From: Guillardia theta CCMP2712
Taxonomy: Eukaryota > Protista > Cryptophyta
DNA: 36,671 bases
Assembly (NCBI RefSeq): GCF_000315625.1
Contig: NW_005434653.1
Coordinates: 224,578-261,248, forward strand
Direction: 5' to 3'
Shown here: positions 1 through 36,671 of the stretch, piece by piece
How positions within the stretch are numbered: the stretch's first letter is position 1
Layout: the number at the start of each line of letters is the position of its first letter
Made by a program: the position numbers and the translations under genes
Notes under the pieces: generated by a model
What the model saw: the letters and a program-made list of their open reading frames with translations, nothing else
The model's database searches: none
What the model was told of the DNA's origin: nothing

Positions 1-98
1 GGCGAGAGGAGCAGGAGGAAAAAGGTGATTTTCATGGCCCGGCAGAGATCTGGAAGGAGGAGATCCGTCGATTCTAGAGGGCCACACAGACCTCGCAG

Positions 99-836
99 GG
101 GATCAGCGCCGGAGGAGTTGGTCTGGCACAGGTGAGGGCGGCAGGAAAACCTTGAACCTCCTCTAGTCCTTCCCCTCACCCCCGCCCCACCCCTCCTCCT
201 CCTTGCTTTCTCTCTTGTCCCCATTTCTCCCCTTCCTCTCCTCTCCTCTCCTCTCCTCTCCTCTCCTCTCCTCTCCTCTCCTCTCCTCTCCTCTCCTCTC
301 CTCTCCTCTCCTCTCCTCTCCTCTCCTCTCCTCTCCTCTCATCTGACCTCACCTCACCTCACCTCCTCACCTCTTCTGTAGACTTTTTCCAAGTTGTTCG
401 ACCATCGAATCAAGAAGTCTGACGATCAGATTGAGTTGAATCACGAGCTCATGCAGAGCATCAAAGAGCAGGTGGACTCTCCAACCACCACCACCACCAC
501 CACCAACCCCCCAACTCCCTCCTCTTCCTCATTCTCCTCCTGCTTGTCCACCACCACCATCACCACCACCTCCACCTCGTCCTCCTCCTCCTCCTCCTCC
601 TCCTCCTCCTCCTCCTCTCCTCCTCTCTTCCTTCCCTGATTGACGTTTTTCCACGATGATGTCATTTGTTCATTCAATTGATTTATGCTCGTTACCCCGC
701 AGAATGTTAAGAAGGTCATTGACCTACTCCAGAGAGGGGCAAGTGCAAACTTTAAGGAGGAGGTATCTCGTCGTCGTCGTCATCATCATCATCATCATCA
801 CCATCATCATCGTCGACGTCGTCGTCGTCGTCGTCG

Positions 837-873
<37 letters not shown>

Positions 874-2412
874 CATCCTCATCATCATCCTATTCATCAT
901 CCTGTTCATCATCGTATTTACTTCTTCTTAGGTAACGGAGACGAGTGGCAAAACTGTGAGCTGGACTCCCTTGATCCGAGCCTGCAGCGTCCGCGTTGGT
1001 GAGACGAATCCCTCGTTGGAGGAGGAGGGGGAGAACGAGGGGACGAGCAGAAGGACGAGGAAGATAGAGTGAAGGGAGAGGAGGAGGAGGAGCATGATGG
1101 GGCAGCGGAAGGAAAGAGGAGAAGGAGAGAGTTGGGAAAGGAAAGAGGCAGGAGGAGTAGAAGGAGGATAGCGGAGGAAGAGGGGGAAAGCTTGCAGGAG
1201 ATTCGGGGGAACATGAGAACAAGCACAGGCACGAGCAGGGAAAGGGAAAGAGTACGAGCAGGGCGAAGGAGCAGCAGCAGAAGGGGCAAGTGGCAGAGAA
1301 CAGGAGGAGGATGAGCAGAGATGAGCAGCAGGATCATGATGCTGATGATGATGATGAGGAGGAGGAGGAGGAGGAGGAGGAGGAGGAGGAGGAGGAGGAG
1401 GAGGAGGAGGAGGAGGGCACTGAGTGGGAGGGAGCAGACACGGGAGACCTGGGGAGGAATGTCATCGCTTGCAATCAGATCATCGACGCCCTCGTGCGAG
1501 CAGGAGCAGACGTGAACCAGACCAACGACTACGGGCGGACCGCCTTGCACTATGCTGCTATGGAGGGGAACTACACCGCAGTGATGTATCCTCCTGATCC
1601 TCCTCGCTCTTGCTCCTTGTCGTAGTCGACTTCCTCCACCACCTCCTTTTCCTCGATCCTCCTCTTCTTGGTTCCTCTTCCTCCTCATCCTCATCCTCGT
1701 CTCTACAGGATCTTGGTTCACGCTGGTGCCCCTGTTGACGCCAAGGACAAGAGCATCGCGACCGGCGCGTCCGGGTGAGGAAGCGAGCGAGAGGAGGGGA
1801 GGGCTGAAGCTGAAGATGCTCAGAGTTGTGATCGGAGCGAATGCTGCATATCATGCAAAGATGTGGAAGAAGGTAAATGCAGAGGAGGAGGATCCAGGAG
1901 GAGGAGGATCCAGGAGGAGGAGGAGGAGGAGGAGGAGGAGGAGGAGGGAGTGCAGGAAAGGGGGGAGGGTGGCAAGAGAAAGAGAAGCAGGAGGGGGCAT
2001 AACGAGGGTGGAGGAGGGGGAGGAGCTCATGAAACTTGATTCTTATTTTCACGTGCAGAACGAATGGGAGAAGGTTGTACAACTCCTGGAGCTCTACAGG
2101 TCCGAACGAGCATGCTGAGGAAGCGTAGAGGATCGAGCAGGGGAAGAAGCAGAGACGAGGGAGGATGGAGTTACATGCGAGAGTCGGTGGGAGGGAGGAT
2201 GAGAGCGTGGCGATGAGAGAGACGGATAGGAAAGAGGGTGTGGTACGGGGGGAGGAGACGGGGGGGAGAAGGGAGTGGGGAGGAAGAGCACGGGAAGGGA
2301 GGAGGAACAAGTGAAGCATTCCTTTTCACGTGGGTTGTGCAGCAACGAGAAGCCTCCCAGTCCGAACTCGAAGCCAACCCCGAAGAGCAAGGGGAAGAAG
2401 AAGAAGAAGTGA
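99..2412 (+). CDS. Ankyrin-repeat protein, multi-exon, probably 5'-partial
   Basis: Phase-consistent GT-AG exons 99-131, 382-471, 703-762, 932-998, 1438-1585, 1709-1774, 1824-1872, 2059-2099, 2343-2412. They give ...NVKKVIDLLQRGASANFKEE-VTETSGKTVSWTPLIRAC...IIDALVRAGADVNQTNDYGRTALHYAAMEGNYTAVMILVHAGAPVDAKDK...LLELYSNEKPPSPNSKPTPKSKGKKKKK*. Ankyrin motifs TPL/TALH and GADVN are present, plus a basic C-terminal tail. Confidence 0.85.
231..372. repeat. (CTCTC)n pentanucleotide microsatellite in intron
   Basis: Directly visible tandem CTCTC run grading into CTCAC units. Confidence 0.95.
769..915. repeat. Compound (CGT)n/(CAT)n microsatellite in intron
   Basis: Visible. It lies inside intron 763-931 and creates the spurious poly-His/poly-Arg/poly-Ile ORFs. 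Confidence 0.95.
1340..1416. repeat. (GAT)n-(GAG)n microsatellite in intron
   Basis: Visible tandem trinucleotides just upstream of the acceptor at 1437. Confidence 0.95.
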
Positions 2413-2630
2413 ACCCAGCAAGCGGACAAGTGCGACAGAGGAAGGGAAAGAATTGACGAGGAGGGCTGTAATGCGTGAGTTGTGAAGGTCTATCATGTAG
2501 GTATGTGTACAGAGGGCTGGGGAATGAGAAACGAGCACACCACCCAGTGAAGTTCCATTGTCTTGAGATTTCTTAGCGACTAATTCTTCTCTGCTTAACG
2601 ATGGACACGCCATGCTCATGGTTAATCCGC

Positions 2631-3710
2631 TTACCGGTTGCCTGCATCCATGTCAAATCCGTCCTGCTCAGTGGCAGCAGAGGAGGCTTACGGGAGTAGA
2701 AGTAGTCCCACTGGTCTCTTGCACGGCGCCAGTCGTCGTACGAGGCCCAGTTGTTGGCCTGAGAGAAAATGTGTGAGGAAAACTAGAGAGCATGGACGAG
2801 CAAGAATGCAGCAAGGAAGGGACGAGGAGCAACAGGCAGCAAACAGACATAGCATGAACGAGGAGCGGGTTCGATATGCTGACCACGCAACAACGAACTT
2901 CATGTCTCTGCTGTCATACCTGGTAGTAGGTATCCTCGGCCTTCTTGTAGTAGAAGCGAGCAGTCTTCTGATAGTCACCAGCCTGAGTGTAAAGGGCGGC
3001 AGCCTGCAGAGAGAGAATTGAGCATGTGCAAACAAAAGCAATCACTTGTCACCTTTTTCTGTTGTCGTCATTTCCATCAACAGCAACAGGCAGAAGAAGA
3101 AAAGATGTCAAAATCAATCAAGTTGGAATCACAAGAAGAGACGAAGCTTATCAATCCCTCCAAATCAAAATCATAACGTCCAAAACTAACGTGCGAAATC
3201 TACAGGTTCTAACCAGAACTAGAAAAAACTCATTGCTAGTCATCGAGGCAACGGTCCCAACTTCGGTAATCAGAGATCATTCAGGAATTGATCATGAATA
3301 CTGCATCCAAAAGTGTATCTTGTATCAGCCCACTACCTCTCGATATCTGTGATTATACAGCGACTGACAGATCTTACGTACGCAGCAAATTGAAACGCAT
3401 ACTTGCTCTGTCTCCAATACGACAATAGAAAAGAGAATTCATCCTCTTGTATCTTATTGATCTGGCAAATCTCTGATCTCTCGTCACAAACATTGTGTCC
3501 TCCTACCATCACTAACCCGCTGCTAGCCTTTCCAATAAGTTATGACTGCAATCTTTTTGTATCAAGCACCAATTCCATCACTCCTTACACTTTCTTGTCA
3601 GTGAAATATCATCCTGCACACGTATATTTTCCTCTCTGCCATCTTGCATCGCTCTTCTCTCCTCCTCTCCTCTCCTCCCCCTCTCTTACCCCGTAAAGAA
3701 TCTCGAGCAT
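2631..3710 (-). CDS. Small (~72 aa) Tyr/Trp/Ala-rich hypothetical protein, multi-exon
   Basis: Minus-strand exons 3710-3690, 3407-3382, 3346-3337 (10-nt micro-exon, uncertain), 3003-2920, 2758-2692, 2641-2631 join in phase: MLEILYGSKYAFQFAAYREAAALYTQAGDYQKTARFYYKKAEDTYYQANNWASYDDWRRARDQWDYFYSRNR*. The last three exons are best supported. Confidence 0.6.
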
Positions 3711-3739
3711 GGCGGCTTCTTGTCTTTTCCACGCGGCTC

Positions 3740-4200
3740 TTCGCCCGACCCTTCACCCCACCCCCCACCCTCTACTGGTCAACATGACCCTATGGGGTGT
3801 ACCACAACCACTACCCTCCAGGGTTTCTTTTGTACCCCATCCTTCACTTGATCCTGCTCTATCACCCCCACATATTCATTCCAATACCCTCTGAATAGTA
3901 GGGTAGTTCATAGTTTCCACCCCCTATTACCCTTATGAACGCACACCCCTACCCTTCAAAAGCCATAACCACACAAAGGACCCCGGCTGACAACATCTTT
4001 CAGTACAATGGAACCCCTACCCCACCCACCCCTCTTCTCTGTGGTTTGGAACCCCGTATTAGAACAATTGTCTCATACCCTACCCCCAACTTTCTATCTT
4101 CGTACCCCCCTCTAGCGGTCGGTCTTACCATCTTGTACCACCCTATTAACCCTGTAGACTTCAACACCCCCTCCAGCCCTCAAAAGAAAAGGGGTCCGTA
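3740..4200. repeat. ACCC/TACCC-rich low-complexity intergenic tract
   Basis: Dense ACCC, TACCC and CACCC words with strong C>G skew. Same composition as 33520-34480. Confidence 0.6.
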
Positions 4201-4830
4201 AGCGAACCGGACGGCGGTCGCCGGGCCCTGCGGCCGCCGGACCGTCCGACTGACGGTCGGACGGCACTGCGGCAGTGACTCCGGGCCCCAGTCCGCCGGG
4301 AGTCCGGGCCCCGGCCCATGATTCAGTGTGGCCAACCGTCAGTCACGGTTCAACTTTCAGTTCACGGTTTGCGGCTTGGTTGCGCCCGGCCATGCCCGGC
4401 GCACGGCGCATGCGCCGGCCCGCCGCCGGGGCCGCGGCCGGCGGCGCCGGGCCTGCGGCGGCGCCCGGGGACTGCGGCCGGGCCCTCGTCGGACTTCAGT
4501 GCCGCGTTGTGCGGCGCGGCGCGCCGCGGTGGCCCCCGCGGCAAGTGCAGTCACGCGGCCGGCCCCCGGGCCCGGCGGCCCGGACTGGGACTCAGTTACT
4601 AGCCTACTAGTAGTCACTAGTAGTGGCCGCTGAGCCTGCAAAGTGACACTCGGACAGGCACTGAGTTACTTGCCAGTGACTCGTGACTCGCCGGTTGAAC
4701 GCCCGACTCGGAGTCCGGCACATTCCGAAGCCTAGCCTCCGAGGGGTTGAAGTTCCGAGTCCCGGCGGAGACTTCCGGGTGACCGTGGCCCAGTAGTAGT
4801 CATCATCATTCCGCGACATACCGGGCCCGA
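4201..4830. repeat. GC-rich CCGG/GGCC palindrome-rich island with GTGAC/GTCAC/GACTC words
   Basis: Many short palindromes (CCCGGG, GGGCCC, GCCGGC, ACTAGT) and recurring CAGTGACTC/AGTCAC. Similar islands occur at 7170-7600, 8700-8940, 17555-17910 and 34550-34920. Confidence 0.6.
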
Positions 4831-5321
4831 AGCTATTTGATGATCTTGATAATTGAAATTTTCTAGCAAGGCTTCAATCATATTGAAATTGGTTGGTTCG
4901 GAAATTGCCATTCCAGATTTAACTCGAGTTCACGGAAACCTCCTTGCATGCGACCCTTTTAGATGTCAAGTATTGAAGATTTATTGCCGTGTATTAATTA
5001 ATTGCTGTCCCAGGTCAGTTTGTACGATAAAATACGTACCATGGCAAATGTCTTTTGGAATTTTCTTCTGTTGTACCCGCATTTGCAATATTTTATAGTA
5101 CGTGGGTCAATCCAAGTTGCTGACAGCACTAGTAAAGAACTGTAAGGTTGTCTTTTACTACAGCGCGCCATATCCTCGAACTACTCCTTTTCAAGTTCAG
5201 GTCTACTCCGAGCCGTCAGCAAGGGTTTCACTCCGTCTCCTTCGGTGAATTCGGAAAAAGTTTGCTACAAGCCGATCCTATTTGAATAAACATTTCCACC
5301 TGTAGTAAAGTTGGATCCTGG

Positions 5322-5328
5322 TATAAAA
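5322..5328 (+). promoter_or_regulatory. Putative TATA box of orphan gene copy 1
   Basis: TATAAAA 164 nt upstream of the ATG at 5486. An equivalent TATAAA lies about 150 nt upstream of copy 3. Confidence 0.4.
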
Positions 5329-5485
5329 ACGGCCTACTCCCCTGCGCTGCTGCAACCAGTCTGCTCCCGCGACCACCTGCCTGCTCTTTTCGGCCCTGAA
5401 GCTAGATCTTGTGACCTCCCTCCTACATCTCTCTCCTTGCTCACATCCCCGAGACCAGTGATCCTTCCTTCTTCTCACATCCATC

Positions 5486-5785
5486 ATGACCCCCTGCCCC
5501 GCTTCCTTCCTCATCCTCCACGAGCAGTGGTCCCTCCCCCCTGCTACCCGTAGACCCAAGGCCTTCCGACTCTCCCCCGCCCAGCAAGCCTACGTCGACC
5601 GGATCGCCTCGCAGGCTCCCCCAAGACCGCCAAGCCGCCAAGCCGAGAGCCTAGCGACCAGCGAAGACGGGGCCATGGTGCTGCGCAACATTGCAGAGGC
5701 AGTGTGGAGGGCTCGGGACAAGGCTGAGAGGGAGGAGGGGCAAGAGGGGCGGGAGAGGACGGAGGGGAGGATCGTGGGGTACTGA
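5486..5785 (+). CDS. Intronless 99-aa orphan protein, copy 1
   Basis: ORF MTPCPASFLILHEQWSLPP...EGRIVGY. Identical protein to copy 3, with only three nucleotide differences, all silent. Confidence 0.7.
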   Translation: MTPCPASFLILHEQWSLPPATRRPKAFRLSPAQQAYVDRIASQAPPRPPSRQAESLATSEDGAMVLRNIAEAVWRARDKAEREEGQEGRERTEGRIVGY

Positions 5786-6537
5786 AGGAGAGAAACAAAT
5801 TACCGTAGGGAAGGGAAAATATTAATAAAACTCTTATTCCAAACTTTTATTGTGTATCATTGCCTGTTGTGGAGTCAAAAGGAAACTAGAACTTTTTCGG
5901 ATACGGGTATTAAGCGAGAGAGCAGGGATCTAAACGAATGATCAGGAGAGACTGAAGGAATCCAAATCTATTGGATCATGAGAAAAGTACCGACTCTGTC
6001 TTTCATATCTACAAACTGTTTGTTGCAGATACTAACCCATCGACGGTTCATGCAATTTATTCTCACCTTGTCGTTAATCAAAACTTTGATCACTTTCTTG
6101 ACCTCAAAGACCATGGACTCAATTCTATGAATGTAATAAAGCACCTCCAGGCATTTCTGGCTCGATGGTTTCAGGTCATTTTCCTATTGTAGGAGACTGT
6201 AGATTTTCGATTATTGCAGAAGATGCATATTGGGTAAGGGATCTTTCGAAACAATTGAAAATCACAAGCAATAAAGTTTTTTATGAGCCGTCAGAAAATG
6301 TAGTCAGATAACAATCAGATTTGCTCATTGGAGCTTGAACAAGGCAGAGCCCTGGAAGCTGAGCTCGAAAAAGAAGACAATGGCAAAAAGCAGAATCCAG
6401 TACAGATCACATGTCAAACAATTTATATAGAATTAACCCCAAAAACTTGATACGGGGTTACGCTCTCCCTCCCTCTACTTCATTACACAACGAACAAACT
6501 CCCCTACTTCTTTCATTCTTTCCTCTCCTCCTCTCCT

Positions 6538-6834
6538 TCAGTACCCCACGATCCTCCCCTCCGTCCTCTCCCGCCCCTCTTGCCCCTCCTCCCTCTCAGC
6601 CTTGTCCCAAGCCCTCCTGCAAACTGCCTCCGCGATGTTGCGCAGCACCATGGCCCCGTCTTCGCTGGTCGCTAGGCTCTCGGCTTGGCGGCTTGGCGGT
6701 CTTGGGGGAGCCTGCGAGGCGATCCGGTCGACGTAGGCTTGCTGGGCGGGAGAGAGTCGGAAGGCCTTGGGTCTACGGGTAGCAGGGGGGAGGGACCACT
6801 GCTCGTGGAGGATGAGGAAGGAAGCGGGGCACAT
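6538..6834 (-). CDS. Intronless 98-aa orphan protein, copy 2 (inverted)
   Basis: Reverse-complement copy with ATG retained, 6 nt missing after the ATG (MCPASF) and a net +3 nt change (AVCRRAW vs AVWRAR). The frame is preserved. Confidence 0.6.
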   Translation of the reverse strand: MCPASFLILHEQWSLPPATRRPKAFRLSPAQQAYVDRIASQAPPRPPSRQAESLATSEDGAMVLRNIAEAVCRRAWDKAEREEGQEGRERTEGRIVGY

Positions 6835-7169
6835 AATGGAAAAGAAATGCGATGATCTGAAGACAAGCTTCTAGAGTACAAGACTTGAAAACGAGGAGGA
6901 CGAGCACGTGCTTGGAGGGAACTTGTCAGACTGAATTTGGAGAGATTGAGGGAGGTGGGAACAGGGGAGGGAGGGCAGAAGCAGGGGAGGGAGAGAAGAA
7001 GGGAAGAAAGAAGGGCAGGCAGGCAGGCAGGCAGAGAGTGAACGAGCGATATGGGGGGATCACGGAGTTCATGATCAGGATCATGACATCAACTCTAGCT
7101 ATATTTTAAAATGCTTCCTTTACATTTCAAGTATCATGAACGAATTTCATTATTCTCCGAGCTTCACAT

Positions 7170-7600
7170 TCGGTACCGTTCACCGAGTCGTCCACGGAAA
7201 TTGCGTGACTCGTGAGTGATCAAAGAACGGACCCCACCCCCCACTTTCTAGTACCCCTCATACTCCAGTCTAACGCTAGGGTACTGCTTCCCAGTGACGG
7301 ACTGTCACTGAGCCTCGGAGCGTCAAGGCTTACAGGGACTTTCCTCCGACCGTCCCTTTACTTCGCACTGTTTCGTTGGCTCAGCCGGTGCCCCTTCAGC
7401 GGCAGGTGTCGCACTCAGCCAAAGAGTCGGTACGGTACTATCTGGGCATCTAGTCAGTGACCCAGTACGGCCCAAGTTCCAGGATCCCCCCGGGCCCGGG
7501 TCTCGGAACTCGCCGGCCGGGCGGGCCTGCCGGCGGCGAGTCAAGCCTGTATGCCCGGCGCCGCCGGCGTAACCCGGCGACGCACTGCCGCAGCCGCTAG
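7170..7600. repeat. ACCC patch plus CCGG/GTGAC palindrome-rich island
   Basis: Same word composition as 4201-4830, with a short ACCC patch at about 7225-7290. Lies between the divergent copies 2 and 3. Confidence 0.5.
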
Positions 7601-7744
7601 GATTCACAGACCAAATCTCGAGGTACGGAATCTGATTTTACTACACATCCCTGCATGTGGTAAACTGGAATGTAAACATGAAAGGCTCCTTCGGGACCGG
7701 AGCTGGCTAGAATCGCTCGATTCCTTCCGCCTCTTTCTCGCTTT

Positions 7745-7750
7745 TATAAA
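7745..7750 (+). promoter_or_regulatory. Putative TATA box of orphan gene copy 3
   Basis: TATAAA about 150 nt upstream of ATG 7896, followed by a pyrimidine-rich leader as in copy 1. Confidence 0.4.
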
Positions 7751-7895
7751 CCCCCGCTCCTCTCCCCTCCCTCCTGCCTTGCACACAGCCTCCTCGCTCC
7801 ATCTCCTCCGTGTTAGCCGTCACTCATCGTCACAGCCAGTCTCTCCTTCAGTGACTCCCTTCTCCACCGTTGCTGGTTCCTTCTGCTTGATCGAC

Positions 7896-8195
7896 ATGAC
7901 CCCCTGCCCCGCTTCCTTCCTCATCCTCCACGAGCAGTGGTCCCTCCCCCCTGCTACCCGTAGACCCAAGGCCTTCCGACTCTCCCCCGCCCAGCAAGCC
8001 TACGTCGACCGGATCGCCTCGCAGGCTCCCCCAAGACCGCCAAGCCGCCAAGCCGAGAGCCTAGCGACCAGCGAAGACGGGGCCATGGTGCTGCGCAACA
8101 TCGCGGAGGCAGTGTGGAGGGCTCGGGACAAGGCTGAGAGGGAGGAGGGGCAAGAGGGGCGGGAGAGGACGGAGGGGAGGATCGTGGGGTACTAA
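7896..8195 (+). CDS. Intronless 99-aa orphan protein, copy 3
   Basis: 297/300 nt identical to 5486-5785. Homology starts at the ATG, so the upstream extension of ORF 7551-8195 is probably not coding. Confidence 0.7.
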   Translation: MTPCPASFLILHEQWSLPPATRRPKAFRLSPAQQAYVDRIASQAPPRPPSRQAESLATSEDGAMVLRNIAEAVWRARDKAEREEGQEGRERTEGRIVGY

Positions 8196-8699
8196 AGGAG
8201 AGGAGGAGAGGAAAGGATGAAAGAAGTAGGGGAGTTTGTTTGTTGTGTGACAGTACGTGAGTGAGGGAATTTCCGATTATATACACATTTGTTTAATAAA
8301 TCGATTGATACGCAATCATTGCCTGAGAGTACTCTTAGACCAAACATTGAATTGGCTGTACAGAAAACATGGCAACAATACACGGGCAGCACAAGAACGT
8401 GTGAGTTGGCTGTTGCTTTCATTCGTCTCAAATTGATGAAATATCAATGCTGATGCTACATCGTGTACGAGCTGACTGGCAATTCTAGCCAGCTGCTGCA
8501 TGATAGCGAAAGCAATGAAGCAGCTCAGCTGTTTCACACCGCTCTGTGACAAACTCCGACGGTTTCTGAGATGCTCAGGAGCAGTACTGGTATGTGATTG
8601 CCGCGCGGCTGATACCGTTGGCTGATCGGAATTCTGACTGAATTTACTTGTCAAGTTTTCGTCTTGTTCTAACGTCAAAACATTCAATTCAAACAGTGA

Positions 8700-8940
8700 A
8701 GTACTGCTGGACTCACTGAGAGATCAGTCACGGTGAAGGCTCGCCAGGTCCCCCGGCCGGGCGGCTTCGGCGCTTCGGACGCAGGCCGGGCTCACTGCCG
8801 TGCGAGCTGCGGTCCGGGCCGCCGGGCCAGGCCCGGAGGCCCCCCGGCCCGGTGACCGCTTCCGAGTTCACTCAGACTCAACTTGCAACTTGCAAGGCTT
8901 GTTGAACCCCGGCGGCGTCACAGGCCGGGCCGGGGGCAGA
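8700..8940. repeat. CCGG/GGCC palindrome-rich island upstream of the piggyBac-derived gene
   Basis: Dense GGCCGG/CCCGG words plus CAGTCACGG and GGTGAC. Confidence 0.5.
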
Positions 8941-8987
8941 AATGAGATTGGTATGAGCGGGTATGAGGTCACCTACCGACGGTTCTA

Positions 8988-10991
8988 ATGGCTCGGCTGA
9001 GAGTGGGGCGGCGGTTCGAGGCGACGGCGGGGATGGCAGGAGCAGACGAGAAGATGGAGGAGCTGCTGGGGAGGAGCTGGAGAGACGCAAGGGTCTCGGG
9101 TGAGATCCTTGGGAAGGGGACGGGGAAGAGGGTGAGGGTGAGGTGGACAGTGTGCGGGGAGGCGGTGGAGGTTGAGGTCGGGGTAGACTCGCCGGTCTTC
9201 GCGTCCCTGGAAGACGAGGGCCATGGCAGCAGCGAGGTGAGGAGCGCGGTCAGGAGCAGCAGGGGGGCAGGAGGAGCCGCCGAGGATGAGATCATAGTCG
9301 AGACAGACTCTGACATGGTGACGGAGGACGAGGACTACACAGAGGCGGCAGGTCGAACCGGAGATGGCGGCTCAGGGTCCATGATTGACATGGTGGATGA
9401 GAAAGGGAGGCGCTGGCTGCTGGAGAAGAAGGAGGAGCTCGAAGACGCCAGAGTGCCCGTGGAGGAGAGCAGGCCGAGGCTGCTGTCGCAGGAGGTGAAC
9501 GTAACGGAGGAGGGGGAGCTAGCGGAGTATATCTCCTGCATGCTACCGGGAGAGCTTCTGCAGACCATCCTCCTCTGGACCAATCGAGAGATCGACGGGG
9601 GGAAGAAGCAGGTGGATCTCAAGGAGCTGAGGAAGTTCTTCGCCATACTGCTCGGTATGCTGATACAGCCTCGGTCCGAACTTGCCTCCTACTGGCTGTC
9701 CAGGGACGTCGGGGTAGTGCGCGCATGCGACTTTGGGAGGACATTCAAGATGACGCATGCTCGCTGGCTCTTCATCGCCCACCACATGCGCTTGTGGGAT
9801 CCTACGGAGGAGCCGCGCAGCATGCAGGACTGTGTGAGAAAGCTGGGGCCTGTGGTGGGGCTGTTTAACCAGAGCATGGGGAAGCTCATGCTGCCCGGCT
9901 CGACGGTGGCGTGTGGAGAGATTCCTCTCCTTCCTCCTCTGTCGGATTTCTGCGGGACAAAGTTCGTCGTGAGGGCGATGGTGGATTGCGCTTCCAAGGT
10001 GGTCGTGCGGGTGGCTGTGGAGATGAGGGAGGAGGGGGAGGCAGCGGGGGTGATGAAGCTGCTGCAAGGGCTTCACAGCAGCGTCGTGTATGCGGATCAA
10101 GCGCTGACTAGCATGGAAGCATGCGAGGCCGTCGTCAGCTCGGGCAACCATTTCTGCGGGGCGCTGAGAAGCGACGAGACTTTCTTGCCTGTCAGAGACT
10201 TGAGCAGCGGCGCGTTCGGGAAGGAAAGCGAGGTCGGGGCCACCAGGACGTTCAAGCTCAAGGAGGACTTCTCTCGGCCGCTCTACTGCCATGCCTGGAA
10301 CTTTCGCTCAAGGAGGGGCGAAAGGGCCTCGGCAGAATGCTTCCTGTCCTCCTTCCCGGCCTTCAAGCCTGCTCAAGCGTACACGAGGAGCAGGCAGGCG
10401 TTCGATGCCAAGTATGGGATCATCAGGAGAAACAGGGTCGTGCCACAGAGCCGGATGGTGGCCGAGCATCGTGCGGCCATGGAGGCGCTCTCGCTGAAGC
10501 ATGCCGACCTGCTGCAGACGATTCGCAGCATGTGGAAGCCCAGGAGCGTCGAGGTGTACGTCTTCCAGCTGCTCCTCCACCTGATGATCACCAACGCCTT
10601 CCTGTGCTTCAAGTACTTCGACAAGGATGCAGCTGGGGTGGAGGTGGAGACGTTCCTCAATGCCATTGCCTTCAGCTTCGCAGAGAAGAGCGACTGTAGG
10701 GGCATCCTGCAGTCGTGCAAGAGGAAGCGGGAGGAGCAGGAGCAAGAGCAGGAGCAGGAGGACGGGGGTTGCAAGCCTGAACTGATCCGGAACTCCGGGT
10801 TTGGCAACCGCCATCACTGCGGCAGATGCAAAGTTTGCCCGGAGGGACAGAAGAGTTACTTCTTCTGCCGCAGATGCTCCGTGCTGTACCCCGGGGACCA
10901 CAAGAAAACCAAGCTCTTCTACGTGTGCGGTCCTGGGACTGGCAGGGACTGCATGATGAAGCACCTGAAGAGAACGATGTCGGAAGGATGA
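8988..10991 (+). CDS. piggyBac transposase-derived protein (PGBD-like, DDE_Tnp_1_7-type), probably domesticated and catalytically inactive
   Basis: Single 667-aa ORF with piggyBac hallmarks in order: LLQTILLWTN, DLKELRKFFAILLGM, SYW, DFGRTFKMTHARW..I.HHMRL, FNQSM...PGSTVACGE (D1 site), VYADQALTS (D2), HFCGALR, HRAAMEALS (D3 site), LMITNAFLCFK and a C-terminal CxxC-CxxC-C-C-H domain. Recognised by motif only; no database search was run. Confidence 0.85.
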   Translation: MARLRVGRRFEATAGMAGADEKMEELLGRSWRDARVSGEILGKGTGKRVRVRWTVCGEAVEVEVGVDSPVFASLEDEGHGSSEVRSAVRSSRGAGGAAEDEIIVETDSDMVTEDEDYTEAAGRTGDGGSGSMIDMVDEKGRRWLLEKKEELEDARVPVEESRPRLLSQEVNVTEEGELAEYISCMLPGELLQTILLWTNREIDGGKKQVDLKELRKFFAILLGMLIQPRSELASYWLSRDVGVVRACDFGRTFKMTHARWLFIAHHMRLWDPTEEPRSMQDCVRKLGPVVGLFNQSMGKLMLPGSTVACGEIPLLPPLSDFCGTKFVVRAMVDCASKVVVRVAVEMREEGEAAGVMKLLQGLHSSVVYADQALTSMEACEAVVSSGNHFCGALRSDETFLPVRDLSSGAFGKESEVGATRTFKLKEDFSRPLYCHAWNFRSRRGERASAECFLSSFPAFKPAQAYTRSRQAFDAKYGIIRRNRVVPQSRMVAEHRAAMEALSLKHADLLQTIRSMWKPRSVEVYVFQLLLHLMITNAFLCFKYFDKDAAGVEVETFLNAIAFSFAEKSDCRGILQSCKRKREEQEQEQEQEDGGCKPELIRNSGFGNRHHCGRCKVCPEGQKSYFFCRRCSVLYPGDHKKTKLFYVCGPGTGRDCMMKHLKRTMSEG

Positions 10992-11021
10992 AGGGAGAGG
11001 AGAAGGAGAAGGAGAAGGAGA

Positions 11022-11085
11022 GGGGAGAGCAGTACCAGGAACAGGAGGAGGAGGGAGAGCAGTACCAGGAACAGGAGGAGGAGGA
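11022..11085. repeat. Short tandem duplication (GGGAGAGCAGTACCAGGAACAGGAGGAGGA x2)
   Basis: Two direct ~30-nt copies downstream of the PGBD-like stop codon. Confidence 0.85.
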
Positions 11086-11253
11086 GGGAGAAGCGTGAAG
11101 GAGCCATGAAATTGGTGCCGGGGAGAGGTGAAGAGGGGAATGTAAGAGCGGAGAGAGAAGGAAGACAATAGGACAAGGGAGGAGGGATGGGAGGTGTAAA
11201 AAGAAATTTCTTGGCTTGATAATAACAGATTCCTCAAACACAAACCGGAGTCG

Positions 11254-11661
11254 TCAGGAGGGAGAAGATGGAGAGTGAAGGTTGCGCTCAATGTGCTGGA
11301 CGACCAACATGGGGTCTCTGGTGGAAGGAAACGGCTGTGAGATTTTGACCTCCACCTCCTCCACCTCTACGTCGATGACGATACTTCCCCTGACCAGGAG
11401 GGGTCTTCCCTCCTCCTCCCTTGGGTCGCAGAGCTTGAAGTAGCCCACGAGCAGGAGGACAAGCCCCCCGTCGCCGGGTGCGAGGACGTCGATGTAGTGG
11501 AGCCCAGCCTGCATGACCTGGAGGAAGGAGGGCGTGAGAGGAGGAGAGTGGGGGATGCTAGGACGGAACTAATAGGGAGGGAGGGGATAGAAGAACAACC
11601 ACTCCCGCCGCCACCAGCGGCAGCAGGAAAGGAGGAAGAGGAGCAGGAAGACGCAAAGAAA

Positions 11662-11710
<49 letters not shown>

Positions 11711-12216
11711 GGAATTCACCTGTGAGTGGGAGTGGGCGGAGAATCGTTCGACTAGCTCCTCGAACAGGAAGATGCCGAGGTTCTGATTCGCCATGTTCAT
11801 AACCCTCTTGGAAAGAGAGGACTCGGGGCCCAGCTCGGGTCTCAGCTGAGCAAGCTGAGAGCAAGCGCTGGCGATGAACTGAGAGAGATGGTGAGAGGAC
11901 GGTGAGGAAATGAGGAGGGGGAGGGAGAGGAAAAGGAGGGAATGGAGAGGAGGGGGAGGAGAGGAGAAGAGGAGAAGAGGAGGAGAGGAGGAGGAGATAA
12001 AGGGGATGAAGACTTGCTGAGAAAGAAGAGGAGGGAGAGGGGAAATGTGAACATGAAAGGAAGAAGGGTTAGAGAGAGAGTTGGCAGGCGGAAGAAAAAG
12101 ACGAAAGGAAGGAGGAAAAGGAGAAGATAGGAGAAAAGGGTCTACGAGTACAAGGAGGAGAGAGGAGGGGAAAGCGGGGGAAAGTGGAGGGGGGTGCCGA
12201 GGAAGCGAGGAACAGC

Positions 12217-12276
<60 letters not shown>

Positions 12277-12909
12277 GGCAGGGGCAGGATCATAGGAGCA
12301 GAGACCTTGAGAGCAGCGAGCGACTTCTCGTCTGCTGTGCTTCCCTGCGGTGTCTCGCCGTTGAGACGGAGGAGGGAGGAGACGTCACGCAGGAACTGCT
12401 TGCTCGCGACCACCTGCAAGCCCCTTGACCGCTCTTCCTCGTCCAAAGACTCGAATGTTCGGGTGAATGAAGGGGGAGGGGGAGGAGAGGAGAGGAGAGG
12501 AGAGAAGAGGAAGAGGAAGAGGGACGAGGGGAGTGACAGCGATGGAAGATGTAAAACCAAAAAAGAAGCAAGAAGCACAGGACAGAGCAGTGAAGGACAC
12601 GAGGGTTTTGAGAGGTTTTCTTACCAGCTTGTCTCCATCCTTGATCGATCGCTTGTATTTGTCGGGAGGATACTGAAGGCAGCAAGGGTTCAGCAGACTT
12701 CCCAGCTAGTGAACGGGGAGAGGACCTTGTCAAAGTATGTTCGTTGGAACTCAACCAAGCTTGACGTCTTTTGGTATTCGACCTTCTTCGACATTCGGAG
12801 GATCTTGAGAAAGTGAAGGATGAGAAGTCATGAAGCAGGAGCAGAGAAGAGCAGGAGCTGGGCAGGAGTCGGAATAGGAGCAGACAGGAGCAGGAGGGGC
12901 AGGGGCAGA

Positions 12910-12960
<51 letters not shown>

Positions 12961-15900
12961 GGGGGCAGCAGCAGGGTCTACCTCGTCGAGATCAAGCTCA
13001 TCGTCCGAATCAGACTCTGAAATCTTCTCGGAAAGAGTCTCAAACGTATCCTCCTCCACAGCCTCCTCCTCCTTCCTCTTCCTCCCCCTCCCTGTCAGCG
13101 GCTCTTGGCTGCAACTCAGTCAGCATAGCGCCGCAGCCTACCCCTCCAATCACCGAGGAGCCACGAGCCTCCCTTCCAAGGCGGTGATGATGGTGATGGC
13201 GGAAACGTAGAGGAAGACAGAAGTTCCCACCTCCTCCTCCTGCATGCCGACGGAGCTCTTGCTGAAGTAGCTCAAGCCTGCTCCCCTGAGGTAGAGTTCA
13301 GTGCGGTGGTGGAGGAGGAGGCAGACAGGAGAATGTAGAGAGGATGGGGAGGAGGAAGAGAGAGAAGAGCGAGGTAGAAAGGAGAGGACATTGATCGAGA
13401 AGGAGGGAGGTAGGGGAGAGGTCGAGGCAGGTGCGAACGGAGAAGGACAAAGAATAGGGAAAAAAAGGTAGGAGAGGAGAGAAAAGCAGGGAGAGGAGGG
13501 GACTTGGCAGGATGACGAGAGCAAGAGAGACGAGGGGAAGGATGGGCAAGGGGAGGGAAGGTGAAATTCAATCGATCAGTTGGAGAGGAAGAGAGCGGAG
13601 CGGGCAGGGGACCAGAGGAAAGTCCCTCGGACAGCGCAGAAGAAATCTCCCGTCCTGAAGAAAGAGAGAAAGTGCAAGACGATGACCGTCCCATAGAGGA
13701 AGAGGACAAGCGAGGGAAAACGATCCCCAACCTGCTGCCTTGATTCAGAATCAACAGGCCCTCCTGCCTCCTGCCTCCTGCCTCCTGCCTCCTGCCTCCT
13801 GCAAGCTCCTGATGCTCCCCTCTGCTACCTCTCCTCCAGCCTCCTGCCCTTCCTCCTCTGTCCCTCCTCCTGAATCTGAACCCCTTCCCTTTCTTTTCTC
13901 ACCCAGGTACTTCCGGTCCTCTCAATGACAACGTTCAGCTTCCGCAAATGTTGCGAGCTCAAGATTTTCTCAACCTGCGAGTTGAATATCATACACATCA
14001 AACAACCTCCTCCTCTCCCTTCCTGCTCCTAACACTCCCACCTCTGGTCCCTATCCTCCCTCGCCCTCCTCTTCCTCTCGCTCCTACTCCTCCCTCCCCT
14101 CCTCTCTTCTTCTCCCTCCTCTTCTCCTTCACTCCTCTCTCCCTCCATTTCTCTTCACCTCCTCTTTGTACGAGCGGTAGGCAAGCATGCAAATCCAAAA
14201 CATCAGGATGACAACGTCGCCAAGTCTCGCTAGAAACTTTGTGACGCCAAACCAGGAGGAGGAGGAGGAGAAGGGCAGTGCCAAGAGGAGGAGTAGGTAG
14301 GGAACAAGGAGGAGGTGAATGGTCACTTCCAACGTCTGAGATTCCTTGGTGGAGCAGTGAGCTACGGGGAGGAAGTGAGGCCGGAGCTGATGCCAGAGAG
14401 CAAGAACAGGCGAAGGAGGAGGGGAGAGAAGGAGAGAGGAGAGGAGAGGAGAGGAGAGGAGAGGAGAGGAACGGGGGAGGAGTGCGAGAGGGGAAGAAAC
14501 AAAGAGGACGCTGAGAACAGAGCAAAGAAGGGGAGAGAAGAGCGCAGCAGGGCAGAACAGAGCAGAGCAGAGCAGGGGGGCAAGGGGGGCAGCAGAGCAT
14601 AAGGAAGAAGGAAGGGGAGCCACACAGTCTCTTCCTTCTCAATTCACCTGCGAGCTTCTCCTCCTCCCTCCTCAGCTTCTCCTCCGCCTCCTCCAGATGC
14701 TTTGAGAGGGTTTCCATGGGACGCGCCAGCAAACGCTCCACGTCCTCCCTCGCAGCGAGCATGCTGCTGGCGTTCAGCTGGCAAGTCAGGAGGGCAGCTG
14801 AGAGATTTCTGTGCTCCTCTTGCACTTGTTTCCATCGACCCTCGGCCTCCTCCCTCCTCTTTCTCTGCGTCAGAAGACTCAGAGAGATTGACCTGCTCCT
14901 CCCTTTCTTTCTCCTTCATCTCCTTCATGCTCAAAATTTTTGCCCGGGCACCCTGTCTTGATCGCACGTCTTTCCACTTTCCGCTACTCCTTCCCTCAGG
15001 CTACATCTCCCTCCTCTCCTCTCCTCTCCTCTCCTCTCCTGTCCTCTCCTGTCCTGTCCTGTCCTCTCCTGTCCTGTCCTGTCCTGTCCTGTCCTGTCCT
15101 CTCCTCTCCTCTCCTCTCCTCCCCTCTCCTCCCCTCCCACCTCCTCCTTGATGGAGCTCTGCAGACGATCGACAGTCTTGTTGCAGCGGTTCAGCTTCTC
15201 GTCGGTCAGTTGAATCATCTCGTTGATTTGCTGGGCAGAGGAGTGAAGGGAAGACGATCATTCGAGCAAAGAGATCACGTGTATCGTGCTCCTGCTGTCA
15301 TCTTTCTGCTCCTCTCGGATCAGGGCGTCTATCCTCAGCTTCTCGCATCCCTGTCACCGCCAACTGTCAAGTCGCAGAGAGGAGGAGGAAGAGGAGAGAG
15401 AGCATGAGGAGGAGAACGGATTGCAGACAACAGGAGCGAGCGAGTGAGCGAGCGAGAAGGCATCCAGGAATGCTCAATCAAGTCATCATAAGAGAACAAT
15501 TTGAATCAGCGGTCAAACACACAAGGACACGTATCTCGGAATCTCACCTCCAGCTTCTCCTTCACGTCTTCAAGAAGGGATTCCTTGTCTCGTAAATGCC
15601 GTTGGCACTGATCGGCACATCAATGTCACCTGCACCTTCTCCTCCGCCCCTCACCTCCTGCTCCTTGTTGCTCCTCTCCTTTGCAGCCTGATTGTAACGG
15701 AGATTTGCTTCCTCCAGCTGCGAGTTGTATGAGAGGGAGGAACAAGAACCCTGATTTCTCGGGAGGATCAACCATCTCGCAAGCTCTCCGACATCATCTC
15801 TCCCCCATCTCCACACTCCCATCACCTCAGCAACAATCGTTTTCAGCCGATCGTTCTCCTCCTGCATCTCGATCATCCTGAGGCAAATCAGCACCTTGGC

Positions 15901-17039
15901 AGCACCTCCCACTCCTTACCTTTCTTGTAAGTCGGTGATGATCTTTGCTTGCCGCCTCGACCTGACAAACTCTCAGCGGTTTGTGATCGAACGCTCACAG
16001 GAAAACATCCCGTCCAGTCTGACCTCTCTCTCTCAATCTCCTCCCGCTGAGTTTGCTGCACGCTGGCAGATTCTTCCTGCACCTCCTGCGTTTTCACTTC
16101 ACTTCCTCTCAACGTCTCACGCAGTCCACCGTCAATTTGCTTTCCTCCGCCATGAACGTCTCGATCATCGTCGAATCATCGGATGCTGGATCAATCTCGC
16201 TGCCCTTGTCCTCTGAAGATGTCCTGCTTATACATGCCGATCAATACTGCTCCATTGCCTGTTCTGGCGGCTTCAACAACGCATACCTTTGGTCTTGACC
16301 TTTGTGTTTATCCTCGGGTCTTCTTTCTTGTTGCAATATTCTCACATCCTGCGGCAAAGGGAGCATATCGTCAACAAAAGTCCCTCCCTCCTCTTCCTCC
16401 TCAGTTTCTCCGTCTTCAGTCACTCAGTCTCCCCCCACTGTCCTCTTCCTTCCCCTCCAAATCCCTCACCTTCAACCAAGTCATCTCCGGCCCGTAATAA
16501 TGCCCTCCGCGAATCAGGAACCCACTGAGGGAGGAGAGCGTCAGCAGCAGCTCCTCCTCTGTGCATGAGCCCTCGCTGATCGCATGTTTCCAACTGGGCG
16601 GGTCCAGCGCAACCTCTACCTCCTGGTCGTTGGACCAGGGAGCGAACAGGTCCGTCCTGATGAGCGTGAGGTTGTGCAGGTCAGAGACCAGCACGACGTC
16701 CTCCATCTTGATCGGGTCCCTTCCCGCGCTGTTCGCATGGAAGTGGCCCATAGAGAACTTGATGCTTCCTTGATATGCCTCCCGCATGTCACCCAGGAAC
16801 TTGGGAGGAGCAGAGAAGAACCATACAGCCTGTCCCTCGTCCGACCCTGTGAGGTACTCGCCCTCAACCTGGAGGTGTACATCCTCCCCTAACACCAACC
16901 ATCCGTCCTCTCCTTCACCGAAATCGCTGGCCGCTAAGATCGTTTCCCTTACCAGCTGCCCCTCCCTCCGGGGGAACCTTTGCCCTCCGACTCCACAGAG
17001 GAGCAAGAGTCCTATGACTATCCATTCCGACGCTCTCAT
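11254..17039 (-). CDS. Signal peptide + laminin IV type A (laminin B) domain + coiled coil + membrane-spanning region, large multi-exon gene
   Basis: Exon 1 reads MRASEWIVIGLLLLCGVGG (signal) ...WFFSAPPKFLGDMREAYQGSIKFSM...LSGFLIRGGHYYGPEMTWLK (laminin IV-A motifs). Downstream exons give a coiled coil (IEMQEENDRLKTIVAE-LEEANLRYNQAAKERSNKEQE-CQRHLRDKESLLEDVKEKLE...), hydrophobic segments (IHLLLVPYLLLLLALPF, VVILMFWICMLAY, SLVLFLYGTVIVLHFLSFF) and a final exon ending ERNLHSPSSPS* at 11254. The region could instead be two genes. Confidence 0.7.
12210..12290. repeat. (GCAGGA)n hexanucleotide microsatellite in intron
   Basis: Visible. The same motif occurs at 11664-11706 and 21342-21442. Confidence 0.95.
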
Positions 17040-17554
17040 CCTACCTTGCCGTTGCTGGTGTGGTTTTACATGGGTCTCGGAGTAGATACCACCTCAGCGG
17101 ACATTAATTCGACTACGTTTTGTGCGGAAATTCCCCTTCTCCTCTGCGCTTGTTTGCTCTTTGTCTTAGTTCCGCCATCGTTCAACAAACCTGCCCATTC
17201 AACCCGACGTATGAGATTGGAGAGCACAGAATCATTTTGCATAACAGGGCAACGCATCACAAAGGATTACATCAACCTGAGAATGAGCACCATTGCAACG
17301 AGGCAGAGTCTATTACATCACACGGACCACAGCACAACGAGGTGTGATCTTGCAGAGCCGATGGCGAGGAGGAGGAGGAGCTGTGGCCGTAGAGAGGAGA
17401 GCATGGAAGAGAGCATGAAAGAGAGCATGGGAGAGAGCATGGAACAACAATCATCGTAATCCTCCCCCTCTCACCAGCCGCATCGTCAGTTGATGGATTT
17501 TCACCGATGATGTCAAGACAGTTATTTCCGTTACTTATTACTAGTAATATTGCC

Positions 17555-17910
17555 GTGACAGTCGGCCGGGCCCGGAGCAGAGAGCCGGGCCGACCCGGGC
17601 TCGCCGCAACGCCGGGCCTCGAGTTGTAGGGATCACTGAAGTCACTGATTGACCGTTGGACAGCATACTATACAACACGCCCACTGCCCGGACTCTTTTG
17701 CTGCCAATACGCAAGCGCCGCGGCCGCCCGGCAGACTCTCACAGTGACTCGGATCGGGCCCCGGCCCGGGGCCGGGGCGCGCCCGTGTACAGCCCGGGGC
17801 CCTTAGCCAAGTTGAAAACGGGCCTCAACACTCGGAGCCGAGTCAATTTTAAATGCCGAGGGTTCACTGATATAGAAAAAAAAGTCGGTCACCTGGGGAG
17901 TACCGCCCGT
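17555..17910. repeat. CCGG/GGCC palindrome-rich island between divergent genes
   Basis: Same word content (CAGTGACTCGG, CCCGGG, GTCACTG) as the other islands. Confidence 0.5.
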
Positions 17911-18760
17911 GCCTACAAGTAATTTAGGAGTCGATTATATCGGACGGATTTGGTACTGCCAGTACGCAAAACAACAATATACATATATATTTGTACTTGA
18001 ATTATTCGTGTCTAAAATACTTTTAGGTGCCGGATACATGGCACGCAGCTAGTCGATGGAAGCAGGAATGGAGGGAGTTTGGCGGGGGGGGAAGGGGCAT
18101 GGAAGAGAAGGACAGAGAGGAGAGAGCTTGCAGGAGAGTTGAGAGAAGAGGGAATGTTGATGAGATAGAAGGACCTGAGTTCAGAATAGGAAGCAGGTGT
18201 AAGATCATTCCCCTTACGTCATGAAATGAGCCACAACAGGAAGCAAAGGAGGGTTGATCAGGCTGATGATTGCATATGTACTTGTATGACTTGGGGCTAA
18301 GATGATTCATTGGAAGCCAGGAATGAATCTGTGCAGCTTGCGATTATAATAGACCATTGCTTGAAAAGGAGTAGGAGATCGAGAAAAACGACCACAGTTG
18401 ATGTTCTTATGGAGCAACGCTTTGCTTCTAATCATTGTTCATTGATCTGCAGAGGAGATTGAAGCTGACTGGGCTGGAGAACAAAATGACACATAGAAGC
18501 TTGTTCCATCTGTTTCCCGACGTCATAATGTAGGAAGGGTTATCAAGCCATACCTGTATGCAGCAACCTCTATGCAGAGCCTCCACCCCAACTGAATATA
18601 CATCAGCCATTCTCTCCTGTCGAGATGACAAGCAGTCTCCTGTCAACCTCATGACGCACTAGGGTGCTCCAGTCGGACTTCTCGACAGGAGGAGGAATCA
18701 TACTTCGCTGCTGCTCGAGCACTTCCTGGGGAGGGTCTGCAGACCCAGGAGGGTGACGGG

Positions 18761-19334
18761 ATGAAAGAGTCTCAGCTGTTGCCTCCAGTCCTCATCACTC
18801 TGTCTTACTTCCTGTTCACGGTGAGCAAGCGATACCGGTCCCTTCTTTTGCGTGTTAAGGCGACTCCTCAGGTATACCATGTACTTCAGCCATTGGCGCC
18901 GCTGCCTTCGCATGCGATAGACGAAGGCGCCTACGGTCCTGATGCGAATCCTCTTGCTTCGAGCTGACAGGTAGCGCAGGAGCAAAGAACTCGCTGTCCC
19001 GTACTCGAGCTTACAGGGGCTCCCACTACTCAAGCGTAGTTCGACACTCCTCCTACATGTCATCTCCGTTCTCCTCCTCTTCCTCCTCCTCCTCCTCCTC
19101 CGGATACCAAGGAAAGGTATTATCGGGAATTCCGCTCGACAAGTACCGCGCGATGAATCAAGGGACGGCATCTAACTACACGTGAGCGTCTGCTTGTAGG
19201 ATGAAGAAGTAGATAGCAACGACCATGATAAGAAGTAGCATGCCAGATGAGAAGAAGAAGGGAGGGGAGAAGTTTATGGGGGGAGGGGGACGGAGAGGGG
19301 AAAGTTTGAGACAGGTGAGGCCGGGGGGGGATTG

Positions 19335-19376
<42 letters not shown>

Positions 19377-21357
19377 AAATGGGATCAAACTGCTGAGATC
19401 TGCATTTCTCGACAGGCCGACGGTACCGAAGGGAACAGCAGCGAACGTAATCAGAGCGACTATCGCCTCCGTGCCAGGGTGGAAGGAAGTGCTGAAGAAT
19501 GTGAGGGAGGGGAGGAAGGAGAGGGGAAGAGACGAGCGTGGGGGAGGACGAGAGAGAGAGAGAGTTGGGGGGACGGCGGTAGGGAAGGAAAGGAGGGAAG
19601 GAATCAAGAAAGGAGTATAATCTTTCGAGGAGAAGTTGGGACAGGGGGGAGGAGAGGGGAGGGGAGGGGCATACGTGTTGCAGAGTAGAGGGTTTTGTCT
19701 TCCGTGCTGACAGCTCTGCCGAAGAACTCGGACGCTAACGGCGTTGTCGCCTTCGTCTGTGGGACCCTCAACTACGCTGACCTGATGAACTCATTCTACT
19801 TTGGCTCCATCCGCCCCAACGGGTCTCCAGCTCCTTCTCCCTGCTCCCTCGAAACCACCGCCTCCACTACCTCCTGCATTCGTCTTCCATCTTCTTTTCC
19901 TCATGCTTACATGCTTCTCCTCCTCCTCTTCCTCCTCCCATGTTCTCCTCATCCTCATCCTCATCCTTGTCCTCATCCTCCTTACCTTCTTCTTCTTCTT
20001 CCACCTCCTCTTCCTTTTCCTCTTCCTTTTCTTCTAACTTCCATGACAGCATTCGCAACTTCATCTTCGTCGCTCTCACCGACGATATGTGCGGCATGCG
20101 CGTCCTCAACCCCGCCGTACCCTGCGTCCAGTACCCCCGCCACTACGGCACCTCCAAGGGCGCAGCTATCAGCTGGGGGACAGCTCGGTTTGCTCAGGTG
20201 GTGCAGGTGAAGACAGACGTTCTGCTGGGGATAGTGCAGGAGGGTTTCACGGGCCTGCTCATGGACGCAGACATCCACCTGTTCCGGAACCCCATGCCCG
20301 AGCTAGCGCAGCTGGCGGAGGAGGAGCGGGCGGACATGGTGATCCAGGACGACATGGAGGGAGGAAGGAACAGCGGCTTCATGTACCTCCGGCCCTCCGA
20401 GGAGGGAGCAGCGTTCGCCGTCCACGTGGTGGGGATGCAGAGGAGGAGCAGGACGCTGCGGCAGCAGGAGGCGGTGAACAGAGCTCTCCGATCCTTCCAC
20501 ATGCGCCATTTTCGTGTCTTCCCCCTCCCGCAGAGCTCCTGGCCATGCGGGGAGGCGTTCTTCAACAAGTTCGCAAGGCGCATCTTTGCGTGGAGCTCAG
20601 CTTGCTCTGACTGCATCATGGTGCACAACAACTGGATCCTGGGGGATGACGCCAAGGAGTACAGGGCAAAGGAGTTCCTCCAGTGGACGGTTGACTCTGC
20701 AGGAGGAGGGAGCATGGAGCAGGGGTACTACACCTCCTCGGAGAACCGGTTCCTCCTCCTCGGGAACCCGGATCCCAACGTTCGTCTCGCTGTGGAGGAG
20801 GCTGCTCTGAAAGCTGCATTCAAGATCGGGAAAGGCATGGCCCTGCCCAGTCCTCCCCTCCTCCCTTCCTCCCCNNNNNNNNNNNNNNNNNNNNNNNNNN
20901 NNNNNNNNNNNNNNNNNNNNNNNNNNNNNNNNNNNNNNNNNNNNNNNNNNNNNNNNNNNNNNNNNNNNNNNNNNAGGAGGAGGAGGAGGAGGAGGCAAGG
21001 GAGAGGAGGAGGAGGAACAGCAGCAGCAGAGGAATGAATTTTGGTAGGGATGGTGAGAAGTGAAAGGAAGTGGAAAGAGGAGGGAGGGTCCATGGGACGG
21101 GTTTTGGGGATCGGGACAAAGGCTGTAAGGGGGAAGAGGAAGGGAGCGAGGGTGCAAGGAAGGGAAGTAACAGAGAGGAGACAGGAGTCGTGTGGAGGGC
21201 AGGAGGAGGGAGCTAGGGCGGGAGGAATGTTCAACTGGTTGACTGCCATGCAGGCTTTCGGTGTCAGGTCTGAACTCCATACAGCCCAGCCCTGAGAGAG
21301 CCTTCTACATCGCAGCAAGATGTGAGGGGGAGGAAGGAGGAGAGCAGGAGCAGGAGC

Positions 21358-21444
<87 letters not shown>

Positions 21445-22407
21445 AGGGGGGAAGAAAGGGTCTTTGACTTGGTTCTATAGTCCAACAAGTTCCCACCTGG
21501 GGAAATAAGTTCCAAGACGAGGTAAACCCATCCAGATTCCTCGCCAGCTGTTCATTCCCCTTCCTCTCTCCTCTTCCTCTGCTCACACCTCTCCGGGCTC
21601 CCCTTGGCTAGGACCCGCTCCCTGCTCCCTCCGCTTCTCAGTCTCCCCTGGTGTCTACCTGCGTGCCCTCTTCACCTCTCCTCCCTCCTCCCTCCCTCCG
21701 TCCTCCTCCCCTCGTCTCCTCCCCTCGTCTCCCTCCCTCGTCTCCTCCCCTCCCCTCCCTCTCCTCTTCTCTCCTCCCCTCCCCTCCCCTCCCCTCCCCT
21801 CCCCTGCTTTACTCGTCCCGCGGTCTCGTCTCCTCCCCTCCTTCCTCTTTTGCCGCCTCTCCTCCTGACCTCCTGCAGGTTCCCGCTCAGAACACCACAG
21901 TCGTGCGAACTTCGATGCAGGGAATCATCACCAAAGAAGAGATCCAGAGGTCAGCAACTTCCCAGCACGATCCCAGCTCGGGTGTGAGTTTCCAGCAGGA
22001 ATTGGGGGAGCTATCCGGACAAGATCCTTCGCTTCCACTCGCTCTATCACGTCACCGTCCTAGATGGTCCTCCTCCTCCTCCTGTTCCTCCTCCGCTTCC
22101 ATCGCCCCCTCCCTTCCCCCAGCTTTCCAAACCCGAAATCCCTTCCCTCCTCCCCTTTCTTATCCCTTCCTCCCCCTATCCCTTGCTCACCCTTCCTCCT
22201 TCTTGCTTTCCCCAACCCCGTCCTCTTTCCTCCGCAACCCTCCTGCTTCCCTCTCTTCCTCCTCCTCCCTCATTCTTGCTGCCCCTCCGCAAGCCTCCTC
22301 TACCACTTTCAAGGACGCGCAGCCTTATGGTGACAACAGGCGACGACTTGGCTTTTGACAAGAAGTGGGTGAAGGCGATGATGCATGCCAGCATCCGTCA
22401 AGTCTAA
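18761..22407 (+). CDS. Nucleotide-diphospho-sugar transferase (GT77-like, Nucleotid_trans family), type II membrane glycosyltransferase
   Basis: N-terminal anchor MKESQLLPPVLITLSYFLFT-VYHVL, a stem, then GVVAFVCGTLNYADLMNSF...IRNFIFVALTD...WGTARFAQVVQVKTDVLLGIVQEGFTGLLMDADIHLFRNP (DxD), RNSGFMYLRPS, QQEAVNRAL, WPCG, MVHNNWILGDDAKEYRAKE..QW. The 3' exons end ASIRQV* at 22407. The gene is interrupted by the N gap. Confidence 0.85.
20875..20974. other. Assembly gap (100 N)
   Basis: Run of 100 n, probably a placeholder length. Confidence 1.
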
Positions 22408-22415
22408 CAAGCACG

Positions 22416-25400
22416 TCAACTGCCAAGTTTGACAAGCACATCAACAGCCTCCAGCAGGGCTCCAGCTAAATCTATCTTGTTCGTATTCATTCAATTCAGC
22501 ATCATGTCTTCGTCAAGCACGTATCCCAGCTCGTCCGTCACCTTCCCCAACGTGGGCACCACCATCTCCCCGTCGCTGCCGTCCTGCATGTGCACTTCGT
22601 CCTCGTGTCTCTTGTTCTTCACCTGCTTGCACGCTTACTCCTCCTTCTTCTCCTCACTCTGACCCACTTCTCCTCTCCCCTTCTTCTCCTCTCCCCTTCT
22701 TCTCCTTGCCCCTTCTTCTCCTTCCTCGTTTTTCCGCTTCACTTCCTCTCCTCTTTCTTCCCACTCCTCATCCTCTTCCTCCCTCCGTCTTTCCTCTACC
22801 CTCCTCCCTCCTCTGTCTTTCCCCTCCCAATCCTGCTCTTTCTTCATCTTACACGTTCATACTCCTTCCATCATCTTCATCTTCATCCCCCTCAACTTCC
22901 TCCATCCCTTCTCACACTGCTCCCGTCCTCCTCCTTCCCGCTCCAGACATCCTACCTGCGTCACCATGCTGTGCCACTGCTCGTAAACCTGGCAGGAAGC
23001 TGCTGCGCTCTCCTGCAGCGCATCGAACGCCCTGCCGATGTCCATGCTGGTCTGCTGCTGCTGGATCTCATGACACGCAAGCATCCTCTCCCAGTCCCGC
23101 AGATGCCTGCGAGGATTTCAGCTCGCCATCAAGACAGTGAGGGAAGGCAGCAAGGAGGGGAGGAGGAAAGAAGAGGGAAGGCGAGAAGGTAGACAGTCGG
23201 AGAAAGGGAGCAAGAGCAAGAGCAGGGGAAGAGACTTCGGCAAGAGCAGGAGAAGAAGCAGGGGCAGGGGCAGGGGCAGGGGCAGGGGCAGGGGCAGGGG
23301 CAGGGGCAGGGGCAGGAAGCAGGGGCAGGAAGCAGGAGCAAGGGCAGGAACCGGAGCTGGTTGGACTCGAGGTCATGATGGTTGGAAGCAGCTTCAATAG
23401 GACCAGGAGGATGTTTGCCGACCCTCTGCTGCCCCGCGAGAGCGTCGGGGAGGTCGGGGAGGGAGGAAAGGGGCTCCTCCTCTCCCTGGTTCGTCTCACA
23501 GCAGTGGAAGGGCTGCGGACCGAGGATGTCCTGGTGATCGGAAGGAGCGAGCAGAGCAGAGATGTCCGCGTCCTCCTGCTATGTGTCAGAAGCAGCAGGT
23601 GAAGAAGAAGGGAAAGGTGGAAGGAAGGTCATAGGGGAGAAGGGTGGTTGAGGGAGGGGATTGTGGGAAGAAAAGCGGAAGTATGATAGGAGTGAATAAA
23701 GACGTGCTTGGAAGGAGAGAAGAGAGAAGGGGTTGTGCTGAGATTAGTGACGATGGAGCGAAGGTGGTCAAGAAGGAGAAAGAGGAGACAGGGGAAGGGA
23801 GGTGGAGACGGGAGAGGGACACATGGGAGAAGACAATATGCTGCGAGAGGAGAGAGGGAAGGGGAGAGAGGAAGGAGGAAGGGGATGCCTGAATCATGTA
23901 GTCGTCGTCCAGGGCATGCGGTGACAGTCTATGGCCTCGCCATGCAGGTGAAGTAAAGGATCCGGCTCAAGATGCTGAAGGAAAGTGAGAAGAGAGCAAA
24001 CAGGAGAGCAGGAGAGCAGGAGAGCAGGACGAGGAGAAGAGAGGAGAAAAGGAGAGGAGAGGAGGAGGAGAGGAGAGGAGAGGAGAGGAGAGGAGAGGAG
24101 AGGAGAGGAGAGGAGAGGAGAGGAGAGGAGAGAGGAGAGCAGCACTTACGTCATGGAGGTTCTGCGCCGTCTGAGAGATCCTCTCGGTGAAGGATTCCCA
24201 GAAGGGATAGAGGCTCCCGGTATGGGAGGAGTGCGAGAGATGAGAGGGATGGGAAGAGTGCGAGCACTGAGCTTTCTCTGTCAGCTGCTGCCACTGCATG
24301 CAGACGTAGTTTGACGTCTCTTGCTGCAGCGCCTTGTCCACAAGGCTGTGCCAGACCGGAGCATGCTCGTCGTCATGCTGCTCGCCCTCTCCAGCTGCTT
24401 CACCCTACAGTCCACGTGCGTGAGGTGAGGGGATGCAGAGGAGGGAGCAGAGGGAAGACGGAAGGAGCTTGAGGACGGGATGTACTTGGAGGAGATGGAA
24501 ACGTAGAAGGAAACGAAGAGGAAGAGAGAAAGACGGGAGAGAGACGGAATAATGTGATGCAAAGATATGGAGCCGGAGATTTGAGGATTGGAGGAGGCTC
24601 TGGGGGCAATCAGCAGCAGGGCGAGCAGGAACACAAGGCGGGGGGAGCGGAGTAGAAGAGAGAAGTTACATGATAGTTGGAGCTGACGATCAGGTCGTGC
24701 CAGTTTGACACCTCCTCTGCAGCACTTGAAGCACCTGCGGACACAACCTGAAGAACCAGAAGGGGTCAAGACCGTGAGAGCCAAGAGGACATGACAAACA
24801 GCTGGGCAAGACAAGCATGAAGAACGAAGGAAGGACCGGGTGGAGGTGACTGAGAAGGAGCAACAGGATGGAAGAACAGGATGTAGGAACACGGAGAAGG
24901 AGGAGGAGGAGGAGGAGGAAACAGGAGCAAGAGAGTCGGTAGAAGGAAACAAGCACAGAACAGCTCCTTCAGCTCAAACTGACGATTCTCCTTCACCTGT
25001 TGGGCTAGATGCTTCCAAGCGTCTTCCCGATTCGCCCCTTCCGGCCCGCAAGGAAACGGCTCTTCCCGCTGCAGCAGAGGACCAGTCAGAGAGTCTGAAG
25101 GCCCACATGGACCGATAGGGAGATCACCGGATGATGAGGAGCCAGATCCTTGGTCAGGAGTGACCCAGCCACATGCTCTTGTGCCGCCTCCTCCTTGACC
25201 CTCGGAGTCCCCTCAAGCAGTCGTGTCAGGCTCGACTGCCTAGCCCGCCCGTTGGAATCCGTCTGTATTAGGTTTAGAGCTGAGAAGAAAGGCAGATGAG
25301 AAAGAAAGAGCGCAAAGGAGAGGGGGGAGAAGAGAAACGTAGAGCAAAGGAGAGAGGAGGACAAAGGAGACGAGAGGAGAGAGAGGAGCAGAGAAAAGAA

Positions 25401-27431
25401 AATGAGATACATCATGATCGTTATAGCAAGGCTTAGTTGAGCTGGCAAGAATCTGGGCCCAAGCTTTCTTCTTCGTGCCCACAGCAGCTGCTCGACGGTC
25501 AGAGGATGAGAGGAGGGAGAGGTATACGCCACCTCGCGCTCCTCGACCAGCTGAGAGCTCGCCCCTCTGATGCATGATAGTCATGGAGAGAGCAGGTGAC
25601 AAGACAAAGAGAGGCGAGGAGAGGAGAGGAGAGGAGAGGAGAGGTGAGGAGAGGTGAGGAGAAAAGGAGAGGTGAGGTGAGGTGAGGTGAGGTGAGGAGG
25701 AAAGGAGGAAAGGAGAGGTGAGGTGAGGAATGCAAAACAGAGCAGAGCAGAGCAGAGCAGAGCAGAGGAGGAGAGGAGAGGAGAGGAGAGGTGAAGAGAG
25801 GACAGGAATGGAGAGGAGACACATAGGGGGGCACAGAGAGGGGGACGGAGGGAGGGGGAAGGGAGCAGGGGGGGGACAAGAGGAGAGAGCGTGAGAGTGG
25901 AGGACAGGAAGGGAGGAAGCAACAGTGGTTGGTGAGAGAGGAGGAGAGGAGCAGGAGATGGAAGGCGATCCAAGTGGGCAGATAGATGATCGTTACCAGG
26001 TCCAGGGCCTTCTCAGCTCGGCTCCTCTTCGTCATCGATTTCCTGCTGGATGTCAGCTCGGCTGGATCGCTCTCCTCCTTCCTCCTCTTACATGGATTGA
26101 CTCTTGCCTATGGAAGCTGGAGTATCCCCAAGGATACAGCGCTCGTCCAAGTAGTGCACGAGCACTTGCCTACCCTGAGAGGGAAGTGAGAACAGAATGG
26201 GGGATGAGGAGGATGGGGATGTATGGCGAGCAAGATAGTGGGAGGAGGCAAGTTGGGACAGAGAGTTGAAGTGCCAAGAAGACACAAAGACAAGAGTGTC
26301 CAACGGAGAGGAAAGCTGGAGAGGAAGGGAGGGGGCAGGGGTGAATGGAGGGGTGAAACAAAGAAGAAAAGAGGATGGGGGGGGGAGGCGAGGGGGGGGG
26401 GGGGGGGAGGAGAGCAGTCAATGAGCGCGAGCAGGCATGCAGATGAGGAGGAAGAAAGAAAACCTCCTCAAAAGGCGAGGAACCCGCAGCCTTCGCATCC
26501 TGCTGAGGGAGGAGCCAATAGATCCGACGATGGAAGGTTGGGATTTCTTTTGAGTGAGCATAGCAGCATGTCAACCTGCACCATCAGCATCACATCGTCA
26601 TATCGCACCAATAAAACTGCCTGTCCCCACATAGACATGAAGAAAAGTCGCAGCCAAGGGGGGAAACATTGTCATCAATGTCACCAAACACCAACACCAA
26701 ACACCGACACTAATACCAACACCAAAAACAACAACACATAAGACAAGCGACGTCTCAGTTTATGCCACACCTCTCCACTCCATCGATCTTTAACTTTTCA
26801 TGATCCTCCCGAACAGCTTTACCGTCCTTCTTCTTCTTCCAATCTGTCAAAACTTCATTAGTTTATCCTCGTACTTCCTACATGAGCTCGAGAAACACCC
26901 TTTCCCAGGCCATCGTGATCGATCTCGTTTACATCAATGATCGACAGGTCCACCCTCCGCCCTCCTTCCCTCCTCGTCTCTCTGCCCCCATCACATACCC
27001 ACAACCTCGTCCCATCTTCCTCCTCCATCGCCTTGGATGGAGAGATTCCTGTACCGCTCCTCCTTCACTCACCATGCTCATCTCGACGGAATCGCTTTAC
27101 AATGTTCTTGTCGTAGAGCACCAACAGTCCACTGCTAGGAGGACAAACAACTTCTTTCGCAAACTCCAGCTCCAACGACTGATGGTTCATCAACACATAG
27201 AGGACTTCGCGGTTCTTCAGCCTGCATGCGACGAGCATGAGTGCGAAGCTTCACCAACAACGCAAGAGGAGGAGATGGGACAGAGACCATCTCTGTCGAG
27301 CCACATCCAGGACATCTTGAGATGTTTGAAACACCCTGAGCACATGGGTAAGAAGAGTCGAGACATCATGAGATTGAAGAGAAAACAAGCGAGAGAAACA
27401 TTTACGTTTCATTCGTTTCGTCTTTGATGCC
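22416..27431 (-). CDS. CG-1 domain (CAMTA-type) DNA-binding protein, multi-exon; start codon not resolved (may extend to about 28070)
   Basis: Exons 27335-27288, 27221-27073, 26843-26771, 26575-~26484 and from 26174 splice to QDVLDVARQRWLKNREVLYVLMNH...PPSSGLLVLYDKNIVKRFRRDEHDWKKKKDGKAVREDHEKLKIDGVERLTCCYAHSKEIPTFHRRIYWLL...QVLVHYLD, a close match to the CG-1 consensus. The 3' exons are less certain. Confidence 0.85.
24040..24140. repeat. (GAGAG)n pentanucleotide microsatellite in intron
   Basis: Visible tandem run. Related runs occur at 14430-14470, 15010-15135 and 25615-25800. Confidence 0.95.
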
Positions 27432-28317
27432 CTGCATGTGCAGTTCGGTTTGGCGTACAGCGAACTTGGTCATTTAGATCTGCACATATTGTGCAGTCCT
27501 TTGACGCAACCCAGGGCCCGACTAGGTTGACCTAGCGCATGCATGAAAACAAGAAACAACATTTTGGGCGGAAGATGTAACACAGCAGGGCAGAAGCAAT
27601 GAGAAGTGAGATTCAGACCAAACACATGAGATAAGGTAAAGCACACAGATTTGAAACTGCGCGAGCTAAGTCATGGTCTCAGTTGTTGCAGAGCAATCTA
27701 ATCAGTAACCAACGATTCGCATTTTCCATCACATGGCGGATTTTACATCCAAAGTGTCTGCCGATTAATTTGAGCATGTTGAAGCATCATGAATCACATA
27801 ACTAAGAATGCAAGCTTTGTTGAGCACCGAGCAGATACAACAACAAGGCAAAGGAAAGTGATGATGGGTGCCTGTCTGATTTGGCGAATTTCCTCTGCCC
27901 CCTCCTTCCAATTGATAAAGGAAGGCGCTTGCTAACAAGAGCCACTTCTCTCCCGCTGTTTCCCTCTTCTCATCTCGTCCTCTGTCTCATCGTTGTCATC
28001 TCTTCCTCCTCCTCCTCCTCCTCCTCCTTCTCCTCCCCTCCCCATCTTCCTACTCTGGTCCATTTCCCGCCATCTTGACCGCCAGCCCCACCACCCCTAC
28101 CCCATCACCCCTCTACCCCCTCTCATACGTGTTAGAATGGGGGTGGTGGAACCTACAGCGACTCTCGTGGGGCAGAACCTTCCAGCTAGCCCCACTAGTA
28201 TTCTTAGTTACAATTTCACAATTTCTTCAATTTTGTTGATTATATTTCAAAAATAAAGATAGTATATGAAAAAATTGGGAAATATAAAAGTCATTTAGCT
28301 GCAGTCCGTTAATTGTC

Positions 28318-29965
28318 ATGGTGCGGAGAAAGGAGGAAGAGGCGAATACGAAAGAGGTAAGGTAGGAAGCAGGAAGCAGGAAGCAGGAAGCAGAGACTGA
28401 ATGAGATGGAATGAAGTCGAGTCAAAGGAAACGAAGAGGTCAGGCTGGCAAGTGAACTCTCCGAACGTAAGAGTTTCATAACAGTAATCAGTCACCCTCA
28501 CTGGCTCAGCTTTCCTCGACCATGAAGTCAGCAAACAGAATGATAGAACGAGCATACGACAAGGAGCACGTTGAGAAGTCGCTGTACGGGAACACTTTCG
28601 TCGTCTCCAAGCTGTACGATCGAGGAGCAGCATGGATCACGGTTCGAGACAGCATCGCCGTGCGAGGTCAGGGAGGTTCCGTTGGGTCCTCGCTGACCTG
28701 CATGCAGGGAGGGAGACGAAGCCGAGCTCTGCGCTGCGAAGCATCTCTCGCTCATGGAACATGCAGCATGCTGTCCTCCAAGACGACAGGCCTCCTGGGT
28801 ATGAGGGGGGAGGCGACCAGGCAGGAAGGCCCTCAGCATGGAGGTCAAAGGAGACGAAAACAACGCACAAGCCCAGCACCAGCACCAGCAGTCGGAGAGG
28901 AGAAGAGCGAGAAGCCGGTAGGGTGTTGGCATCGAGGACGAGGAGGGTAGCAAGTGGAGTACGAGCCAGTCAACCATCCCCTCTGCGGTATCCCCTACAC
29001 TCCATCCACTCCCTCTCTGCCTCCTCCTCTCCCTCTCTTCCCCCCTTCCCTCTCTCCCTTGCATGCAAGTGATCAAGTCTCAGCCCGTCAGTACCTTCAG
29101 CCATCTTCATCCCCTTCATAGATCTCGCAGACAGCGGCAAGCATGTCGACCCAACGACAAGGCTCCACCTCCGCAAACTCCCCACGGCAGGGAACATGAG
29201 GTAAGATATCCAGTACAGCACCGTCAGCTCCAGTCTCTGCTGGAGCCAGCAGCCCATAACTGACACGCTGCAGGAACCTGTTGAGGAGCAGTGAGACGTT
29301 GAGGAAACACGAGGCCCTTGTGGACGAGTGGCATCCCAGGTTGAGCCTGCTGCGAGATGCTCCTTGGAGAGTTGAGATGATCTCGCAGGGCACACCGTGA
29401 AGAAGCTTCTTCTCCCTCCTCTCCTAACTCTCTTTACTCTCCCGCTACATCGTATCCCTCGATCTTGAGGACCAGGCCGTCTTTAAGAGAAGGCAATGCA
29501 TTGATTGCGAGGGGGGCGTTGAAGACCAGCGAAGAGACGCTCATGTTGAGGAGCCCAAGAGAGGAGGGGACGGAGGAGGGGACGGAGGAGGGGAAGGAGG
29601 AGCAGGAGGAGCAGGAGGAGGAGGAGGAGGTCCGATCGAGTGAAATACAGGTCCTGGTCCCCTCCGTCATCAGCAAGAGCGATGACAAGGAGCTCAAGAA
29701 CAGCCATAGGATGAAAAGCGACCTGCGTATTGCGTGGGGATTGGATGAGCAGGAGGAAGAGAGGAAGGAGGAGCAGGAGGAGGAGCAGGGGGTGGATGAG
29801 CAGGAGGAGGAGGAGGAGGAGGAGGAGCAGGAAAGGATGAAGGATACAAGAGCTGCTTCCATTGCGCTGAGGAGGTTTGGTCAGAAGCTGCTCAAGGAAG
29901 GGAACTTCCAAGCTTCTCGAGAGATCCTGTACCGCAGCACCTCAATGCTGCGAGAGGAAAGATGA
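28318..29965 (+). CDS. Hypothetical protein, multi-exon, Glu-rich C-terminal half
   Basis: ATG at 28318 gives MVRRKEEEANTKE|gtaag. Later exons read LSSTMKSANRMIERAYDKEHVEKSLYGNTFVVSKLYDRGAAW and NLLRSSETLRKHEALVDEWHPRLSLLRDAPW, with a last exon ending RRFGQKLLKEGNFQASREILYRSTSMLREER*. No domain recognised. Confidence 0.6.
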
Positions 29966-30362
29966 GAGGTGTCAGTTGTGGAGGAGCAAGAGCAGGGGGA
30001 GGAAGGGGAGGAGGAGGTGGAGGAACATGGCTCGAAGGAGGTATGTGGTACAAACATACGAGCCTGTAGGGGGATGAGGAGATGGGTAAAGGATTACATG
30101 AGTTTTGCCTGTTTACAATCGATGAGACAACAGAATAGAGATAAATGTAACAAGCGTGCGCATCTTCCACCCCACGATGCTTCACAGCAAACTGAATTCA
30201 CAATTTGACATGTCTGCCTTGACAAGTGTGTATAGCACAAAGGAGATGAGCCTATCTCACAGGTTGGGACGTTTGTTGGACCTCAAGCGCGAGGCGTACA
30301 CTCTCACACGTGAGGACATGGCGAGGACGGTCAGTCGAGGCAACGAGAAACTTTCACGCCCG

Positions 30363-33317
30363 TCAGTCGTTAGAGGCATCGCAGGCATCGCCGCTCCTCA
30401 GCCCTATGAGGTTTCCGAAGCTGCTGGGGTTCCCCGTCATGCCCGACAGAGCCATCTTAGTCTTCTCGATGTTCTTGCTGCCATGCAACACAAGTCAAGA
30501 AGAGACAGAGAGCAGCTGTCACATCAACTCCTTTGCCTCTTGTCCCCTTCACCCCTCTCTTTCCATCATCCTCGCTCACATCCTCCCCCCGACCCTCTTC
30601 CTCTTTTCAGTGCTCGCTCCTCTCTCTCCTCGTTTCTTATACACTCACACAATCCAAGGATGCTTCAGAGCCTCCTTCGCTGTGGTTCTCTTCGTGATGT
30701 CGACGCAAACCAACCCCTTTCAAGAAGTCAGAGCCCATCAGCCTCTTCCTCCTCTCCCTCCTCATCCCCCCTAGCTAATTCTCCTATCTCACCCGCACAA
30801 AGTCTTCTGCTTCAGGAGAGATCTTGACGTGATCAGGAAATTCAAAATCTCCTGCAAACATGCTTGATCAAACATGGCCCTACGCCTCATTCCCCATCAC
30901 AACACTTCGTCCTCCCAACTCCGCCCTTCCATCTTTTGCTTCCTCACCTTTCTGCACGCGGTTGATCACGTCCACATCGCTGTCGCCATCGAAAGGATAC
31001 TGACAGCATAGAAGCGTGTAGCAGATGACCCCTGTACTCCATTCAGCTCCTTTTCCCAACTCCTCTCCTTCGGCCACGAAACTGATCCATTCAAATTTGC
31101 TCAGCACTATCTACAATTCCCCACTGTCTAACTATTCCATGCATGGCACCTTCCCCAAATCCTTGTCTCTACCACATAGCCTCATGCCCTCCGATCACAG
31201 TCGATTTGTCTCAGACCTCTCCCTCAGGTCTCATACACAAGTCCTTGTCAACCTCCTCACTCTTCTCCGGCTCATGATGTTCTCTTCAAAACTCTCCGTT
31301 ACTCCCTGCTTCCTCGATACAGCATGCGCTCGTTCACGAAATCACCCCTACTCTCCTCATCCTCCTCCCTCATCTCCTCCGCTCTTACCCATTGCCCACA
31401 TGTCGCACTCAAAGCGATACCCAACCCCAGTGTTCTTTGCCCCGACCACCTGGGCCAACCGTCAGACTGTGCGGTATGTCTTTGCAAAGGATACCTCAGG
31501 AGACGCGTAATGCGGGGAGCCACAGGCAGACACGAGCGTCTCACCCTCTTTCAAGACCTAGAGAGCCAGTGTCACGCGTACAGTCACCAGCGACATCATC
31601 GGTCAGGTACCTTGGCAAAGCCGAAGTCCACGACCTTGACAAGTGGAAAGCTGCATTAAAGTAAAAATGCAAGAAAAACCACGCAAGATCGGAAAGATAG
31701 GTATGGGGTCCAACAAAAAAAAGCAGAAGGGTGACATAACAGGGCTGTGTGAAGAATGAATGAATAGCGGTCCAACCTTCCCTCTTTGTAATCGTCAACA
31801 AGGAGAACGTTCTCCAACTTGAGATCTCTATGAACAATCTTTCTATCATGGAGGTACTGCAGGTAAATGACATCAGCGTATGCTAGGCTGTGCATGATCT
31901 AAAGGGCCGTACCTTTACTGCAGAAAGCACCTGATACACGATATCGACAATGCAGCTTTCAGTGAACTGAATAACTTTCCCTTCTGCTCAAGTTGTCAGG
32001 TACGCAGAAAGGCGAGCGACGGTATGCAAAAGATACCTGGTGAGACCCAATTTCTCACTCCATCAGCTTCAAACTCAATACCCTCCAGGAGGCTGAACAA
32101 TTCTCCTCCAAAGCATCTCTCTGTTACCATCCGACAGCAGTCGGGGGTTTCGTGAACCCGAACAAGCTATGAGGGACATTAGACATCCTGGAGAAGAAGT
32201 GCAGACTAGCACACCTTCACAATGTTCGGATGATCGATCTCTTGCAAGATTGAAACCTCCCTCTTCAATCGCTTGACAAAGATCGGATTGTCGTGCGGGA
32301 TCCTCACAATCTTCACTGCTAGAATCTGCCAGGATCTTCAGACCTGAAACCTCTCACAATGAACATCCCCGACCTGTCCTGACGTCAAATTCTTTGCCGC
32401 ATGCACGACACTGAACGATCCAACCCCAAGTACATCGCCAAGCTCGCCAAGCTGTACCCAACCACAGTGAGGGAACCAGGAAGGTGTTGAGCAGAAAGCT
32501 TAACCTCAGAGAGCCAATCATCAGACTTCGACTGCTGTGGATTTGCCTCATGACCCGTTCGCAACTTCAAATCCTCCGCGTTCTGTTGTGTGACATCCAC
32601 GGTGGAGACTTCACGGGAAATCGGCACGCCAGCCCTGGTCCTCCTGGAGGAGACAGGGGCGACAGGGGGAGCTTGAGTCACGTCAACGTGCGAGACTTCC
32701 CTTGCAGGCATCCTCTTCGAATGAGTAGGAGGAGTGGCTGACGAACAGTGTCAAGACATGCTGGGTACCTTCAGCGCTGACGTACCTGCATGGATCGAAG
32801 TCGAGACAGCATCTCCGCAGACCAAAGGGATCATCAGGACGAGAAACACGCTGGCTGAACCTTCGCAAGATCATCATCACAACCATGCAGATTGAATCCT
32901 TCAGAAGGATGGCAACTCACCAGCCAGAGAAAGTTTCCGGCTCATCCTCCTTGCTGCTTCTCAATAAGAGCTTGTTTCTGCCCGCAAGGAGACAAGGTGC
33001 CGGAACCGCAAATAAACTTGCAGCACGCTAGAAGCAGCAGGTGGAAGAACGCTCAGCACATGTTCCGGTACAAATAGCTTTCCTTTTGATCCACCATGTG
33101 TCAAAGTACTGCATCGATCTCCTCGTTTCGATCAATACCTGAAGAGCTGGCCGACAGTCACTTTGCAGGAGCCAAGCGCATGAACCTAGGAGAAGAGAAG
33201 GTTAGGTTTCAACTCAGAGGCATTTGTAACTGATTCTCTAATCGGAGAACATGAGCAAGGTCAACCATGCAGCCCGAAGGCGTACGAGTGAAAGACAGCC
33301 CCCAATCCTTTCGACAT
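30363..33317 (-). CDS. CAMK-group Ser/Thr protein kinase, multi-exon; exons 5' of about 32740 uncertain
   Basis: Kinase subdomains appear in order on the minus strand: [143 protein letters not shown]. A short tail ends at 30363 with no EF hands seen. Confidence 0.9.
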
Positions 33318-33519
33318 TGGTAGTCCACCAAGACGCAGTAGCAATAGACAAGAAGAATGAGTGTCATGAGCTAGATGTTCGTATGATGATCAAACAAGAC
33401 TCTGCGACATTTCATCTTCTTCGTCTTCATCTTATCCTTCATTTTCGTCCTCTACTCGCCATCTTTTCCACGCTTGCGCGTGCATCCCGCTCCCGCCCTC
33501 CGGTAGTAGCCTCCAACTC

Positions 33520-34480
33520 CAAACCACCCACCCCCGGATTTTTGGACCCTACCCTAACAGGCAATCTGAGACACCGTATCACAAATTAGCTATGATCTAC
33601 CCCCTGATATACTAGCAAAGTACCCTGATGAAATGAAGGAGATTGACCACCCTACCAAACTGATCATATACCCTACCCCGTTCCCACTACACCGACATCG
33701 TGTTCAACTACTACTACCTTTTGTGCTCGGGAACCCACCCCTGACTCCTTAGTCTACCACCCACCCCCCAAATCATTCCGCCTCTTATCATTCCAGGGTT
33801 CAACCAAAAAAACACTTTAATGTCTACCCCTCAAACCCCTTTATAAACACTCTAAAGAACCGGTGGTTTATGTATCACCCCCTGCAATTGAAAAATCCAA
33901 TACAGCTACCCCTGGTAAAGTCCGAGACTACCCCATTTTCGCACCCTCCACCCTTTGTCGAGTGCCCCCCTCTTACTGACATTGAGATTTTCAAACAATC
34001 ATCTAAAATTGGACCACCCTACCTGTGCAATTGATCTTAATATAACTTCAAAATTAGGGATATGTGAAACATTTTTCCTAATGCTGAAATAATTGGTGAC
34101 ATGCCTGAGGTGCCACACAGCTAGTGAGATTTGACTCAAGTGCTCCCAGATTTCAGGAAATTGATGTTTGTGTAATTTTGAAAAATAATCAACATATTTC
34201 AAATAATTTTGAATATTCGGCTAGGGAGACAGGCCCAATACGGGTCTCTTGACCCACCAAGATATGGTTGGTACCCACCCTCCCCAAGAATCAACAAAGT
34301 TAGTGTTACCCCCTATTATTGTTTTGAACCCCTCAATTATATAGTAAGTACCCCTACCATACAGGTAATTTTGTTCGGTATCATTGTCATTACCCACCCA
34401 AAAGAGAGAGCACCCCTCACGGCCCCCTTCTTAAACCCTCTTCCTACGATACTTCCTAGGACCTCAGGAGTAACTAGGTC
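33520..34480. repeat. ACCC/TACCC-rich low-complexity intergenic tract with embedded AT-rich segment
   Basis: Same composition as 3740-4200, with an AT-rich segment at about 33985-34220. Confidence 0.6.
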
Positions 34481-34549
34481 GCCCCGTTCACGTTGCTGAC
34501 CACGGACATGAGCTCGCCTCAGATGTTGGTACAGGAACAGAAAAACCTT

Positions 34550-34920
34550 CCCGGCTAGTACCCCGGGTCCGAAACCGTGACGGTCCTTGTGCTGGGGGGT
34601 GGAGGGTGGTTATAAGGACCCTAAGAGAATCGGACCCCGGGCCCGGCCGGGTCCGAGCCTCCGATGGCCCGGCGCCGGGCCCGCCGGCACTGTATGCTTC
34701 AAGAGTCGTACTGATTTTTAACTTAACTTTGAGTAAACGGATACTGCCGACAGGTCACCCGGGTTGACAGGCAGGCGTACAACTGACATTGAACGTAGGG
34801 CTGACTGTGACTGCCATGGCGGGAACCAGATGGTATATAGAGACTCCTCAGAATGAGTTGTGCTACGGCCGAGCGGCAACCTGCTATGATAGCTAGTCAC
34901 TGAACAGTGACTCTCCGCCG
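34550..34920. repeat. CCGG/GTGAC palindrome-rich island
   Basis: CCCCGGGCCCGGCCGGG, AGTCACTG and CAGTGACTC words. Confidence 0.5.
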
Positions 34921-35221
34921 GAATGACATATGTTGATGAGTGGCAGTGTGAAGGCATTATGATCATGGATGAAGACTCTGTCATGATGAGAAAGATCGCA
35001 GGATAGGCTGTTGTTGCAAGGTTGAGATCGTTAGGCCCAGGTGATGAGTGCGAGGGGAATGGTTGAAGAATGAATGAATTAAGGGATTGGGTAGAAAGAG
35101 ATCCTTACAGGCTCAAAAAAAATATCCTGCCAATCCGAATAGCTTCCCTTGTGTATATTGACATTTGAATGACCCCCTGTCCTTGCCAGACAGTGCGCCA
35201 TGGTGCGATGACAGTTGATAG

Positions 35222-36508
35222 ATGAACAACAACAAAGGTGACAAGAACATGCCCCATGTTGTGCACGACAGCATGGATGAAGAAGATGAGCGGCTAATCT
35301 TGGACTTGAACGTCCCCTTCCTGACAAGATCGCGACCTGCCAGCGCGAGGGTGAATGGTGCTGCCACGAGCAGGGTCAACTACCAGACGCCGAGGAAAGG
35401 AAGGACAAGGCCAGCGTCTGCCAGGTCAGCTCAGTCTCAGTTTGAGCCGATGATTGACCCTCAAGTCCTGGCTTCAATGCTCAACAAGAACGTGAGATGA
35501 ACTTGTTGGGGTGAGGGCCGAAAGCTGAGAGTTGCTCAGAACACCTTGGACGATGCCATTCAAGGATGGGATGTGTATAGGCACTCGAACCAAAAGGTCA
35601 GGAGTCAGCAGCGGAAGAAATGGTGAGTGCGAGCACAACTTACCTCTTCCTTCCTTCGCTGACTCGCTACAGGTGGTCTATCAACAACTTCACCCCGTCC
35701 AGTCGCGATTCTGACCTTGCCTTCCAGCCCCTCCCTCGATCCGACCTGGTACGCCCGCTACCTCTGCCCTGCCCTTTCCTCCCCCTCGCTCGCTTTCCTC
35801 TGCTTGCTCTGGTGCAGGGTCGCCTGTCGGTTACACCTACATCCTTTCCCGCTCGTGCTCCGTCTCTCCTGCTGCTTTCGCCCCTCCGCCCGCCCCCTCA
35901 CTGCCGCACCCCGTTGCACTGATCACCTGCTGGACCACTTCGTGCTCACTCATCGTCCTTAGGACGAGGCAAAGAAGCAGCTCATCTTCGAGATGCCCTT
36001 CATCTCCTCCTCTCGAGACACCTTGAACAGCTCCCAGCTGCCTTCAACCGCCGCCTCCTCCTCCAAGCACACCCCTTTCTACGAGCGCTTGTATCCGATC
36101 CCATCAGGACCCAAGTTCAGGTTCTGTCTGAGCACCTGCGCTCTCTCCTTTTCTCCTCACTCTCCTCTCGCTGCTCCCGCACTGTCCTCCGTCTTTTCTG
36201 CAGCAGTTCGTTCCTCGCCTGCTGTTCCGTGGTCTCCCCAACCACCATCCTCAATGCTCCTGAATTTCTCTTTGCTTACTTCTCCTCCATTACCATCTCA
36301 CTCTCTGCCCCCGCCTCCTCCTGCACTTTCCCCATTCCGCAAGACTCATGTGCTCGCTTCAGCTCGCCATCTCGTTCGGTCTCTGCTGTGAGGAACAAGA
36401 GATCGAAGTTTCTTGCGAGGCAAAAGGCAGCTCGCCCCTCCCTCGAGCGCGCAACCAACCTGACGCAGCTCGTCATCGACTTTCCTGGGATGTTCGACAA
36501 AGAAGTTT
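35222..36508 (+). CDS. Hypothetical protein with RPASAR motifs, multi-exon, 3'-partial (continues beyond window)
   Basis: Phase-consistent exons: MNNNKGDK...RSRPASAR...RTRPASAR...MLNKN | NTLDDAIQGWDVYRHSNQKVRSQQRKKW | WSINNFTPSSRDSDLAFQPLPRSDL | DEAKKQLIFEMPF...FYERLYPIPSGPKF | SPSRSVSAVRNKRSKFLARQ...FDKEV then gtgagt. The start codon is tentative. Confidence 0.65.
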
Positions 36509-36671
36509 GTGAGTGCACTAAGACGGTCAACCAGCTCCTCCCTCCTCCCTCCTCCCTCCTCCCTCCTCCCTCCTTACTATCATCTCCTCGTTCATTATCA
36601 ACGTCACTCTTCTTCCTCCTCCTCCTCCTCCTCCTCCTCCTCCTCCTCCTTCCCTATCACCTCTCACTTAT

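Follow-up and report, generated by a model that had tools for sequence, protein, structure and literature searches.

It was asked whether a long open reading frame of the cryptophyte Guillardia theta CCMP2712 is a piggyBac transposase that has been taken over by its host, a decaying copy of a transposon, or a protein that still acts as an enzyme. The frame lies in a 36,671-nt stretch of contig NW_005434653.1, here called the window, and all coordinates are positions in the whole window. Domesticated piggyBac genes have been characterised in vertebrates (PGBD1-5) and in ciliates (PiggyMac, the PgmLs and Tpb). A preliminary description of the window, made from its letters, had proposed a further gene of this type with a broken catalytic triad.

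The open reading frame and its surroundings

The 2-kb uninterrupted frame of the preliminary description was confirmed. It is a complete intronless coding sequence on the plus strand (8988..10991; ORF listing), which starts with ATG and encodes 667 amino acids plus stop. It is the longest frame in the window, with 674 codons from stop to stop; in 200 shuffles the mean was 213 and the maximum 356 codons. The probability that no stop occurs in positions 8988-10991, calculated from the base composition of the ORF itself, is about 2e-11. The GC content of codon positions 1, 2 and 3 is 0.58, 0.44 and 0.80, respectively, and the codon-position periodicity is strong. The GC content at third positions (GC3) is like that of host exons (0.71-0.75, the host side of the comparison consisting of two exons only) and unlike that of the mobile element resident in the genome (0.41).

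At the DNA level, the gene is present in the genome as a single copy. Other genomic DNA matches were confined to its Glu/Gln simple repeat and the purine-rich 3' flank, and the nearest paralogue shows 26% identity. Near-identical copies flanked by terminal inverted repeats (TIR) and TTAA were sought in the genome, and none was found. Over the 6 kb that follow the stop, TTAA does not occur, and no TTAA/inverted-end pair was found within 8 kb, in line with the absence of terminal inverted repeats and TTAA duplications noticed earlier; the flanking inverted repeats consisted only of purine/pyrimidine low complexity. As a positive control, the same end scan recovered the TTAA and inverted ends of the resident element. 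Upstream repeats of 216-347 nt (5495-8248), which were found nowhere else in the genome, were considered as element ends and rejected, as all three copies lie upstream and the ORF is not bracketed by them.

A host gene had been said to end about 260 nt past the stop. Indeed, the last exon and stop of a convergent host gene, which is not part of the piggyBac-derived gene, are located on the minus strand at 11254..11568 (open frame 11257-11568, stop 11254-11256), and the two stops are 263 nt apart. The GC3 of this exon is 0.75, and it gave no Pfam match. The Pfam analysis of the neighbouring open frames revealed nothing informative except one Laminin_B exon.

Protein family, domain structure and catalytic residues

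The ORF encodes a piggyBac-family protein. The piggyBac identity, first proposed from motifs, was borne out by a profile check, in which Pfam PF13843 (DDE_Tnp_1_7) matched with an E-value of 2.4e-23 and 83.5 bits (cut-off 22.4), residues 183-538 being aligned to profile positions 7-349 of 349. The AF2 model of the 667-aa protein has a pLDDT of 78.5. Its best Foldseek matches were 6x67_C (E 6.4e-17) and 9c0f (E 3e-16), with Tn5 coming next, and the sequence identity in the structural alignments to 6x67 and 9c0f was only 12-14%. An RNase H-like fold with an insertion domain is confidently predicted, as in the solved piggyBac structures. Searches of PDB sequences with the single protein, with a two-orthologue profile or with the C1 paralogue gave nothing useful. 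Only the profile of a 30-sequence clade (alignment A3) reached both piggyBat (9c0f, E 4e-37) and T. ni piggyBac (6x67, E 2.4e-30).

The following parts of the protein were distinguished, all encoded on the plus strand. Amino acids 1-75 (8988..9212) form, in the predicted structure, a small Tudor/SH3-like beta-barrel. In the whole model, residues 11 to 70 of the barrel have a pLDDT of 91-94 and the ten residues before them 78, and the barrel modelled alone reaches 82.8. The closest structures are Tudor domains (SETDB1 7c9n with Z 5.6, SMN, PHF20L1 and TDRD3), all with Z below 6; the atlas leads point to Tudor/Agenet, every score being below 0.9, and Pfam gave no match for the N-terminal 75 aa. 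Such Z values are too low for a reliable match, and the Tudor-like assignment of the modelled barrel is weak. The barrel is common to many relatives and to the mobile element copies. If it is a chromatin reader, this clade-wide module would be a piggyBac counterpart of chromodomain-guided integration.

The barrel is followed by an acidic linker (aa 76-180; 9213..9527), judged disordered at aa 77-131, where pLDDT falls below 50; in the rest it is about 53-78, with short strands at 134-136 and 142-145. The transposase core (aa 183-538; 9534..10601), supported by PF13843 and Foldseek, is predicted to comprise an N-terminal helical part, the RNase H-like fold and the insertion domain. The mean pLDDT of the core is at least 85 in most 10-residue blocks and 64-81 in some. 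A KRKR basic patch and then a Glu/Gln low-complexity tract were read from the sequence at aa 576-594 (10713..10769). The patch, kept as KRKRE in Hanusia phi, is a possible nuclear localisation signal. The C-terminal Cys-rich domain (aa 595-667; 10770..10988) is a putative two-zinc cross-brace finger, in which C614, C617, C627, C630, C647, C655 and H659 vary little or not at all within the clade. As a single sequence, this domain found no PDB match; the clade profile matched 6zop_A with E 4.4e-4, a chain of 84 residues whose deposited name is DDE_Tnp_1_7 domain-containing protein. The entry 6ZOP is named in the paper on the PiggyMac Cys-rich domain (PMC8086355). The whole piggyBac protein architecture is kept, with N-terminal small beta-barrel, acidic linker, core and Cys-rich zinc domain.

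The catalytic residues were located in alignment A3, whose 30 sequences are anchored on both solved transposases, with the columns of T. ni D268, D346 and D447 identifiable. The place of the first catalytic aspartate (D1, T. ni D268) is occupied by Gly310 (codon 9915..9917, plus strand). This residue sits in VACGE, Hanusia phi reads VACGD, and most members of A3 have D in this column. The second aspartate (D2, T. ni D346) is retained as Asp370 (10095..10097, plus strand) in YADQ; the A3 consensus around it aligns with T. ni TCDNWFTS, and Hanusia also has D. Ser502 (10491..10493, plus strand), in EALSLKH, takes the place of the third aspartate (D3, T. ni D447), where the A3 consensus aligns with T. 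ni GGVDTLDQ and Hanusia also has S. The columns agree with the assignment of G310, D370 and S502 previously made by eye, and the profile alignment gives a broken triad rather than an intact DDD. The RKP motif, described before as unrecognisable after D1, was found to be lost (RKPxxxG in A3), and a deletion removes 16-20 residues behind D1. Judging by these columns, two of the three catalytic aspartates are lost (D1 to Gly310 and D3 to Ser502).

The gene resembles T. ni piggyBac and Myotis piggyBat (6x67, 9c0f) in Pfam family, overall fold, motif order and C-terminal Cys-rich domain. These two are encoded by elements with TIRs and TTAA duplications and are active enzymes with a DDD triad, whereas the cryptophyte gene has G/D/S, a deleted post-D1 loop and no ends.

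We consider it very unlikely that the protein is still an enzyme that cleaves DNA with non-canonical acidic residues. Such a reading would draw on the kept Asp370, on the acidic residue directly after the D1 place (Glu311; Asp in Hanusia), on the confidently predicted RNase H-like fold, and on human PGBD5 as a precedent, which reportedly cleaves DNA with residues of this kind. However, Gly and Ser replace two of the three metal ligands and cannot coordinate alike, and the beta1-beta2 loop and the RKP motif beside the active site are deleted. Moreover, a single Asp mutation abolishes the activity of T. ni piggyBac in vitro (Mitra 2008, as cited in PMC6143343). Residual metal binding through the retained Asp370 and Glu311 is formally conceivable.

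Conservation in Hanusia phi

An orthologue in a related species was sought, and a full-length one was found in Hanusia phi (P0002, 672 aa), with 69-71% identity at 100% coverage. It is colinear with the Guillardia protein over the whole length, the first Met and the last residue included, has the same start and stop, and carries G/D/S at the identical triad positions. All indels between the two keep the frame and are restricted to low-complexity parts, several of them being in the acidic linker. P0002 comes from the EukProt set of Hanusia phi, which we take to be transcriptome-derived; as a protein predicted in a transcriptome resource, it is an ORF by construction. The gene has stayed open and colinear since the divergence of Guillardia and Hanusia.

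Word-based homology searches with the whole protein and with residues 180-575 found nothing beyond the protein itself and its Hanusia orthologue. The exhaustive HMMER search gave 65 matches, the next best after Hanusia having 27-28% identity. Among 5.8 billion protein clusters and 1.84 billion representatives, the searches found a single orthologue, and it belongs to a closely related genus; how old the domestication is can therefore be bounded only poorly. In the tree, a long stem (1.87) leads to the short tips of the gene and its Hanusia orthologue (0.21 and 0.16).

The maintenance of the frame is non-neutral. When unconstrained substitution was simulated up to the observed divergence, the frame stayed open in 0 of 1,000 simulations, with a mean of 8.6 and a minimum of 2 stops per simulated sequence. 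Conservation along the protein is uneven (chi-square p 1.5e-4). The identity to Hanusia is highest in the Cys-rich domain (92%) and lowest in the linker (60%) and in aa 576-594 (58%). Both the frame simulations and the domain-structured conservation favour constraint on the gene.

These results bear on one alternative, namely a non-functional relic, an immobilised and decaying copy whose frame is open by chance or youth. A broken triad and absent ends are also typical of a dead copy, and only one orthologue is known. However, 667 codons are open in both genera, whose proteins have diverged at about 30% of their amino acids, none of the simulated frames survived, and the indels are all in frame and confined to low-complexity parts. 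The domain-structured conservation, the strong codon-position periodicity with host-like GC3, and the fixation of the same G/D/S residues in both species also argue against decay, and we regard a relic as hardly credible.

The proposal that this is a host gene under selection, made earlier from the intact frame, the broken triad and the missing ends, is supported by the single copy, the Hanusia orthologue and the simulations. The locus is most likely a domesticated, non-catalytic piggyBac-derived host gene ('PGBD'-type) of a cryptophyte, for which we infer a nuclear role in binding chromatin or DNA.

Resident relatives and the probable role of the gene

The protein probably serves as a chromatin- or DNA-binding scaffold. 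It would be unable to cut or join DNA and would act in the nucleus as a chromatin or DNA-binding protein. Binding to DNA or histone tails may be supplied by the Cys-rich domain, and perhaps by the Tudor-like barrel too; precedents for the Cys-rich domain are the binding of DNA in T. ni piggyBac and of the histone H3 tail in PiggyMac (PMC8086355). The dead transposase core could be an oligomerisation scaffold, either in a homodimer or with other piggyBac-derived proteins of the genome. The output could be the regulation of genes or transposons, or the protein could have an architectural function alongside a paralogue that is catalytic.

The genome contains a resident family of piggyBac-like elements with copies on contigs C8, C88, C147 and C19. 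The copies are about 2.7-2.9 kb long, share 88-99% nucleotide identity, bear an intron and have an intact DDD. Their ends consist of TTAA and then CCTTTAAACGACAAA, and the 15-nt TIR comes with subterminal repeats; 18 TTAA+TIR end sites were counted in the genome, compared with 0 in the reversed control. The family is apparently recently active. It has the same protein architecture as the gene, including the N-terminal barrel and the Cys-rich motif. In contrast to the multi-copy element, with its TTAA and inverted ends, DDD, intron and GC3 of 0.41, the gene is single copy, endless and intronless, with G/D/S and a GC3 of 0.80.

With such a family in the genome, the protein could be a transposon-control factor, host- or element-derived, which binds the ends of the resident element or poisons its transposase by forming heterodimers. 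The coexistence of the apparently recently active DDD/TTAA/TIR family is compatible with this, and the most constrained part of the protein is a Cys-rich domain of the DNA-binding type. As an analogy, PGBD3 retains DNA binding to piggyBac-related sequences, according to the summary in PMC6143343. On the other hand, the element transposase belongs to another clade. The exon-2 frame of the C8 copy shows 18% identity to the matching part of the protein, and the genome search found no DNA similarity between gene and element. In addition, the long stem suggests that the gene is much older than the present element copies, and its Cys-rich domain is substantially unlike that of the element. We find this role unlikely.

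Paralogues with an intact DDD were also sought, and they exist, as the mobile TTAA/TIR family and as the C181 paralogue. C181 keeps D/D/D, bears an intron and is single copy at the DNA level (66-68% to the element family), and no TTAA/TIR pair was found within 4.5 kb of it. It falls in its own clade with 100% support, and the gene and C1 fall in a different one. The clade-B paralogues carry an intron; spliced paralogues were compared exon by exon. At least three lineages with a degenerate triad have a Hanusia orthologue, namely the gene (G/D/S), C1 (Arg at D1, Asn at D2 and no Asp aligned at D3) and C17 (E/N/E). A sister pair of the gene and C1 received 94% SH-aLRT but was flagged by the program as a possible long-branch artefact, and it was not relied on.

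The set of relatives resembles PgmL1-5 of Paramecium, host genes of piggyBac origin in which the DDD is incomplete and the core and Cys-rich domain are kept (PMC6143343). Both genomes hold several divergent dead paralogues beside a DDD-intact member, and the active member has the more slowly evolving core. PgmL4 differs in keeping D1 and D3, whereas the cryptophyte gene keeps D2 only. By this analogy, the gene, C1 and C17 would be architectural subunits that assemble with C181 and position a DNA-cleaving complex. This is a specific version of the domesticated host gene proposed above and does not contradict it. The degenerate-triad lineages, each with its Hanusia orthologue, the TIR-less, single-copy C181 and the precedent of the PgmL proteins with PiggyMac (PMC6143343) speak for such subunits, which we rate as a rather doubtful possibility. 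Against them, the gene and C1 belong to another clade than C181, and the literature search found no report of programmed DNA elimination in cryptophytes. The alga has no known germline/soma split. To our knowledge, no programmed DNA elimination has been described in cryptophytes. A full ciliate-like multi-subunit machine, in which C181 and the dead proteins of the gene, C1 and C17 are targeted to chromatin by the Tudor-like and Cys-rich domains for programmed DNA cleavage or excision, is improbable. If true, it would mean, for example, element removal or life-cycle-linked rearrangement in an alga with no such known process.

As a domesticated host gene, the locus represents a known kind of event, the recruitment of a transposase, which is not yet described in cryptophyte algae. 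A survey of the piggyBac superfamily mentions no cryptophyte (PMC5381638), and our literature search found no paper that links piggyBac with Guillardia as a domesticated gene. One genome holds the stages together, from an apparently recently active TTAA/TIR family through a TIR-less DDD paralogue to at least three degenerate-triad paralogues. It offers a compact natural system for studying how transposases are recruited and why dead transposase cores are kept, and a testable cryptophyte entry point to the question of whether Pgm/PgmL-type assemblies exist outside ciliates.

Vertebrate PGBD1, PGBD2 and PGBD3 are likewise host genes without TIRs, present as single copies and conserved between species, in which the piggyBac core has broken catalytic residues. 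The vertebrate PGBDs were absent from the 65 HMMER matches, and the relationship is at the family level only; the cryptophyte gene was domesticated independently of them, in a eukaryotic lineage far removed from theirs. The N-terminal modules differ as well. PGBD1 carries a SCAN domain and PGBD3 is a CSB fusion, whereas the cryptophyte protein has its Tudor-like barrel in this place.

Open frame and transposase core

The piggyBac-derived coding sequence (8988-10991, + strand) starts with ATG and encodes 667 amino acids. It is the longest frame of the 36.7-kb window, with 674 codons from stop to stop; the runner-up has 418. In 200 shuffled controls, the longest frame had a mean of 213 codons and a maximum of 356, and the probability of 667 stop-free codons, computed with the base composition of the ORF itself, was about 2e-11. 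The GC content at codon positions 1, 2 and 3 was 0.58, 0.44 and 0.80, which indicates strong coding periodicity. The GC3 of two adjacent host exons (a small host sample) was 0.71-0.75, and that of the resident mobile element was 0.41. The uninterrupted, intronless frame of about 2 kb claimed in the preliminary description was present, and its intronless state is further supported by end-to-end colinearity with a Hanusia phi protein prediction.

A Pfam search matched residues 183-538 to PF13843 (DDE_Tnp_1_7) with an E value of 2.4e-23 (profile positions 7-349 of 349), which confirmed the piggyBac membership. An AlphaFold2 model, built from a 30-sequence alignment, had a mean pLDDT of 78.5; in the transposase core, the pLDDT was at least 85 in most blocks and 64-81 in some. 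Foldseek ranked two PDB structures highest, 6x67_C (T. ni piggyBac strand-transfer complex, E 6.4e-17) and 9c0f (piggyBat, E 3e-16); Tn5 came next.

Relatives were gathered by an exhaustive HMMER search, and 30 full-length members of the clade were aligned (alignment A3). PDB sequence searches with single sequences gave no match; the A3 profile reached E 4e-37 against piggyBat and E 2.4e-30 against T. ni piggyBac. In the printed alignments, the columns of the three catalytic Asp positions (D1, D2 and D3) fall on the T. ni motifs TIDEQ (D268), TCDNWFTS (D346) and GGVDTLDQ (D447). The study protein has Gly310 at D1 (VACGE, 9915-9917), Asp370 at D2 (VYADQ, 10095-10097) and Ser502 at D3 (EALSLKH, 10491-10493), all on the + strand. 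These residues and coordinates agree exactly with the earlier calls made by eye. Most other A3 members keep D/D/D. Directly after D1, the protein lacks 16-20 residues. The RKPxxxG motif is gone, as had been claimed. Since the in vitro activity of T. ni piggyBac is abolished by a single Asp mutation (Mitra 2008, as cited in PMC6143343), we infer on good grounds that catalysis has been lost; residual catalysis of a non-canonical kind is unlikely.

Copy number and element ends

In the 87.1-Mb, 669-contig genome, the nearest paralogue is 26% identical at the protein level, and the 2.6-kb locus had no other DNA match except simple repeats; no near-identical copies were found. No TTAA was present within 6 kb downstream of the stop codon, and no TTAA-flanked inverted pair within 8 kb of the gene. 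The inverted repeats that flank it are purine/pyrimidine low-complexity tracts only.

A resident mobile element family served as the positive control. Its copies on four contigs (C8 L028:305-3228, C147 L025:6768-9503, C19 L026:4583-9387 and C88 L027) share 88-99% identity along about 2.7-2.9 kb. One end of each element shows TTAA and then CCTTTAAACGACAAA; the other shows the inverted counterpart and then TTAA. This TTAA+TIR pattern occurred at 18 sites in the genome versus 0 for the reversed control, and it had no match in the window with three mismatches allowed. The same TTAA/TIR scan that recovered the ends of the resident element detected nothing around the study gene, in line with the absence of TIRs and TTAA duplications claimed before. 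The resident transposase is DDD-intact with one intron, and the family is a genuine piggyBac-like element that has apparently been active recently. In one more specific reading, the study protein might regulate this family.

Three repeat copies of about 300-350 nt, 97-99% identical, lie upstream of the gene (5495-5792, 6485-6831 and 7905-8248), two in the same orientation and the third inverted. The repeat has no copy elsewhere in the genome, and its open frame has no Pfam match. An exon-sized open frame at 16419-17093 (- strand) contains a Laminin_B domain (PF00052, E 1.7e-13).

Hanusia orthologue and paralogous lineages

Among 5.8 billion protein clusters, the sole close relative was a Hanusia phi protein (EukProt) of 672 aa, 69-71% identical over 100% of the length. 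The first Met and the last residue coincide, and the five indels are small and in-frame; most fall in N-terminal stretches of low complexity or poor conservation. The orthologue likewise has G, D and S at D1, D2 and D3. The orthologue check yielded one full-length counterpart with an intact frame, from a close genus. As an indirect test of constraint, the coding sequence was substituted at random until amino-acid identity fell to 71%, which took about 0.16 changes per site; every run then contained at least 2 stops (mean 8.6), and the frame stayed open in 0 of 1,000 runs. A decaying relic is strongly disfavoured. Conservation against Hanusia was uneven along the protein (chi-square p 1.5e-4): the Cys-rich domain was 92% identical, the N-terminal domain 71%, the core 68-75% and the linkers 58-60%. 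In the tree, a long stem of 1.87 changes per site leads to the Guillardia-Hanusia pair, whose tips are short (0.21 and 0.16); this shape is consistent with rapid early change and later constraint. The broken triad, the unique locus without ends and the intact orthologue support the earlier reading of a host gene that was domesticated from a piggyBac transposase and is catalytically inactive. Triad-deficient domesticated genes are already known as PGBD1-3 and PgmL1-5, and the study gene is of the same kind. Our literature search found no account of such genes in cryptophytes, and a survey of the piggyBac superfamily (PMC5381638) does not mention Guillardia.

The genome has at least 12 PF13843 loci; those with introns were analyzed exon by exon. 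Besides the study gene, two dead lineages have full-length Hanusia phi orthologues. The C1 gene (L010:691-2760, - strand; orthologue P0006, 62%) is intronless; its D1 position holds Arg, its D2 position Asn, and at D3 no Asp aligns. A TTAA/TIR pair was not found within 4.5 kb of it. The C17 gene (L017; orthologue P0011, 58-61%) has one intron and Glu/Asn/Glu. The search for DDD-intact paralogues recovered the mobile family and the TIR-less C181 gene (L013:289-2697, + strand), a single copy with 66-68% nucleotide identity to that family. Its one intron lies just after D1 and contains an in-frame stop, and no TTAA/TIR pair was found within 4.5 kb. C181 is a candidate for a catalytically competent domesticated transposase. 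In another specific reading, the study protein might support a catalytic paralogue in an architectural role, by analogy with PgmL in Paramecium (PMC6143343).

The tree places environmental DDD-intact sequences together with the study gene and C1; a separate clade with full support comprises the mobile family, C181, C17, C135 and C42. Short environmental contigs are the source of most of the wider relatives; one is from Phytophthora palmivora. The Pfam matches of clade-B paralogues (L013, L017, L018, L020 and L012) are interrupted directly behind the D1 motif, near profile positions 138-151, which is consistent with one intron position that the TIR-less relatives share with the mobile family.

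Terminal domains and possible mode of action

Most likely, the domesticated protein would act without catalysis, by binding chromatin or DNA. The contacts would be made by the Cys-rich domain, which is highly constrained, and perhaps also by the N-terminal barrel, with the dead core as an oligomerisation scaffold. The C-terminal domain (aa 595-667) keeps the conserved Cys/His ligands of the clade, and a KRKR patch conserved in the Hanusia alignment precedes it. The clade profile matched PDB chain 6zop_A (E 4.4e-4), deposited as a DDE_Tnp_1_7 domain-containing protein; 6ZOP is named in a paper on the PiggyMac Cys-rich domain (PMC8086355). According to that paper, the Cys-rich domain of T. ni piggyBac binds repeats within the element ends, and that of PiggyMac shows no DNA binding and weak binding of the histone H3 tail.

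Structure models confidently predicted a small beta-barrel at aa 1-75. Its nearest structures were Tudor domains (SETDB1, SMN, PHF20L1 and TDRD3) at Z scores of up to 5.6, an unreliable level; Pfam gave no match for this domain, and the Atlas leads (Tudor/Agenet) were all sub-threshold. The domain is kept in many relatives. Its profile also matched the mobile element copies and the C181, C42, C17 and C1 paralogues, so the barrel is ancestral to this piggyBac clade and was not acquired at domestication. The barrel, about 70 aa long (8988-9212), is shared with environmental proteins that have no transposase core (P0039, P0046, P0059 and P0065). It is joined directly to a piggyBac-type Cys-rich domain in P0039 and to CKECGGS-type Cys repeats in P0065, an arrangement which suggests that it may be a mobile protein module.
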